DNA of 64,000 bases, taken from the IMG/VR virus record IMGVR_UViG_3300046507_000667, positions 124,001 to 188,000 of that record; one strand, 5' to 3'. Both the position numbers and the translations under genes were made by a program. This document shows, piece by piece, positions 1 through 64,000 of this stretch (positions are counted from its first letter, which is position 1; each line of letters begins with the position of its first letter). The notes below the pieces were generated by a model, which saw nothing but the letters and a program-made list of their open reading frames with translations, did not search any database and was not told the DNA's origin.

Positions 1-3000
1 TAGCTGTAACGGCACCCTTAATACGCTGCTTAAAGCCCATTGTAAACTTACTAAATCTTGTACCCATTGGTCCAGTATACTGATAGGAACCAATCTTACC
101 ATCTACTACGTAAACATGTAGAGGACGACGACGAGTTAGATTAATAAGTTCTGAATGATTGCTTACATAAACAGCTTCACCACTCTTACCCATTTGGCCA
201 AAATGACCTACACCTAGTACTCTACCAGCTACTCTTGATGCAGTATTAACTACTCCACGTGCAGCAGTTAGACCAAATTTAGCTACAGAAGCAGCTAATT
301 TAAGGAGACCTACAGTAGCATGACCTAAACCCTTTACGAAGGTATTAATTACTGGAACTGCACTCTTAATAAGTGTAGTAGTAATTGATGCTAATCCCTT
401 AGCTAATGGGACAGCTACCTGTGACATAAAGTGTCCAGCAGCTTCAACGATAGATGAAATAGCTTTAGTTGCAGCCTTTAGTAATGAAGTAGCAACTTGA
501 CCTACAGATACAATCGCATGACCTAGAAGTTCAACACCAGCCTTAACTGCTTTACCTAATGCATTGGCAAGAGTAGGAATGATATTTAGAACACCCTTGG
601 TAATACTAATACCTGCTTGGAAAATAGCCTTACCTAATTGCTTAGGAATTTGCCATAGACCCTTTACTACACCACTAATCATACTAGTTGCAGTATTAAG
701 AAGCTTAAATGGAGCCTTAAGAATCCCCATTGTCATATCTTTCATCCAACGAAGTGGATTACTAAAGAATGATGTCTTGCTTCCTGCATATTTAGCTGGT
801 TTACCCTTTAGACGACGTAGAATATTTTCAACTCGTGTATCGAGTCTAGTCATATTTTTACGCATAAAGCCTAGAATGCTACCTGTATTTTGAGCAGTTA
901 GTCGTAGATCTGAACCATTTAGCGGAGTTAATGCTTTACCTGTTCTTGTCTTAGCAGCTTCAGCATGAACCTTTGGAGCAGTTTCTGCTGATAGATTAGC
1001 TACATCTACAGTATTACGATCATTATGCTCATGAATATTGGTACCTACTTGAGCGCCATGTGAAGAATGTGGCTTAAGAACTGTACCATCTTCAGCAATA
1101 TGACCACTTCTTTGTAGAGAAGAGATTTCAGCTGGAGTTACAGTACGTCCTGCAGCAGCCTGAGCAATCTTTACAGCACCTCTAGCACTACCATTAGCTG
1201 TACCTGATGGACCTAAATTAAGGAAGTTAAAGAACTTACCTGACTTATTTAGACCTTCTAGACGTGCTCTTTCAGCAGCACTAAAGTTTCCTCTACCAGA
1301 CTTTAACTGGTTAAACTTCATTGTATCCGTAACTCCCTTTAGGAAGTTAGTAGGAATACGAAGTAGGAATCTAAATACCTTAGAAAGACCATCTGTAAGC
1401 TTCTTAGTTAGACTATTTAGAGGATCAAGGATATTAGTACGTAGAATATCTACTAACTCATCACCAAAAATCTTCCTAAATAGACCTTTACCTACTGTCT
1501 GGAAGCCACCAAATAATGTAGTCTTTAATTGACCCCATTGATACTTAAGTTCTTCACCTAAAACTGAACGGAATTCCTTAAATACTGGACCAAATAATTC
1601 TTTTGCAGTTTCCTTTAATGGTTTGATGAATTTATCTTGAAATCCACCCCATACTGACTTAAGAAACTTGGAACTTTCTTCCTTTAGGTTAGCCATAAAG
1701 CCTTGCTTAGCTGCTTTATCCTGACCAAATAGAAGTTTATTGAAAAATGGTGAAAAAGTCTCACCTAGATTTCTAAAGAATCCATTCTTTCTCTTGTCTC
1801 CACCAAAAAGTAATGCATTTAACGGCTGAACTAGCTTTTCTTGGAATGCTACACTGATAGATTTGAAAAATGATGTCTTGAAAGCTTCCTTTCTAGAACG
1901 ACCACCTTCTTCACCGCCTAAAAGCCAGAACTTAATTGGAGTCATTAGGTTCTTATTTAAAGAATATCCTAATACTTGACCAAAAGTCATTCTCTTAGCA
2001 GATGCACCATTACCACCTAGCATCCATGTCTTTACTGGTAGAAGGACTGATTTCTCAAACCTTTGACCAAAAGCAGACATTAATGATGTATTTTTTAGAG
2101 TTTTTAGGTTTGTATCACTACCTAATAGAACTCTCTTCATTGGAATGAATACTGAACGTTCTAAACGATGTCCAATAGCCTTCCAAATAGTAAAACCTTT
2201 AGCTTTAGCTTCATTACCACCTAGTAAAGCCTTCTTTAATGGCATTAAAAGAGTACGATCAAATGCTAAACCAATTGATTTAAGAATCGGGGTATTAATT
2301 GCATCTTTTACTGATGTACCTTTACCTAGAAGAGCCATTTTTAGTGGCACTAGGATAGAACGATCGAATCTAAATTGTAAAGTCTGTAGAAAACTATACT
2401 CTCCTGCTCTGCCTTTAGCTTTTTTACCTAAAATTACTTCTTTTAAAGGCATTACAATAGATTTATCAAATCGAAACTTGATAGCATCTACTAGAGTCAT
2501 ATTCTTGTCATTAGTACCTACAGCAGATCCATTAACTGAGTTAACACCTGCACCACCTAGATGAGAAAGACCACGTTTTCCACTGTTTCTACCTGTAAGT
2601 AGCCCAATTAATGGTCCTGAGATCTTATCATGGAAAGCGTCAACGAAACTGGTACCAAAGTTACCTAGTGCGTCAGCAAACTTACCTACAAAACCACCAT
2701 TTCCACCACCGGGAATATTTACATGAGCACCTTGTGCAGATCCATCAGCATTTCTGCCAAAAAGATCCATAATTTGTGTCTTATTGACCTTACCGCCTTT
2801 AATATTTCTCCAAAGCCCGCCTAAACCACCTGCTCTTTGATTCTGTTCAGCACGTAGTGCATCAATTCTATTACGACGACGATTACGTAGTGGAGAATCA
2901 ATACCTTCTTCAGAAGTTAAACCTGGAGTCATACCCATTAGGATGGCAGAATGCTCTTCAGCAGAGCCTAGCTTATCACTAATTGACTTCATTTCATTCA

Positions 3001-4531
3001 AACGTGTATACTTATTACCATAAAATGCACGTTTTAGATCAGAAAGTCCACCTGTGCCTGCTTCTTTCTTAATTTGCTCCCATGCCGCCTGAACCATAGG
3101 ATCATGGTGACGAATATTCTCAAATTTAATCTTGTGAGAATCTTTTCTTAATGAAAGCTTAAGAAGGTGGTCACGCATTGCTTCACGTTGAGCAGTACTT
3201 AGACGTGAATTGACTTTATCATTGTAATTTAAGAACTGTAGCTCACGGCCAATACCACCATGATAGTTACCTTTATTAATTTCATCTACTTTACCAGTTA
3301 AACCAGCATATCCTTTCTTATCTGTAGTAAAACGACCTTTTTCATAATCATAAACTTCATGATGATCAGTCTTACTTACAGCTTTAAGGATCTTAGAAAG
3401 ATACATTGGAATGACATCAACGATAGCTTTTCGTGTCTTACCATCGAAGTCAACTGCTCCATCATGGTATCCACCTAACTTAACGTTAGATTGTCCTTCT
3501 CGATCAATCTTTAATAGATTGCCAATGCTTCTAAGTAAAGTATCTTTGAATCCTGAGCCTACTTTCTTAGACCAATTCTCAAAAGTTCCTTGTGCTCTAT
3601 AGGCTAATGAATTAAAAGTTGACTTAATAGTATCAATAGTGCCAGCAAACATCTTGGTTACGGCAGTAGAGATACCAAACTTTACAATCATGCCTAGAGG
3701 ATCTTGAGAAACTTCCTTAAAAAATCCTTTAAGTGGTGAAATCTCACCAAAAAGCATCTCAAAATTACCTTCAGTAAGCTTTTTAGCAATACGAGAAGGA
3801 TCAAAGAGCTTATCTTGGAAAGAAGATTCATTAGGATCTTTCTTAGCCCTAGCATCACGCTTATTCTTGAGGTCTATTAGGTGTTCCTGTAGAGGATCCA
3901 TAATTTCTTCAATTCTACTGGATAAACTGACGCCTACTTTAAGGGCATCTAGTGTATCTCTATAGAATGCAGAAGTCTGTTCCTCATGGAATCTACCAAT
4001 AGCTTCTAAGTGTCGATCAATAGAGGGTAAAGTTTCTCCAAGAATATTAGCCATTTGAGCATTTACTGCAATACCATAGCTCATTTTCTCAGAAATTATA
4101 GCTTCACCCTTAGTAAAGCCACCCTGTTTCTTGAGTTGCTTAGCTATTGGATTATCTACAATAATATTATTGACAACATTATGGTTTAATGTATCATGAC
4201 TATCGGCAGACATGGAAAAACTACTTCCATCTGTATCAAAGTCAAAATCCATCTTACCTAGCATGTCATCCATGCGGTCGTCTTCAGTAGTACCGAATTT
4301 ACCAGTCTTAAGTTGTTTATTAAGGTTCTTTGCCATAGCACTGAACCCTTCGAAACCACTGGTAGTATCTTTTATCTGCTTACTAGCTTTCTTAAAAATG
4401 TCTTTAGCATCATCTTGACGCTGCTTAAATTCACTCCATGCTGAAGTTTCATTAGGAAAAACTGATCTTCCTACTTCAGGGAGAGTCTTCTCCATGAGTG
4501 AATTAGCTAAACTTTTAAGGTACTTTGCCAT
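1..4531 (-). CDS. Very large virion protein, phiKZ gp181/tape-measure-like (3' end runs off the window)
   Basis: Not in ORF track. Segments I translated (MAKYLKSLANSLMEK..., FDGKTRKAIVDVIPMYLSKIL, ~34-aa helical repeats) read as protein; continuity of the whole frame was not checked codon by codon. Late promoter at 4559-4570. Confidence 0.75.
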   Translation of the reverse strand, partial: MAKYLKSLANSLMEKTLPEVGRSVFPNETSAWSEFKQRQDDAKDIFKKASKQIKDTTSGFEGFSAMAKNLNKQLKTGKFGTTEDDRMDDMLGKMDFDFDTDGSSFSMSADSHDTLNHNVVNNIIVDNPIAKQLKKQGGFTKGEAIISEKMSYGIAVNAQMANILGETLPSIDRHLEAIGRFHEEQTSAFYRDTLDALKVGVSLSSRIEEIMDPLQEHLIDLKNKRDARAKKDPNESSFQDKLFDPSRIAKKLTEGNFEMLFGEISPLKGFFKEVSQDPLGMIVKFGISTAVTKMFAGTIDTIKSTFNSLAYRAQGTFENWSKKVGSGFKDTLLRSIGNLLKIDREGQSNVKLGGYHDGAVDFDGKTRKAIVDVIPMYLSKILKAVSKTDHHEVYDYEKGRFTTDKKGYAGLTGKVDEINKGNYHGGIGRELQFLNYNDKVNSRLSTAQREAMRDHLLKLSLRKDSHKIKFENIRHHDPMVQAAWEQIKKEAGTGGLSDLKRAFYGNKYTRLNEMKSISDKLGSAEEHSAILMGMTPGLTSEEGIDSPLRNRRRNRIDALRAEQNQRAGGLGGLWRNIKGGKVNKTQIMDLFGRNADGSAQGAHVNIPGGGNGGFVGKFADALGNFGTSFVDAFHDKISGPLIGLLTGRNSGKRGLSHLGGAGVNSVNGSAVGTNDKNMTLVDAIKFRFDKSIVMPLKEVILGKKAKGRAGEYSFLQTLQFRFDRSILVPLKMALLGKGTSVKDAINTPILKSIGLAFDRTLLMPLKKALLGGNEAKAKGFTIWKAIGHRLERSVFIPMKRVLLGSDTNLKTLKNTSLMSAFGQRFEKSVLLPVKTWMLGGNGASAKRMTFGQVLGYSLNKNLMTPIKFWLLGGEEGGRSRKEAFKTSFFKSISVAFQEKLVQPLNALLFGGDKRKNGFFRNLGETFSPFFNKLLFGQDKAAKQGFMANLKEESSKFLKSVWGGFQDKFIKPLKETAKELFGPVFKEFRSVLGEELKYQWGQLKTTLFGGFQTVGKGLFRKIFGDELVDILRTNILDPLNSLTKKLTDGLSKVFRFLLRIPTNFLKGVTDTMKFNQLKSGRGNFSAAERARLEGLNKSGKFFNFLNLGPSGTANGSARGAVKIAQAAAGRTVTPAEISSLQRSGHIAEDGTVLKPHSSHGAQVGTNIHEHNDRNTVDVANLSAETAPKVHAEAAKTRTGKALTPLNGSDLRLTAQNTGSILGFMRKNMTRLDTRVENILRRLKGKPAKYAGSKTSFFSNPLRWMKDMTMGILKAPFKLLNTATSMISGVVKGLWQIPKQLGKAIFQAGISITKGVLNIIPTLANALGKAVKAGVELLGHAIVSVGQVATSLLKAATKAISSIVEAAGHFMSQVAVPLAKGLASITTTLIKSAVPVINTFVKGLGHATVGLLKLAASVAKFGLTAARGVVNTASRVAGRVLGVGHFGQMGKSGEAVYVSNHSELINLTRRRPLHVYVVDGKIGSYQYTGPMGTRFSKFTMGFKQRIKGAVTA

Positions 4532-4558
4532 AATAGTCTCGCCTTCTTGTTAAAAATC

Positions 4559-4570
4559 TATAATTCTGTT
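4559..4570 (-). promoter_or_regulatory. Late promoter AACA-N6-TA
   Basis: AACAGAATTATA, 28 nt upstream of ATG 4531. Confidence 0.65.
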
Positions 4571-4574
4571 ATGT

Positions 4575-4586
4575 AACATGAAAATA
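4575..4586 (+). promoter_or_regulatory. Late promoter AACA-N6-TA
   Basis: AACATGAAAATA, divergent partner of 4559-4570. Confidence 0.65.
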
Positions 4587-4615
4587 GTCAAGAATTTTCT
4601 ATAAGGAACCTAAAC

Positions 4616-5995
4616 GTGGTTACTTTAACTGATTTAAGCAAGAGAATTATTATCTCTGATAGTGTATCACAAACTACTGATACAATACTGGATTCTACTA
4701 GTCCTCCACACTTAAGACTAAATACAGACATCCTAGCACAGATTTCCACTACCCTATATGGTAAACAAGAGCTAATTGCTGAATCAATGGCTCTATCTAA
4801 GTATATGGCTCAAACTCTAAGAGAAGGGTTAGCAGATACTAACTACCATTTACAAGAAACTTTAGATGCCATTAATACCTTTAATGGGAAGACAGATATT
4901 CCATCGATTAATCTGTCTACTGTAGCTTCTCCATCAGTAATGTCAATGATGAGCTTTTTACCTACTACTGGTGTAGCTCCCGGCATTTCTGGTTATGTAA
5001 ATAATATAGTTGGATCAGCTTCTTCAGGTTTAGATAGAGCGGGTAATAGTATCATGGGAATGGCTTCTAAATTCTCACCTGATGCTTTACTTTCAAATCC
5101 ATTAGGTGCAATAGCTTCATTAGCTAAACTCTTACTTTGTCCTGAAAGAACTTTCCTTTCCGACATTACAAATGCTTTTAATAGTATTGCTTCAGGTTAC
5201 AATAATTTCAACCCTAGCAGTTTACTAAATACAGCTATGGGAGATCTATCTCAGTTCCTAAATAATTACGTACCGGGATTCTCTCCTTTAATGAGCTTCG
5301 TATCACTCCTTTCCAGATATCTAAAGACTGGAGGATCAGATATTGATTCAGCTATGTCAATGGTTGATCAGATTCTTAATGGTAATCAACTTGATCGCTC
5401 ATACTTACTGAATATTTCTCAGTTACAAGCATTAAAAGATCAGTTATCACCATCTAGCCCATATTATCAGTCTTCTACATCGAAGATTACTACTCCATTA
5501 GCCTTACCACAGGCTATAGATAGAACTAGGTGTTCAGAGCTAGCTAAAGTCATTAAACAACTCTTAGACACCTATAGAGCAGATAATAGATTTGAAGATG
5601 TACAGCTAAGAACCGACCTACTTTCTTCTATTAAGGATCCTGTACTAGCTAACAAAGTATCTAAATATATGGATGCTTCAGTTAAATGGTCACAAGATCA
5701 AAAGAAAAAAGACTTGGTAGATTCTATGGGTTATCAGAATACTACAGCCTTAAACTCAGCCCTAGCTGTATCGATGGTAAATGCTCAGACCATCAATAAT
5801 ACTAAGCAGGAACTAAAAGCTGTGAATGGTGATCCCGATAAACTATCTGTAGCTCAGGTTAACGCTAATAATAACTTACCCTACATACAGACAGTTAACA
5901 ATCAATCCATTCAAGATCTAAAATCATTCGAAGAGGGTATCGATTCAATAACTCGTACAGCTAATGTCTACAATATGAGCAAAGTATACGTTTAA
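4616..5995 (+). CDS. Hypothetical protein, probably virion-associated
   Basis: 459-aa ORF, AAGGA RBS, preceded by late promoter motif. Confidence 0.7.
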   Translation: MVTLTDLSKRIIISDSVSQTTDTILDSTSPPHLRLNTDILAQISTTLYGKQELIAESMALSKYMAQTLREGLADTNYHLQETLDAINTFNGKTDIPSINLSTVASPSVMSMMSFLPTTGVAPGISGYVNNIVGSASSGLDRAGNSIMGMASKFSPDALLSNPLGAIASLAKLLLCPERTFLSDITNAFNSIASGYNNFNPSSLLNTAMGDLSQFLNNYVPGFSPLMSFVSLLSRYLKTGGSDIDSAMSMVDQILNGNQLDRSYLLNISQLQALKDQLSPSSPYYQSSTSKITTPLALPQAIDRTRCSELAKVIKQLLDTYRADNRFEDVQLRTDLLSSIKDPVLANKVSKYMDASVKWSQDQKKKDLVDSMGYQNTTALNSALAVSMVNAQTINNTKQELKAVNGDPDKLSVAQVNANNNLPYIQTVNNQSIQDLKSFEEGIDSITRTANVYNMSKVYV

Positions 5996-6027
5996 TATTT
6001 TCACCATATAAATATCAAAACTACATT

Positions 6028-6349
6028 TTTAAAACCCTAGGGAGAAAAATCGTGATTTAATATTTTAATAGTACACTCACTATCACAAACTCAACTCCTT
6101 CAGATTTCCACTATGAGTAAGTCTCTCATATTTTCCGTAACCTAATAATGAAATATAAGCTAGAATCGCATCTATCCAGTTTAAAACCCTAGGGAGAAAA
6201 TTAGGTAGATATATTTCAATAGAGAAATTTTCTTGGGAAGGTAAGTCCTTGGGAAAACGTATAATCTGAAAGGTTGAGTAAAATATATTGTGGGTAATTT
6301 TATGCTATAAAAATATCGAATTTGATTTTTTAAAACCCTAGGGAGAAAA
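6028..6349. repeat. Three perfect 21-bp direct repeats TTTAAAACCCTAGGGAGAAAA (candidate iterons)
   Basis: Copies at 6028-6048, 6180-6200 and 6329-6349 in a 450-bp intergenic region; palindromic CCCTAGGG core. Confidence 0.85.
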
Positions 6350-6448
6350 ATAGGAGAATGATATTTTAATGGGAAATTGTATAGAATTAGTTTAATAGAG
6401 ATTTTGAATTAGAAACTTTTTACTGAAACTTCAAGGGAAAAATATATT

Positions 6449-7231
6449 GTGAAATATGATTTAGATACTTACACAACTCTATATTTAAATAAGAACTACC
6501 TAAAATATGACCAACTCCGTGACTTTTATTACAGTTTACGAGGTCAGACCTATCCTCTCGTTATTTCTATAGTAACAGATCTTTTCAGTAAACTTGGTTA
6601 CACTAACCTAAATTCCATCTTTTATCCTGACTCTCTAACTGAGCTCCAATCCAATAATCTATTAGATAAAAACTTCTTTGATGGATTATTTGAACAGCGA
6701 CTTGATGGTTTTATTGTAAATATTCCAAATAACTTTATTTCACCATTACTTTCAGGTAACTATTTACTAAGTGATCTTCTTACTTTAGACTCATCTAGTG
6801 AGTATGGTTTTATACTGAGTAGAAAGAATGACTTTGTGAGAGAAATAGCTAAGTCTCTAAGTGGTAATTCTAGTTTATTTAAGGATTACTGTAGTAGGCT
6901 GTATGCTAATCTCGTGGTCTCGAATAAGATTGATACTGACGTTTTGATTTTTATACTTTATTCTTTCCTGAGTGAGTGTAAGGAATCAACTAGGGATATT
7001 GAGATTATTCGTAGTATGTATAAAGGGTATTTGGATAGGTTTAGCTGGAGAGTGTTATCTGAATTGAAGTTTATTGGGATGACGCTAGATAACGTAGATA
7101 GTGACATTAAAATCATTAGTAGGTTTAGCTTGATGTCTATTACTAATCAGGGTAAATGGGTTAGGTTTCTTAGTGATCTAAGGGGTAGTGGAAAGATGAC
7201 TGACCTAGTTGATATGCTTGATATACTTTGA
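6449..7231 (+). CDS. Hypothetical protein
   Basis: 260-aa ORF, GTG start with AAGGG upstream; no motif recognised. Confidence 0.65.
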   Translation: MKYDLDTYTTLYLNKNYLKYDQLRDFYYSLRGQTYPLVISIVTDLFSKLGYTNLNSIFYPDSLTELQSNNLLDKNFFDGLFEQRLDGFIVNIPNNFISPLLSGNYLLSDLLTLDSSSEYGFILSRKNDFVREIAKSLSGNSSLFKDYCSRLYANLVVSNKIDTDVLIFILYSFLSECKESTRDIEIIRSMYKGYLDRFSWRVLSELKFIGMTLDNVDSDIKIISRFSLMSITNQGKWVRFLSDLRGSGKMTDLVDMLDIL

Positions 7232-7246
7232 TGATAGCTAGTGTAA

Positions 7247-7258
7247 AACATTGAAATA
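7247..7258 (+). promoter_or_regulatory. Late promoter AACA-N6-TA
   Basis: AACATTGAAATA upstream of the protease transcription unit. Confidence 0.6.
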
Positions 7259-7280
7259 ATTGTCATTTACTTTGAGGGAA

Positions 7281-7349
7281 ATGAAAATGAAAGATCTGTG
7301 GCCGATTCATAGTGAAGGGACTGGTTTATTTGAGGGCTGGGATCTATAA
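7281..7349 (+). CDS. Putative 22-aa micro-ORF MKMKDLWPIHSEGTGLFEGWDL
   Basis: GAGG RBS directly downstream of the late promoter. Confidence 0.35.
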   Translation: MKMKDLWPIHSEGTGLFEGWDL

Positions 7350-7398
7350 TGGATATTAGATCTCTAGATAAGCTACCAAAGGCTTAAAGGAATATAAA

Positions 7399-8205
7399 AT
7401 GGAAGAGAAAGTTATTGGTAGGATTTTCCTAGAGAGTCCTACTTTAGTTGAAGAAGATCTTAGGTCTATTAAGCGTATTAGTAGCACTAAGGTTGTAATG
7501 GAAGCTGTTCTTCAAGACGTTGATACTCTTAATCGTAATAAGCGAGTGTATCCTAAAAAGGTTATTGAAGAAGCACTTAAGCATCCATTCGTAGTAGAGA
7601 AGCTTAAAACTAAGAGCCTTCTTGGTGAATCTAACCATCCACCTCCCGGTTCTTCTATCCAACGTCAAATGAACGTTGATATGAATAACGTTTCACACGT
7701 AATCAAAGAAGTTTATTGGGATCCTAAGAATCCTAAAATCCTTCTAGGTCGTGTTGAGACAGCTGGTACCCAGATTGGTAAGAACCTTGCTGGTCTTATC
7801 CTTGAGAATGGTATGCAATGCTCATTCTCTATGCGTGGTGCTGGTGACGTTGTTCAAAAGAAGACTCACGTAGAAGTAAAAAGTCCTATGCGTCTTATTA
7901 CATGGGACAATGTGCATTATCCTAGCCATCAAACAGCTTATATGCGTTCGATTATCAATGAAGCCACTACTGAAGTAGCGGTTACTACTGATAAATTGGC
8001 CGAATATATTGCAAAAGAGTCTAGCAATGTACAGACTTTACAAGAAAGTATTCTCTGTTTCGATACTTCAGCTTTCAATTACAAAATTGATGATGGTAAA
8101 GTATTGATTCAAGAAGCTGGTACTGGTCGTAACCTAGGTTTTGCTTTAATGGAAGCTAAGCTCAAGGATGAATTTGAAGACGCAATGCGTTCATTCAATT
8201 TCTAA
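7399..8205 (+). CDS. Prohead maturation protease (T4 gp21-like)
   Basis: NRNKRVYP, GESNHP, NVSHVI, SFSMRGAG and WDNVHYPS motifs. Confidence 0.9.
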   Translation: MEEKVIGRIFLESPTLVEEDLRSIKRISSTKVVMEAVLQDVDTLNRNKRVYPKKVIEEALKHPFVVEKLKTKSLLGESNHPPPGSSIQRQMNVDMNNVSHVIKEVYWDPKNPKILLGRVETAGTQIGKNLAGLILENGMQCSFSMRGAGDVVQKKTHVEVKSPMRLITWDNVHYPSHQTAYMRSIINEATTEVAVTTDKLAEYIAKESSNVQTLQESILCFDTSAFNYKIDDGKVLIQEAGTGRNLGFALMEAKLKDEFEDAMRSFNF

Positions 8206-8225
8206 AAAAAAAAATGATGTAAATG

Positions 8226-8263
8226 AACTCCCTATACCTTTCGTAATGAAGGGTATAGGGGTT
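8226..8263. terminator. CCC(T/C)ATAC-family hairpin, bidirectional terminator
   Basis: CCCTATACC/GGTATAGGG stem between convergent genes. Confidence 0.75.
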
Positions 8264-8277
8264 TTAATTTAGAAGAA

Positions 8278-8637
8278 TTATTGATATAAATTTACTTTAA
8301 TACGATTTTTTGCATAATGCGCAAGTTCTCTTTCCTTCCAACCTTCTTTATAGTCTCGATTACAATATTCTTCAATGATTGGAATAGTCAATACTTTTTC
8401 ATCCATGATCTTACTAATACCATATTCACAGATTTGAATCTTTCTTTCTATACGACGAGCAGCGGCAAGTGCTGCATTTTCTGCATTACGACCTTCATAT
8501 TCTTCAAATTTGCCTGTAACAACACATTCAAAGATATCAATCGCAAGACTACTAAGAGTAACCTCACATACTCGCCATACTATTTCATTATTTTTCTTTT
8601 TAAAAGGGAAATAGGTAATTAAGTTATCAGCCGACAT
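8278..8637 (-). CDS. Hypothetical early protein
   Basis: 119 aa, AAGGA RBS, own early promoter. Confidence 0.7.
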   Translation of the reverse strand: MSADNLITYFPFKKKNNEIVWRVCEVTLSSLAIDIFECVVTGKFEEYEGRNAENAALAAARRIERKIQICEYGISKIMDEKVLTIPIIEEYCNRDYKEGWKERELAHYAKNRIKVNLYQ

Positions 8638-8679
8638 AATCTTTTCCTTTAAATATTAGAAGAATTATTAATTTCAATA

Positions 8680-8695
8680 CAATCGAATAATATAT
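8680..8695 (-). promoter_or_regulatory. Early promoter ATATATTAT-N5-TG
   Basis: ATATATTAT tcgat TG. Confidence 0.75.
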
Positions 8696-8720
8696 CAATA
8701 AAAAATGAAGTAATACGATA

Positions 8721-8753
8721 ATTCCTATATCCCTCTATGAAGGATATAGGAGT
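8721..8753. terminator. CCC(T/C)ATAC-family hairpin
   Basis: TCCTATATCC/GGATATAGGA stem just after the stop at 8758. Confidence 0.7.
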
Positions 8754-8757
8754 TTAC

Positions 8758-9090
8758 TCACCAATAAGTAGGATCATTTTCAACTACAATTGATCTCATT
8801 ATTGGCTTGACTATCTCTTGTTTAGGTGCAAAGACACCTTCACTGAAAAGATAATCAAGTATCATTCGATAGCCATCTTCTTCATATACATTACTGTATC
8901 CGTCAAACATGGCATGAAGATTTGTATTGGATTCAAGCTTCCAATACTCGAAATCACCATCAAAGCCAACTTGCTTTTTAGTAATCCCATGATTAATGCA
9001 AAATTCTTCAACAGATTGAGATACTTTAATGAAATAAATTCCCCGTTCATTACAGTACTCTTTTGCTGACAATGCATTTTCAAGACACAT
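8758..9090 (-). CDS. Hypothetical early protein
   Basis: 110 aa, between hairpin and early promoter. Confidence 0.7.
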   Translation of the reverse strand: MCLENALSAKEYCNERGIYFIKVSQSVEEFCINHGITKKQVGFDGDFEYWKLESNTNLHAMFDGYSNVYEEDGYRMILDYLFSEGVFAPKQEIVKPIMRSIVVENDPTYW

Positions 9091-9128
9091 TATATTTTCT
9101 CTTGTGCTAGAAGGTTATTATTGCTATT

Positions 9129-9144
9129 CACTCAAATAATATAT
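9129..9144 (-). promoter_or_regulatory. Early promoter ATATATTAT-N5-TG
   Basis: ATATATTAT ttgag TG. Confidence 0.75.
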
Positions 9145-9168
9145 CATTAAAAAATAAAGTGATACGAT

Positions 9169-9205
9169 AAACTCCCTATACCTTCCGAAGAAGATATAGG
9201 GGTTT
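9169..9205. terminator. CCC(T/C)ATAC-family hairpin
   Basis: CCCTATACCTTC/GAAGATATAGGG stem. Confidence 0.7.
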
Positions 9206-9243
9206 ATTCTTTACCACGCTCTCAGGTCTACCACGTCCTACCC

Positions 9244-9648
9244 TTACAGGTGATAGCCATTGATTAATAGGCGTTCACCAATTTCGAATAGTGTTTCATG
9301 ATTATCATCATAGACCGAATAAATCTTTTGACGGAGTTTGCCATTTGCTAAAGCATAGACATACTCATCACCAACCCATTGTTGGAGTTCGGTATCATAG
9401 CGAATATCCATGCGGAACTTAATGTCCACATCATTCTTTTCAAGACGAAAAGTTGCTTTGCTGGTGAAAGGTGCAAGAATCGTTTCATTCTTAACAGAAA
9501 TCAAATCATTTGCCCAAGTCATCAGGTCAGAAATAAATTCTGCTTTTTGTGAAGAATGTCGATCTTCTTCTTTGACTTTCTTTAGAAGACTTTCAGTAAT
9601 CTTAACGAAATCTACACCAAAACCCGGTTGTACTTGATCAGTACTCAT
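9244..9648 (-). CDS. Hypothetical early protein
   Basis: 134 aa, GAGGA RBS. Confidence 0.7.
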   Translation of the reverse strand: MSTDQVQPGFGVDFVKITESLLKKVKEEDRHSSQKAEFISDLMTWANDLISVKNETILAPFTSKATFRLEKNDVDIKFRMDIRYDTELQQWVGDEYVYALANGKLRQKIYSVYDDNHETLFEIGERLLINGYHL

Positions 9649-9687
9649 TTCTTTTCCTCTTTAATTAAAGATTTATGTAATACTTGT

Positions 9688-9703
9688 CAATGGTATAATA
9701 TAT
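9688..9703 (-). promoter_or_regulatory. Early promoter ATATATTAT-N5-TG
   Basis: ATATATTAT accat TG. Confidence 0.75.
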
Positions 9704-9730
9704 CACCAAAAAATAAAGAGATACGCTATA

Positions 9731-9760
9731 CCCCATACCTCCATCAAGGAAGGTATGGGG
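9731..9760. terminator. CCC(T/C)ATAC-family hairpin
   Basis: CCCCATACCT/AGGTATGGGG stem. Confidence 0.7.
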
Positions 9761-9770
9761 ATAATATAAG

Positions 9771-10076
9771 TTAGCTGTCAGCTATCCTATTGAGCAATGC
9801 TGCATAATACTCTTTTGTGTCATAACCATCAGACACTGACTTGTCTGCATCATCAATATAATTTCTTAAAGCAAAGATGAATGCATCCATATCTTCTTCA
9901 TACGATGTATCAGGATCATAGTACTTGAATTCAGTACCAATCAAAGCTGCTAACTTTGAAACCTGACCTATCGTAGCATCAGAAAATATCAAGTCATATT
10001 GTTCCTTCACGTCAAGAGAGCTTTCACGGATATTCTCACAAATACCATGAATGAGTTCTAACTTGAACAGCAGCAT
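9771..10076 (-). CDS. Hypothetical protein
   Basis: 101 aa, AAGGAG RBS. Confidence 0.7.
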   Translation of the reverse strand: MLLFKLELIHGICENIRESSLDVKEQYDLIFSDATIGQVSKLAALIGTEFKYYDPDTSYEEDMDAFIFALRNYIDDADKSVSDGYDTKEYYAALLNRIADS

Positions 10077-10085
10077 TATTTCTCC

Positions 10086-10604
10086 TTAATAATCTTTACC
10101 ACGTACATCATTAAGCTCTTTATCAAGCTTAACAGTACTTACTGATACACATTGAGAGCTAATACGATCTGTCTTTAATTTCTCACAGATATACTTACAA
10201 GCTTGCTCAGTAGTAAGCTTTCCCTCAGTGTACCAAATAGACAATCGGCGATTGCCACGCATACCGAAATCATGATCAAGTTCAATCTTAGTAATAGTAT
10301 TGGTAGATTTACTATCAAGATTGCCTTTAGCTGCAGCATCCTCATATGCTGATTCTTCAGAAGTAAAATACCCTTCTGAAAGTTTTTCAAGCTTGTCGTT
10401 GAACCAATACCACTTATTAGATGTCATCGCTTTAGAGGCAAAGTAACCTGCAGAGTTACAAATGTCTTTAAGCGTACCTTTTTCAGCATCCTTCTTAATC
10501 TGTTCAAGCAAATCAAGAATTTGCTTAACTGACATCGAGTCACTCTTCTTATATTCGCTGAAAACTGCGATTCTTTCTTCGATTGACTTAACCAACGAGT
10601 TCAT
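10086..10604 (-). CDS. Hypothetical protein
   Basis: 172 aa, AAGGA RBS, operon packing. Confidence 0.7.
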   Translation of the reverse strand: MNSLVKSIEERIAVFSEYKKSDSMSVKQILDLLEQIKKDAEKGTLKDICNSAGYFASKAMTSNKWYWFNDKLEKLSEGYFTSEESAYEDAAAKGNLDSKSTNTITKIELDHDFGMRGNRRLSIWYTEGKLTTEQACKYICEKLKTDRISSQCVSVSTVKLDKELNDVRGKDY

Positions 10605-10616
10605 TTTCTTCTTTCC

Positions 10617-11030
10617 TTAGATGATTTCTTGATAATTTTTATAGAAAATACACTGCATCAATTCAAAACAAGCTTCTTCTTTTGTCAAGAAGTATTTTTT
10701 GACAGTCAGTACTTGCTGAAGCTTCTCATTATCATATGCAAGTTCATAAAACTTGAATTGCTTACGAGAAGGACAAAAGTGAGCATAGGCATGATAGTCA
10801 ATCATACCTTCAGTCTTACGTGTCTCAACAATCTGAGTATTCAAGCAACCTAAAACATGCTCACGATTACGGTCAAGCTTTTTGAGAATAACCTTAATCT
10901 GATCAAGACCTCCTACAACTGGAGTTCCTTTCATAGAGATAGGCTTATTTTCATGAAGCTTTTTCGTTACTTCGGCAGCAGCTAAATCAACACCTTCCAA
11001 GGCGCAAGAAACATCAGCCATGGTAACCAT
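10617..11030 (-). CDS. Hypothetical protein
   Basis: 137 aa, AAGGA RBS. Confidence 0.7.
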   Translation of the reverse strand: MVTMADVSCALEGVDLAAAEVTKKLHENKPISMKGTPVVGGLDQIKVILKKLDRNREHVLGCLNTQIVETRKTEGMIDYHAYAHFCPSRKQFKFYELAYDNEKLQQVLTVKKYFLTKEEACFELMQCIFYKNYQEII

Positions 11031-11039
11031 TACTTTTCC

Positions 11040-11144
11040 TTAGTTTAAATAGTTATACCACAAATAAAGCAGTGATGCAACAACAGGTGTAACAAGATAC
11101 AGATAGTTGGATGCTACAAATTTCCTAGGTTTATCATCATCCAT
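11040..11144 (-). CDS. Putative 34-aa single-TM peptide MDDDKPRKFVASNYLYLVTPVVASLLYLWYNYLN
   Basis: Fills the gap; its stop overlaps the RBS of the next gene; below ORF-track cutoff. Confidence 0.45.
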   Translation of the reverse strand: MDDDKPRKFVASNYLYLVTPVVASLLYLWYNYLN

Positions 11145-11178
11145 ACAATCTTTTCTTGGAACACAGAAAAACAATGAT

Positions 11179-11216
11179 AATCCTATACTCTCCCTCGTAT
11201 GAAAGAGTATAGGATT
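11179..11216. terminator. CCC(T/C)ATAC-family hairpin
   Basis: AATCCTATACTCT/AGAGTATAGGATT stem. Confidence 0.7.
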
Positions 11217-11228
11217 CCATTACACTAT

Positions 11229-11438
11229 TTAATGTAAAGACATACTGGCCGCGTAATTATTTTCAAGTAGCATACCCATTTCCACTCGCTCTTTTGTTTC
11301 CAACATGTTCTTTCGAACTTCAGGAATCTCCAGATTGAGGAAGTTATGCGCTCCTACATCAAGCAAGTAGAGATGCTCCATGATAGTATTACGCATAACA
11401 AGCTGATGCAAGAATTCTGTTTCAGAGTCAAAGCACAT
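11229..11438 (-). CDS. Hypothetical protein (start moved to ATG 11438)
   Basis: AAAGGA RBS precedes MCFDSETEF; the longer track start overlaps the upstream gene. Confidence 0.6.
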   Translation of the reverse strand: MCFDSETEFLHQLVMRNTIMEHLYLLDVGAHNFLNLEIPEVRKNMLETKERVEMGMLLENNYAASMSLH

Positions 11439-11520
11439 GATTTTTCCTTTTGCAATTAGTAGAATTATTGATTTTATAGTTACAAAGATAAAATATATGT
11501 CTGATTGCTGCTTCAATACC

Positions 11521-11907
11521 CTATGGAAGTTGGGCGTTGATATCTTGCTGAACAAGCTCAGGCTTTTCTAATCGTTTCCAAATTAATAAGCTTGCCACAT
11601 ATGCAGATAATTGATGGAGAACAGTCTGCACCTCTATAAGATAGTGCATTTGATCATTCTTGTCGTCCATTAAGTATATACATATTGCCGTTATCTGATC
11701 TTCGTTATAACGTTGACAATCTAATAATTTTTTAAGCCGAGTAGTATAGTTTTTTGCAATCTTGATCTCTTGCAAGGTAACAAGACTTTTCATTTCTTCA
11801 ATCTTGTTAAAGTATGATTGGATATAAGATACATCATACTTCTTGCCATGTTGAGTGAACTTTTTGAGTTCAGACTTTAGAGACCTTAAAGATGGTAGTT
11901 GTGCCAC
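11521..11907 (-). CDS. Hypothetical early protein, probable paralog of 12110-12472
   Basis: 128 aa, AGGAG RBS, GTG start. Confidence 0.65.
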   Translation of the reverse strand: MAQLPSLRSLKSELKKFTQHGKKYDVSYIQSYFNKIEEMKSLVTLQEIKIAKNYTTRLKKLLDCQRYNEDQITAICIYLMDDKNDQMHYLIEVQTVLHQLSAYVASLLIWKRLEKPELVQQDINAQLP

Positions 11908-11944
11908 TTTTATCTCCTATAACTGTACTATACATCAGGTACGA

Positions 11945-11960
11945 CATAAAAATAATATAT
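11945..11960 (-). promoter_or_regulatory. Early promoter ATATATTAT-N5-TG
   Basis: ATATATTAT tttta TG. Confidence 0.75.
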
Positions 11961-12069
11961 ATTTAAACAAAAAATAAGTACAGTAGTAGTAAACCCTATC
12001 CTTCTAAATTAAAATAGTTATATATCGCTACACTCAAATACTATTTTAATAAAAACAAAGTTATCACAC

Positions 12070-12101
12070 CCCCTACTCCTTCTCTCAATAAGGAGTAGGG
12101 G
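12070..12101. terminator. CCC(T/C)ATAC-family hairpin (variant)
   Basis: CCCCTACTCCTT/AAGGAGTAGGGG stem. Confidence 0.7.
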
Positions 12102-12109
12102 ATTATACT

Positions 12110-12472
12110 TTATTCTATATGGGCTAGCTCCTGTTTAGGTTTGTCTAGCTCCAATCGTCGAGTATATAGAACTTTCTTAATCTCTTTAATAGTATTCATT
12201 CGTTTTTTGATGTCTAATACTTCTCTATTGAACATGTAGTCTACGAATTGAACTGCAATATTACCAAACCTCCTAGCAATTAATCGGTTCTCGCCATGAA
12301 TGCGACGAGTTTTCTGATAAAGGAGTTCTAACTGAAACATCACATCACTGTAGTGTTTTCGCTTTCTATTTATAGTACTTTTATCCATGCTTTTGAAGCC
12401 AGTTTTATAGTAATGGAGAGATGCTTCCAAATTAGCAAGACTTGGTATTTCAACCTTTACTGGTGCTGGCAT
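12110..12472 (-). CDS. Hypothetical basic early protein
   Basis: 120 aa, AAGGA RBS. Confidence 0.7.
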   Translation of the reverse strand: MPAPVKVEIPSLANLEASLHYYKTGFKSMDKSTINRKRKHYSDVMFQLELLYQKTRRIHGENRLIARRFGNIAVQFVDYMFNREVLDIKKRMNTIKEIKKVLYTRRLELDKPKQELAHIE

Positions 12473-12533
12473 TTCATCTTCCTTTCAAATATTAATATAT
12501 TGCTGACTACTTTTGCAACGGTACTACGTACAT

Positions 12534-12549
12534 CAAATATATAATATAT
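12534..12549 (-). promoter_or_regulatory. Early promoter ATATATTAT-N5-TG
   Basis: ATATATTAT atatt TG. Confidence 0.75.
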
Positions 12550-12578
12550 TTACAAAAAATAAGCAAGTACAAAAATAA

Positions 12579-12607
12579 CCCCATACCCTCTTTTCGAAGG
12601 TATGGGG
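12579..12607. terminator. CCC(T/C)ATAC-family hairpin
   Basis: CCCCATACC/GGTATGGGG stem. Confidence 0.7.
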
Positions 12608-12614
12608 AATTCAA

Positions 12615-13328
12615 TTACTCATCACGCTTATAGTTAACTTGACGGCTATCCATTACAGCACGCATATCTGCAAGAAGCTTTTCAAAGTTTGCAAGATCTG
12701 CAGCATTCGTTCTAATAAGATCATCAATTCGCTTATCAAACTTCTTATTCACATAAGCTAAGCCAACTGTTTCAATTGACGGATCTTCACTAGTGAGTCG
12801 ATGCAATTCAGCCATTTCTTCATGGCGTTCCTTGTTAATCTTATCAATAGCTTGACCATTCTCTTGCTTTAGTTGCTTAACCTGAACACGAAGACGCTCA
12901 TGAAGAGAAGTTAATGAACTATTGATAGTTTCATTTAATCCTTTACGAAACTCATCACTAGGTGCAATAAGTGCCTTAAACTTAACTTGAATCTCATCTT
13001 CACCATAAACAGCCAGCTTAACATCTTCAGTATTGGCAATACCAAGAAGTGCGAGATGATGATTCATCATTAAAATAAAATCATTAAACTTCTTAAGAGT
13101 ATTATATTCACGAGAATTATAAGACCTTAGATGTTTAACAAGTGCATCGATATTTTTATTATGCAAATTAACATAAGAGCCGGGATTATCAGTATTAATC
13201 TCAACTTCCTTAACGTTATTATTCATAGCTAGATGAATCTTAGTACGAATATTGCTAAAAGCTGTGATAAAATCAGCAAATAGATTAGCGTATTTACTTT
13301 GGGGAAGAGGATGAATTGTAGCAGTCAT
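12615..13328 (-). CDS. Hypothetical coiled-coil protein
   Basis: 237 aa, ATGA overlap with the upstream gene. Confidence 0.7.
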   Translation of the reverse strand: MTATIHPLPQSKYANLFADFITAFSNIRTKIHLAMNNNVKEVEINTDNPGSYVNLHNKNIDALVKHLRSYNSREYNTLKKFNDFILMMNHHLALLGIANTEDVKLAVYGEDEIQVKFKALIAPSDEFRKGLNETINSSLTSLHERLRVQVKQLKQENGQAIDKINKERHEEMAELHRLTSEDPSIETVGLAYVNKKFDKRIDDLIRTNAADLANFEKLLADMRAVMDSRQVNYKRDE

Positions 13329-13630
13329 TTGTTAACCTTTTGGGTGAGTTCTTTGAGATAATTGTACTGCTCGATAGGCTCTTTAGTAAAAGCAAGCATG
13401 ATTTCAGAATGCATTGCTTCTACTAAACGAATCATTTCTCTACTAACTTCAGATTTCTTGAAAGCATCAGCTTCAATCAATACTGGACCACTATTGTGGC
13501 GATATCCTACTCTACCATCCTCAAGTATGATTACATCATACAAGTTTCTTGCTGTCTCGTGAGTCAATCGAATAGCTTTAGTTGACTCTTTGGTCTTTTG
13601 GTTTACGAAGACATTGGTAGCAAAGTACAT
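13325..13630 (-). CDS. Hypothetical protein
   Basis: 101 aa, operon packing. Confidence 0.65.
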   Translation of the reverse strand: MYFATNVFVNQKTKESTKAIRLTHETARNLYDVIILEDGRVGYRHNSGPVLIEADAFKKSEVSREMIRLVEAMHSEIMLAFTKEPIEQYNYLKELTQKVNK

Positions 13631-13633
13631 AGA

Positions 13634-14221
13634 TTATCGCCGTGGTAGTTGAAATACAGGAGCCTTTGCAACTGCTGAAAGAGCAATTGATGAAGCTTCT
13701 TGATTAGCAAAATCAGGATTGCATTCAGGGCGATATACAACCTTGTAATTACGCGCACGCTGTTCAAAACTAACTACATGGCGTAGCTTAATAACTTCAA
13801 CATATGCCTCCCAATGACGTGGAAGACCATCTTTCTTTTCATAAAACTTTTGGAAAGATACTGCAAAGATCTTTTCAACCTTGAATGGATCTGGATGATC
13901 AACGAATGCACAAACTGAATGATTCTTAAGAAGTTCAGCAAGCTGTAGTTGTCGTTCAGCTAGAGTCGTGCCATCAGAAATAAGAGACTGGCGCATCCAA
14001 GCATTGACTTTAGTTGCAATGGCTGGATGAGGAAACTCATTATAACCGCCCATATTCAAATGCATTGCCATTGCTTCAAGAAGATTCCTCTTGGTACGCT
14101 CAATAAAATGATGCTTACCAGTCTTTTCATTGAAACTATAATGACTAATTGACTGTGGCATTGGCTTTACTTGCCGATCAAGAAGTTTACCATCTTTCTT
14201 AAGTTCAAATACGTTTGACAT
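13634..14221 (-). CDS. Hypothetical protein
   Basis: 195 aa, AAGGA RBS. Confidence 0.7.
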   Translation of the reverse strand: MSNVFELKKDGKLLDRQVKPMPQSISHYSFNEKTGKHHFIERTKRNLLEAMAMHLNMGGYNEFPHPAIATKVNAWMRQSLISDGTTLAERQLQLAELLKNHSVCAFVDHPDPFKVEKIFAVSFQKFYEKKDGLPRHWEAYVEVIKLRHVVSFEQRARNYKVVYRPECNPDFANQEASSIALSAVAKAPVFQLPRR

Positions 14222-14254
14222 GATACTTTCCTTAGTAGATTTATTAGTAAAAAA

Positions 14255-14551
14255 TTAAGCTGATACAGGGATTAAGTTATTAATATTACTGTAATCAAAT
14301 TCACTAGCTGTACAACGACCACGATCTGAGGCACGGTTATAGCGCCAACCTAGACCATTGGATGCACCATCATTTCCTTGGATACACTCATATGGAGTTC
14401 CTTCATTGGAAATTTTGATGATCTTAATCTTCTTACCACCGATTGTATAATAGATCTTACCTACTTTAAAAGGTACACTCTTATCAATCAATGCTTGAAA
14501 TTCTTCTTTCGTAAAACGACGATTCTTTTTGCTTTTAGCGTATGAAGGCAT
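14255..14551 (-). CDS. Hypothetical basic protein
   Basis: 98 aa. Confidence 0.65.
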   Translation of the reverse strand: MPSYAKSKKNRRFTKEEFQALIDKSVPFKVGKIYYTIGGKKIKIIKISNEGTPYECIQGNDGASNGLGWRYNRASDRGRCTASEFDYSNINNLIPVSA

Positions 14552-14616
14552 GGTAGCTCTTTTATTAGAAGAAAAAGAAAAAAGGAACCCATTTAGGATT
14601 CCTTCTCTGCAATTAT

Positions 14617-14859
14617 TTAAACTGCATTAAATGAGGTCTTTTGCGCCTCATCGGGATTTTCTATTATTTCTTTATAATTATTATATGCAATCACTGTAAA
14701 GAAGATGAAAGTGATTGCCATCGTTACAAGCGCAGCCTTGCGACCAGCAAACAGAAGTACGAAGAAGTTGATAGCTGTAAAGAACATTACAGCTACAGCT
14801 ATTTTCAATGATACCGCCACTTGCAAGGCAGGAATCATCGAAAGATCTATCGTATTCAT
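14617..14859 (-). CDS. Small two-TM membrane protein
   Basis: 80 aa, two hydrophobic stretches, AAGGA RBS. Confidence 0.65.
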   Translation of the reverse strand: MNTIDLSMIPALQVAVSLKIAVAVMFFTAINFFVLLFAGRKAALVTMAITFIFFTVIAYNNYKEIIENPDEAQKTSFNAV

Positions 14860-14897
14860 GTGTTTCTTTCCTTTCAGTCCGAAGACTCTAATTAGAT

Positions 14898-15116
14898 TTA
14901 TAGCGACTTACGATCAGTAACGATGCTACATAGTAATGCCATAGCAATTACAATCATAACCGACAGGCCTGCACCTACTTTACTAAATGCCTTAATATGC
15001 TCAAAAGGCATTGCCACCATATTCAAAATCATAAAGATAATGATTGGCAGTATAAGAATAACTGCAAGTACACTAAACAGTCCGGGCGTTTTGCCGTTGG
15101 CTTTATTATTAATCAT
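14898..15116 (-). CDS. Small two-TM membrane protein
   Basis: 72 aa, two hydrophobic stretches. Confidence 0.6.
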   Translation of the reverse strand: MINNKANGKTPGLFSVLAVILILPIIIFMILNMVAMPFEHIKAFSKVGAGLSVMIVIAMALLCSIVTDRKSL

Positions 15117-15174
15117 GACGTTATTTACTTTGGTTTGAATATTTATTGGTTTACCTGCAGCTACTCAAATTCAA

Positions 15175-15444
15175 TTAACGCTGATAATGGCTATAGTAAC
15201 GCTTGCCATTGAATTGCTTACGACGTGCCAGACTGATAGCCTGAATGATACGACCATCCATAATCAGCACATACAACGTTCCGAGAAGGAGAGCAATTAC
15301 AAAGAGCAAATTGAAAACGATGATATTTTCTTGAATGAACGGAATCGTTTTGAACTTCTCATAGATACGAGCAAGAAGATTCCAACCAAGAATGATCGTC
15401 GTAACAGTTGCAGCGAAAACAACAGAATTGATAAACTTTTTCAT
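15175..15444 (-). CDS. Small two-TM membrane protein
   Basis: 89 aa, two hydrophobic stretches. Confidence 0.6.
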   Translation of the reverse strand: MKKFINSVVFAATVTTIILGWNLLARIYEKFKTIPFIQENIIVFNLLFVIALLLGTLYVLIMDGRIIQAISLARRKQFNGKRYYSHYQR

Positions 15445-15472
15445 GATTCTTTATGATTAATTAGAATGAGAA

Positions 15473-16075
15473 TTAGATAGAATATGGCATTTCTGCCACT
15501 TCCTTTGCATCAACACATTGAAGATCCACTACATTCCAGAACTTATCGATCTGAGCTTTACGATTATTAATCGCATGATCAATCGCTGATTGCTGATCTG
15601 GAAAATCCTGCTGTACTATTGATACATAGTTATTTGCTGCACGAATATCTTTAAGACTTGCAGAGAGAACTGCATATGCATCATCATCATCACCCGTCAT
15701 ATTGCAATGATGAAGTAATTGCTCATCAAATCTCGATACAGCAAGATTATTTGATAAATCAACTACATGCGTCGTGTCTTTATCTTTTTCAGACGCCTTC
15801 TCGAACGCCAGAGGATTAGGGTTACTGTAAAGCGCATCATGGATGGTCTCACCAACAAGGCATTCTTCTTCGTCGCCAAGAGGGATGTGACGCCCAAAAT
15901 CTTCTTGGTAAAGGATTGCATTTGCCGCTCCGATCTTATTTCCGGGAAGACCTGCAACTTCTTTGATTACGAATGAATCCGGATGTTCCTCTGTATTATA
16001 GTGAACTTCAAATTCACCATCTGAATCATCTGTGACAAAACGAAACTTTTCACCTTGTTTAATACGGATTTCCAT
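15473..16075 (-). CDS. Hypothetical acidic protein
   Basis: 200 aa, TAAGGA RBS. Confidence 0.7.
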   Translation of the reverse strand: MEIRIKQGEKFRFVTDDSDGEFEVHYNTEEHPDSFVIKEVAGLPGNKIGAANAILYQEDFGRHIPLGDEEECLVGETIHDALYSNPNPLAFEKASEKDKDTTHVVDLSNNLAVSRFDEQLLHHCNMTGDDDDAYAVLSASLKDIRAANNYVSIVQQDFPDQQSAIDHAINNRKAQIDKFWNVVDLQCVDAKEVAEMPYSI

Positions 16076-16092
16076 TCTTTTCCTTAATTGGA

Positions 16093-16428
16093 TTAGATTT
16101 CTGGAGGTGCTACAGGAGCAAAGGGAAGAGGTTTATACTCTAATAGAGCCTCGATCCTTGCTATCAATTCTTGTGGTGCTGTAAGTTTAAGCCAAGGTAA
16201 TACTTCTTGGAATAATTGGTAGCAATCTGATTCACGAAAATGTTCTCCTCGTTTATCATATCCTCGCATTATGGCATTTGCAAACCATGAATGCATCCAT
16301 TCTTCATCAAGAGCAGCTACAGGTTCTTTTGTTTTAAGAATATCAACAAAACCTTTAGCCCAATCTCTAGCATCAAAAGAATGATACCAATCTGGTACCT
16401 TACTAGCCCCTTTATCTGAACTTGTCAT
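16093..16428 (-). CDS. Hypothetical protein, possibly leaderless
   Basis: 111 aa; ATG lies at the early-promoter start region. Confidence 0.65.
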   Translation of the reverse strand: MTSSDKGASKVPDWYHSFDARDWAKGFVDILKTKEPVAALDEEWMHSWFANAIMRGYDKRGEHFRESDCYQLFQEVLPWLKLTAPQELIARIEALLEYKPLPFAPVAPPEI

Positions 16429-16441
16429 GAAGATAATATAT
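16426..16441 (-). promoter_or_regulatory. Early promoter ATATATTAT-N5-TG
   Basis: ATATATTAT cttca TG. Confidence 0.7.
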
Positions 16442-16461
16442 CAATAAAGAAGATTTAAATA

Positions 16462-16489
16462 CCCTATACCCTCCGAAGAAGGTATAGGG
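16462..16489. terminator. CCC(T/C)ATAC-family hairpin
   Basis: CCCTATACC/GGTATAGGG stem. Confidence 0.7.
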
Positions 16490-16496
16490 ATTTTAA

Positions 16497-17066
16497 TTAA
16501 CGAAGCTTAAGCGGACCTGATTCTTTCTTACTATTAAAGACAGCTTGAGTCTTATCCGTAGTAACGATATCATATTCAGCAAGATCAATTTTTGGATAAC
16601 CTGCCATAGACAGCAGCTTACCCTTCCAGAAATAACCTAGATTTGTTTCATAGTTACGCTTTTGATCAAGAAGACGAGTCTGACCATTCTGGAATTCATC
16701 ACGACCTGCAATGATTACTTCTTGAATCTTACGATATAGAGTAGCATCTAGTGTAGGATTCTGTTCCTTAATAGCTTGAAAGACTGCCTTGGAACCATCC
16801 TTACCATAACGACCACTAATAGCCGCAGATGTTACCTTATTGATATCATCACGATACATTTCAGGTACTTGTGCAACCTCCATGACCTTTTGAGTATAGG
16901 TTGCATAGATATTTTGGTTATTCTTATAAGTTGCCTTGATGCCTTGTTCAGCCGAATTACCATAATTGCTTGCTGACACATATGACATAAAGAGAAATGC
17001 AAATACAACAAATAGTGCTACGATGATAACTACTGCGCTTGTTGCAATACCTTGTTGCTTTTTCAT
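16497..17066 (-). CDS. LemA-like membrane-anchored helical protein
   Basis: N-terminal TM, helical body (AQVPEMY, GRYGKDGSKA, KEQNP, AGYPK); family call from recall. Confidence 0.55.
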   Translation of the reverse strand: MKKQQGIATSAVVIIVALFVVFAFLFMSYVSASNYGNSAEQGIKATYKNNQNIYATYTQKVMEVAQVPEMYRDDINKVTSAAISGRYGKDGSKAVFQAIKEQNPTLDATLYRKIQEVIIAGRDEFQNGQTRLLDQKRNYETNLGYFWKGKLLSMAGYPKIDLAEYDIVTTDKTQAVFNSKKESGPLKLR

Positions 17067-17086
17067 GATTTTCTTTCCTATTAATA

Positions 17087-18133
17087 TTATTTACTACGAA
17101 CGTATATGAGATTGAGGAAAAATGCTACGGCAAGAATAATACCATCTACAATCCACACCCATACAGGGAATGACTCTTCTGACTCAAGATATTTAAAATC
17201 TTTCATATGCTTACGCTGAAAGCTTTCAATAATATTCTTTCGAATAGCTCGATCAATATCAATATATTTATTGATATCACCGATATCTTGAATTTCATCA
17301 GCTAATTTAGTCTTGAAAAGCTGATTATCAGTCCAACTGAGTATCTTTACCCAATTAATAGTTGAGTTGGTTGCGCTCATTACTACAATTACATCATTCT
17401 TCTTACCACCTAACCATGCATGTTTGAGTGCATAGAAATAATCACCATCTTTTACATCAGTGATATAGACAACGACATTCACCTGCTTTTGAGGACCAAT
17501 ATCGCTAAGAATAAATGAAATATCCTTAGCCCATTCACTTTGATTAGGTACACTTACACCTGAACCAAGTACCCGACTAATCTTATAATAATCATAAATT
17601 GAATCAGGATAAGGAATAATGGTCTTCTTATATTTTTCAAATGCAGCTTTTTCTGCTGAAGCATTGAATAGCGATTCAGGTGATGCCTTAATATAGTTAG
17701 TGTAATAATGATCACATGCAGCAGGTTCACCAATTACAATACGGTCATATCGTTTTGGTATACGACGTGGACTATCCGTTGTACCTACTTTAATATCACC
17801 AACTGTAGTATAAGCATGCCAATTATACTCATCAACATGCCGCCAACAAGTTTGGCAACTGCCTTTGCTATCACAATTACAAGGATATGACTCATCATAT
17901 GAATCATCTGTCATACCCTTGCTAGTTACTTCACCATTCCAAATCTCAATATCACGAGTTTGATACCCGAGACCAAAGACTAAGAATGCTACAGAAATCA
18001 TCATTACAAGTATATTTAATGCTATTGCTGCTCTTGGATCACGATAACGTCCAGTATTCTTTACTGACCATATCATGAACCCAACAATGATCAAAATATT
18101 GACCATGATGATGAAAAACTTAATGGCGTTCAT
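17087..18133 (-). CDS. Membrane protein with Cys-rich loop and TPM-like domain
   Basis: Two N-terminal TMs, CNC..CxxC, WLGGKKNDVIVV, C-terminal TM. Confidence 0.55.
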   Translation of the reverse strand: MNAIKFFIIMVNILIIVGFMIWSVKNTGRYRDPRAAIALNILVMMISVAFLVFGLGYQTRDIEIWNGEVTSKGMTDDSYDESYPCNCDSKGSCQTCWRHVDEYNWHAYTTVGDIKVGTTDSPRRIPKRYDRIVIGEPAACDHYYTNYIKASPESLFNASAEKAAFEKYKKTIIPYPDSIYDYYKISRVLGSGVSVPNQSEWAKDISFILSDIGPQKQVNVVVYITDVKDGDYFYALKHAWLGGKKNDVIVVMSATNSTINWVKILSWTDNQLFKTKLADEIQDIGDINKYIDIDRAIRKNIIESFQRKHMKDFKYLESEESFPVWVWIVDGIILAVAFFLNLIYVRSK

Positions 18134-18568
18134 TTACATTCCTTCATTAAGGAACCTGCTGATTTTTGTTAATTTTCTACAGAACCAATCAAGTTGTATA
18201 TCATCTATATCTGCAAGATTGCCCTTGTAAATATAGTAGCCAATCTTAAGATTGACATGAAACTTGTAACGCTCTTCAATTGGTACTGCTAGGGTTATTG
18301 TATGACCTTTAGAATAATCAAAGATTTTATCATGGTCATCAATAATTCTTAGATTAAATACTTTCTCATCCCTTAAAGCTTTCAAAAAGTCAAGATAGGC
18401 TAAGAATTCCAATTCTTTTTCACTATCATGCTCAGCCATAAAGAATAGCTCTATATAGTCATACTTAGAGATACGACTATATAGAATTTGGTTCAGAAAC
18501 CAACACCAATGACAAAACTTGAAAAGCTTTTTACCTGAAATCTTTTTTAGTTTATTTAAGTGGAACAT
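18134..18568 (-). CDS. Hypothetical protein
   Basis: 144 aa, operon packing. Confidence 0.6.
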   Translation of the reverse strand: MFHLNKLKKISGKKLFKFCHWCWFLNQILYSRISKYDYIELFFMAEHDSEKELEFLAYLDFLKALRDEKVFNLRIIDDHDKIFDYSKGHTITLAVPIEERYKFHVNLKIGYYIYKGNLADIDDIQLDWFCRKLTKISRFLNEGM

Positions 18569-18570
18569 GA

Positions 18571-18861
18571 TTAATTAAATGCAATACGTCCTTGGAAGGA
18601 ACGAGCTAGGAAAAGAACTAAATTAGCTTTAAGTTCTTTAATAGTCAAGAAACCATCAACAACTTGCCCTTTATTAACTTGAATAAGCAGTGAATCAATT
18701 TCCATTTTAAAAGCATCGTCACGTTGATAACTTCTAGGACAAAGATACATATGGCCTTCACGTTGCTCTTTAGGCTTCTTTGCATCCTCTAGAATTTCAA
18801 TGAAGAATTTTTGAATTGCTTCATATTCCATTGCTTCTTTTGCAATAGGCAACAAGCTCAT
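18571..18861 (-). CDS. Hypothetical protein
   Basis: 96 aa, AAGGA RBS, ATGA overlap. Confidence 0.65.
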   Translation of the reverse strand: MSLLPIAKEAMEYEAIQKFFIEILEDAKKPKEQREGHMYLCPRSYQRDDAFKMEIDSLLIQVNKGQVVDGFLTIKELKANLVLFLARSFQGRIAFN

Positions 18862-19187
18862 TTTAAAAGTTCCTTTAAATAAAGATTAACTGCAACAACG
18901 GTCTGTTTTGCACGACTAGGTCTCGGATATTCTTTAATAGTTTTATAGTGAATATCATCTATGAAGACTTGCCTAGGTTTATTACCATAAATTCTACCCG
19001 GATGAGTCTTTGTGCTAGTCTGTATAAAGATTTCATTACGTTTAAAACCACCACTAATAGGTGGTCTTTGCTTAGGATGTCCTTCATATTCAAGCATACT
19101 CATTGAATCGAGTACAATCTTTGGAATATCTGGATTACCCATAGATTCATTAACGATCTTGGCAAATTCTTCTACTGTGATATCCAT
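18858..19187 (-). CDS. Hypothetical protein
   Basis: 109 aa, AGGT RBS. Confidence 0.65.
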   Translation of the reverse strand: MDITVEEFAKIVNESMGNPDIPKIVLDSMSMLEYEGHPKQRPPISGGFKRNEIFIQTSTKTHPGRIYGNKPRQVFIDDIHYKTIKEYPRPSRAKQTVVAVNLYLKELLK

Positions 19188-19246
19188 AATTTACCTATAA
19201 AAATATCCGTAAGAATCACATAGACTCTTACGGATCATAGAAATAT

Positions 19247-22009
19247 TTAGAACTCGAAGACTACATCTTTATTATTCATAAAGAGTTCATCATCCTTATC
19301 TACCGTATTACCGGGAAGTAAAATTAATGCTGCTCGACTTGCCATAAATGCATCATTGTGAGTAATAATGAAACATTGCTCACTATCAAGAGAATCAAGC
19401 TGTCTATCAAGAATTTCTGTAAATGCTGCACGATTCTTTTTATCTAGCTCTGCATCAATTTCATCAAGACATGCAATATTATAACCATTGGTAGATGATT
19501 TAATAGCTTCACTCACAATACCTAGTGATAGTGAAGTCTTTACCATTGAAATTTCACCTTGTGAGCATTCTTTGATATCATCGCCATTCTTTACCCCATT
19601 CTTATAAACTGGAATAGAGAATTCTGTATCTGAAATAGCAAAATCAATAATAAAGTTACCCTTGAATGCCATATTCAATAGGCGATTAGTATTAGTCTTG
19701 ATAGCCTCAAGATATTGACCTACTAGTACTAGAGGAATACCAGACTTAATATCTAGTGAATCTTTAATCAATGATAGCTTTAGCTTGCGAGCATTCAATG
19801 AAGTCAAACGAGTTTCATATTCTTCAATACGACTTGCATCAAGACGAAGCTTAGCTAAAATTTTCTCAGCTTCTTCAAGAGCTTCAGTATAACTTTCTAG
19901 CTCTTCAGCAATTTCTGATCGATTACTTTTATATCCTTCAATTTCATCGATAAGCTTTTGATTCTGAGCAGCCTGAGCATCTAATTTTTTCTTTTCAGCC
20001 TTAGCTAAATTGATTTGATGTAGATGTTCCTGAAGGTTTTGAAGAGTTGTAACGACATCTTGAACACGAGTAATACGATGCTTTAACTCATCATGATCTG
20101 GAGCTAGTTCATCAATAATGACTTTTTGCTTATGGATCTTTTCATCAAGTGCTTTAATTTGTGCATTGATGAGAGTTACTGCAGCATCATTTTGGCTATA
20201 TTTAGCAATATCTAATTCTGCACGACTAATAGAATTCTTCCACTTATTGATTTCTTTAGTCTTATAAAGAGCATCTAGCACCTCTTGTTGAGGCTTGATA
20301 TAGTCTCTATCAATTACAGCCGAATTAGCTTCAATAGCTAGACGAGTAAAATCAATATCTTCAGAAGGTGGCTTATTATTCTCAATTCGCTTAAGATATT
20401 TGAGATATGATGCTACTTGAGTATATTGACTTTTAATAGTTCTTTTAGCTGCACGATTAGAGCTAATGATTTTATCATTTTCTTCAACTAACTCTCGTGC
20501 ATTATCACTCGATAGGCTATGAATATACTCAGTTACTTTACAATCTTCACCGAGATTACATTCTGGCATATCATCGATGATCTGAGAAACTGCTTGAGAT
20601 TTACCAAGTAATTCTGCATTTTGCTTGGTTAGCGCTTCAATCTGAGTATCTAAAGTTTCTAGTTCAGTATCCCATGTTTCTAAGAACTTTTCACAACGTT
20701 CAATAGCTCGCTTAACTATCAATGCCGAACGTGATTCATCAATATCATAATAGATATCATCAATCAATTCCTGATTCATATCAGGTCGTTCAATAGCTAC
20801 TAAAGATGATAGAGTATTTAATTCAGCAATAAGTTTACTCAGTGAAGTAATAGCATCTTCTAATTCATCTTCCTGTTCAAACTCAGGAATTTCATATTCA
20901 TTACTAATGAACCATTGAGTAACATTCTCCAGCTTAACTTTATATGAGTCTAGAAGCTCATTAAGCTTATGGAGTTCTCGTTGAGCATTATCTGGAGCCA
21001 ACTTTTTACGATCAGTATCAAGCTGCTTTTGTTCATTGACATGGGAGTTATAAACTTGCTGTGCAGTTTGAATCTTGACTGCTAGTTCAGATACTTTTTC
21101 TTTATACTTAGTAATATTTTCTGAACGAGTCTTAATTTCTTCAGCAAGCTGTTCTTTAGTTACTTCACCATCAGGAAAAAGCTTTTTATACTTGGTAATG
21201 ATAGCTTCAGCACCTGCCTCATGCTGATTAATAGTACTTGTAATATCAGCTAATGCTTCTTTTAGCTTATCAAACTCCTCACTTTTCTCATTGAACTCAG
21301 CAAGCTTTAGCTTAATAACTTCAAGCTTTGCAGCAATCCTTGCAATAGTAGCTTTATACTTCTTGATCGTAGTCTCTTGAATGATACTATTCTTTTCAAT
21401 TGTAGATTTATCTTCAAGCTTAGCACTCTCATCTACAATGAACTTGATATCACGAGTTACATCAGTTAGACGCTGAGACACATTCTTATATGCAACTAAG
21501 AATGGCTCTACATCTGGAGTAAAATTACCGATGAAAGATTTACGAGCAGTTGAGATAAGATCAATGAAATTATCTGATTGACTACCAATCTTTAGCAGCT
21601 TAAAGAAATCTTTCGATACACCAAGATGGTTTAGTACAGCTTCAACAAAGCCTGTTACATTACCTGCTGGATTTAGATCTTCTTCAGTACCATCAGAATA
21701 AACCTTCTTAATGAATGACTTATTCTTCTTTGGCATCATATGGTGATGAATCTTGTAAACTACATCATCATCAATAATATCGATCTCTTTCTCACCAGTT
21801 TTACCATCAATGATGATCTTTTTACGATCATCAAAGGTATCAATGAAAGGGGTCAGAGCCGACATAATAGTAGATTTTCCGCTACCATTTTGACCTAATA
21901 GCAGAATCTTACGGCATTCAGTCTTAGTAAAGTCGAGTTCAATCTCAAAACGACTCATACCACTGTAAATACCAATGTAATTCTTAAGCTTCATACGTCC
22001 AATGCGCAT
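19247..22009 (-). CDS. sbcC: SbcC/Rad50-like SMC-family ATPase
   Basis: Walker A GQNGSGKST, long coiled coil, central Cys pair (possible hook), signature CSQGE, Walker B LDEID; start set at MRIGRM after AAGGA. Confidence 0.9.
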   Translation of the reverse strand: MRIGRMKLKNYIGIYSGMSRFEIELDFTKTECRKILLLGQNGSGKSTIMSALTPFIDTFDDRKKIIIDGKTGEKEIDIIDDDVVYKIHHHMMPKKNKSFIKKVYSDGTEEDLNPAGNVTGFVEAVLNHLGVSKDFFKLLKIGSQSDNFIDLISTARKSFIGNFTPDVEPFLVAYKNVSQRLTDVTRDIKFIVDESAKLEDKSTIEKNSIIQETTIKKYKATIARIAAKLEVIKLKLAEFNEKSEEFDKLKEALADITSTINQHEAGAEAIITKYKKLFPDGEVTKEQLAEEIKTRSENITKYKEKVSELAVKIQTAQQVYNSHVNEQKQLDTDRKKLAPDNAQRELHKLNELLDSYKVKLENVTQWFISNEYEIPEFEQEDELEDAITSLSKLIAELNTLSSLVAIERPDMNQELIDDIYYDIDESRSALIVKRAIERCEKFLETWDTELETLDTQIEALTKQNAELLGKSQAVSQIIDDMPECNLGEDCKVTEYIHSLSSDNARELVEENDKIISSNRAAKRTIKSQYTQVASYLKYLKRIENNKPPSEDIDFTRLAIEANSAVIDRDYIKPQQEVLDALYKTKEINKWKNSISRAELDIAKYSQNDAAVTLINAQIKALDEKIHKQKVIIDELAPDHDELKHRITRVQDVVTTLQNLQEHLHQINLAKAEKKKLDAQAAQNQKLIDEIEGYKSNRSEIAEELESYTEALEEAEKILAKLRLDASRIEEYETRLTSLNARKLKLSLIKDSLDIKSGIPLVLVGQYLEAIKTNTNRLLNMAFKGNFIIDFAISDTEFSIPVYKNGVKNGDDIKECSQGEISMVKTSLSLGIVSEAIKSSTNGYNIACLDEIDAELDKKNRAAFTEILDRQLDSLDSEQCFIITHNDAFMASRAALILLPGNTVDKDDELFMNNKDVVFEF

Positions 22010-22041
22010 ATGCTTTCCTTTTAAAGTCATTGTACTTTTGT

Positions 22042-22057
22042 CAATATAATAATATAT
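22042..22057 (-). promoter_or_regulatory. Early promoter ATATATTAT-N5-TG
   Basis: ATATATTAT tatat TG upstream of sbcC. Confidence 0.75.
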
Positions 22058-22234
22058 TCCCGAAAATTCTTTAGTAATTGCTTTAAAATAATATCCAAGC
22101 TAAAATTGAATACTGAAAATTTTAAAGAAAATAAAGCAGATTTGTCACTTTCAAGTTGAAATTAACCATAGAATAGTCAAAAACTCGTTCTTAGAATGAG
22201 TCAAAAATAACTTAATTTTCTTGAAAGGAAAATC

Positions 22235-22792
22235 ATGTCAAAAAATAAGCTACTAGTCATTGGCGGTGCATCTGGTTCAGGTAAATCAACTCTTGAACGT
22301 AATCTTATCGAAGCTTATCCTGATCTATTTCATAAGCTTCAGCAAGCAACTACTCGTAAAAAGCGTGTAGGTGAACGTGATGGTGATCCATACATCTTCC
22401 TACAACCATCAGGCTTTGATCATATTCAAGATAAACTGATTGGCCGCCTTGGAGTACGTCCTAATTCACTCTTCAAAGATCGTTATGGTTCATTTCCTGA
22501 CTTTGTTGAAGGTAAGGTATCTACCATTATTCTAGCTGAAGAAGCTCTCTATGACCTTCGTGAGTCAATTGCAATAGGTGTAATTGATGCTGAAGTATAC
22601 GTACTAGGTCTTGATGTAGCTTATGAAGATTTAGCGGCTGATGCTAAACGTGAAGGTCGTGATGAATCATTCTTAGAAAAAGAACGTTCATTCTTAAAGC
22701 TTGCAAATACCGTTTATCGTAATACAAACGGTAAATATATTCAACCAAAGACAGTCGTTGCTCTTCTGCAAGACCACTTCTTCCTAGATTGA
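22235..22792 (+). CDS. Guanylate-kinase-like P-loop NMP kinase
   Basis: GGASGSGKST and TTRKKRVGERDGDPYIF motifs. Confidence 0.75.
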   Translation: MSKNKLLVIGGASGSGKSTLERNLIEAYPDLFHKLQQATTRKKRVGERDGDPYIFLQPSGFDHIQDKLIGRLGVRPNSLFKDRYGSFPDFVEGKVSTIILAEEALYDLRESIAIGVIDAEVYVLGLDVAYEDLAADAKREGRDESFLEKERSFLKLANTVYRNTNGKYIQPKTVVALLQDHFFLD

Positions 22793-22805
22793 ATTAAATG
22801 AAAAC

Positions 22806-22834
22806 TCCCATAGTCTCTATCTGAGGCTATGGGA
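22806..22834. terminator. Hairpin terminator (family variant)
   Basis: TCCCATAGTCTC/GAGGCTATGGGA followed by a T-rich tract. Confidence 0.7.
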
Positions 22835-22857
22835 TTATTTTCGTATTTTTGCCTTGG

Positions 22858-22869
22858 AACATTCATATA
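22858..22869 (+). promoter_or_regulatory. Late promoter AACA-N6-TA
   Basis: AACATTCATATA, same 12-mer as 40845-40856. Confidence 0.65.
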
Positions 22870-22933
22870 GTTTAAGTTTGTCTATATTTAAACTAAGTTC
22901 GGAAGTAATTCCTAATCTATGAAGGAGAGGTAT

Positions 22934-23239
22934 ATGTTAGGTGCTCTTAAGCAACTACTGGCTAAGATTTTTAAGCTCTTTGGCCGTAAACAGCCTCTCG
23001 AACCTGTCATTGATAGCACTGCCGATAAGGTAATTGCTGCCGTTGATAAGGTAGAGAAGGTTGTGGATGAAGCTGTAGCTACAGAAAAAGTTCTCGCTCC
23101 TGTTATTGGTACAATTTCACCAGTAGCTGGAAAGGTAGCTGATGCTGTTGTTGCTGCTGAACCTGTTGTAGATGCTGCTACTTCTAGTGTTAAATCTTTA
23201 GCTCAAGCAGTTAAAGATGCACCTGATGCAGTTGCATAA
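22934..23239 (+). CDS. Small Ala/Val-rich late protein
   Basis: GGAGAGG RBS before ATG 22934; amphipathic N-terminus. Confidence 0.7.
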   Translation: MLGALKQLLAKIFKLFGRKQPLEPVIDSTADKVIAAVDKVEKVVDEAVATEKVLAPVIGTISPVAGKVADAVVAAEPVVDAATSSVKSLAQAVKDAPDAVA

Positions 23240-23316
23240 GTAGTGAAGTAATCTAGGAGGGATAGAAATATCCCTTCTTTTCTCTTTTTGTTTTACCTTT
23301 TAATGTAGGTGATATC

Positions 23317-24108
23317 ATGGGCGCACGGGCAAAGCGGAGAACCAGAGGTAACGAAAACTTTGATGAACAAGGTGGATTTCAAAAATCACAGCGAGTTCAA
23401 CGAGGTCAGAAACAAACTTCCAATTCACAAGAGTATACTAATAGAGATCCTCGTGAAACAGACTTCCGTATTAAGTTTCAGCCTAAAACTGAACGTCAGC
23501 AAGATATGGTTGTTGGTATCGAAATGTCTACAGTTACAATTGGTATTGGTCCCGCTGGTACAGGTAAGACTGCAGTAGGTACATTTAAAGCTGCGGAATT
23601 TCTGCACAAGAGAAGAGTCAAACAGATTATTTTAACCCGTCCAATTGTTGAAATCGGTAAAACTATTGGTCACTTACCCGGAGATGTAAACGAGAAATAT
23701 GCGCCATATCTCGTGCCTTTCAAAGAACATCTTGTCCAAGCATTTGGTCCTAGCGGTTTCGAAGCCAGACTAGGTAAAACTATTCTACCTCTTGCAATCA
23801 ATTTCATCCAAGGTCATACTTGGGATGATGCTTTTGTATTGATTGATGAAGCACAAAACATGACTGAACAAGAAATGTATATGCTTCTTACTCGTATTGG
23901 TGTGAATACACATGTGGTTATCACAGGTGATACAAAACAGACAGCTACTGGTGCGCTTAAGCGTGACAATGGCCTTGCTGACCTAATGAGCCGACTTGGT
24001 AATTCAGGTCTATTTGATGAAAATGAAATTACAACTATTCGCTTCACAAGCGATGATATTGTACGTTCAGAATTTGTTAAAAAGATCGTCAAGATGTATG
24101 ATGAATAA
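23317..24108 (+). CDS. phoH: PhoH-family ATPase
   Basis: GPAGTGKT, LTRP, GHLPG, IDEAQN, LTRIG, TGD and DIVRS motifs. Confidence 0.95.
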   Translation: MGARAKRRTRGNENFDEQGGFQKSQRVQRGQKQTSNSQEYTNRDPRETDFRIKFQPKTERQQDMVVGIEMSTVTIGIGPAGTGKTAVGTFKAAEFLHKRRVKQIILTRPIVEIGKTIGHLPGDVNEKYAPYLVPFKEHLVQAFGPSGFEARLGKTILPLAINFIQGHTWDDAFVLIDEAQNMTEQEMYMLLTRIGVNTHVVITGDTKQTATGALKRDNGLADLMSRLGNSGLFDENEITTIRFTSDDIVRSEFVKKIVKMYDE

Positions 24109-24112
24109 AATA

Positions 24113-24142
24113 TCCCCATACCTCCTTTCGGGGGTATGGGGG
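24113..24142. terminator. CCC(T/C)ATAC-family hairpin, bidirectional
   Basis: Between convergent phoH and fibre operon. Confidence 0.75.
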
Positions 24143-24148
24143 ATTTTA

Positions 24149-25228
24149 TTAGTACTTAATCATAACAGGGAATGCAAGATTCTTAGGTACGTTCTGTGAA
24201 CCACCAGAAGCAGCAACATATACTACGTGATTATGTTGACCTGAAGCAGCTTGTCCAAGATTATGAGAATGAGCACCATCACCATAGATTGTAACATTGT
24301 GAGCATGACCACCTGCCCATGATGTCATAAATGCATAGTTGTCATAGTCAGACTTATTAGTACCCCATTGGTTTGGACCACTTGCTACACCAAATGGAGA
24401 AGCTGCATTTTCACCAAAGCCTGAATCATGTTGGTGATCGCCTACTCCACCAGCACTACCACTGTGTGTATGGTTATTTTGCCCATCAGTCCATGCACTA
24501 TGAGCATGTGAACCTTGAGCATCAGTACCACCACCATGATTATGTGAATAGAATGCTTGATCTTGCCATGAGCCTACGTTACGTGCTGGACCAACCGCAT
24601 TATTGTTGGTACCTGTAACAGTACAACGGATAAATTGACCACGACAATCTGGAAGATTGAATGTAGTTGATCCATCACCTGCACCATACATTGTACCAAT
24701 TAATGCAAAAAGTTTAGCATAAGTGGCTCGATTTACTGCTTGACCATTACAATATAACCATCCATCTGGAGCAGTTTTACCAGCATAAAACATCACCATT
24801 CCAGGAGTAATAGTAGATGATAATCTAGCCATTACCCATGCTGTAGTTGGAATCAGAGTACTATTATCACTAGGAGAAATAACCTGATTAGGATCTACAG
24901 TAGGAATACCAGTAAACTTAGGACTATCAATATTTGCTTTATTTGCAGGATTAAAATTACCTGCAGTCCAAACTACATCATTATTTACATAAAGTTGTTT
25001 GGTATTAAAGTCATAATGATAACCACCTTGAGTAGCATCTTGCCAACCGGCACCATTACTATCTTGATAATATTGTGGTGCTGGATTGAAAGGTACAATT
25101 ACTGCATTTGATAATTTATAATAACCGGTATAGTTATCTGTCTTATCAAAGAAGATCTCTCCAACTTGTACATCAGCATGGTTAGATGCAGCCGCCAAGA
25201 ATGGAGTAATAATAACACGTTCTGTCAT
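24149..25228 (-). CDS. Tail fibre with collar domain and HxH-rich tip (paralog 3)
   Basis: GWLYCNG..YAKLF..GAGDGSTTFNLPD collar motif; repeated HxH. Confidence 0.85.
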   Translation of the reverse strand: MTERVIITPFLAAASNHADVQVGEIFFDKTDNYTGYYKLSNAVIVPFNPAPQYYQDSNGAGWQDATQGGYHYDFNTKQLYVNNDVVWTAGNFNPANKANIDSPKFTGIPTVDPNQVISPSDNSTLIPTTAWVMARLSSTITPGMVMFYAGKTAPDGWLYCNGQAVNRATYAKLFALIGTMYGAGDGSTTFNLPDCRGQFIRCTVTGTNNNAVGPARNVGSWQDQAFYSHNHGGGTDAQGSHAHSAWTDGQNNHTHSGSAGGVGDHQHDSGFGENAASPFGVASGPNQWGTNKSDYDNYAFMTSWAGGHAHNVTIYGDGAHSHNLGQAASGQHNHVVYVAASGGSQNVPKNLAFPVMIKY

Positions 25229-25237
25229 TGTAACTCC

Positions 25238-26323
25238 TTAAGCTTTAATGCAGCACAGTAGTGCCATATTATATGGACGACTTTCATTTACACCTGCTGC
25301 GACAGCATTTCCATAGATAGATACATTGTGAGCATGATTACCTGCATCACCTAATCCAACATTGTGAGCATGATTACCTGCACCATTTAAACCAATACTA
25401 TGGGTATGTCCACCTGCAGCGCCAGTCCAAATCCATCCATCATCAGTATCTGATTTAGCTGAACCAAGATTATTCATTGATGGACGAATTGGAGAGTTAC
25501 CCCAAGGACCGGCACTATCTTTTTCACCCCATGCACTATCATGCTGGTGGTCACCTACACCATCGGTCCATCCATTATGAGCATGATAACCTTGTGTATC
25601 GGCATAGACAGCATGGCTATGATATGCTTGTTGATCTGAGCTACCATTGTGACTGTGTGAAATATATCCATCTGGTTGGTAAGAACCAAAACCACGGCTT
25701 GGATCAACACCACGACCATCATCCCAAGCTCTAGGAAAAATAGACCGCATATCTGGAATATTAAAGGTAGTAAATCCATCACCTGCACCATACGTTGTGC
25801 CAATCACATTAAAGAGATTGACGTAATTTGTACGGTTCAGTGCGCTACCATTAAGTTTTAACCAGCCTTGTGGCGGTACTGAACCCATGAAGAACATGAT
25901 TGACCCTGTAGGGAAAATCTTGTTTAGATTGGTTGTAATCCATGCTGTATTAGGAATTGTTTTATCATTGCTATTAATATCTGGAGTAGGTACTGTAGGA
26001 ATACCAGTAAATGTCTGTCCAGACACATTAGCTTTTTTAGTAGGATCGAAGGTAGATGCAGACCATGCAGCATCATTATTTACATAGAGTTTATGTGTTG
26101 AAAACTCATAGTAAAAACCTTGTCCTGATGCATCTTTCATTCCTGCACCACTGCTAGACTCATAAAAGTTCTTAGCTGCAGTGAAAGGAAGTACAGCGCC
26201 AGTAGGACTTAGATAGTATCCATACCCTGTAATTGGATCAAAAAAGATTTCACCTTTAGATACCTTTGTTACATTAGTAGGATCATCCGTTACTGGAAAA
26301 TAAGAAACACGATTCTTTGCCAT
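25238..26323 (-). CDS. Tail fibre with collar domain and HxH-rich tip (paralog 2)
   Basis: Same architecture; RAWDDGRGVD, ESRPYNMAL. Confidence 0.85.
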   Translation of the reverse strand: MAKNRVSYFPVTDDPTNVTKVSKGEIFFDPITGYGYYLSPTGAVLPFTAAKNFYESSSGAGMKDASGQGFYYEFSTHKLYVNNDAAWSASTFDPTKKANVSGQTFTGIPTVPTPDINSNDKTIPNTAWITTNLNKIFPTGSIMFFMGSVPPQGWLKLNGSALNRTNYVNLFNVIGTTYGAGDGFTTFNIPDMRSIFPRAWDDGRGVDPSRGFGSYQPDGYISHSHNGSSDQQAYHSHAVYADTQGYHAHNGWTDGVGDHQHDSAWGEKDSAGPWGNSPIRPSMNNLGSAKSDTDDGWIWTGAAGGHTHSIGLNGAGNHAHNVGLGDAGNHAHNVSIYGNAVAAGVNESRPYNMALLCCIKA

Positions 26324-26332
26324 AGAAGTCCT

Positions 26333-27421
26333 TTAATACTTAACAAAAGGTCTAAAAGCAATATTTACAGGTCTAAATTCTTCAGCACCTTGATAATCTA
26401 ATGCTACATTATGGGCATGATTACCTACTGCTGCAACTGTAATATTGTGACCATGAATACCTTGTGCATCAGTACCAATATTATGACTATGACCACCTGC
26501 GCCACTTGTCAAAAATGCATAGTTATCAAAGTCATCACTATTTGTACCTAAATGGGTATTACTTCCATCATAATAACCAAAGCGAGCATATGACTGATCA
26601 CGTTCACCCCAAGGATTAACGTGTTGATGTTGACCTTGGAAATCAGTAGTTCCACCATGACCATGCCAACCTTGAGTATCAGTCCATGTAGAGTGATTAT
26701 GTTGACCTGCAGCAGCCATTGATGCTATATGAGTATGTGAGATAATAGCTTGTGCTTGGAAGGTATTTAAAGCACGTCCAGCATCAACACCACGACCATC
26801 ATCCCAACCACGAATGAAGTATCCACCAGCATTAGGAAGATTGAATGTAGTCGTTCCATCACCTGCACCAAAACCAGTACCAATCATTGCAAATAATGTT
26901 GCATATTGAGTACGACTTACTGCTTGGCCATTCATCAGCAACCAGCCATCAATATTATTAGCTGGAGTTGCACTCCATAATACTGTACCTGTGGCAACTG
27001 CTGAACTAACTCTTGAATTTACCCATGAAGTATTTGGAATTGTACCATCTGCACTGTTAATTGATGGAGTGGGTACCCTACCATTACTTAAAACTGGACT
27101 ATTCAGATTTGCTTTAAGGCTAGGATTAAAATTACCTGCAGTCCATACTAAATCACCACTAAATGTACCATCTGCATTTTCTTTACCTTGTAGATAAAGC
27201 TGTTTGTCTGCAAAATGGTAATATATCGAATTTGTACCATCATCGAATCCAGCATCTTTAGATGTCTGAATCCAATGTGGCGCTGACGTAAATGCTACAA
27301 CCTTACCACCATTAGTTAGATAATAACCTCGTCCATTCGTATCAAAGAAGATTTCACCTGGCTTTGCTTGAGTTGGAGTTGGCGTATCAATTAATGGCTT
27401 ATAAATAAGCGTTCTATTCAT
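26333..27421 (-). CDS. Tail fibre with collar domain and HxH-rich tip (paralog 1)
   Basis: Same architecture; RGWDDGRGVD, EFRPVNIAF. Confidence 0.85.
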   Translation of the reverse strand: MNRTLIYKPLIDTPTPTQAKPGEIFFDTNGRGYYLTNGGKVVAFTSAPHWIQTSKDAGFDDGTNSIYYHFADKQLYLQGKENADGTFSGDLVWTAGNFNPSLKANLNSPVLSNGRVPTPSINSADGTIPNTSWVNSRVSSAVATGTVLWSATPANNIDGWLLMNGQAVSRTQYATLFAMIGTGFGAGDGTTTFNLPNAGGYFIRGWDDGRGVDAGRALNTFQAQAIISHTHIASMAAAGQHNHSTWTDTQGWHGHGGTTDFQGQHQHVNPWGERDQSYARFGYYDGSNTHLGTNSDDFDNYAFLTSGAGGHSHNIGTDAQGIHGHNITVAAVGNHAHNVALDYQGAEEFRPVNIAFRPFVKY

Positions 27422-27477
27422 AATTCATTTCTCTTATATAGAAATAGGATATCTACTTTCGTAGATACCCTATTCAA

Positions 27478-28908
27478 TTAAAATACAGATGGATCGATAT
27501 CGCCAAATGCATCCCACTCATTATCACTGCTAATCTTAATAAGAGTAATAACGGAGCCTGTGCCTGAAGTATGAAGTCCGCCAGAAATTGGAGGATAAAT
27601 GGTTACAACTTCATCTGGGAAGTCTGTATCTACGATACCAGTAATGGCTACTTTACCTGTATTAGCTTGACGAATGATAATCTTATCACCAACACTAAAG
27701 CGCGGTGTAGCATTGGTAGGATCGTCCCAAGGTAATGAGTAAGTTACATCATTTGTACCTGTGTGACGAAGATAAGATGAAGCATCATTTGAATCCAGAT
27801 TAATATCAGTGGTATTATTTTTTACTGGAAAGCGTAGTAATGCCTTAGCTTGCTGTACTGCTGCAAGTGCTGATTGATTTGATACTTCTGCAGCTTTAGC
27901 TGAAGCATCTGCTGCACTAGCTTTAGCATTAATAGTTGGAAGTATATTAGTTGATAGATCAGTATACTTTGTAGAGAAATCAGTATAACTGGAACCAAAT
28001 GAATTATACTTACTATTAAATGCATTAATAGTATCATTTACTGTTGCAGCTGCAGTATTAAATGCATCTAAATTAGCTTTCGTAGTATCTTGATAGCCTT
28101 TAATAGTTGACTGAATTGTAGTTACAGCAGTCTTTACACCATTAACTGTAGTAACTGCATCATTAACAGTTTGAATTGTACTATTTAGCTGATCAAGTTG
28201 CTGGGAAGCTTGTGTAGCTAACTGCTGTGACTGAGTAATCTGGTTGTTAATAGTAGTTACTTGTTGTGCAATATTATTTGCAGCTTGAGTAGCACTATTA
28301 GCTGCAGTAGTTGCATCTTGAAGCATTTGAGTAACTTGAGTTACTGTACTTGATAGACGATTAGCTGCAGCTTGTGCATCAGTTGTAATAGCAGTTGCAC
28401 TTTGAATTGTAGTCGCTAAACCAGCTAATGTAGAATTAACTGAACTAGCAGAGTCTGAAGCAGTCTTTGCATCACGAGCAGCTTGTGCTGCTAAATCTTT
28501 CATTGTAGAAAGATCAACAGTGATATCATTAAAAGACTGGTTCATTGTATCTAAAACTTTCTGTGCATTTAGCGCAGAAGTAGCTGAAGCTTGAGCAGAT
28601 TGTGCTGCAGCATCAGCTTTCTGAGAAATTGTAACAGCCTGATCTACCACCTCATCACGGATTTCAGTAACATTAGCTGTCAAAAGTACAAGATTATCTT
28701 GACTTTGAAGAATAACGTTTAGAAGACGCTTATATGATGGAACTGGACCACTGTCAACTTGAACAATGGTATTTTCATCGCCGTTAATGATCGCATAAAT
28801 CTTGGCTGTAGCAGTTTCTCCACGCTCTACTAATGCCTCGATACGAGCATAGTAGTCTGATAAATCTAGTGAATCACCACCAGTATCTGAGTAATCTGGA
28901 GTTGCCAT
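27478..28908 (-). CDS. Fibre-like protein with long A/T/Q-rich coiled coil
   Basis: N-terminal NGDENT..GPVPSY module shared with 43446-44699; C-terminal beta domain. Confidence 0.7.
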   Translation of the reverse strand: MATPDYSDTGGDSLDLSDYYARIEALVERGETATAKIYAIINGDENTIVQVDSGPVPSYKRLLNVILQSQDNLVLLTANVTEIRDEVVDQAVTISQKADAAAQSAQASATSALNAQKVLDTMNQSFNDITVDLSTMKDLAAQAARDAKTASDSASSVNSTLAGLATTIQSATAITTDAQAAANRLSSTVTQVTQMLQDATTAANSATQAANNIAQQVTTINNQITQSQQLATQASQQLDQLNSTIQTVNDAVTTVNGVKTAVTTIQSTIKGYQDTTKANLDAFNTAAATVNDTINAFNSKYNSFGSSYTDFSTKYTDLSTNILPTINAKASAADASAKAAEVSNQSALAAVQQAKALLRFPVKNNTTDINLDSNDASSYLRHTGTNDVTYSLPWDDPTNATPRFSVGDKIIIRQANTGKVAITGIVDTDFPDEVVTIYPPISGGLHTSGTGSVITLIKISSDNEWDAFGDIDPSVF

Positions 28909-28953
28909 ATTTTAGCCTTATAAACTTGAATAAGAATTCTTAAGCTTGTGAAC

Positions 28954-28965
28954 TATAAACATGTT
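28954..28965 (-). promoter_or_regulatory. Late promoter AACA-N6-TA
   Basis: AACATGTTTATA heading the fibre operon. Confidence 0.65.
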
Positions 28966-29014
28966 TGCAATAAAGCTATATATGCAAAAAGAAAAGTAAT
29001 TAAAGTGATAAAAC

Positions 29015-29044
29015 CCCTATACCCTCTTTTATAAGGGTATAGGG
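29015..29044. terminator. CCC(T/C)ATAC-family hairpin
   Basis: CCCTATACCCT/AGGGTATAGGG stem. Confidence 0.7.
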
Positions 29045-29069
29045 ATTCGACTTGCTTTTATTTTTATGC

Positions 29070-29675
29070 TTAGCTACTTGGAGTAGTCGTTGTATCTACT
29101 ACAGAAGCTACCGATTGTCTACGGATATTAATAAAGATACAGGCAGGTTCAGAGACTTGCCCATAAATATTAATGAATCGATAACTAAAGCTTTCACGAC
29201 CATCCTGATACTTTGGTAGATAAGCAATAGACTTTCTATCAGATCCAATTCGAGCAATACCTGCAGCTGGTCTGGAAAGAATTTCAGGATAGAATGGAAC
29301 ACCGATCTGAAATCCTGGACCTACTGATTCTTGAATTGGTGCTAGTGGAATGACAAATCTTTCAAATGCCATTACATCATACCATTTACGAAGAACGTAA
29401 TTACCAGCTGTGTTTACTGTAAGTTTACCATTGACAATATCAAAGTCACGTAGTTTACCATTCAGTAAAGTAGGATTAGTTAGAGGAACCCCATTAGCAA
29501 GAACATCAATCGACCCTAATGTATAACTACCATCAAAATTAATAGATGTAGTAAACGAGATATCCTCATATGCAGGAATCGGGGTCCAATCGTCTGGTGT
29601 CCATTCTAGAATAGCATCAACGTTGCCAGCAACGGGATCAGCATATCTAAAAATAGTATCAGATGTTACACCCAT
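29070..29675 (-). CDS. Virion protein with Ig/cadherin-like C-terminus
   Basis: IAYLP..GRESFSYRF pattern. Confidence 0.6.
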   Translation of the reverse strand: MGVTSDTIFRYADPVAGNVDAILEWTPDDWTPIPAYEDISFTTSINFDGSYTLGSIDVLANGVPLTNPTLLNGKLRDFDIVNGKLTVNTAGNYVLRKWYDVMAFERFVIPLAPIQESVGPGFQIGVPFYPEILSRPAAGIARIGSDRKSIAYLPKYQDGRESFSYRFINIYGQVSEPACIFINIRRQSVASVVDTTTTPSS

Positions 29676-29687
29676 GATTAATCCTTA

Positions 29688-32600
29688 TTAGTTAATCCAG
29701 AGACGTTGACCATTACTGTTATTTCTTGAGATAGGAATAATACTACAGACAATACCTGTTGCTACATCAGGAATAACGAGAAAGCCATAACGACCTTGTG
29801 AATCTTGGAAATACTGTACTTTACTTGGATCAAGACCCATTTCAGCTACATAGTTCTTAGCAACAGCCAAACTACCAAGTCCAGTAGTCTTTGCATCAAT
29901 ATTATAAGTTACAATAGATGTATCATATACCATATATTGTAAGAAATTAGCAATAGTCTTATCCACTGGACGACGTGAATAGGCTTTACTAATATCAATC
30001 TTGTATACTGTATTAGAAGACTTTAGACCATATGTAGGTGAAATTGCAAAGAACTTAGTTATTCCTCTTACCATAAAGGTAGGATTCTGTACAAATACTT
30101 TAGCTTGACCTGCTTGCTGATAGGTCATATCAGTATAAATAAATACAGCGCTTCTTGGTGGAGCAGTCTCTCTGTACACTCCTTCCATATGAATATCAGG
30201 ACGTATTACGACTGTTACATTTTGCCATAGGTTCAATGCAAAGTCTTGTGTACGTTGAGCATATGCTGAATCTACTTGCTGTTGACTACCATAAAGACTG
30301 TAATTATACTGTGCAAGTATATTATAGGAATTACTATCTGTACTAGATATACCATAATTAGCCGTGGCTACATTAATATTGGTAGGCTTAAGGCTAGTCA
30401 TACTATTTGTATAACTATATGAGCCATTAATACTTAATGTATTATAACTCATATTAAATGAAGGTCGATTAAAATCTCCATTATTAATAGGTATAAAGAC
30501 ACTATTTACACCAATTTTAACTGTAGCTACATTATATATAAACCTATCACCATAGCTAATAAAATATGGATCATGTGCTAAATGCACCTGATATCCTGTC
30601 ATATTGTACCACTTATCATATGAATATGCAGAATTAACTGCACTCAGGATATATCCAAAAGCTACAGCTTTTTTGATAGTTGATACATTGTAAATATAAT
30701 TTGCTTGAGTTAAATAGCTTGGCGCAGTATTTTGTACACCAATACTATAACCGCTATTAACCATTTGCATATTTAAGTTAGATGTATTTCCATAAGCAAC
30801 TCCAGCATAATACATAACTTCAAATACAACTGAATTATATGTATTAGATGTAGCTAGAATATTTGGTCTACTTAATGGATAACCATCTACTGTAGCAGCT
30901 ATTACTTTATTGATACCACTATCAAATTTATTAGCATCAATAGACTCAATATGTGTATCAATACCAAGATAACCATTTACTATACTAGATTGTAAATCAG
31001 TTCGTGTTACATCATATGTATTACCATAGACTGTCAATGTTGTTCGTCTTGGATCTGGTAATTCATAATTAACTGATTGTAGTTGAGTCGAATCATGTAC
31101 TAATATGGTTTGGTCCATACTAAATACTGGACGATCCAATACATCTGGAATTGGCTGATCTTGAGATAATACTGTTGTAGAATCCTTTAATTGATAATCA
31201 TAGTACTGATCTGGTTGAGTCCATCGACGAGTTACTAATGCATTATCAAAGAATGCAACTACTGAATCCTGAGTTGAACCTACACCTTGGACAATTTCAG
31301 TTGTTTCAGGTAATTTTGTAGGTTGTGAGTTTAGCATATAGATATTATCTTCTAATTGCTGTTCAACCTCATACTTAACTACACCCTGAATAGGAATTGG
31401 TAAAGCTTGTAGTGTTACAATATGATTACCATACGCATCGTCAATATAATGGTATGATCGAGTTTGAGCCATCATCTGCATTAGATAACGGATATCAATT
31501 GTATGACCATTACCTACTGTACCAGTATCAATGAAGTCAGCATCAGTACCAGTACCATTCTTATCAATAGCAAACTGAAGAATACCCGGTTCTTTTGTAG
31601 TTAATGTACAAGTAAACCCTTCAGTCATACCAGTAATAGTCTGTGAGTCAGTCTCAATCAAAGTACCTGGAAATACATCAGTTGCTGAAGGTAATGTAAT
31701 TGGATTTGGTACTAAATTTGGTATAGAACGGAATACAAATGTTATTGGCTCAAATTCACTTAAAAGTTGGAGCACCCTTGAGTCGTAGTAATTAGTAAAC
31801 GCTGGACATGTAATACTAAGAACTGCGCCGTTTTCGAGGTACCCTGACGTAAACGCTTGACCATTATATTGAACCGTAAAACCATCGATATTATCAAATT
31901 GCACAAACTGTGCTCGTGCAAAGCTTAATGTATACGAAATAGTTTTAGCTGTGTTTAAAGGAATATCAAGAGTCTGTACTACTACACCAACTTTTGGTTG
32001 ATAAACTAAAAATGGTGGAGTAATATCAGTATATAGTGATGTGATATAGAATTCTTTATTCAATGCTGTAGAAGCATATGCAAAGTTGACATCTGGCGCA
32101 GATTTAAGTACACCATTATCAAAATATTCATTATCTGAAAGTGATGCAATATATTCATCACTATTATCTGATGATACACCTGTTGCTAAGAATTTCGTTT
32201 CATATTCAATAGTGTAAGTATAATCAAGATTATTGAATGTAATTACACGGTTATTATATGCATCAACTACCCATACTTTAGAAGCAATAGTAGTATCAAT
32301 TTGATTATCTGATGCAATAGAAGTAAATACACTATTAGCTGTAGCAAATCTTGTTGTAAGATTGCCACTGAGCCAAGTATAAATACCTTTGTTATTAGTA
32401 ACCCAAATGACATCTTTAATATCAGTAAAGATAGCAGTTGGATTTAAATTAGTCATTGGATATGAATGAACTAATGAAATTACAGTACTAACGGCACTAT
32501 ATACATTAATCTTATCATCATATGCTACAATAATCTGACTTTGCTGATTAGATGTTGCATATCTAGCATTTGCTGGAATTGCAAATGCTGCAGCATTATT

Positions 32601-33188
32601 CAAAGAAAAATCAGCATTAACTGGAATAATACTGTTTTCAGTTACAATATAGTCATATGCTACAGCTGTATCATCCTGAGTCCATAATGGGGTATAGACT
32701 GATGCAATAGGCATCGATGTAAGTGTAGCTTTTTTGACTTCATTTGTAGCACTGAAAAACCACACATCTTTCTTTACATAGTCAAAAACTGTTGTAACGT
32801 CAGATGGTGTAAATGTTTGTGTAGGTGTATATGGAGTCTCAATGACTGCAGCTGTATCAGTATCAATACTGATAAACTTTCCATATGAAGTACCTGTCAT
32901 TTGACGAAGCTTTGAGGCATCATCAAGGTAATAATAACGTCCTGCTGCAGGTGGAGTTACAATACACCAGTCAAAAGTCTTTCCAAGATACGATACTGGA
33001 ATAGTCTTACTTGTTGTAGTACTGGTAGAGATCGTAAACGAATCATTTTGTTTGACATTGATGTCAGTATTTGGCTGATACGTTGTCCCATTGTAAGTAA
33101 CTGTAGCATTAACGTTTAATACCCCTGATAAATCGGCAGTCACTGTTGTAGAAACAGTACCACTGCCATAAGTAACTGGAATATACAT
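29688..33188 (-). CDS. Large beta-rich virion/tail protein
   Basis: 1166 aa; propeller-like N-half (VWVVDAYNNRVI), Y/N/S/T-rich C-half. Confidence 0.7.
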   Translation of the reverse strand: MYIPVTYGSGTVSTTVTADLSGVLNVNATVTYNGTTYQPNTDINVKQNDSFTISTSTTTSKTIPVSYLGKTFDWCIVTPPAAGRYYYLDDASKLRQMTGTSYGKFISIDTDTAAVIETPYTPTQTFTPSDVTTVFDYVKKDVWFFSATNEVKKATLTSMPIASVYTPLWTQDDTAVAYDYIVTENSIIPVNADFSLNNAAAFAIPANARYATSNQQSQIIVAYDDKINVYSAVSTVISLVHSYPMTNLNPTAIFTDIKDVIWVTNNKGIYTWLSGNLTTRFATANSVFTSIASDNQIDTTIASKVWVVDAYNNRVITFNNLDYTYTIEYETKFLATGVSSDNSDEYIASLSDNEYFDNGVLKSAPDVNFAYASTALNKEFYITSLYTDITPPFLVYQPKVGVVVQTLDIPLNTAKTISYTLSFARAQFVQFDNIDGFTVQYNGQAFTSGYLENGAVLSITCPAFTNYYDSRVLQLLSEFEPITFVFRSIPNLVPNPITLPSATDVFPGTLIETDSQTITGMTEGFTCTLTTKEPGILQFAIDKNGTGTDADFIDTGTVGNGHTIDIRYLMQMMAQTRSYHYIDDAYGNHIVTLQALPIPIQGVVKYEVEQQLEDNIYMLNSQPTKLPETTEIVQGVGSTQDSVVAFFDNALVTRRWTQPDQYYDYQLKDSTTVLSQDQPIPDVLDRPVFSMDQTILVHDSTQLQSVNYELPDPRRTTLTVYGNTYDVTRTDLQSSIVNGYLGIDTHIESIDANKFDSGINKVIAATVDGYPLSRPNILATSNTYNSVVFEVMYYAGVAYGNTSNLNMQMVNSGYSIGVQNTAPSYLTQANYIYNVSTIKKAVAFGYILSAVNSAYSYDKWYNMTGYQVHLAHDPYFISYGDRFIYNVATVKIGVNSVFIPINNGDFNRPSFNMSYNTLSINGSYSYTNSMTSLKPTNINVATANYGISSTDSNSYNILAQYNYSLYGSQQQVDSAYAQRTQDFALNLWQNVTVVIRPDIHMEGVYRETAPPRSAVFIYTDMTYQQAGQAKVFVQNPTFMVRGITKFFAISPTYGLKSSNTVYKIDISKAYSRRPVDKTIANFLQYMVYDTSIVTYNIDAKTTGLGSLAVAKNYVAEMGLDPSKVQYFQDSQGRYGFLVIPDVATGIVCSIIPISRNNSNGQRLWIN

Positions 33189-33263
33189 TTTACAGTCCTT
33201 TTTCTATAAGTATCATAGGATACTTCTGTCATGCATTAATTAACTAATAAAAGGTTAAAGAAA

Positions 33264-33293
33264 TCCCTATACTGGCATTGACCAGTATAGGGA
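33264..33293. terminator. CCC(T/C)ATAC-family hairpin
   Basis: Perfect 12-bp stem TCCCTATACTGG/CCAGTATAGGGA. Confidence 0.75.
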
Positions 33294-33316
33294 ATTAATA
33301 AGCTTTCATCAGTCAA

Positions 33317-34630
33317 CTAGGTAGTAAAACCTACTTCAAGGTTTGCTAAATCTGCCGCTCCAAATAATGTACCATCTTTACGAGCAGTAAATAAACCATT
33401 CATAGGATAGGCGGAACCTACTGGAACTGAATTAGGTGCAAAAGCAGTATCGATAGTTGTATTTGGATTTGAACTATTATAAGTACTAGCAGATAGACTC
33501 ATAGCTGAGTCACTAGAATTAAAGGAAGTAGCATTTACACCAATTCCAAAAATATTTTTTGGTACTTTTGAAAATGGAAATTTATAAGTATCTTTAATTC
33601 CAATAGTCGTTGCTGATACATATTCAGTGGCAGACATAGCTTCATAATAGTTCAATCTACCTGCATCAAAACGACTAAAATTAGAATTACTTCCATTGGC
33701 ATTTGGTGATACTCTACTAATATACTGCGGACCAATAGGAAATTGCATATTTGGATCAGCTGTACCAGTACTATAGATGATTAAATCATCCAACCAGAAT
33801 CCGCCACCCTTGGTATATCCATTCCAAGGACTACCAAATGCTACATATGGATAAGATTGAGCAGTAGTTGAGCCAGGATTACCTAATCCTTCATCAACAG
33901 GACCACCAAATTCCATATTACCATCAATATATGTTATTGAATATGATCGATGATATATTGTACTTGCTTGAGTCCATGTATATTGAAAACCAAGCATCTC
34001 AATCCAATGCCATTTATTGTCATTCAACTGAGTAGTTCCAGTCACTAATGGCTGAGTATAGATTGAATTAAAGCAAGGATTAGCAAAAACAATACTACCC
34101 TTATTATAATAAATATCCATCCAGCCAAGACTATCTGTGGATGACGATGCCATAGCTGCAAGAGAAGCTGGTCTTGTCATAAATCGGCAATAAGCAACAC
34201 CATTACCATACCACACATTAGGATCAAATCTAACCCAGAAACCAATAGCGGTTGTTATATTAACTGAAGGAGTTAATAAGCTTGGATCTGGTGCTGCAGA
34301 TAAGGTACCGAAATTTTTTCTATTACTCAATGCATTGCCAATTGGAGAAAATCCAACACAAGACATAAGAGGAAAATAGAGACTTGACGGACTAGATGGA
34401 ATTGCAGGATTTTGCCTATCTACTAAAGGTTTAACTGTCGTACTAATACCAATTGTCCATGTCGATGGAGTGCTAGAATTAGCTCTAGATCCACTATCAT
34501 ATACAGTAGCTGTATTATAACTAAATGCATTAAGTGCAGATGCTGCATTTGTAAATACATTACTAGCTGTTAATGCTGTAGCATGGGCTAAATTTGGATA
34601 ATCAAAACCTTCATAACGAAGGACAGCCAT
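33317..34630 (-). CDS. LamG/concanavalin-like adhesin paralog D
   Basis: YEGFDYP, GFWVR, DNKWHWIE, WLDDL, FPIG and terminal EVG. Confidence 0.75.
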   Translation of the reverse strand: MAVLRYEGFDYPNLAHATALTASNVFTNAASALNAFSYNTATVYDSGSRANSSTPSTWTIGISTTVKPLVDRQNPAIPSSPSSLYFPLMSCVGFSPIGNALSNRKNFGTLSAAPDPSLLTPSVNITTAIGFWVRFDPNVWYGNGVAYCRFMTRPASLAAMASSSTDSLGWMDIYYNKGSIVFANPCFNSIYTQPLVTGTTQLNDNKWHWIEMLGFQYTWTQASTIYHRSYSITYIDGNMEFGGPVDEGLGNPGSTTAQSYPYVAFGSPWNGYTKGGGFWLDDLIIYSTGTADPNMQFPIGPQYISRVSPNANGSNSNFSRFDAGRLNYYEAMSATEYVSATTIGIKDTYKFPFSKVPKNIFGIGVNATSFNSSDSAMSLSASTYNSSNPNTTIDTAFAPNSVPVGSAYPMNGLFTARKDGTLFGAADLANLEVGFTT

Positions 34631-34638
34631 AAATCCTC

Positions 34639-34905
34639 CTATGAGAGATTTTTAATTGCTTTTTTTGGACGTGAAATATTAGGCTTAGTTGCAGCAGAAT
34701 AAATAATATCATATGTAACATTATTTACTTGTAAGCCCTTTGCAAAACTACAAATGAAGTCAAAATACATATTGTTTATCGTAATTCGACGATCATCAAC
34801 ATTTGCCACAAAATCATATGACATATTATCAAATGTGATTTTGCGGTCATCAATATTTGTTATAAAGTCATAAGAAGTATTATCGAAGCCAAATTGATTA
34901 GCCAT
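34639..34905 (-). CDS. Small repeat protein B (four ~18-aa beta-strand repeats plus RPKKAIKNLS tail)
   Basis: TAAGGA RBS; FDNxSYDFxxNxDDR repeats. Confidence 0.8.
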   Translation of the reverse strand: MANQFGFDNTSYDFITNIDDRKITFDNMSYDFVANVDDRRITINNMYFDFICSFAKGLQVNNVTYDIIYSAATKPNISRPKKAIKNLS

Positions 34906-34914
34906 ATTATTTCC

Positions 34915-36243
34915 TTATGACTTATATATGCCAAATTCCATTTGACCTGTTGCTACATAGTTAGCTGGAATGAATGCAGTTTTTGCAGCATCACCTTCAG
35001 TATAAGTATCAATTAATGTTGTTATATTAGTAAATGATAATGTATTACTTAATGTAATTGCAGTAGTTGAACTCTTTAAATTATTAAAAGCCGTTCCCTG
35101 AGAATCATTTCTATTAGCAGCATAAATAGATGTATTAGACATCGTATTAATTGCTGAAATATTAATAGCAACTGCAAAAACTATATTAGGTGTAAAATCT
35201 AATGGTTGATGATGGTATGTTTCAGTTACCCCACTAGTAGTTGTAGATACATATGTTGCAGTATCAGTACTTGATGCAGCCTGCCAATTAGCTAAACTAC
35301 CATTACTAGATACCATTGAATTTTCAGAAGCTCGCATTGAAGGACCACTAGGAAATCTACGCTGAATTCTAGTACGTCCAATAGGCCAATATACTCTAGA
35401 ATCAATAGTCTTACCATGATAAAATAAAGTCATATCATCAATCCAAAAACCAGATGCATAACCAGTTGCCATAGTATTGGTAGTACCAAGTGATAGATAT
35501 GGATTAGGTGTTGCCACTGTATTTGGATTAACTAAGTTTGCTGATTGTATTGCTGCAATATCGACAAAATAGTCTACATATAGGCCGCTATATGTATACT
35601 GCCACATATTTGAACCATTGACATAATATTGCTGACTAATATATATTTCAACCCAATGCCAATTTCCATCTAAAATATTAGTAATACCTGTACCAACTCC
35701 AGCAGGAGCAAGAGAATGAACTCCTACACTACTAAATACTACTGTACCGTCCGCTTTCTTAGTAAGTGCTAATGCAGTAATTGCACCACCGCCAGCAGCA
35801 CCTCTTGCATTTATAGGACTATTTCCTTTAGATAAAAGCCTATATGTAGCAGCCGTAGCACCATTCCAAATAGCAGGATTTAGTTTAAACCAAAATCCAT
35901 AACTCCAACTAAATAGAGCAGCTGAAGGAGTTCCATTATTAGTACCGATAGCCACACTGGGCCAAAGTGTCATTGGTATAGCAGAAATACTTAATGCTGC
36001 TCCTTCTGGAAAATATACACTACATGGCGCAGTAGAAAATGGTTTTTCATTACGTTCTACTGTAGGTGCAGTAGCACTAATTCCAACTTGAGCAGGAGTG
36101 ATTGGAGTTTGATTGTTCGCTTGAATACTATTACCCCATAGAGTAGACATGCCATTGGTAAAAGCATTGTTTGCTGTCAATGCAGTACCATGTGGCATAG
36201 TACTTGCAGGATATTCAAATCCTTCATATAAGTATACACTCAT
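34915..36243 (-). CDS. LamG/concanavalin-like adhesin paralog C
   Basis: YEGFEYP, GFWFK, DGNWHWVE, WIDDM, WPIG and terminal EFG. Confidence 0.75.
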   Translation of the reverse strand: MSVYLYEGFEYPASTMPHGTALTANNAFTNGMSTLWGNSIQANNQTPITPAQVGISATAPTVERNEKPFSTAPCSVYFPEGAALSISAIPMTLWPSVAIGTNNGTPSAALFSWSYGFWFKLNPAIWNGATAATYRLLSKGNSPINARGAAGGGAITALALTKKADGTVVFSSVGVHSLAPAGVGTGITNILDGNWHWVEIYISQQYYVNGSNMWQYTYSGLYVDYFVDIAAIQSANLVNPNTVATPNPYLSLGTTNTMATGYASGFWIDDMTLFYHGKTIDSRVYWPIGRTRIQRRFPSGPSMRASENSMVSSNGSLANWQAASSTDTATYVSTTTSGVTETYHHQPLDFTPNIVFAVAINISAINTMSNTSIYAANRNDSQGTAFNNLKSSTTAITLSNTLSFTNITTLIDTYTEGDAAKTAFIPANYVATGQMEFGIYKS

Positions 36244-36253
36244 ATTAATTCCT

Positions 36254-36628
36254 TTAAGAAAGATTTTTAACAGCTTTCTTAGGCCGTAAAAAATTCACTT
36301 TTTGTTTTACTGAATGAATGACATCGATATAAAGATCGACAACATCTACTTCAGCACTGCGCATAGTACAAATAACATCTAAAGACATATCAAAAGCCTT
36401 TAGTGCTCTATCATTTGTACCCGCTACAGTATCAGTATATAAATCATAAACATTTGTAATTCTGTCATTAGTGCCACCTACAACATCTAATGAAGCGCTA
36501 TATACTCTTAGTTGTCTATCATTGGTACCAGCGATAGTATCTGCATATATATCATATATATTCATAACTCTATCATTGGTACCAGCGACAACATCTAAGC
36601 TAGCATTATACCAATTTAGGCTAGCCAT
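36254..36628 (-). CDS. Small repeat protein A (six ~18-aa beta-strand repeats plus RPKKAVKNLS tail)
   Basis: Four GTNDR-ended repeats plus two degenerate ones. Confidence 0.8.
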   Translation of the reverse strand: MASLNWYNASLDVVAGTNDRVMNIYDIYADTIAGTNDRQLRVYSASLDVVGGTNDRITNVYDLYTDTVAGTNDRALKAFDMSLDVICTMRSAEVDVVDLYIDVIHSVKQKVNFLRPKKAVKNLS

Positions 36629-36637
36629 AATATACCC

Positions 36638-37999
36638 TTACGGAGTCACATATTTAAAGCCAATTTCATACTTTGACCATTTAGTAGGATCAATATCATA
36701 ACGGGTAGTACCACCAGCATAAAGTTGATCAAAAATAAATGGGCTATATGTATAACCAGCATATGCAATATTGGTAGTCTGTGAAGTGTTTGATAAATTA
36801 GCTGTAACGTTAGCTAAAGTACTTGCACCTGCAGCAGCATCATCTGATGCTTTGACCATAGGGTATATTGCTTGTTGAGTCATAGTATTCGATGCTACAA
36901 GGACATATCCTACACCATTAATCTTATCAGGTATCCAATCTAATGGAGCAAATTTATATGTATCAACAGCACTTTGTGTAGTAGACACTGAATTACCAGT
37001 AGTTGTACCTTGTACTAATTGATAATTTGCCTTAGTATTATCACTTGGAGTAAATTGAGCATTGGAACCTGCAGCAATAGCACGTTTACGTGAAATTCGT
37101 TGACGCCCTAATGGAAATACTGTTTTCTGGCCAGCCGCATTAAAGTATACAATAATATCATCTAGAAAAATAGACATATTAGAAGAACCTGCTGCAGCTT
37201 CATTTCTAAAATAATTATAATATGTACCAGTAATTGCACTTGAAGACCATTGTACAATACCAGGAGTTATTTCAGAATAATCTATATATAAACGATAATA
37301 TTGCGCTGTAAGAGATGTAGAAAAGCCAGCTACAAGTTCAATCCAATGCCACTGATTATCAAATAAATTTATATTTGGTGTAGATATAGCTGGTGCTGCA
37401 TTAGTTCCACCAGCATATGCAGTTTGTATATAACCGTCAGTTCCACCAGAATTTCTTGATCCGCCATATGTAGGTGAAGATATTGCTAATAAAGTAGCTG
37501 GACCAGCATCTGAAGCTGTATTAAGTGCACTTGCATTTTTAATTAGTGGATAAGTAGTAAACGATGTAGTTTGCGCGGTTGATGAATATTTATTCCAACC
37601 AGTATCATACTTAATCCAAAAACCAAACCCAAAAGACATATTTGCTGAACTAGCTATAAAGTTATTATTATATGGACCAGTCGATGGTGATGCCCAAAAT
37701 GGATATACACTTAATAATGCTTGAGGAGCTAATTCTAAGCAAGATGATCCAGGATATAAAGCCTGTGATCTATTTACTTTGCAGTTAACTGTCTTTATAC
37801 TTGCTGCAAATGAATTTTCTGGACGTACATTTGGAGTATTCCCACCAGCACCAACTGGAATATTTGTACCAGTTGGAGTAACTGCATTAAAATTATTAAA
37901 TGGATGAAGATAGCTAGTCCAAACATTTGCCGATGTTAGTAATGTACCATCTGCTAAAGAACTAGGATAATCAAATCCTTCATATGCAACAATACTCAT
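36638..37999 (-). CDS. LamG/concanavalin-like adhesin paralog B
   Basis: YEGFDYP, GFWIK, DNQWHWIE, FLDDI, FPLG and terminal EIG. Confidence 0.75.
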   Translation of the reverse strand: MSIVAYEGFDYPSSLADGTLLTSANVWTSYLHPFNNFNAVTPTGTNIPVGAGGNTPNVRPENSFAASIKTVNCKVNRSQALYPGSSCLELAPQALLSVYPFWASPSTGPYNNNFIASSANMSFGFGFWIKYDTGWNKYSSTAQTTSFTTYPLIKNASALNTASDAGPATLLAISSPTYGGSRNSGGTDGYIQTAYAGGTNAAPAISTPNINLFDNQWHWIELVAGFSTSLTAQYYRLYIDYSEITPGIVQWSSSAITGTYYNYFRNEAAAGSSNMSIFLDDIIVYFNAAGQKTVFPLGRQRISRKRAIAAGSNAQFTPSDNTKANYQLVQGTTTGNSVSTTQSAVDTYKFAPLDWIPDKINGVGYVLVASNTMTQQAIYPMVKASDDAAAGASTLANVTANLSNTSQTTNIAYAGYTYSPFIFDQLYAGGTTRYDIDPTKWSKYEIGFKYVTP

Positions 38000-38011
38000 T
38001 ATTATTCTCCT

Positions 38012-39352
38012 TTAGATAGTAATACCAAATTCAGCATTAATATAATCTATTGGTCTAAGCTGTGTCATAATTGGAACTGCTACACCGCCATTTGAGCCAT
38101 TAATACCAGTATAATATTGATCAAATAACATTGTAACACCAGTTATTGTATTCGTTGATAATGTAGCATAAACTACTTCATTATTTAGCCCATTAGCTGC
38201 AATAGTTGCATTATCATAATTATTATATAATCCCATTACAGTACCTGCTTGGAATAATGCACCGGCTGGAGGAATTAAAAAGGGCGAAATTTTTGTAGTA
38301 GCTAAAGTATTAGCCATAGCTACATTAAAACCATAACCAATAATTTTATCTGGATTAAATGGTAAAGGCTGAAATTTAAATCCTTCATATTTACCTGTAA
38401 CTGGAGTATTAAGATTATCTACTCCATTATTTTGAGTTACAGTCTGATATGGTGCTAGACCTGTATTACTATTTATAAAATCTTGCTTTGTACCATTAGT
38501 AATTGGTTTTGTTCTAAAAATTCTTTGGCGTCCAATAGGGAATACTGCAGGGCCATTATATTGGCCTGCAGCAGTGCTACCAGTAAGGGCATTATTATTA
38601 TTATAAAAAATTATATCATCTATAAAAATTGAAAAATTTGTAGCTGCATCATTAAAAAAATACTTTGCAAGATATGTATCAACAGTACCACCACTAGCAA
38701 AAGATCCAGATGTATATGGAAAATAATCTACATAGTGTTGATAGTATGTAGTATTTGTAGTAAATGACATTGCTACTTCAAACCAATGCCATCTATTATC
38801 AAACCATGTAGTTGGTGTAGCTGTAGTTGCTGTACTAAAGCTACTAGTAGTATTAGTACGATTGGTAATACTACCATCACCATTTACAGACATTTCACCT
38901 ACTTTTAATGCTGTATTATCTGTACCATTAACAATACCTCTAGCCATAAACCATACTTGGGCGCTTGAAGCTAAACTAGTGGCATTTGGACCAAATTTAA
39001 TCCAAAAACCCATACCTACCCGTCTTTGGTTAGCAGATCCATAGTTTGTACCACCATTTGGCTGTCCATTGAATGTAGCAGTTGTAGCATCTCGCCATAA
39101 ATTTGCAACTGAAAAACCTGCTCCTGGAGGAAGTTCAATACAAGTTCCACCAAATTGAGATTGTGAACGATTTACTAAGCAGCCCCATGAATATGAAACA
39201 GGCGATCCACGATTTGTACCTTGACCATAGTTACCAGTTCCTACTCCTAAAGCACTATAGCTATTAGTCTGAATGGTTGAATTGGTAAGTAAAGTACCTT
39301 CAGCCATTGAATCAGGATAATCAAATCCTTCGTAACAAAATAAACTACCCAT
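38012..39352 (-). CDS. LamG/concanavalin-like adhesin paralog A
   Basis: YEGFDYP, GFWIK, DNRWHWFE, FIDDI, FPIG and terminal EFG. Confidence 0.75.
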   Translation of the reverse strand: MGSLFCYEGFDYPDSMAEGTLLTNSTIQTNSYSALGVGTGNYGQGTNRGSPVSYSWGCLVNRSQSQFGGTCIELPPGAGFSVANLWRDATTATFNGQPNGGTNYGSANQRRVGMGFWIKFGPNATSLASSAQVWFMARGIVNGTDNTALKVGEMSVNGDGSITNRTNTTSSFSTATTATPTTWFDNRWHWFEVAMSFTTNTTYYQHYVDYFPYTSGSFASGGTVDTYLAKYFFNDAATNFSIFIDDIIFYNNNNALTGSTAAGQYNGPAVFPIGRQRIFRTKPITNGTKQDFINSNTGLAPYQTVTQNNGVDNLNTPVTGKYEGFKFQPLPFNPDKIIGYGFNVAMANTLATTKISPFLIPPAGALFQAGTVMGLYNNYDNATIAANGLNNEVVYATLSTNTITGVTMLFDQYYTGINGSNGGVAVPIMTQLRPIDYINAEFGITI

Positions 39353-39451
39353 GATAAATTTCCTTTGTAAAAAGAAAACCCTCTAACTCCCTTTCGGAAG
39401 TTAGAGGATCTTTATATTGCTTAATACTTAACTAATAAATTGTATTATTAA

Positions 39452-40795
39452 TTAAGAAGTACCGCCAACCTGAACAAGTGTTAGCATACGAAGTAGTGTG
39501 TTATTCGAGCCTGAAGCTTGCATTGCACGATAAACACGAGCTACTGTTTCACCATATAGAGTTAGAGGAATTTCTGACTCTTGAGCAACGACATCAGCTG
39601 CAGTATATGCAATGAGGTCTAGCTCATGGGTATAAGCATAACGGTTTGTGTTAAGACGGTTAGGAATAGTAATTAGATACTTATTACCTGTAGCAATACC
39701 AACTTGCTGATTTGAGTTAATAATTGCTGAAGAAATTGGGCTATCTAGGTTAGCACGGACGCTTGGTGTTGGAACTGAAACGTCATCTTCATTAACTACA
39801 AACTTGTATAGAGCAGCAATAGGCTTAGTAGTTGTTGATGCTTGGTTAAGATCTGATTGTGAAACAATTGTAAGAGCGCCAACAGCAGCAATTGTATCAT
39901 TAACAGCCTTTGTAACCATAGCTTGTACATTATCTTTATAATATACTTGCTGTACTGTAGCATTATTAACGTTAGTAGTACTATTAACGTTAGTTACTGT
40001 GCCAGTATAGGCTGTTTGAGCAGGATTAGCTGTCATGATTGGATTAACAATGCTTGTAATCGATGTTAGTGGCATCGATTGATTAAGCTTTGTTGCCCAA
40101 TTGCCGTTAAGCTGTGTAATTAGTGTATCAATTGTACCTTGCTCATAGATAGCATCGATACGATTGTTTGGTGCATATACACAGAATACTGGTGAATGTG
40201 AATCTGTAAGTGGAGCACCAGTCTTATTATCTACTGGAGATTGAACAGTAACCCATGAGAACTGTGGAGTTTTTTCTTGTGCATCACCCCATACCCATAG
40301 ATAGAAACCATGATCTGATAGACCGATTTGATATGACATCGGGTTACCAGTAAGATCGCTGTACTGTGACTTAGCACGTACAATGAACATGCTACCTGGA
40401 TCCATATCAACAGAAGCTGTTGAAGCATCATCCCATTTACGACCAAGCATACCGGCAATATTAGATGCACGGAAAGCGGCTGTACCGGGATATGAAGCTA
40501 CAGTACCAGTATTGCTAATCTGTGTTGGGTTAGCAATTGCTACGCGTACTGATTCGTTCTTTTGAACTTCAATGTAAATACGATACTTTTGCTTTGTATT
40601 TACAGGGTTAACTGCAGCAGTTGATTCTAGAACAGCAATAAAGCTACCATCAGTACCGGGAGAAATAGCTGTGCTTGGGAATACTTTTGTAAAGTATGCG
40701 GTTGTATCGCTTGTAAGATCATTAATGATGGCAAGCATCAGTGATGATAGTGTAGTAAGCGCTGAACCAGTCTTTACTTTAATCGTAGTTGCCAT
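39452..40795 (-). CDS. Virion structural protein, tail-associated
   Basis: 447 aa, own late promoter and downstream hairpin, tail-module context. Confidence 0.65.
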   Translation of the reverse strand: MATTIKVKTGSALTTLSSLMLAIINDLTSDTTAYFTKVFPSTAISPGTDGSFIAVLESTAAVNPVNTKQKYRIYIEVQKNESVRVAIANPTQISNTGTVASYPGTAAFRASNIAGMLGRKWDDASTASVDMDPGSMFIVRAKSQYSDLTGNPMSYQIGLSDHGFYLWVWGDAQEKTPQFSWVTVQSPVDNKTGAPLTDSHSPVFCVYAPNNRIDAIYEQGTIDTLITQLNGNWATKLNQSMPLTSITSIVNPIMTANPAQTAYTGTVTNVNSTTNVNNATVQQVYYKDNVQAMVTKAVNDTIAAVGALTIVSQSDLNQASTTTKPIAALYKFVVNEDDVSVPTPSVRANLDSPISSAIINSNQQVGIATGNKYLITIPNRLNTNRYAYTHELDLIAYTAADVVAQESEIPLTLYGETVARVYRAMQASGSNNTLLRMLTLVQVGGTS

Positions 40796-40844
40796 TATCT
40801 TTTTCCTAAATTAATTAAAGAATAAGCTTGTAAAAACATGCGTC

Positions 40845-40856
40845 TATATGAATGTT
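40845..40856 (-). promoter_or_regulatory. Late promoter AACA-N6-TA
   Basis: AACATTCATATA. Confidence 0.65.
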
Positions 40857-40863
40857 ACTTTAC

Positions 40864-42000
40864 TTATTGGATATTACGTACTGCTTGGATCGAAATGAAA
40901 AGATTTATAGCAGCAGTCATTCCAGTAGTATCATTACCCGGTACTTCAATGTTATCTGGTGCAGTAATATAGAAGTTATCATTGCGACCAAGGTTTACAT
41001 CAGTATCAAGATTTAATGTACCACTAGAACTATTTGCAGGAAATAAAATAGTTCCTACATGAGTAGTATTAACGAATACATCAAATGTAAGATCATAGTT
41101 AGCTGCAAGATCAAATGAAAATAAATGATTTGCTTCAGCTTTCAAAATTGTTGTAGCTTTACCAGCAATATAGCGAAGTACTCGTGCTCCATTTTTGATA
41201 TCACGATCTGAAAAGTCAGATGCAATTTCAATAGGAATATTCTTTAAATCGCCATAGAGCAGATTTACATCTGGACCAGTATATCCATTAACTGTCTGAA
41301 TACCTGATTTTGGTAATTGAATAGCTACAGGTGTAGCTGGTACACCATCTGCAGTAATAGATAAAAGGAGTTTATTCGTCGCATTATCAACTACTGCACT
41401 GATACCAATTTTAGGTACTTTATCAGCAAGCTTACTAAGATCAATTGTACTATATTGACCGGGATTAGTAGACTTTGAATATAATAGAGAGAATGTAGCT
41501 GGATCAAATTTAAGGTCATTAACTGAATCAGTTACTAAATCCTTAAATAATGGTGCAAAATCTACAGACTTAATACTCCCATCCATGTGAGTAAAGTCAA
41601 GACCTTTAACACCAGTTGCTGTAGAAAGAGCTACTTCTTTGAATGCACCAGCATATGGCTTAAGTGCATCATCAAGAGCTTTCTTAATAAGATCTGAAGC
41701 CTTATCTACAATTTCTTGGTCAACTAAATCTGGAAGCGTCTTCTGTACATCTTCAATGATCTGTGAAATATATTGAGTAAGCGCATCAGAAATAGCCTTA
41801 GCTACTTCGGCATCTACAATAGTATTTACAGTATCTTCAGTAATACCTAGAGTTTTAATCAGATCAATAACTTGACCCATATTTGTGGCATGTGTATCCA
41901 CAATTGCGTCTGGAACTACTGCAGGAGTTTTGAACTCTGCATCATAGAACTTTTGAGTCATTGCTGGCGGAGTATACTCAGGTGTAGTTGTATCTGCCAT
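40864..42000 (-). CDS. Virion/tail-associated protein
   Basis: 378 aa; VNGYTGPDVNL fibre-type motif. Confidence 0.6.
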   Translation of the reverse strand: MADTTTPEYTPPAMTQKFYDAEFKTPAVVPDAIVDTHATNMGQVIDLIKTLGITEDTVNTIVDAEVAKAISDALTQYISQIIEDVQKTLPDLVDQEIVDKASDLIKKALDDALKPYAGAFKEVALSTATGVKGLDFTHMDGSIKSVDFAPLFKDLVTDSVNDLKFDPATFSLLYSKSTNPGQYSTIDLSKLADKVPKIGISAVVDNATNKLLLSITADGVPATPVAIQLPKSGIQTVNGYTGPDVNLLYGDLKNIPIEIASDFSDRDIKNGARVLRYIAGKATTILKAEANHLFSFDLAANYDLTFDVFVNTTHVGTILFPANSSSGTLNLDTDVNLGRNDNFYITAPDNIEVPGNDTTGMTAAINLFISIQAVRNIQ

Positions 42001-42120
42001 TTTGGATCTCTTTATATAGTGAGTGTTAATGCTTTAGACTATATAAAGGTTATGATTTTGTACAAAAAATAAAAGAATAAATAAACGGCTTATCACCCTT
42101 TCGGATGATAAGCCAATTTA

Positions 42121-42672
42121 TTAGATACTATATTTACCCCAAATATTACCAATCCATTTTGATGTGATAGCATCCCATCTAATTTCAATGATTGTTGGAG
42201 AAGTATCAAGAGTAATTGAACCTGAAGCTAAATTTAGGTTATCGATACTAAAAGTAGTACCACCACTAGCAGTTAGACGAAGGAAATAACTTGTATTATA
42301 TCCTACTGGAACTGATCCAGTGATACTAAAAGTGATATCACCTGTTGCATTACATATAATTTCAGTACAATCAGTGAAATCTAAACTAACTGCACCAACT
42401 ACATCACCTAAATTAATTACCTTGCCAAAGCTAGTCTTTGAAGCAAGAGTACCATCTAATGATTGAGCACCACTTTTCCCTAGTTTAGCAGCCAAGTAAG
42501 TTTGTAAATCAGTAGGTGTTACATTTAACTGAATTACATTCTCACCTGTTTCGTCTAACGTATAAATTGCTTTATCTGCTAGATTGACCGCTAAAACTCC
42601 TTCAGATAAAGATCCTACAGCAGGAATTCTACCCGGAACAATAGATCTTAGGATTTTAACGGTTGCTGTCAT
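42121..42672 (-). CDS. Short fibre/connector protein
   Basis: LRSIVPGRIP..EGVLAVNLADKAIYT resembles the T4 gp36/gp37 N-terminal module. Confidence 0.65.
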   Translation of the reverse strand: MTATVKILRSIVPGRIPAVGSLSEGVLAVNLADKAIYTLDETGENVIQLNVTPTDLQTYLAAKLGKSGAQSLDGTLASKTSFGKVINLGDVVGAVSLDFTDCTEIICNATGDITFSITGSVPVGYNTSYFLRLTASGGTTFSIDNLNLASGSITLDTSPTIIEIRWDAITSKWIGNIWGKYSI

Positions 42673-43352
42673 TAGAATGTACCTGAATCAACTGTATCTA
42701 CAGAAAGATTACCTGTACCATCTACTGCTAAACCTGAACCTGAAGCAACTTTAACACCGCCTAGAGTTGTATCTGTAGCTGCTTGAAGTAATGGTGCAAC
42801 ACTATTATCAATGTAATCCCATTTTGTACCATCTGATACCAGCCAATCACCAATAGCCCATTTTGAATGGCCATCAATAGCTGTTGTACCAGCTACACCT
42901 ACAATGTAATATTGACCTTTATTATCAGCTGCTGCTGCTGGAATTGCAGGAGTATTTGTAGATGCATCCCAAGTTGTTTGATAAACAACGGCACCTACTA
43001 GTGATGCAGGAATCTGTGCTGAAGTAAGTTTACCAGAACCATCTAGTGTTGCAACTCCATTATTAGCACCTTTAGCACTATTAGGAATAACACTTGAAAG
43101 ATCAGCAGAAAGTACACCTGTACCTGAATCAATAATTAGATTTGCACCAACCTTAACCCCACCAAGAACTGTATCACTTGCTGTCGGTAAAGAATAAGCT
43201 GGATCAATACCAAGTCCAATTACATCACCATTGCTATCCTTAGTAAAGATTTTACCATCTGCTAAGTTAATTGCAATTTGACCTTCAGCAACTTCAGCTG
43301 CTGAAGGAATGCGGCCTGGAACACTAGTACGTAAATGTTGATAGACTGCCAT
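42672..43352 (-). CDS. Short fibre/connector protein
   Basis: LRTSVPGRIP..EGQIAINLADGKIFTK; LGGVKV fibre repeats; GVATLDGSGKL. Confidence 0.7.
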   Translation of the reverse strand: MAVYQHLRTSVPGRIPSAAEVAEGQIAINLADGKIFTKDSNGDVIGLGIDPAYSLPTASDTVLGGVKVGANLIIDSGTGVLSADLSSVIPNSAKGANNGVATLDGSGKLTSAQIPASLVGAVVYQTTWDASTNTPAIPAAAADNKGQYYIVGVAGTTAIDGHSKWAIGDWLVSDGTKWDYIDNSVAPLLQAATDTTLGGVKVASGSGLAVDGTGNLSVDTVDSGTF

Positions 43353-43445
43353 TTTAATTTTCCTTAAGAAAGAAAAATGCGGAATCCACTATGAACTCCG
43401 CATACATCCCCATACGAAAAAAGTAAAGAGATACTATCTTAAGGT

Positions 43446-44699
43446 TTAATTAATCTTACCATAGATTGATACAATTCTTCCTACAGAATCATTAGATAGA
43501 CCAAACCATGCTCCGGAACTGATATTCGAAAAGACTGGATCGTTACGAACATCAGTAAAATTAATACTCTGCTTAGAGCCTGCAGAACTATCATTGAATT
43601 GCTGAGTAGTTAATAGACCGACTGAAGTAGCTCCATTAGCAATAACCATACGATCAAATGTGATTCTATATGAAAGATCCATATTAAAATCAAATTGAAC
43701 AGAGGTAGCCACAGTACTTTCTTCAGATGCATCTGGTTGTACTTGATCTTTAGATACAAGAGTAAATAGATTCAGGTTACTAATAGATGCAATAGCTGGA
43801 TGTTTAAATAGAGTTCTTGCTGAAACTCCAGGAGTTCTACCAATTGCAGTACCTGATAGATAATACTCGGTAGTATCGCCCTTATTTGTGTCAGGTAAAG
43901 TATCCATTAGATCAGTCTTTGTATTTGGTACAAATAACTGAAGAATTAGATCAGTATCATCAATTGGAGGCAAATGTGATACGGAAGAGCTTGCAATATT
44001 GCCAATAATAGCTACTCGTACTTTTACTTGAGCACTAGTACTATAAGTAACCTTTGCAAACTTCTGACTATCTAATTCAATTTTAAACGGAACTTGAATT
44101 GGTTCACCAGTATCAATATCAAAAAAGTAAGCTGTTGGCCAAGCCAAGAATTGCATTGAGAAGGAAGTACTTCTTACTCCATCCAAAGCTTCAGTTTCTT
44201 CAAAGATATCATTAAATGTAAATGGAACAGCATCTGACTTTGATACTAGATACCTACCAAGCCTATTTAAATAGGTTACTGCATCATTGGTTTCATCTAG
44301 ATCAGATTTAGTCTTATCTGCTTCTGCCTTTACATCATCAATTTGCCCTTGAAGATTTGCACCAACTCTACCAGCTAAATCATCAATTTCTCGTTGAATG
44401 GTATCAAGTCTATTAAGAATATCTACAATTGATTGATTTGTAGTATCCGAGCTACCTTGCCATTCAGCTAATGCATCTTGAATTTGCTTTAAATTAACTT
44501 TCTCTTGATCTGTAAGATACTTGATAATCTTTGCATATGATGGAACTAGGCCATTGTCAGTAGCAACGTCTGTATTCTCATCGCCATTAGCAACTTGCTT
44601 TAGAATATTTACTGCTTGATTGCCTTTAGAGACAATCGCTTTAATTTGTACTGCATAGTCAATTAGACTAACGATATCGGTACCGTCACCTGTAGCCAT
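43446..44699 (-). CDS. Fibre/baseplate-attached protein
   Basis: NGDENT..GLVPSY module plus coiled coil. Confidence 0.65.
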   Translation of the reverse strand: MATGDGTDIVSLIDYAVQIKAIVSKGNQAVNILKQVANGDENTDVATDNGLVPSYAKIIKYLTDQEKVNLKQIQDALAEWQGSSDTTNQSIVDILNRLDTIQREIDDLAGRVGANLQGQIDDVKAEADKTKSDLDETNDAVTYLNRLGRYLVSKSDAVPFTFNDIFEETEALDGVRSTSFSMQFLAWPTAYFFDIDTGEPIQVPFKIELDSQKFAKVTYSTSAQVKVRVAIIGNIASSSVSHLPPIDDTDLILQLFVPNTKTDLMDTLPDTNKGDTTEYYLSGTAIGRTPGVSARTLFKHPAIASISNLNLFTLVSKDQVQPDASEESTVATSVQFDFNMDLSYRITFDRMVIANGATSVGLLTTQQFNDSSAGSKQSINFTDVRNDPVFSNISSGAWFGLSNDSVGRIVSIYGKIN

Positions 44700-44709
44700 G
44701 ATTTACCCT

Positions 44710-45444
44710 TTAACTTTTTGGAAGATAGTTATAGAATGCACCTGTACCTTCAGGTAAAGTTACATTCGCAAGATTATACAGTTCATCAGTCCATTCCTCA
44801 GTGAAGTCAAAGATAGCAGCATAAATATCCTTGAATACTGGAGTCCAATTCATTGTAAAGTCATGATACATCGTTACATTAGCAAAGATGTATAGACGAT
44901 CCATACCTGAAGTATCCAGAGTGACATTACTCCAGCTTGAGCTTGGACGTAATGTATCGAATAGTGAGGTAGCTGACCAAGAATCATACTTATAGTCAAA
45001 GGAATCTCTGTCTGTAATAGTACGAGTTCTCTGATATGACAATGAAATGAATTTTTGAATCTTAGCTAAATCTTTAGCTGGAATGTACTTGATATTACTT
45101 AAATTAAACTGTGTAACTGAATAAATCTTATTACAGATCATAAGGATATACCATAGATCTGCATTATTATAGAGTCGTAGAGCTACCAATTCTGGACGAT
45201 ACATTTCTGAAGGATCAACATCAATTGTGTCAATGTATGGCTCAAAATAAAAGAACATATCCTTCAATGTGCATACAGGTTCCTGAATAGTATACTCATC
45301 TTTTTCAAATTCCACTAACACCCTATCAGAAAGATTATATAGCTGTAGCGGATTTGTTTTAGCATTATTAATTGATTCTGTAAACGTAGCATACGCAGAA
45401 GAATCATATTTAGCAAATGAAACATCTGTATTTAAGCTAGCCAT
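44710..45444 (-). CDS. Baseplate wedge protein, T4 gp53/LysM-like
   Basis: YRPELVALRLYNNADLWYILMICN motif. Confidence 0.7.
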   Translation of the reverse strand: MASLNTDVSFAKYDSSAYATFTESINNAKTNPLQLYNLSDRVLVEFEKDEYTIQEPVCTLKDMFFYFEPYIDTIDVDPSEMYRPELVALRLYNNADLWYILMICNKIYSVTQFNLSNIKYIPAKDLAKIQKFISLSYQRTRTITDRDSFDYKYDSWSATSLFDTLRPSSSWSNVTLDTSGMDRLYIFANVTMYHDFTMNWTPVFKDIYAAIFDFTEEWTDELYNLANVTLPEGTGAFYNYLPKS

Positions 45445-45489
45445 ATATACCTTCTTATAGATGCCATAAATTTAAAAAAAAGAATCGGT

Positions 45490-45523
45490 AAAAAAAAAAA
45501 GATCCCTCCTGCAGAGAGGGATC
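45490..45523 (-). terminator. Intrinsic terminator
   Basis: GATCCCTC-7nt-GAGGGATC followed by T11 on minus strand. Confidence 0.8.
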
Positions 45524-45664
45524 GAAAAATTCCGCGCTCGGATTAGCTCACAAGTCTGGAATTAAGGAAAACTAGCACAAAGCACTTATCTATATTGCGA
45601 GATATAGATGAGTACTTTATGAGTAACAACCTATAAGGAATATTGCTATTCTCTATAGGTTGTC
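45490..45664 (-). ncRNA. Candidate ~175-nt early small RNA
   Basis: Early promoter, two long hairpins, a UUUUCCUUAAUU single-stranded segment, terminator with U11; no ORF with RBS. Confidence 0.6.
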
Positions 45665-45679
45665 ATGAAAATAATATAT
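45664..45679 (-). promoter_or_regulatory. Early promoter ATATATTAT-N5-TG
   Basis: ATATATTAT tttca TG. Confidence 0.7.
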
Positions 45680-45702
45680 ACCTACCGGGCTATTTGTTAC
45701 GG

Positions 45703-46308
45703 TTATACACAGAACTTCTTTAATTGCTGTTTGAATGCCACTGGATCGAAATAAGTACGTTGTTTATACTTATATGGATAATCATAATTTAAATAATCAT
45801 CGATAAGTTTTTGACTATAACGCTTATAGTCAAAAATATCTTCCAGCCAATGTACACAGTCAATATAAGTGCCCATTCTTAATGTTTGTAATAATGGTGC
45901 AATGACTCTAGAAGCAAGAACACTATACATACGTTCATCTGGAATTCTTAACGAAAAGTCATCCTGAATAGCAATTACAATTGCATCTTGATAGAAAGAG
46001 TCAATATAAAAATTATCAATTAGACTACCAAGCCAAGGACTTCTATAGTTAAGCGGCGCTGCATTAAAAACTTCCCAATCATTCTGAATTTCATTTACAT
46101 AAAAATGAAATGGTACTTGATGAAGCTCTTGATTCTCCCTAAAGTAGTTAAATACTCTACGATAAGCATAATATGGTACATATCCTTCTAACTCTGGAGT
46201 TAGTGGATTAGTACGCAGAGAAAAATTACTAACCTGCGTTATAATAATATGCTTATTCACTCTACGTTTCTCAATTGAACGTAATGGATATAGTTTTGAT
46301 GGACCCAT
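45703..46308 (-). CDS. Hypothetical late protein (possibly degenerate amidase fold)
   Basis: Start moved to ATG 46308 because a late promoter lies at 46338-46349; HIIIT..VPFHFYV is only a weak amidase-like pattern. Confidence 0.55.
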   Translation of the reverse strand: MGPSKLYPLRSIEKRRVNKHIIITQVSNFSLRTNPLTPELEGYVPYYAYRRVFNYFRENQELHQVPFHFYVNEIQNDWEVFNAAPLNYRSPWLGSLIDNFYIDSFYQDAIVIAIQDDFSLRIPDERMYSVLASRVIAPLLQTLRMGTYIDCVHWLEDIFDYKRYSQKLIDDYLNYDYPYKYKQRTYFDPVAFKQQLKKFCV

Positions 46309-46337
46309 GAAATTTCTTTGAAGTTTGAGTGGAATAA

Positions 46338-46349
46338 TATCTATTTGTT
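46338..46349 (-). promoter_or_regulatory. Late promoter AACA-N6-TA
   Basis: AACAAATAGATA. Confidence 0.6.
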
Positions 46350-46362
46350 GAAAAGAATGCAA

Positions 46363-46374
46363 AACATGAAATTA
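46363..46374 (+). promoter_or_regulatory. Late promoter AACA-N6-TA
   Basis: AACATGAAATTA, divergent partner. Confidence 0.6.
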
Positions 46375-46400
46375 ATTAAAACTGATTAGGAAAGTATTAC

Positions 46401-47285
46401 ATGTTTTTATATCTTTCAGCTATATTACTCTTCTTATCAGGAGGATTGATTACACTTGTATCGATATTTTTCTCGATTCATGGTTTTCTTTCATTTGTAC
46501 CTGATCCGAATCTTTATTATGGTATTCTTGGTTTGGGTATTGGTTTTGAGATTGCAAAAGTAACAGTCTCTACATTCCTTTTCCATGCTTGGAATGATAA
46601 GGGATTTCCTTGGTTTATTAAAAGTTATATGCTGGTAGCTGTAGTATCACTCATTGCGTTTAGTAGTATTTTTACATTCGTTCACTTGAATTCTTCGATA
46701 TCAGGTGTAAGCGCAGATACTACATTGAATGATACTAAAGTTACACAACTACAGGAAAGAAATAAGACTATTCAAGCAGAAATTGATTCTCTTAATCAAC
46801 AGGTAGCAGCTATTCCTAGTAATATGAATAGTGCTAGAATGCGATTAATGGATAAGATTACTCCTAGAAAAGATAAACTTTCTAAAGAATTGGAAGACAA
46901 TAGTAAAACTATCTCTGAAGTACAGGTTCAAACTGTAAAAGACGATAAATTTGTATTCTTAACTAGTATCAGCAATATGACTGGTATGAGTCGAGAAAGT
47001 ATCGTTGTCAAGGTAATTTTATTTATTGTACTATCAATTGATCCTTTAGCAATCAGTCTTTTTCTTGCAGCGTCATTTATTCTATCTAAGCTTAAGCCTA
47101 AAATAGAAGAAATAAAGCCTATTGAGAAGATTGTATCAGAAGTAATTACTCCAATTAAAGAACCAGAGCCTATTATTGATCCAATAGTAGAAACTCTACC
47201 AGTACAAGAATTTGAAGAAGAACTTCCAATTGAGAAGCCTTTGAATAGTCGAATGGTGAAAATGATCAAAAAACAGAAAGATTAA
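46401..47285 (+). CDS. Membrane protein: three TMs, coiled coil, C-terminal TM
   Basis: GFEIAK and IVLSIDPLAI motifs; AGGA RBS. Confidence 0.7.
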   Translation: MFLYLSAILLFLSGGLITLVSIFFSIHGFLSFVPDPNLYYGILGLGIGFEIAKVTVSTFLFHAWNDKGFPWFIKSYMLVAVVSLIAFSSIFTFVHLNSSISGVSADTTLNDTKVTQLQERNKTIQAEIDSLNQQVAAIPSNMNSARMRLMDKITPRKDKLSKELEDNSKTISEVQVQTVKDDKFVFLTSISNMTGMSRESIVVKVILFIVLSIDPLAISLFLAASFILSKLKPKIEEIKPIEKIVSEVITPIKEPEPIIDPIVETLPVQEFEEELPIEKPLNSRMVKMIKKQKD

Positions 47286-47291
47286 AAGACT

Positions 47292-47319
47292 CCCTATACC
47301 CTCGAAAGAAGGTATAGGG
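47292..47319. terminator. CCC(T/C)ATAC-family hairpin, bidirectional
   Basis: Between convergent genes. Confidence 0.75.
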
Positions 47320-47324
47320 TTTCT

Positions 47325-47735
47325 TTATAATTCAAGATTAGTACGAATGCTATAAAATCCACTAGCAATATAACGTTTCCATAAGTTTTCTAAAAACTTT
47401 TCAAATTCTTCCACGTTACCAGTATCTGGTAATTTTGTAATTTTCTCCATTACTTCATAACCAAAAGCAATACTAGATCTATTCCTTCGTAGGTCTAATT
47501 CAATAGATCTATCGCCATATCTAAATATGATATGATGTACTTCCGCTACATTACCACCATTATGTCTATTGTATATAAATTCAATCTTTTGAGGAATTCC
47601 TAAAAGACTAGTGTATGCTCTAAGTTCTTTAAACTTCAGCGATTTCGTTATTGGTGGTACAGTTGTAGAGGATTTCAAATCCTTTTGTTCCTTGTAAATA
47701 GGAAACATCGGAGAAATCTCGAAGGAATTGCTCAT
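47325..47735 (-). CDS. Hypothetical protein, triplet paralog 3 (start uncertain)
   Basis: Shares pattern with the two upstream ORFs; overlaps 47629-48003. Confidence 0.5.
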   Translation of the reverse strand: MSNSFEISPMFPIYKEQKDLKSSTTVPPITKSLKFKELRAYTSLLGIPQKIEFIYNRHNGGNVAEVHHIIFRYGDRSIELDLRRNRSSIAFGYEVMEKITKLPDTGNVEEFEKFLENLWKRYIASGFYSIRTNLEL

Positions 47736-48003
47736 AATCGTGTTGTACCTTAGGCATCCAAGTAGTTTCTTCTGAAAAGACAATCTCAGTATACATATTA
47801 TCACCATAGCAAAATCTTACAGCTGCTATAGATATAATATCTCCCATATGTCTAATATCTCTTTTACCATGAATAAAATCTATGGATTCAGGCGGCATTA
47901 ATATTAGATAATTAAGTAACTGAGCTATCTCAGGATCTAATGGCATGCTTACATCTCCATCAAAATCTATACCTAAAAGATAACCACCACTAGCAGTCAT
48001 CAT
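47629..48003 (-). CDS. Hypothetical protein, triplet paralog 2
   Basis: 124 aa. Confidence 0.6.
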   Translation of the reverse strand: MMTASGGYLLGIDFDGDVSMPLDPEIAQLLNYLILMPPESIDFIHGKRDIRHMGDIISIAAVRFCYGDNMYTEIVFSEETTWMPKVQHDYEQFLRDFSDVSYLQGTKGFEILYNCTTNNEIAEV

Positions 48004-48006
48004 TAC

Positions 48007-48306
48007 TTAGACTAACCCATTGAACATAATGGTTCCAGAAATATTATCAAATTCTAAATATTGGTCTATACTTAGTAGAAATTTAACAAGATCGTCTTCA
48101 CTCTCATATCTAGCAAATGGTCTACCTGTAAAATGAATCAAGATATATTCTTCACCATAATACAATCTAATCATGGTAAGAAATCGTTCGCCTTTAACAC
48201 TAACAGAATTTTTATGGTCTTTATCTACGGATTCTCTAACTTCAGTAGGAGGACAGAGCTTTACAAAATTGATGAGTTTTTGAATATCTTTTCTTTCAAT
48301 AGACAT
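48007..48306 (-). CDS. Hypothetical protein, triplet paralog 1
   Basis: 99 aa. Confidence 0.6.
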   Translation of the reverse strand: MSIERKDIQKLINFVKLCPPTEVRESVDKDHKNSVSVKGERFLTMIRLYYGEEYILIHFTGRPFARYESEDDLVKFLLSIDQYLEFDNISGTIMFNGLV

Positions 48307-48313
48307 AGATTAA

Positions 48314-48340
48314 TCCCCATACCTTATTAGGGTATGGGGA
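48314..48340. terminator. CCC(T/C)ATAC-family hairpin
   Basis: TCCCCATACC/GGTATGGGGA after the dnaB stop. Confidence 0.7.
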
Positions 48341-48346
48341 ATTTAA

Positions 48347-49317
48347 TTATTCTTCTTCGCCGATTTCATCAGCTAGATTAATAGTCTTTACTCGGTTACG
48401 TGGTGCTGCAGATGGTTTCTTTTTAATTCCACCACCATTAATATAACCCTGTGAATCTTCATTCAATTCATCTTCTTCATCCTGATCTTCCATCACGAAT
48501 GAGCCAAGGGTATCAGCAATCTTATCTACAGATGCTGACTCTTTTAATTCATAATCTTCAACTAGACGCATACCATTATCAGGCTCAAATGGATGTGCAA
48601 AATAACCCGCTGTAATACGAGTTTGATTCTTATCTGCACGATTCTTTAAGTCTTTAAAAGTAAGCCACATACTCTTTGTACTTACAGCATATTCCCGATT
48701 AATACCGGCAACAAAGTCTGCATTTTCAAGAAGCATATTGGATTCAGAAATCATAGCTTGAGTAATTTTATTACCCACGTCCATTTTCTTTTTACCGTCT
48801 GCTGATGTCTCTTCAAGAACACGATAAGCTTCACGGTTAAGCTGATTAGCTGTAATCACTGGAATCTTACGTGCTTTCGAAAGAGTACTAAATTCATTAA
48901 TAGCTTCACCAATATCAATACGTAGATCACCTGTAGGAAAATCTGGCTTAATACGTTTAATATAGTCATGAATAATAATCTTTACTTCTACATTTTCTTC
49001 AGATTCAACTTCATTGATAATACCTTCAATATCACCAGTGGAAATTGAATTCTTTGGACGGTATTTAATCTGTAAGTCCCAACGTCCATCCCGTAGCTTT
49101 TCCCTTACCATATTGGCAAGGATTTCATTAGTACCTAGTGCTTTACCATCATCATTCAGCCCTTTAACATATGAAATGGTACGTTCAAGGGTTTCATGAT
49201 TATCATTTTCTTGTGATAGATATAAAACACAGGGTCTTTTTGATCTATCATTGCATACAATATCATCATTATATTTACAAGCCCAAAATGCTACATTAAG
49301 CAATAGGCCGGATTTCC
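48347..49317 (-). CDS. dnaB: DnaB-like replicative helicase, exon 2
   Basis: LYLSQEN, IIHDY, ITANQLNR, ISES and KNR motifs; spliced product 565 aa. Confidence 0.88.
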
Positions 49318-50482
49318 CATTTATGTTATCGGTGATCGTTAATCACCTTCTTATGTTTTCACATAAGATCAGACTATATCTTATTGAGAAATAAAATATT
49401 TCTCAATATCTATATTTCCAGAATCACTTGATTCCGTACTCTCACTATGGAGATAGTCGTTGAACATTATTTCTAATAATCTGCCAAGATTATCGAATTC
49501 CCAATAGGGAATTCTAACTAAACCAATTCCGTTATCAATACAAAATTTATTCTTATATTGATCAATTTCCTGCCTTTTTATAAATTCGACCTTATGCTTT
49601 TCTAAATTTAAAAATGCTTCATAATGAAAGCGACCATCATACTCAATAAAGAAATAGCCTTCAGGTAAATCTATTTTAAAATCATATTTAATAAATTTAC
49701 TACGTGTATTTGGTGGATTATACTGTTCTGAAAAACTAATATTATGCTTAGTTAACCATTGTCGTATAAATTCTTCACCTTTAGAAGATATGCAATTTGG
49801 ACAGCGATTTCCCTTCACAATAAAGTTATTTGGTCTCATAGTAAAAATAGTATTACATTCTTTATGAATGAATTTCTTTTTATCATGAGTATTAGTATAT
49901 TCATCTATAAATTCATACTCATTATTAGTAATAGTACTAATTTGAGATTTAAATTCATCAGTAGAATACCTATAACTTCTATGTGAACATTTAGGACATC
50001 TAGTACCACCACCTAAAAAACCTTTTGGTGTAACTTCAAATTCATTCCCACAAATATGACGTAAAATTACTTTTTCATTATAATTTGTATAATTACTTAA
50101 GCATATATAGCTATTTATATGAGATATTTTTTCTTCAAAAGATTCTTTAGTAACTTTCATAAATCCAGCACAAAAAGGGCATCTAGTACCTTTTCGTTTA
50201 CTTGATCCTCTGAAGTCACCACGTTTAGCACTAAAAGTTCTTTTACAAACTTCATGTCTAAATTCAATAGGTGTATGATACTTTTTATATTCGGATAGCA
50301 CCGTATATTCATCGCCAACCAAATCACGAACTTCTAAGAGAAATTCTTTGTGAGTTGTTTGTCGTGGCATACATATCCCTTAAAATTTCTTGGCAGAGAT
50401 GAAATAATGCTGCTGATTGCCCTCGTCTTAATACGTTAGGGGTTTCCAGCAATTAATAGATTTTATAGTGAACTGAAAGTTA
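49318..50482 (-). mobile_element. Group I intron in dnaB (1165 nt)
   Basis: P AATTGCTGGAAA, Q AATCAGCAG, R GTTCAACGACTA, S AAGATATAGTCT; P1 GUGGAU/GUUCAC with U.G pair; terminal G; splicing restores GTSSGWKS. Confidence 0.9.
49381..50370 (-). CDS. Intron-encoded homing endonuclease (Zn-ribbon repeats plus Vsr-like/EDxHD nuclease)
   Basis: Three H..C...RCPxC repeats; YDF..IEYDGRFHY. Confidence 0.85.
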   Translation of the reverse strand: MPRQTTHKEFLLEVRDLVGDEYTVLSEYKKYHTPIEFRHEVCKRTFSAKRGDFRGSSKRKGTRCPFCAGFMKVTKESFEEKISHINSYICLSNYTNYNEKVILRHICGNEFEVTPKGFLGGGTRCPKCSHRSYRYSTDEFKSQISTITNNEYEFIDEYTNTHDKKKFIHKECNTIFTMRPNNFIVKGNRCPNCISSKGEEFIRQWLTKHNISFSEQYNPPNTRSKFIKYDFKIDLPEGYFFIEYDGRFHYEAFLNLEKHKVEFIKRQEIDQYKNKFCIDNGIGLVRIPYWEFDNLGRLLEIMFNDYLHSESTESSDSGNIDIEKYFISQ

Positions 50483-51209
50483 ATCCACTTGAAGTGCCAC
50501 AAAACACATAGCAACGACCCGGTTGAAAACCACCATTAAGCATCTTATTTAGGCGCTTAATACCTGTCTTAATATAACGCTTTGAGTCATTCATATTACG
50601 TCGAACACCATCCAATGCATGAATAAAAGCATCATTGGAAAAACTCATATCTGGAATTGATAGAGAGGTGGTTGACTTAGAGATAATAGTACGATTAAGA
50701 CGTTTACACGCAGCACTCATTAGATTCACACCTTCTTGGAATGAATCAACTTCGTGATTTTCGAATGCTGAGATTGCTTCTTTTACTTCTTGAACCATTG
50801 GCATTGCTGTTACATAGTTCAGTCGAGAAATAATCTCATTTTCAATGAATACTGCTTTATTTGAATCAAATGGTTCATTTTCTAGTAATTCGCTAAGATC
50901 ATCTGTTAATTGATCATAGTCTTCTTTATTCTTTGGTGATTCAAGTAATGCTGTACAAATTAAACTTGTATCATCAATATTTTCATCAATTGCAATCTTT
51001 AAGAAATCACGAGCAAATCTATAATGTAATTCAATATCCGCATCTTCAAGGTAGATCTTTGTGTCTACTGTAAAAAAGAATAAATCGAGCTTGGTAAGGA
51101 AGATCCGACTTCTATACTCAGATAGAAGATACATACACAATTGCTCAAATAGATACTGAGGCATTGTAACTGTCGGCTTTGCCTTAGATGAAACTTTTCT
51201 TTTTTTCAT
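50483..51209 (-). CDS. dnaB: DnaB-like replicative helicase, exon 1
   Basis: IKTGIKRLNKMLNGGFQPGRCYVFCG leading into Walker A. Confidence 0.88.
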
Positions 51210-51394
51210 TCAAGTAGTACCTATTAAAATATTTATTAATTCTGTCACATACGAATATTCTTTCAAACTTCAAGAAAAAAAGTATTCGTATAAGTACATA
51301 TTACAAATATCGTCCTTTAGTATTTCTTTGTTGGTAGAGTGTGAAATTTCCCGTTATTCCACACTCTACTTCTTATTTACTATAGAACGCTATT

Positions 51395-51880
51395 TCAGAT
51401 AAGAGCTTTACGCATGATAAAGTTCAGATCTTCATCGCTTGCAGTATCAATAATATCTGCATGCTTACCATTAGTAATCTTATTAATAAAAGCACGAAGA
51501 CGATCTGCTGTAGCAATGGTCAAAGTGACAGGCTTAAAAGTTTCTTCTTTAACTTCAGTAACTACTTTAGCCTTCTTTGCTAGCTTCTTTTCTTTATGAT
51601 GGACACCATTGGAATGATCAAACTTTTCTTGATCAAAACGAATATTCTTAACTTCATTAAACCAGTATTCACCTTTACCATTATCACTAGCCATATTAGC
51701 ACGAACTAGATGACGAAGAATACGAATTACATTTGGTTTTGAAGTATTATGCTGACCATCAGCAATCTTCTTATCATGACGAATTTCATTGTACACTTCA
51801 TGTACAGAAACTGATTCATTCGAACGAAGAATTTTAACGATTGCTTCAGCAATATTGATAGTTTGTTGGGTCGATGCCAT
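51395..51880 (-). CDS. Putative winged-helix DNA-binding protein
   Basis: AIVKILR..SVHEVY..VIRILRHLV..GKGEYW pattern. Confidence 0.55.
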   Translation of the reverse strand: MASTQQTINIAEAIVKILRSNESVSVHEVYNEIRHDKKIADGQHNTSKPNVIRILRHLVRANMASDNGKGEYWFNEVKNIRFDQEKFDHSNGVHHKEKKLAKKAKVVTEVKEETFKPVTLTIATADRLRAFINKITNGKHADIIDTASDEDLNFIMRKALI

Positions 51881-51948
51881 GATAATACCTTTCTTTATTA
51901 AATTAGAATAAGAATACCACTACCTAATTTCTCAGGTAGTGGTTTCAT

Positions 51949-53208
51949 TTATTTTACAGCAGAGATTGATTCACGGATAAAATCAAGATCGACTTCGTCA
52001 AATCGATCTGTATGCTTCAATTTAATAAACTCTAAAACTTTTTCATCAAGCTGTAGTTCATTACCAAATAGAAATTCATAACGAGATTCAGCAACCGTTA
52101 CTTCTTCCTCTCCATTTTCATTAGTTTCAATATCACCACCGACTTCAATCATTTCGCCAGTCTTTAATACTAGACCAGCTGCTTCAATAACAATTGATCG
52201 CTTGCCATAATTATTGAAATAATTCTTAAGGAGTTCTACAATAGCTGGATTCTCTTCGATCGTATCTTTTTGAATCTTGACCTTAAGAAAATCAATACCT
52301 TTCTCTTTAGTTACCTTGATAGCTTTAATAGCAGTATCAAAGTTTAGTTCACCTTTTACAATCTTATCTAGAAATACTGTACGATAAGTTTGTGTAAGTT
52401 CATTTTCAATAAAATGAACTTGGTGTTCTTCATGATCCATCAAAGTAAGTAAGAAACCTTTCTTATCCTGATCACTATGGCAATTAGTTGAGAAAGAGCC
52501 ATTGTAGTATACTTGATCTTTATAGCTAGACCTGATATGATCATGGCCAAAAATAGTCAATCGTGAGATCTTGATAATTTCATCTTGATCAAAGATTGGC
52601 ATTTCAGGCATTGCTTTTTCTACTTCATTTTTATTGAAGCAATTATATTTGAAAAATCCATGCCCGAGGATCAGATCATATTTCTTGTTGAAATAAGGTG
52701 CATAAAATTCATCTTGATTCTTCATGTATTCTTCCGGAACACACAAAGTTTTGATGCCATTAAAATCTAATTCAGTGACATTATTGACAAGAATGAATCG
52801 ATCTTCAAACTCATGGGTAAATGGTTCAAAGATATTGATCTGTGAATAATCATGAGAATATGTACCACGAATAATAATAAGCTTCGCAGTTGGATGTCTC
52901 TTAATAACTACTTCAATCAATGCATGGATAAGATCCATTGCAAATTTTGCATGCTGACTATTTAATCCGATTTGATGTTCAAATAGATCACCACAGATTG
53001 CTAGTCCTGCAAAGTTCATACCTTCTTTCAAATATTCATCGATATAGAAAAGAAGCTTCGTAAAGAATCCATTATCTTCATCGAAGAATTCTTTGATATT
53101 CTGATGGACAGGTTGATGACCAATGTGAATATCACTAATCGTGAAAAAGAAAGAAGGCTGTAACAGTTGTTCTACTGCTTTAGTTACTGCCTTCTTCTTT
53201 GGAGCCAT
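51949..53208 (-). CDS. sbcD: SbcD/Mre11-like metallophosphoesterase nuclease
   Basis: SDIHIG, GDLF, GTYSHD, GHDH and YNGS motifs. Confidence 0.88.
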   Translation of the reverse strand: MAPKKKAVTKAVEQLLQPSFFFTISDIHIGHQPVHQNIKEFFDEDNGFFTKLLFYIDEYLKEGMNFAGLAICGDLFEHQIGLNSQHAKFAMDLIHALIEVVIKRHPTAKLIIIRGTYSHDYSQINIFEPFTHEFEDRFILVNNVTELDFNGIKTLCVPEEYMKNQDEFYAPYFNKKYDLILGHGFFKYNCFNKNEVEKAMPEMPIFDQDEIIKISRLTIFGHDHIRSSYKDQVYYNGSFSTNCHSDQDKKGFLLTLMDHEEHQVHFIENELTQTYRTVFLDKIVKGELNFDTAIKAIKVTKEKGIDFLKVKIQKDTIEENPAIVELLKNYFNNYGKRSIVIEAAGLVLKTGEMIEVGGDIETNENGEEEVTVAESRYEFLFGNELQLDEKVLEFIKLKHTDRFDEVDLDFIRESISAVK

Positions 53209-53209
53209 A

Positions 53210-54070
53210 TTAATCTAGCATTTGAAGAGAATGGCGGAGTTCATGTACTGCATTGACGTCCGCAAAGTTATCACCTTCTCGCATAAACTGATACTTCGTT
53301 ACCAAACGCTTAGTTTCGAAATCAATATATGTCGAGACATACAATACAAATACAAATGAGCCAGTGTCTGAATAGTTTGTATAATAGAAATTAGTACGAG
53401 CCGAATTAAGCTCAATACCATTCTTTACTGAACTAACGTGATATTCTGGCTTTACTTCCAGATTATAGTCTCGTTGTGAGAAAAGGATTGTATCCTTAAG
53501 CTGACGAAGACTTGGCGTAACTGGTGGTGTAAGCAGACGTGAAATAGTTGCAAAGAACTTATTGAAATACAAAAAGCTATGTGATAGGAACATTGCCTTT
53601 GCCGCTGCTGCAGCTTCTGGATTATCTGCAGGAGGATTCATGACAAATGCTTCAATAGCAGTACCATGAGTACGATTCAACAGCTTAAGAATTGGATTCT
53701 CACTGTGTTCATCTGCATCTGGAGCAATCTCAATAATTTCATTGAGTCGATTCCAGTTAATATAAATAATTAGATTAGTCGAGTTATCTTTGGGAGGATA
53801 AGCACGATTGACACATTCCCAGATAGCCTTTTTAACTTCTGGATCAGCTACATTAAGCGCATCAAATGGATTTGCATCACTAATAAACCATAGTGAAGTA
53901 CGAGCATCAGCACGATAGCAACCAAGAAGATTTACAAATACATTACCGAAAACAATTCCGGGATATGTAGCAAATTCTTTTGGAAATACAATAGTTGGAC
54001 GATTTGCACCTGGAGCTACTGCTACTTCAGCTTGAGCTGCACCATTGACAAAGCTATTAATATCAGCCAT
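53210..54070 (-). CDS. Hypothetical protein
   Basis: 286 aa, TAAGGA RBS. Confidence 0.7.
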   Translation of the reverse strand: MADINSFVNGAAQAEVAVAPGANRPTIVFPKEFATYPGIVFGNVFVNLLGCYRADARTSLWFISDANPFDALNVADPEVKKAIWECVNRAYPPKDNSTNLIIYINWNRLNEIIEIAPDADEHSENPILKLLNRTHGTAIEAFVMNPPADNPEAAAAAKAMFLSHSFLYFNKFFATISRLLTPPVTPSLRQLKDTILFSQRDYNLEVKPEYHVSSVKNGIELNSARTNFYYTNYSDTGSFVFVLYVSTYIDFETKRLVTKYQFMREGDNFADVNAVHELRHSLQMLD

Positions 54071-54093
54071 TGCTTTATTTTCCTTAAACGGAT

Positions 54094-54837
54094 TTATTGA
54101 TTGTAAGAATGAAGGGATTCAACTTTGATGTCATTTTCTAGCTTACGCTGATCAAATGAGAAATCATACGTCATATTAAGCGTAAGATCATCATAGTTGA
54201 TTAGCATATATGAGTAAAGCCTTGTTTGCACTGGATTAGAATGTACCATACGGCCATCATAATCCTTCACAAACATCGTGGGGGTCTGGGAAAGAAGACG
54301 AATTGGTTTATTTAGGAAATTACCAAACCATACTTCAAAATTGATACTGATTGGACTGTCAGTATTCGATTCTAATACTTCAGTAATATTCTTTCCATTA
54401 ATGGGTTCAGCATCCATTAGTTTCCATTTTTGGATGTCTACTGAATCCATTGCAATTTCATTGGTAGACCCTTTGATAAATTGTGCACGACCAAAGAAAC
54501 TATCAATGATACCAAAGATATCTAGTTCTCTAGAGTATCGAACTTTCAGTGATTCACGCTCAAAATTAAATCGAATGATGATGGTATAGATATCATCATC
54601 AATAAAGTGATTCATATCGATAAATTGTTTCCAAATCAGATCGGAATCTGCAGTATAGCTATCATTCCGAATAATATCGTAGCCGGTAATAATACGTACT
54701 TTTTCGGTACCTTCCAGTACAATAAATCGCTCTGTTACAGCAATATTAAAATTTTCATTGACTGGAAGAACAAAAGGCTTTAAAGCTTCTTTGTTAGCGA
54801 AATTATAGTTAATACCTTTATAGCCTAGATCAGACAT
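54094..54837 (-). CDS. Hypothetical protein
   Basis: 247 aa, AAGGA RBS. Confidence 0.7.
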   Translation of the reverse strand: MSDLGYKGINYNFANKEALKPFVLPVNENFNIAVTERFIVLEGTEKVRIITGYDIIRNDSYTADSDLIWKQFIDMNHFIDDDIYTIIIRFNFERESLKVRYSRELDIFGIIDSFFGRAQFIKGSTNEIAMDSVDIQKWKLMDAEPINGKNITEVLESNTDSPISINFEVWFGNFLNKPIRLLSQTPTMFVKDYDGRMVHSNPVQTRLYSYMLINYDDLTLNMTYDFSFDQRKLENDIKVESLHSYNQ

Positions 54838-54907
54838 TTAAACATTCCTTAGTTTAAGAATTTTCATTTGATAATCCCGCATAATGTCTAATTATTATTA
54901 TCTTATC

Positions 54908-54919
54908 AACAACTTTATA
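54908..54919 (+). promoter_or_regulatory. Late promoter AACA-N6-TA
   Basis: AACAACTTTATA upstream of the neck gene. Confidence 0.6.
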
Positions 54920-54925
54920 ATATAT
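54910..54925 (-). promoter_or_regulatory. Early promoter ATATATTAT-N5-TG
   Basis: ATATATTAT aaagt TG, heading the sbcD operon. Confidence 0.7.
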
Positions 54926-54944
54926 TTCTATAACGAGTTTTAAA

Positions 54945-55664
54945 ATGATCAACATTAACACTCTGGTTAACCATGTGAAAGCTCGTCTAGGTACACATGT
55001 CCGTCATCTAGAAATGGATGATGAAGCAATCATTAACTGTTTACAGCAAGAAACCCTTCCTACGCTTAGCATTTTCTTCCCTTATTACTGTCAGTATCTA
55101 CTGAATCTAAAGGAAGCAGAAGTGCAACCTGGAATGAATACATATTTCTTACCTACAGAGATTGAAGACTTCTCTGTAATGGGAGTTGAAGGTTTCTTAC
55201 CAGCTTATCGTGGATTAGCTTCACAGTCTTATTTCTTTGCACCAATGGGTAGTGATTTACAATCTATTATGGGTGCATTGAATAGTACTAAGCTTGCTAA
55301 TACACTGGCTTCAGCTATTATTAATCCATCAACATTTACTTGGATGCCACCTAATATGGTTAGACTTTCATCTAACTATAGTATGGAACAAGTAATCTTT
55401 TGTCTTAGAACTACTCATAAGAAAGATTTCTCTACATTTCCATATGGTGCAATGGAGACAATCAAGAAGTTAGCTCTATATGATGTAGCAATGGATATTT
55501 ATAGTATTCGAAAGCACTTTGCTCAAATTAATACTATCTTTGCTCAGATTAATCTTGATATGGATTTCTTTAATAGTATTCCTGATAAACGTGATGATCT
55601 GGTAGAAAGGCTGCGTAAAGAACAGCTTAAGTATAGCAACGCCAAAAAAATTTATATTTATTAA
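54945..55664 (+). CDS. Putative neck/head-completion protein (T4 gp13-like)
   Basis: LVNHVKARLG..LEMDDEAI N-terminus; late promoter. Confidence 0.55.
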   Translation: MININTLVNHVKARLGTHVRHLEMDDEAIINCLQQETLPTLSIFFPYYCQYLLNLKEAEVQPGMNTYFLPTEIEDFSVMGVEGFLPAYRGLASQSYFFAPMGSDLQSIMGALNSTKLANTLASAIINPSTFTWMPPNMVRLSSNYSMEQVIFCLRTTHKKDFSTFPYGAMETIKKLALYDVAMDIYSIRKHFAQINTIFAQINLDMDFFNSIPDKRDDLVERLRKEQLKYSNAKKIYIY

Positions 55665-55671
55665 AAATTAT

Positions 55672-55701
55672 CCCCTATACCTTCTTTTGAGGGTATAGGG
55701 G
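55672..55701. terminator. CCC(T/C)ATAC-family hairpin, bidirectional
   Basis: Between convergent genes. Confidence 0.75.
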
Positions 55702-55707
55702 TTTAAT

Positions 55708-56022
55708 TTAATAAGTCATAGTCAAATATGTCTTTCCATCTTTGAAATTCCAGAAGTAACGCAACGGGTCGGCATTAATATTGGAGCAATAACGAATAAA
55801 AACAGAAGGTGCCATTCTTAGATTTTTACCATCAATAGCATATGGTAATTTATATAAAATCAAATAATCTAATGAGCGCTTTGGAGGATTTGTAATAGTA
55901 CAACCAGCCACATCTGTATCATAGGTGCATGTACATGATCGTTGATTTGTATCTACATCTGCTGCAAAGGATGAGCCACTAAAAGCGAGAGACACAATAA
56001 GCGATAAGAGAAATTTTTTCAT
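55708..56022 (-). CDS. Small exported protein (signal peptide, four Cys)
   Basis: MKKFLLSLIVSLAFSGSSFA signal peptide. Confidence 0.7.
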   Translation of the reverse strand: MKKFLLSLIVSLAFSGSSFAADVDTNQRSCTCTYDTDVAGCTITNPPKRSLDYLILYKLPYAIDGKNLRMAPSVFIRYCSNINADPLRYFWNFKDGKTYLTMTY

Positions 56023-56160
56023 GATTATTATAGGTAATTATTATTAAAAAAAAAGAGATACAAAGGATAGAAATCGCATCACCATTTTTGACTTTATTAA
56101 GTCATTAATGGCAATGCGATCTCGGAACTTCGTTTCAGACTCTCTAACTAATAAGACAGA

Positions 56161-56493
56161 TTAATTTGCTGTCTTATTTTTGATGGTGGTACGACGTCGC
56201 AAATAATTGCTTCGCTTAGGACCATAACCAGCATAGTCGGTATCTCGTGACGAGTGACTGACAGCGCTGTTATGTCCACCTGCCATTGCCACAGATTGGT
56301 CAAAACCGAAATTACCGTTAAACGTATCTTGATGCAATGCTTTGATGCTATCAACGACACGCTGAATAGATGGGGTTTGCTGCTCTACTTCAAAGATATC
56401 CTGCCTGCTCTTTACGCTGTTTTGTTCAGCTGTCGCTACTACCGTTGCGTTGGTGCCGAATACTGCATTAAGAATGCGGTCTTTGAAAGACAT
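56161..56493 (-). CDS. Hypothetical protein embedded in structured RNA
   Basis: 110 aa, GAGGT RBS, about 45% GC by hand count. Confidence 0.55.
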   Translation of the reverse strand: MSFKDRILNAVFGTNATVVATAEQNSVKSRQDIFEVEQQTPSIQRVVDSIKALHQDTFNGNFGFDQSVAMAGGHNSAVSHSSRDTDYAGYGPKRSNYLRRRTTIKNKTAN

Positions 56494-56707
56494 GATTAAA
56501 TACCTCTAGAATGGCTCTGACGCTCTCCCAGTACTACCCACATCAGTGCCCATACAGTTATATATTTGACTACTTTTACCTGCAATACCATTGTGATGGT
56601 ATGAATTTTTGCGAGTTGGTTTTACATAATGGTAAAGCTTAATATTTTAATACATCTGTCTTATAGTGTTACACGCTTTAAATTCTCCTATAATGCGATT
56701 ACTTACT

Positions 56708-56723
56708 CATAGATATAATATAT
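56708..56723 (-). promoter_or_regulatory. Early promoter ATATATTAT-N5-TG
   Basis: ATATATTAT atcta TG. Confidence 0.7.
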
Positions 56724-56731
56724 ACTTATTA

Positions 56732-56864
56732 ATGTAGCAGGTTCGATTGCTTTAAAAGTCCCCCTATCAGTACAACGCAGTATCACTTAGGGGACGACCT
56801 TTATGATAGTCTTTCTGCATCTGATAGGGGAATGAAATTCAAAGCTCACTTACCTTTGCTACAT
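56732..56864 (-). ncRNA. Candidate ~130-nt rod-shaped ncRNA
   Basis: Nested stems AUGUAGCA/UGCUACAU, GCUUU/AAAGC, CCCCUAUCAG/CUGAUAGGGG, UGCAG/CUGCG, UAUCA/UGAUA; 5' end coincides with an early promoter. Confidence 0.6.
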
Positions 56865-56877
56865 CAAAATAATATAT
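56862..56877 (-). promoter_or_regulatory. Early promoter ATATATTAT-N5-TG
   Basis: ATATATTAT tttga TG. Confidence 0.7.
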
Positions 56878-56883
56878 TTGCAT

Positions 56884-59340
56884 TTATACCACAGTTACAT
56901 TTGCTACAGAGTCACCTTCTTCTAGTGTGATTAGACGATTTCCCTTAGCTTGACGGCTAAGTGAACTAAGTAGGCTATTATCTAGCTTAACTGACTTATT
57001 ATTGGCAGAATCAACAATAACTGATTGACCCTCAGTCACGATCTTACCTGCAATAAGATTGTCACCCTTATTTAGAGTTGCAATCTTTACAAGACCACCA
57101 CGACCACCATCACGACGACGATAAGCTACTTCAGTAAGTGCAACTGCTTTACCTTTACCTTGTGCTGTAACAATGACTGCTGCAGCATTTTCTGTAGCTG
57201 ATTCTGGTACAATATCCATTGAAACAACAACTTCACCTTCCCTCAATAGACAACGACCACGACCACTAGTAGGACGAAGCATTAGTTCAATATCACGTCC
57301 AGTTAACATCTTCTGGCATCGACCTTCTGAAGTAGTTACTAGTACAGTATCTTCTTCTGAATCTGAAAATGCTACTGCAACTAGATAATCACCTTCATTA
57401 ATCTTAATGGCAATATTACCACCCTTCATCCTACGTTCAGCTTTAAGATCAGTGATAGCTACACGCTTCATAAGAGAATCTGCAGTAATGAATACCACAG
57501 TCTCATTAGGATTGACCGGTTCTTTGATCTTCAAGACCGCAACCACAGCTTGACTACCGATATCTTCAATGGCATTACTAATATGCTTATGCCATAGATT
57601 CATCTGATAACCCTTTACATTGATCACCTTACCAGTATCCGTGAATACTAGAAGATCATCATGGCTATTTACAGTAAAGGTCTGCTCAAGCACCTTATTG
57701 TACTTTGGATCAATTACAGATTTACCCTTTCCTCCTCGAACAGCATAATCCTTCATTTCAGCTACTGGACGAGCATATACATACTTGTCCTTAGAAATAG
57801 CTACAAATAGATCTTCACTTTCAATAACATCACGGACATCAAAATCTCCGCCCTTATAGTTATTGGTAAGCTCAGTACGACGTTCTGTAGCAAACTTCTT
57901 AGCAATGTCAGTAAGCTGCTCTTTAATGATATCTAGAATCCGTTTTTCAGAAGATAGGATATCAACTCGGTTCTGTACTTCAATTTCAAGATTCTTAATT
58001 TCTTCCTTAAGCTTACCAACTTCAGTTGCCGAAATCTGATAAAGCTTAATATTAACAATATACTTTGCTTCTTTTTCAGTTAGATTAGCAAGTGCAGCAA
58101 CCTTTTGAATTGCATCTGCTTCACCTGTGGATTTCTTAATAAGATCAATAACCTTATCAATCATTCCCTGAATCTTTAACAAAGCACGACGGAAGAACAG
58201 AGTTTCTGTATACTTTGCAATCTCATAAGCATACTTACGTTGTAGAGTCTTGACCCGGAATTCGGTCCAGTGAGCTACAATCTGCTTAATATCAATATTG
58301 GCGGCTAGTTCTCCATCCTTCAACACATTACAGTTGTATGCAATATGATTACGAAGTTGAGTATGCTCAAGAAGCATATTCTGAAGTACTTCACAGGATA
58401 CATCTTTCTTAGGCCAAATTACCAGATTAACTTGTTGCTTCTTATCTGAATAATCATCCATATCTCCAACATATGCTTCTAGAAGACCAGGAGCCTTTGA
58501 CTTTGGATCAGGTTTACATAGAGAAGTAATCTGCTCCATAATAGCATTCGTAGTAACCTTATAAGGTAGATCCTTAACTACTAGTGCATCCTTACCACCA
58601 ATCTTTTCAAATTCAATACGTGATTGAATCCGAATGATACCTCGACCAGCTTTATAAATAGCTGGAAGATCAGCTTCATTAAGAATAATACCACCTGATG
58701 GAAAGTCAGGCCGGAAATTCTTAATTAGATCATCATGCTTGATATCTGGATTGGTAATGTACTTCTTTGTAATTTCACAAATATCCTGAACTCGATGAGG
58801 AAGAATATTTGTAGCAAACCCTGATGCAATACCAATTACACCAAGATTAAGAATCAATGGAAATGCAGATGGTAGATACTCTGGTTCTTGCATTGAAGCA
58901 TCATAGTTATCCTTAAAAGGAATATATGCTTCATTCAAATCACCAAGCAAAGTTTCACGAGAAAACTTTGAAAGACGAAGCTCAAGATATCGCATTGCTG
59001 CTTGACGATCACCTGAGATCTTACCATTATTACCTTCACTGTCTAGCAGTGGATTCAGACGGGTAAATGTCTGAGAGAGACCAACCATTGTGTCATAAAT
59101 TGACAAGTCACCATGAGGGTGATAATTTGCCATTACCTGACCAACGAACTTTGCAGCCTTCTTATATTTAAGTGCTGCAAGCTTCTCTTCATGAATAGCG
59201 TATAGAATACGACGGACTACAGGAGTTGCCGCATCTTCAATGGAAGGAATTGCTCGTGCTTTAACAGTTGCAACACCAAACTCAGACATTTTCTCGTTGA
59301 AAATATCTTCAATATCCATTCCTACAATAGCATCAGACAT
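56884..59340 (-). CDS. gyrA: DNA gyrase/type IIA topoisomerase subunit A
   Basis: RRILY, YHPHGD, AAMRY active-site Tyr, PDFPSGG, GyrA-box-like VRGGKG, beta-pinwheel repeats. Confidence 0.93.
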   Translation of the reverse strand: MSDAIVGMDIEDIFNEKMSEFGVATVKARAIPSIEDAATPVVRRILYAIHEEKLAALKYKKAAKFVGQVMANYHPHGDLSIYDTMVGLSQTFTRLNPLLDSEGNNGKISGDRQAAMRYLELRLSKFSRETLLGDLNEAYIPFKDNYDASMQEPEYLPSAFPLILNLGVIGIASGFATNILPHRVQDICEITKKYITNPDIKHDDLIKNFRPDFPSGGIILNEADLPAIYKAGRGIIRIQSRIEFEKIGGKDALVVKDLPYKVTTNAIMEQITSLCKPDPKSKAPGLLEAYVGDMDDYSDKKQQVNLVIWPKKDVSCEVLQNMLLEHTQLRNHIAYNCNVLKDGELAANIDIKQIVAHWTEFRVKTLQRKYAYEIAKYTETLFFRRALLKIQGMIDKVIDLIKKSTGEADAIQKVAALANLTEKEAKYIVNIKLYQISATEVGKLKEEIKNLEIEVQNRVDILSSEKRILDIIKEQLTDIAKKFATERRTELTNNYKGGDFDVRDVIESEDLFVAISKDKYVYARPVAEMKDYAVRGGKGKSVIDPKYNKVLEQTFTVNSHDDLLVFTDTGKVINVKGYQMNLWHKHISNAIEDIGSQAVVAVLKIKEPVNPNETVVFITADSLMKRVAITDLKAERRMKGGNIAIKINEGDYLVAVAFSDSEEDTVLVTTSEGRCQKMLTGRDIELMLRPTSGRGRCLLREGEVVVSMDIVPESATENAAAVIVTAQGKGKAVALTEVAYRRRDGGRGGLVKIATLNKGDNLIAGKIVTEGQSVIVDSANNKSVKLDNSLLSSLSRQAKGNRLITLEEGDSVANVTVV

Positions 59341-59369
59341 GAAACTTTTTCCTTTTTTAGTGGTACATC

Positions 59370-59381
59370 TATTTATTTGTT
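59370..59381 (-). promoter_or_regulatory. AACA-N6-TA promoter upstream of gyrA
   Basis: AACAAATAAATA. Confidence 0.55.
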
Positions 59382-59406
59382 GATATTATAATGACTTTCA
59401 GAATTC

Positions 59407-59913
59407 TTATGAAATGTGATCAGGAAAATCTTGAGCAAGTTTATTAAGCATATCGTTGAAATCACCAATTACCAAAGTACCTGAGAATGCAAGCATCAAA
59501 TTAACAGGAAGCTTAAAGTCTTCAATAATCCATCCTTTATGATCAACCAATGGACGTGAATCAGATTGAACTAGAATGTTATTATTAGCTTGCATGCGCT
59601 TCATATAAGTCTTCTCAAAGCCCTTGGAATAACCATAGACTTTCTTACCAAGACCAAATGCATAAGCATATTCCCATACTGTACCTGAATCTGGCTCAGT
59701 ACCACGGAAGTCAGATAGGTCAGCGATAATTACATTTGCTGCATGAATCTGAGCTAGATTAGCTTGATAAATCTCTTGTGCATCAATAAGGATTGCATCA
59801 AGAGGATGAAGAAGATCAATATTACGATTAGCTGCAATAAGCTTTCGTTCTTGTGCTTGACGACGAGCATTAGGAGCAAATACACCTGGACCTGCATCAT
59901 ATACTTTAAGCAT
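59407..59913 (-). CDS. Nucleoside 2-deoxyribosyltransferase family protein
   Basis: YDAGPGVF, DSGTVWEYAYAFGLGK and NLML motifs. Confidence 0.85.
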   Translation of the reverse strand: MLKVYDAGPGVFAPNARRQAQERKLIAANRNIDLLHPLDAILIDAQEIYQANLAQIHAANVIIADLSDFRGTEPDSGTVWEYAYAFGLGKKVYGYSKGFEKTYMKRMQANNNILVQSDSRPLVDHKGWIIEDFKLPVNLMLAFSGTLVIGDFNDMLNKLAQDFPDHIS

Positions 59914-60451
59914 TTTTCTTTCCTGAGATTAGATCGTCTTGTTTATTAATTAAAGTGAATGTCATTGCTGCATCGAAATCTGCAGCTAGTTTTGAATTAA
60001 AGTTTTCTGGTAATTCATCATCCAGTTCAATGAATACACCAAATTCTTGATGAGACTTTACCATGATCCACTCATTACCATGCTCTTTCGAGTGATCAGT
60101 TCCAATACGAGCTTTTAATCCAAAAAGACCAATCATATTAATCATGGTATCTTCTTGTAGTCTTCGTGGCATTGGTGCTACTGGCTGTCCAGTATTGACT
60201 AGATTAACTAATAGTCGTTGTGGATATATCTTATGTACTTCTGTAACAAAAGCAATTACATCAAATAAATCTACCGATTTATCAGAAAAGTCATATCGTA
60301 CATGCAACGTAGCATATACTGCCATATCACTTTCTTCTTTAATCGATTGGAGTAATGAAAGAGGAACTTGGGGTCTTTCTGAATTGTATTCAAGAATACA
60401 ATCGACACGAATTAATTGTGGTTTACGCTCAATTTGTACTGATTTAAACAT
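59906..60451 (-). CDS. Hypothetical protein (start moved to ATG 60451)
   Basis: The longer track ORF runs through the terminator hairpin. Confidence 0.65.
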   Translation of the reverse strand: MFKSVQIERKPQLIRVDCILEYNSERPQVPLSLLQSIKEESDMAVYATLHVRYDFSDKSVDLFDVIAFVTEVHKIYPQRLLVNLVNTGQPVAPMPRRLQEDTMINMIGLFGLKARIGTDHSKEHGNEWIMVKSHQEFGVFIELDDELPENFNSKLAADFDAAMTFTLINKQDDLISGKKNA

Positions 60452-60471
60452 TGTATACTCTTTAGAAAGAC

Positions 60472-60499
60472 TCCCTATACTCTTTTCAGAGTATAGGGA
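60472..60499. terminator. CCC(T/C)ATAC-family hairpin
   Basis: Perfect 12-bp stem after the gyrB stop. Confidence 0.75.
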
Positions 60500-60506
60500 A
60501 TTCATA

Positions 60507-61577
60507 TTACTCTAGAACATCACTTGTATCAGTGCTATTAAAGATATTGATTAGGAATTCCTTACGGAACTCTGCATCTTTGCCCATGAATCGCTTCATA
60601 GTGTCTTTCATATCTTTGCCTGGAAGTACTTGGATAAGTTGACGACGCTCAGGATCAAGAGTCGAGTTCCAAATATCTTCAGCAGAAGCTTCTCCCCATC
60701 CCTTGAATCGTGTCACAATAACAGACTTCTTGACATGATCTAGGAGGTTATTGAATACTTCAAAGTATGAGTCACCTTCGATCTGCTTGCCACGGCTTGT
60801 TGTTTCAAAGCTATAGTTTGCAATTTCAGCTAGTGCTTCATAGAGATCTGATACATCTTGTACAAATTGACCACCATCGACATTGACAATACAAACGAAA
60901 TCTTCTTGGATTGCTCCCTTATAGAATCCGATAATATTTACATTGTCGCCAGTAGTTTCAGTTACTTCGATACGATCACCAAAATCAATCTCACCACCTT
61001 CGGCATCGAAGTTTTGTACAAAGACTGATTCAAAGATACGTGGATTGATATTGTACTTCTTTGCAGCTAGTTTAAGAGCATGCAGATAGTTACGAATTTT
61101 TCCAATTACCTTTTCTTTTTCAGACTTCTTAGAAACTTCCTTTTCATCTACAGTAAATTTGAATGAACTTTCAATCTCATTAACGAGATATGCATTCAAG
61201 TCTTTCTCATTACGTAGATAAGATAGCTTGTGACCATCTTTAATTACCCGATAAAGAGGTGATACTGCAATATACAGACGACCTGCTTCAATCAATGGTG
61301 CAGTAAGTTCACCGAACATGGTTGTTGCAAGCATTTCGATGTGCTTACCATCGGAGTCTGCATCGGCAAGGATGATGATTTTGTTGAACTTGAGCTTTTC
61401 AAGATTAAAGCTACTACCAGTATCACACTTAAGGATAGTAACAATATCGTCAATTTCATCATTATTTCGCGCTTTATGCGGTTCAAGTCCGAAGACATTT
61501 TTCGGCTTTCCTTTCAGTTTATATACTGCCTGAAAACGCTTATCACGAGCATCCTTTACTGTACCGCCAGCCGAATC
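60507..61577 (-). CDS. gyrB: DNA gyrase subunit B, exon 2 (TOPRIM)
   Basis: DSAGG, LKGKPKN, DADSDG and RFKGWGE motifs; spliced product 802 aa. Confidence 0.92.
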   Translation of the reverse strand, partial: DSAGGTVKDARDKRFQAVYKLKGKPKNVFGLEPHKARNNDEIDDIVTILKCDTGSSFNLEKLKFNKIIILADADSDGKHIEMLATTMFGELTAPLIEAGRLYIAVSPLYRVIKDGHKLSYLRNEKDLNAYLVNEIESSFKFTVDEKEVSKKSEKEKVIGKIRNYLHALKLAAKKYNINPRIFESVFVQNFDAEGGEIDFGDRIEVTETTGDNVNIIGFYKGAIQEDFVCIVNVDGGQFVQDVSDLYEALAEIANYSFETTSRGKQIEGDSYFEVFNNLLDHVKKSVIVTRFKGWGEASAEDIWNSTLDPERRQLIQVLPGKDMKDTMKRFMGKDAEFRKEFLINIFNSTDTSDVLE

Positions 61578-61620
61578 CATATGTTAACCCTAGTATCGTT
61601 ATTACTAAAGTATGTATGAT

Positions 61621-62364
61621 TTAAATTTCTAAATCAATAATATCCCGCTCATATAATTGCTTAATGATAAAAGCAGATGTCATCATTCCATGTAGAGAAG
61701 GAACTCGAATTACTTCAATTCCATGCTCTTTGCAAAGTTTAAACTTAGTTTTGTCTCTATTCATTGTCTTTGGAAATTCAGCTTCTCTTCCTTGCTTGGA
61801 AATATAATGCTGTTCACCATCACATTCAATAGCTAAGTTGTACTCTGGTAGGAAGAAATCAATCCTAAGACCAAATTCTAGCTTAAGCCAGTCAAAAGTC
61901 TTTTCTTCTTCATATACAATTTCAACTTCATCCAGTACTTCTTTAACTGCAATTGAAGTCTTTGATTTAGTTTGATTACATGGACACCTAGTACCATTAT
62001 GAAATAAATCAGGACGAGTTTTCCAATCCTTTCCACAGGTCTTATGTCTAAGTAATACATGAGTTTTGTTATTCACATAGCTACTAATTAAAGTATATTC
62101 ATTTCCTGTCAAATCTTTTAGCTTTTGACTAAATTCTTCAGCAGTATAACTCCATGATCTATGTGTAGCACACTTGGGACAATTATTCGGTTTTGGTTTA
62201 AGAAAATCATAAGGAGACGTGGTTCCCCACTCATGCCCACACTTATTGTGTTTGAGCATAATAGGATCATGATTCCGAATATACTGTCCTAGAACTGTAT
62301 ACTCTTTACCATATCGATCGCTAACTCGTTTACAAAATTCATCATGTGTAAGTTGTTTTGGCAT
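61621..62364 (-). CDS. Intron-encoded homing endonuclease (Zn-ribbon repeats plus Vsr-like/EDxHD nuclease)
   Basis: Two H..CG..W..CP repeats; IDFFLP..IECDGEQHY. Confidence 0.85.
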   Translation of the reverse strand: MPKQLTHDEFCKRVSDRYGKEYTVLGQYIRNHDPIMLKHNKCGHEWGTTSPYDFLKPKPNNCPKCATHRSWSYTAEEFSQKLKDLTGNEYTLISSYVNNKTHVLLRHKTCGKDWKTRPDLFHNGTRCPCNQTKSKTSIAVKEVLDEVEIVYEEEKTFDWLKLEFGLRIDFFLPEYNLAIECDGEQHYISKQGREAEFPKTMNRDKTKFKLCKEHGIEVIRVPSLHGMMTSAFIIKQLYERDIIDLEI

Positions 62365-62386
62365 TACAATTCTCAGTAGTAGAAAC

Positions 62387-62398
62387 TAAGAATCTGTT
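62387..62398 (-). promoter_or_regulatory. Late promoter inside the intron, driving the endonuclease
   Basis: AACAGATTCTTA, 23 nt upstream of the HEG ATG. Confidence 0.65.
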
Positions 62399-62627
62399 AC
62401 ACAATCACCCTCTACCGATACATATCTCATGCTTTCACATGAGTTCAGATCATATCTTCATACTTAGTTTCAAGTATGTCTCCCGTTTCCCCTGCACTTG
62501 CAGAGTACGCCTTATGGCTGATCGTTGAACGTTCCTTTTTCAAGGCTTCGCTGCTGATTGTCCTCATCTTTACATGTTAGGAGTTTCCAGCAATTAGAGA
62601 GATTTAATGAGAGCAACTCGGCAGTTT

Positions 62628-63965
62628 ACCCTCAACGAGATATAGCTCTGTACGTACACCGTCTTTTTCTTGACAATCTACGAACTTTGAGATATTGGAA
62701 AGTGACGTTACAAATGAACCACTTTCTTTCTTCACATTCTCAAGAGCACGTTTCTGTGCTAGACGAGACTTAGCTGAAAGAGCAAACTTAGTCGCAAGGA
62801 TTTTCATTTCCTTTGGACTATTATTCATCCACTCATCTAGCTTTGCATTTGTATACGACAATACATGGCCCGCTACATCAGTATTGACAAGCTTCTGTTT
62901 AGTCTGTGATGAATATTTCGGATTGAATACGAATACTGATACTACTGCTTCAAGACCAACGAATACATCTTCATTGTCAATCTTTTCTTTCGTAAGATTC
63001 TTTTCACGAACGAATGCAGTTACTTTCTGACTCAATGACCGTTTGAAACCAGTCACATGAGTACCACCTTCAGTAGTCTTAATAGTATTGGTAAATGACG
63101 TAATATTGTCACTTGCAAAACTATCATTCCAAGTTAAAGCAATTTCAATCTTAGTATCATTAATAACTTCTGAGGCAAGAGATACAGGAGCAATGATACC
63201 TTTCTTACCTACTGCTTCGGCTAGGAAGTCAGCTACACCTTCCTTGAAGTTATGAATAATCGGCTTTTCTTGATGACAGCTATGATATTCAACTGTCAAG
63301 CCAGAATTAAGTTGTGCAACTTCACGGAGGAATTTGACAATTTCTTCTTCAATAGGTAAAGTACCTTCCTCAAAGAATTGAGGATTGAATTGGAAGTTGA
63401 CACGAGTTGAAGACTTCTTATAACGCTTATCAGCTGGTAAAGTAACATTTTTCGATACCTTTACCTTCTGCTCATAACCATTATTGAAGGTAATTTCACC
63501 CTTATCAGTTCCTCGTTGTGCTTCTACATAAAAGATTGCTGAAAGAGCATTAACACATGACGCACCAACACCATTTAGACCAGTAGAATATACTGTCTTC
63601 TTTTCAAAGTTACGACCAGCATGGAGCTTGCCAAAAATCTTTGATAGGGTATTGGAACCATCATCTTGCTTATCAAATGGAACACCTCGGCCATTATCAT
63701 AGACAGAGAAGCTATAGTCATCATGCCGTGTAACAATGATAGCCGTTGCAAAACCTGCAAGAAATTCATCAACTGAGTTATTGATGATTTCTCGAATAGC
63801 TGTCAAATAACCTGCAGAGTCATTTGGACCAATATACATCTGTGGACGTACTTGGACACATTCCGGAAATGGAAGTTCTTTAATGTCCTTACCAGTATAG
63901 TCATTTGCTACTTTAGTAGCTGCTGCAGCAATAGCCGTTTTTTCTACAGACTTAGTACGAGCCAT
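62628..63965 (-). CDS. gyrB: DNA gyrase subunit B, exon 1 (GHKL ATPase)
   Basis: RPQMYIG, EIINNSVDE, DNGRGVP, GLNGVGAS, EGGTH and LYLVEG motifs. Confidence 0.92.
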
Positions 63966-64000
63966 GAATTTCTACCTTTCAAATATTTATTTTAGCGAAT

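What the first reader, a model, noticed from the sequence alone, without database searches (positions are those of the whole stretch)
56732..56877. Rod-shaped ~130-nt ncRNA with its own early promoter, downstream of gyrA
Seen: the 5' end predicted from the promoter pairs with the 3' end (GUAGCA/UGCUAC). Five nested stems separated by internal loops form one long rod, including a 10-bp CCCCUAUCAG/CUGAUAGGGG helix, and there is no ORF. Established: 6S RNA is a rod with a central bubble that sequesters RNA polymerase. Inference: a decoy RNA (6S-like mimic against host RNAP, or a sponge for a defence protein). It lacks SRP, tRNA and tmRNA signatures.
Basis: partly seen in the sequence, partly recalled or inferred. 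Interest (0 to 1): 0.62.

Follow-up and report, generated by a model that had tools for sequence, protein, structure and literature searches.

The report
Small early hairpin RNA after gyrA
Just after the gyrase A gene of an uncultured 249-kb soil phage lies a small conserved non-coding RNA unit with its own early promoter; it folds into one long hairpin built around the phage's usual transcription stop signal, and nothing supports the proposed 6S-like mimicry.

Summary
The window comes from a 249-kb jumbo phage related to AR9 and phiR1-37, with split RNA polymerase genes. Its genes are preceded by the virion-polymerase early promoter TATATTAT-(6N)-G. There are 11 copies in the window, all on the minus strand, against 0.8 expected.

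Two copies sit in the 390-nt gap after gyrA. P1 starts at G56862 and P2 at G56708. The 129 nt between them (56862 to 56734, minus strand) fold from the first transcribed base into one rod (-48.8 kcal/mol, z -6.9, 45 pairs).

A diverged relative (L061) keeps P1, a 107-nt rod and P2. Its rod is only about 55% identical in sequence but shows compensatory pair changes. All wobble pairs lie on the gene-sense strand.

The rod's core helix and U-rich tail belong to the phage's roughly 40-copy terminator family. Relatives carry a plain terminator at this exact spot.

Best reading: a stand-alone small early RNA gene built on the gyrA terminator. Its trans function is unknown.

It fails the 6S tests, with no Rfam match and no central bubble. 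No RNA-seq data exist, so expression and the RNA's 3' end are unproven.

The parts
56884..59340 (-). gyrA (818 aa), the upstream gene. Its last codons carry the upstream GTA element of P1 (56896-56898).
   Evidence: Pfam DNA_topoisoIV 3e-110 plus DNA_gyraseA_C. GTA-N19-TATATTAT spacing seen in many promoters of this genome and in phiR1-37.
56862..56876 (-). Early promoter P1: core TATATTAT (56876 to 56869), six bases, then predicted start G at 56862.
   Evidence: Motif enrichment. Identical to the AR9/phiR1-37 virion-RNAP early consensus with the start 6 nt after the core (PMC5312081). Conserved in L061. Flank score ranks 41 of 54.
56734..56862 (-). 129-nt rod RNA, nt 1-129 counted from the P1 start.
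   Evidence: MFE -48.8 kcal/mol, z -6.92. 45 pairs, of which 4 are G.U pairs that exist only on this strand. The homologous 107-nt rod in L061 has z -6.53. Pair-by-pair comparison.
56852..56862 (-). 5' arm of terminal helices A/A' (nt 1-6 and 9-11). It pairs with 56734-56742.
   Evidence: C5-G125 in the reference becomes U5.G125 in haplotype B and U5-A103 in L061. Outer pairing beyond the core helix has p about 0.009 against shuffles.
56838..56848 (-). 5' arms of helix B (nt 15-17) and helix C (nt 18-25). They pair with 56744-56746 and 56749-56756.
   Evidence: The haplotype B change U15>C turns a U.G pair into C-G. Two one-sided, pair-keeping changes occur in helix C of L061.
56821..56832 (-). 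5' arm of core helix D (nt 31-42, includes CCCCUAUCAG). It pairs with 56759-56770.
   Evidence: 12 pairs in both lineages, all standard in L061 and one a G.U wobble in the reference, with 7 two-sided changes if aligned without gaps, or at least 2 plus paired indels if gapped. The CCCTA...TAGGG stem belongs to the genome's terminator family.
56771..56820 (-). 50-nt apical insert (nt 43-92) that forms its own imperfect hairpin. It is only 27 nt in L061.
   Evidence: (z -1.9 alone). It is the only member of the hairpin family with a loop above 13 nt.
56754..56758 (-). CUUUU tail directly after helix D (nt 105-109), a terminator-type U-tract.
   Evidence: The tail matches the family pattern G(A/G)nTTTTA. 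It is kept as CUUUUU in L061, where it is unpaired.
56708..56722 (-). Early promoter P2: core TATATTAT (56722 to 56715), predicted start G at 56708. It begins 11 nt after the rod.
   Evidence: Conserved in L061. Weak flanks, rank 51 of 54, because the rod's 3' arm occupies its upstream region.
56494..56707 (-). 214-nt leader from P2 to the next gene, unstructured. It contains a 26-nt block identical in L061.
   Evidence: z +1.09 for the 215 nt from the P2 start at 56708. Conserved block seen in the alignment and not repeated elsewhere in the genome.
56161..56493 (-). 110-aa early ORF with a conserved basic C-terminal tail and no known family.
   Evidence: No Pfam or PHROG match. Only homologue outside this phage's own variants (99% identical) is 83% identical, on L061.

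Best explanation
This is a stand-alone small early RNA gene wedged between gyrA and the next gene.

Shown:
- A full-consensus virion-RNA-polymerase early promoter (P1) sits 7 nt after the gyrA stop.
- The sequence from its predicted +1 (G56862) to nt 129 (56734) folds on the minus strand into one unbranched rod whose first base pairs with its last.
- A second early promoter (P2) follows within 11 nt.
- The whole P1-rod-P2 module is kept in a diverged lineage, with compensatory base-pair changes and low sequence identity.
- The rod's core (helix D plus the CUUUU tail) is a derivative of the phage's standard terminator hairpin. It sits where relatives have the plain gyrA terminator.

Inferred:
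- The injected virion polymerase transcribes the rod in the first minutes of infection.
- The core helix and U-tract stop gyrase-operon transcripts and part of the P1 transcripts, giving an RNA of about 108 nt.
- Transcripts that pass the U-tract close the outer helices, so both ends are paired and protected from nucleases (about 129 nt).
- P2 restarts transcription for the downstream gene, which is therefore independent of P1.

The paired ends, unbranched shape and fast sequence drift with kept pairing point to an RNA that acts through its shape, by binding a protein, rather than through a long antisense match. The partner is unknown. It is not a 6S RNA.
For: Promoter:
- The motif is enriched and oriented with genes.
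- It matches the experimentally mapped AR9/phiR1-37 early consensus and start point (PMC5312081; phiR1-37 sequence).
- The phage encodes split beta and beta' polymerase pieces.

Structure:
- z is -6.92.
- The outer helices beyond the terminator core are better than shuffles, p about 0.009.

Strand:
- All 4 G.U pairs in the reference and all 4 in L061 exist only on the gene-sense strand. The antisense folds are 5-8 kcal/mol weaker.

Conservation:
- L061 (gyrA C-terminus 95% aa identity, third codon positions 77%) keeps P1, a 107-nt rod (z -6.53) starting exactly at +1, and P2, while rod identity is about 55%.
- Of 35 homologous pair positions, 14 are the same, 7 changed on one side and stayed paired, 8 changed on both sides and stayed paired, and 6 are lineage-specific.
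- The change from C5-G125 through U5.G125 (haplotype B) to U5-A (L061) lies in the terminal helix, outside the terminator core.

Independence:
- Of 58 predicted early promoters, this is the only one followed by a dense ORF-free rod from +1. It is also the only terminator-family hairpin with an early promoter within 80 nt upstream.
- P2 makes the downstream gene independent of P1.

Terminator ancestry.

At least one further orphan early promoter with a structured RNA and terminator lies in the window, so small early RNAs may be a habit of this phage.
Against: - There is no transcript evidence. No RNA run holds this phage, so the start, the 3' end and abundance are all predictions.
- Only two diverged lineages plus three near-identical haplotypes are available, too few for a formal covariation test. 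Most two-sided changes lie in helix D, which would also covary as a plain terminator.
- Within the population the rod carries 5 SNPs in 129 nt against about 1.1% in the flanks. One of them (G9>A) breaks a pair.
- P1's flanking positions score below the median for this genome's promoters.
- No terminator follows the full rod, so the 129-nt form needs processing or read-through.
- No partner protein, no target and no homologue in any RNA family were found.
Confidence: 0.5

Rival explanations
1. Pure transcription punctuation. The rod is just the gyrA-operon terminator or insulator, perhaps also an RNase III-type processing and 3'-end protection hairpin. It has grown a large loop and extended arms. 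P1 is an incidental or redundant promoter whose short transcript has no role of its own.
For: - Relatives L006, L010, L056, L058 and phiR1-37 all have a plain CCCTAT-type terminator directly after gyrA, followed by an early promoter.
- Helix D and its tail fit the family of about 40 copies.
- The U-tract is kept in L061 although unpaired there.
- SNP density in the rod is high.
- AR9 transcripts end at predicted terminators (PMC5312081).
Against: - P1's core and its upstream GTA element are both conserved in L061.
- The terminal helix starts at +1 in both lineages and covaries outside the terminator core.
- It is the only one of about 40 family hairpins with a 27-50-nt insert and extended arms.
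- The phage encodes no RNase III or dsRNA-binding domain of its own; host RNase III cannot be tested.
Confidence: 0.22
2. Promoter-proximal attenuator or leader, like lambda pR'-tR' or N/nut. P1 transcripts stop at helix D and the U-tract unless a factor lets the polymerase read on into the 110-aa gene. That factor could be the 110-aa basic-tailed protein itself. In read-through RNA the rod would form a 5' cap that stabilises the mRNA.
For: - The order is promoter, then terminator-type hairpin, then gene.
- The helix starts at +1, the classic position for a 5'-terminal stabilising stem (own knowledge: ompA-type 5' hairpins).
- The downstream protein has a conserved Arg/Lys-rich tail.
- AR9 has genes with more than one promoter (PMC5312081).
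Against: - P2 sits between the rod and the gene and is conserved, so the gene does not need P1 read-through.
- The P2 leader is unstructured.
- No antitermination factor is known for these polymerases.
- The protein has no detectable family.
Confidence: 0.1
3. Base-pairing sRNA of the '3'-UTR type with its own promoter', DapZ-like. P1, partly inside the end of gyrA, makes an RNA of about 108 nt that shares the gyrA terminator. Its free 5' 30 nt act as a seed on a host or phage mRNA.
For: - Cut at the U-tract, the RNA leaves nt 1-30 largely single-stranded ahead of a terminator hairpin.
- Nt 1-23 are nearly invariant between the reference and L061, while the rest is about 55% identical.
- The architecture matches type-I 3'-UTR sRNAs (own knowledge).
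Against: - There is no complementary stretch above 12 nt anywhere in the phage genome, which is the chance level.
- The 'seed' is matched in cis by the conserved, covarying 3' arm just past the U-tract.
- The host is unknown, so host targets cannot be searched.
Confidence: 0.08
4. 6S-like mimic that sequesters host RNA polymerase.
For: Only the general rod shape with paired ends, and the fact that a phage with its own polymerases could profit from blocking the host enzyme.
Against: - No match to any Rfam family, 6S included, at E<=10.
- Length is 107-129 nt rather than about 180 nt.
- The largest internal loop is about 6x6 nt, and in L061 it is largely closed by helix B, so there is no open-promoter-like bubble.
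Confidence: 0.03
5. DNA-level element: a cruciform, a replication origin with tandem promoters, or a mobile inverted-repeat element.
For: - Tandem promoters lie next to replication genes and ahead of a long non-coding stretch.
- The rod folds better than shuffles as DNA too (z -3.05).
Against: - All 8 wobble pairs sit on one strand only.
- There is no turning point of cumulative GC skew near the site.
- It is single-copy in the genome, with no copies in relatives. No paralogous similarity exists outside the promoter cores.
Confidence: 0.03

Closest known systems
AR9 / phiR1-37 virion-RNAP early transcription units (promoter AAATATATATTAT-(6N)-G, then a Rho-independent terminator)
   Same: The promoter core and start spacing are the same. 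The upstream GTA-N19 element is also seen in phiR1-37. The stems are the same kind of CCCTAT/ATAGGG terminator. The gene order matches phiR1-37 and the closer relatives: gyrA, terminator, promoter, small gene, ending at a reverse virion-protein gene.
   Different: Here an extra early promoter stands before the terminator. The terminator loop carries a 27-50-nt insert, and the flanks pair to extend it into a rod closed at +1. None of the relatives examined has this.
Short promoter-to-terminator phage transcripts: lambda oop RNA and the lambda pR'-tR' '6S' transcript (own knowledge); LUZ7 intergenic sRNA1/2 with one start and two alternative terminators (PMC9163698)
   Same: A consensus promoter is followed within about 100-200 nt by a terminator with no ORF. 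A short and a long isoform from one start are possible.
   Different: There is no sequence or structural homology. Those RNAs are made by other polymerases: host RNAP for the lambda transcripts, and in LUZ7 an unnamed polymerase late in infection. Their ends are not paired into a single rod.
Type-I 3'-UTR-derived bacterial sRNAs such as DapZ and MicL (own knowledge)
   Same: The promoter is partly inside the end of the upstream ORF, the terminator is shared with that mRNA, and the 5' segment is conserved.
   Different: The conserved 5' segment here is paired in cis by a covarying arm beyond the U-tract. No target was found.
phiR1-37 intergenic small RNA misc_4 (61,640-61,936; PMC4848604)
   Same: It is the only experimentally seen intergenic non-coding RNA in the nearest characterised phage, and it also has no known function.
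   Different: It lies at a different locus, next to an RNAP subunit gene. There is no early promoter motif on its strand and no similarity to this rod.
6S RNA (Rfam RF00013)
   Same: An irregular helix with paired 5' and 3' ends.
   Different: No model match, shorter, and no central bubble.
Adenovirus VA RNA I and other end-paired viral decoy RNAs (own knowledge)
   Same: A rod of about 110-160 nt with a terminal stem formed by both ends, made early and in its own transcription unit. This is a 'works like' analogy for the novel reading only.
   Different: It is eukaryotic, with no homology. No bacterial sensor that such an RNA would block has been identified here.

Membership tests
6S RNA | Match to the Rfam covariance models for 6S and its variants | tested here: not met
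   No hit at the gathering threshold in the window. No 6S hit at E<=10 in 56400-57000.
6S RNA | RNA of about 180 nt with a large central bubble mimicking an open promoter | tested here: not met
   129 nt (107 nt in L061). The largest internal loop is about 6x6 nt and is closed by helix B in L061.
6S RNA | Binds sigma-70 holoenzyme and templates product RNA | not testable with these tools
   Needs biochemistry, and the host is unknown.
AR9/phiR1-37-type virion-RNAP early transcription unit | Promoter core TATATTAT, six bases, G as start | tested here: met
   P1 at 56876-56862 and P2 at 56722-56708. Consensus from PMC5312081. Conserved in L061.
AR9/phiR1-37-type virion-RNAP early transcription unit | Phage encodes split multisubunit RNA polymerase | tested here: met
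   Rpb2_6 hit in a 653-aa frame and Rpb1_2 hits in a 458-aa frame. Closest characterised phage by gyrA is phiR1-37.
AR9/phiR1-37-type virion-RNAP early transcription unit | Transcript present early, with 5' end at the predicted G | not testable with these tools
   No RNA run holds the sequence.
This phage's intrinsic-terminator hairpin family (CCCTA(T/A)AC...GT(A/T)TAGGG) | Stem opening with CCCTA and closing with TAGGG | tested here: met
   Helix D is listed among 41 loci of the family.
This phage's intrinsic-terminator hairpin family (CCCTA(T/A)AC...GT(A/T)TAGGG) | T-rich tail of the type G(A/G)nTTTTA directly after the stem | tested here: met
   The tail GGGACTTTTAAAG fits the others. It is CUUUUU in L061.
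This phage's intrinsic-terminator hairpin family (CCCTA(T/A)AC...GT(A/T)TAGGG) | Short loop (4-13 nt between perfect arms) | tested here: not met
   50 nt here and 27 nt in L061. It is unique in the family.
This phage's intrinsic-terminator hairpin family (CCCTA(T/A)AC...GT(A/T)TAGGG) | Lies a few to about 30 nt after a stop codon, with no promoter in between | tested here: not met
   It lies 55 nt after the gyrA stop, with P1 in between. It is the only case with an early promoter within 80 nt upstream. By position it is orthologous to the plain gyrA terminators of relatives.
Y RNA / Ro60 RNP | Rfam Y RNA or YrlA match and a TROVE (Ro60) protein in the genome | tested here: not met
   No Rfam hit. 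No TROVE domain in the phage. The host cannot be tested.
tRNA / tmRNA / SRP RNA | ARAGORN or Rfam detection | tested here: not met
Trans-acting base-pairing sRNA | Own promoter, terminator hairpin with U-tail, no ORF | tested here: met
Trans-acting base-pairing sRNA | Complementarity to a target mRNA | tested here: inconclusive
   The longest complement in the phage genome is 12 nt, which is chance level. The host genome is unknown.

The most novel reading that the evidence does not exclude
The virion polymerase makes this rod within minutes of DNA entry. Its triphosphate 5' end and its 3' end are locked in a helix. It acts as a shape-based decoy or sponge, analogous to adenovirus VA RNA, for a host protein that senses or cuts structured or 5'-triphosphate RNA. 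That protein could be a defence sensor, RNase III/E or an RNA chaperone. This would be the first protein-sequestering early RNA of a jumbo phage, and it would have evolved from a terminator.
Probability: 0.12. Interest if true: 0.85.

Novelty: new member of a known kind. Interest (0 to 1): 0.48.

Why it matters
Small RNAs of lytic phages are poorly known. For the AR9/phiR1-37/phiKZ group only a handful of candidates exist, none with a function.

This case offers a cleanly delimited candidate:
- a predicted start at single-base resolution,
- a conserved structure with compensatory changes,
- a visible evolutionary origin, as a standard terminator turned into a promoter-bearing, end-paired rod.

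If it is expressed, it would show that the injected virion polymerase makes non-coding RNA as one of its first products. It would also give a defined RNA for pull-down of host or phage partners. If it is only punctuation, it still documents how terminators in these phages can be elaborated. It also shows that their CCCTAT-type stems are conserved across distant relatives, which hints at sequence-specific recognition during termination.

Tried and rejected
Searches for homologues that found nothing useful:
- blastn and megablast of the region against 50,697 phage records: no match.
- The search for related loci with gyrA or the 110-aa protein alone in viral contigs: none.
- Model R1, built from the reference and haplotype B, found nothing in four related IMG/VR genomes, in the other relatives' loci, or as a second copy in its own genome.
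- A metagenome scan for CCCCTATCAG-N40-60-CTGATAGGGG gave 10 hits. All were unrelated palindromic repeats of other organisms with different composition.
- A scan of viral contigs for the conserved 5' arm found nothing.
- The search with the gyrA C-terminal fragment found nothing.

Analyses that failed or were uninformative:
- MAFFT plus RNAalifold misaligned the 3' arms and undercounted covariation. The model-made alignment mixed in antisense and spurious rows. I therefore compared pairs by hand-anchored helices in a script.
- Population SNPs alone do not decide anything: 5 sites, of which 1 lies in a loop, 3 are pair-keeping (two wobble, one improving) and 1 is pair-breaking.
- Two whole-genome fold scans timed out and were replaced by an intergenic scan.

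Ideas tested and dropped:
- Antisense targets in the phage genome: at most 12 nt, chance level.
- Decayed-gene hypothesis for the 390-nt gap: no tblastn similarity to the relatives' genes at this position.
- Phage-encoded Ro60, RNase III or dsRBD partners: absent.
- A recurring late-promoter motif in the P2 leader: the conserved block is unique.
- The protein atlas gave no lead for the 110-aa protein.
- The phiR1-37 misc_4 sRNA locus is not an analogue.

Limits of the data:
- Sequencing-run search: 8 rhizosphere DNA runs hold the sequence and none is RNA.
- The large representative-protein search, structure prediction and complex prediction were not used, because the claim concerns an RNA.

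Full report
**What the window is.** The window is bases 124,001-188,000 of a complete 249,347-bp virus record with direct terminal repeats and 35% G+C. It was assembled from a rhizosphere metagenome. gyrA (56884-59340, minus strand) is a clear gyrase A gene. Its nearest characterised relative is Yersinia phage phiR1-37, at 38% identity. The genome encodes split beta-like and beta'-like RNA polymerase pieces. This is the hallmark of the phiKZ/AR9/phiR1-37 group, which carries a virion and a non-virion multisubunit polymerase (PMC5312081).

**The observation.**
- The 146-nt stretch folds far better than shuffles on both strands, and better on the minus strand: -51.9 kcal/mol, z -6.45, against -43.5, z -4.9.
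- No Rfam family, tRNA or tmRNA matches.
- No credible ORF is present.

**The promoter.** An 8-mer, TATATTAT, dominates the upstream regions of this genome. It occurs in 46 upstream regions, oriented with the genes.
- With the downstream TG it occurs 11 times in the window, all on the minus strand, against 0.8 expected.
- The full consensus is gTaTTaA, about 14 nt, aaATATATTAT, five bases, TG.
- This is the experimentally mapped early promoter of AR9, AAATATATATTAT-(6N)-G+1. It is read by the injected virion polymerase and shared by phiR1-37 (PMC5312081; phiR1-37 sequence).
- The 390-nt gap after gyrA holds two copies on the gene strand. P1 has its core at 56876-56869 and predicted start at G56862. 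P2 has its core at 56722-56715 and predicted start at G56708.
- P1 also has the upstream GTA element at the standard 19-nt spacing, inside the last codons of gyrA.
- Judged by flanking positions, P1 ranks 41st and P2 51st of 54.

**The RNA.** From G56862 to 56734 the minus strand gives a 129-nt RNA that folds into one unbranched rod of 45 pairs. The energy is -48.8 kcal/mol, z -6.92, with 0 of 200 shuffles as good.
- The pairing outside the core helix is itself better than shuffled flanks, p about 0.009.
- All four G.U pairs exist only on this strand. The plus-strand fold has 38 pairs and is 8 kcal/mol weaker.
- Among 58 predicted early promoters in the genome, this is the only one followed by a dense, ORF-free rod from +1.

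**A homologue, and covariation.** The element is single-copy. It has no match in phage records, in four related IMG/VR genomes or in other relatives' loci. The homologue turned up through the downstream 110-aa protein, which has an 83%-identical relative on a 2.2-kb soil contig, L061.
- In L061 the gyrA C-terminus is 95% identical in protein and 90.6% in DNA. Third codon positions are 77% identical.
- L061 keeps the whole module: gyrA stop, P1 with its GTA element, a 107-nt rod that starts exactly at +1, six bases, then P2.
- Its rod was folded independently and gives -46.1 kcal/mol, z -6.53, against -40.9 on the antisense strand. Again all four G.U pairs are sense-only.
- Rod sequence identity is only about 55%, below the synonymous level.
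- Of 35 homologous pair positions, 14 are unchanged, 7 changed on one side and still pair, 8 changed on both sides and still pair, and 6 are lineage-specific.
- Seven of the two-sided changes are in core helix D under an ungapped alignment. A gapped alignment gives at least two plus paired insertions and deletions.
- One two-sided change is in the terminal helix: C5-G125 in the reference, U5.G125 in haplotype B and U5-A103 in L061. This is a textbook path through a wobble intermediate.
- The one-sided changes in the outer helices A-C between the reference and L061 fall mostly on the 3' arm. Nt 1-23 are almost invariant.
- The apical part is the least constrained: 50 nt here, 27 nt in L061.
However, two lineages are too few for a formal test.

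**Population variation.** Three haplotypes are seen in contigs and runs from other rhizosphere samples. The rod carries five variable sites:
- nt 5 C>U, which gives a wobble pair;
- nt 9 G>A, which breaks a pair in a 3-bp helix;
- nt 15 U>C, which improves a U.G pair to C-G;
- nt 71, in the apical loop;
- nt 73 C>U, which gives a wobble pair.

This density (3.9%) is higher than in the flanks (about 1.1%). It argues against strong constraint on the primary sequence and fits a structure-based role.

**The terminator inside.** The genome holds about 40 near-identical intergenic hairpins. They have the form CCCTA(T/A)AC...GT(A/T)TAGGG, perfect arms with 4-13 nt between them, and lie mostly 6-30 nt after stop codons. 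Their tails follow the pattern G(A/G)nTTTTA.
- Helix D of the rod (CCCCUAUCAG / CUGAUAGGGG) and its tail ACUUUUAAAG fit this family.
- It is the only member with a large insert in the loop, and the only one with an early promoter just upstream.
- Every relative examined has a plain hairpin of this type directly after gyrA, followed by an early promoter. This holds for L006, L010, L056, L058 and phiR1-37, where it is annotated as a Rho-independent terminator.
- The rod therefore occupies the ancestral gyrA terminator position and is most simply derived from it. In the reference/L061 lineage a promoter was added in front, an insert grew in the loop and the flanks became complementary.
- The U-tract is kept in L061 although it is unpaired there. 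This suggests that the stop function is retained.

**Putting it together.** Three features are conserved together: P1, the full rod closed at +1, and P2.
- A plain terminator needs neither P1 nor the outer helices.
- A 5' leader for the next gene would not need P2.
- The one reading that uses all three is an independent small RNA unit. P1 makes it, the rod is the product and also stops transcription, and P2 restarts transcription for the next gene.
- Two isoforms are likely: about 108 nt ending at the U-tract, with nt 1-30 mostly free, and about 129 nt with both ends paired. LUZ7 sRNA1/2 likewise share a start and use alternative terminators (PMC9163698).
- Paired ends are typical of stable protein-binding RNAs. 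Together with the fast sequence drift and kept pairing, I infer a shape-dependent function. This step is inference only.
- The 6S reading fails its testable criteria.
- A DNA-level role is unlikely. The wobble pairs sit on one strand only, there is no skew signal and there are no extra copies.
- No antisense target exists in the phage genome.
- The phage encodes no Ro60, RNase III or dsRBD partner.

**Context.**
- The stretch between gyrA and a conserved reverse-strand virion protein gene (54945-55664; PHROG 18911) is variable among relatives. This is typical of accessory early genes.
- The P2 leader (56494-56707; folded as 215 nt from the start at 56708) is unstructured, z +1.09.
- The 110-aa protein has no family and carries a conserved basic tail.
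- The same window holds a second orphan early promoter (start at 45664, minus strand). It is followed by about 175 nt of four hairpins and a strong terminator, z -7.26. Two more candidates lie elsewhere in the genome. Small early RNAs may thus be a feature of this phage.

**Limits.**
- No RNA data exist for this phage, so expression, ends and abundance are untested.
- The host is unknown.
- Only two diverged lineages are known.

**Verdict.** The feature is real and conserved. It is best described as a new small early RNA gene built on the gyrA terminator, with unknown trans function. The 6S-like interpretation is not supported.

Noticed in passing
window 45485-45678 (minus strand): A second orphan early promoter (core 45671-45678, start G45664) is followed by about 175 nt with four hairpins, the first starting at +1. 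It ends in a strong terminator (9-bp GC-rich stem plus 11 U) about 45 nt before the next gene. MFE is -63.5 kcal/mol, z -7.26. It is a stronger textbook sRNA-gene candidate than the finding itself.
   Followed up: partly
genome 218156 (+) and 5789/5866 (+), outside the window (G000:C1): Further early promoters lack a nearby ORF. One is followed by a 23-bp near-perfect hairpin and a U-rich tail (z -5.3). A pair of promoters 77 nt apart opens a 744-nt ORF-free stretch, and the first transcript's 72-nt hairpin uses the second promoter core as its 3' arm.
   Followed up: partly
whole genome, e.g. window 55672-55701 and 60471-60498; also L006, L010, L056, L058, L052, L060: About 40 intergenic hairpins share the stem sequence CCCTA(T/A)AC...GT(A/T)TAGGG, not just a shape. 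The same CCCTAT/ATAGGG stems serve as terminators in distant relatives, including phiR1-37. This hints at sequence-specific recognition in termination by these phage polymerases.
   Followed up: partly
window 62426-62653 (minus) and 61621-62364: gyrB is split by a group I intron (Rfam 77.8 bits) that carries a 247-aa ORF. The N-terminal gyrB part is 62604-63965 and the Toprim/C-terminal part is 60507-61580. phiR1-37 instead has an endonuclease-bearing interruption in gyrA.
   Followed up: no
window 5996-6448: A 453-nt stretch has no ORF of 25 aa or more. It carries three copies of AAACCCTAGGGAGAAAA spaced about 150 nt apart. Tandem Repeats Finder does not call an array, so the units between them are diverged.
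   Followed up: partly
window 56531-56570 (minus), inside the P2 leader: A block of about 26-30 nt (ATATAACTGTATGGGCACTGATGTGG) is identical in L061, although the surrounding leader is about 64% identical. It is unique in the genome. It contains an AUG that opens a 15-codon frame here, which the shorter L061 spacer leaves open into the main ORF. It could be an upstream ORF or a regulatory site.
   Followed up: partly
window 56040-56140 (minus): The gap after the 110-aa gene holds another long hairpin (17 bp with a nested 6-bp hairpin inside its loop, within a longer imperfect stem) followed by nine T. It is a non-family terminator, which makes the 110-aa gene a one-gene early unit.
   Followed up: no
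window 55708-56493 versus L006, L010, L009, L052: The genes between gyrA and the conserved reverse-strand virion protein gene differ completely among relatives (110+104 aa here; 213+130 aa; 83 aa; 94+238+308 aa in phiR1-37). This is a variable island of small early genes of unknown function.
   Followed up: partly
window 55756-55795: A cluster of 7 SNPs within 40 nt separates this genome from all four laid runs. It lies in the C-terminal part of the 104-aa ORF, far above the local average.
   Followed up: no
genome 229286-229330 (minus), outside the window: One early promoter core sits in the loop of a 23-bp palindrome formed by its own upstream and initially transcribed sequences.
   Followed up: no
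window 59407-59913 (minus): A nucleoside 2-deoxyribosyltransferase gene lies immediately upstream of gyrA, and one also lies near gyrA in L010. This may relate to modified-base DNA, since phiR1-37 and AR9 contain deoxyuridine (PMC5312081).
   Followed up: no
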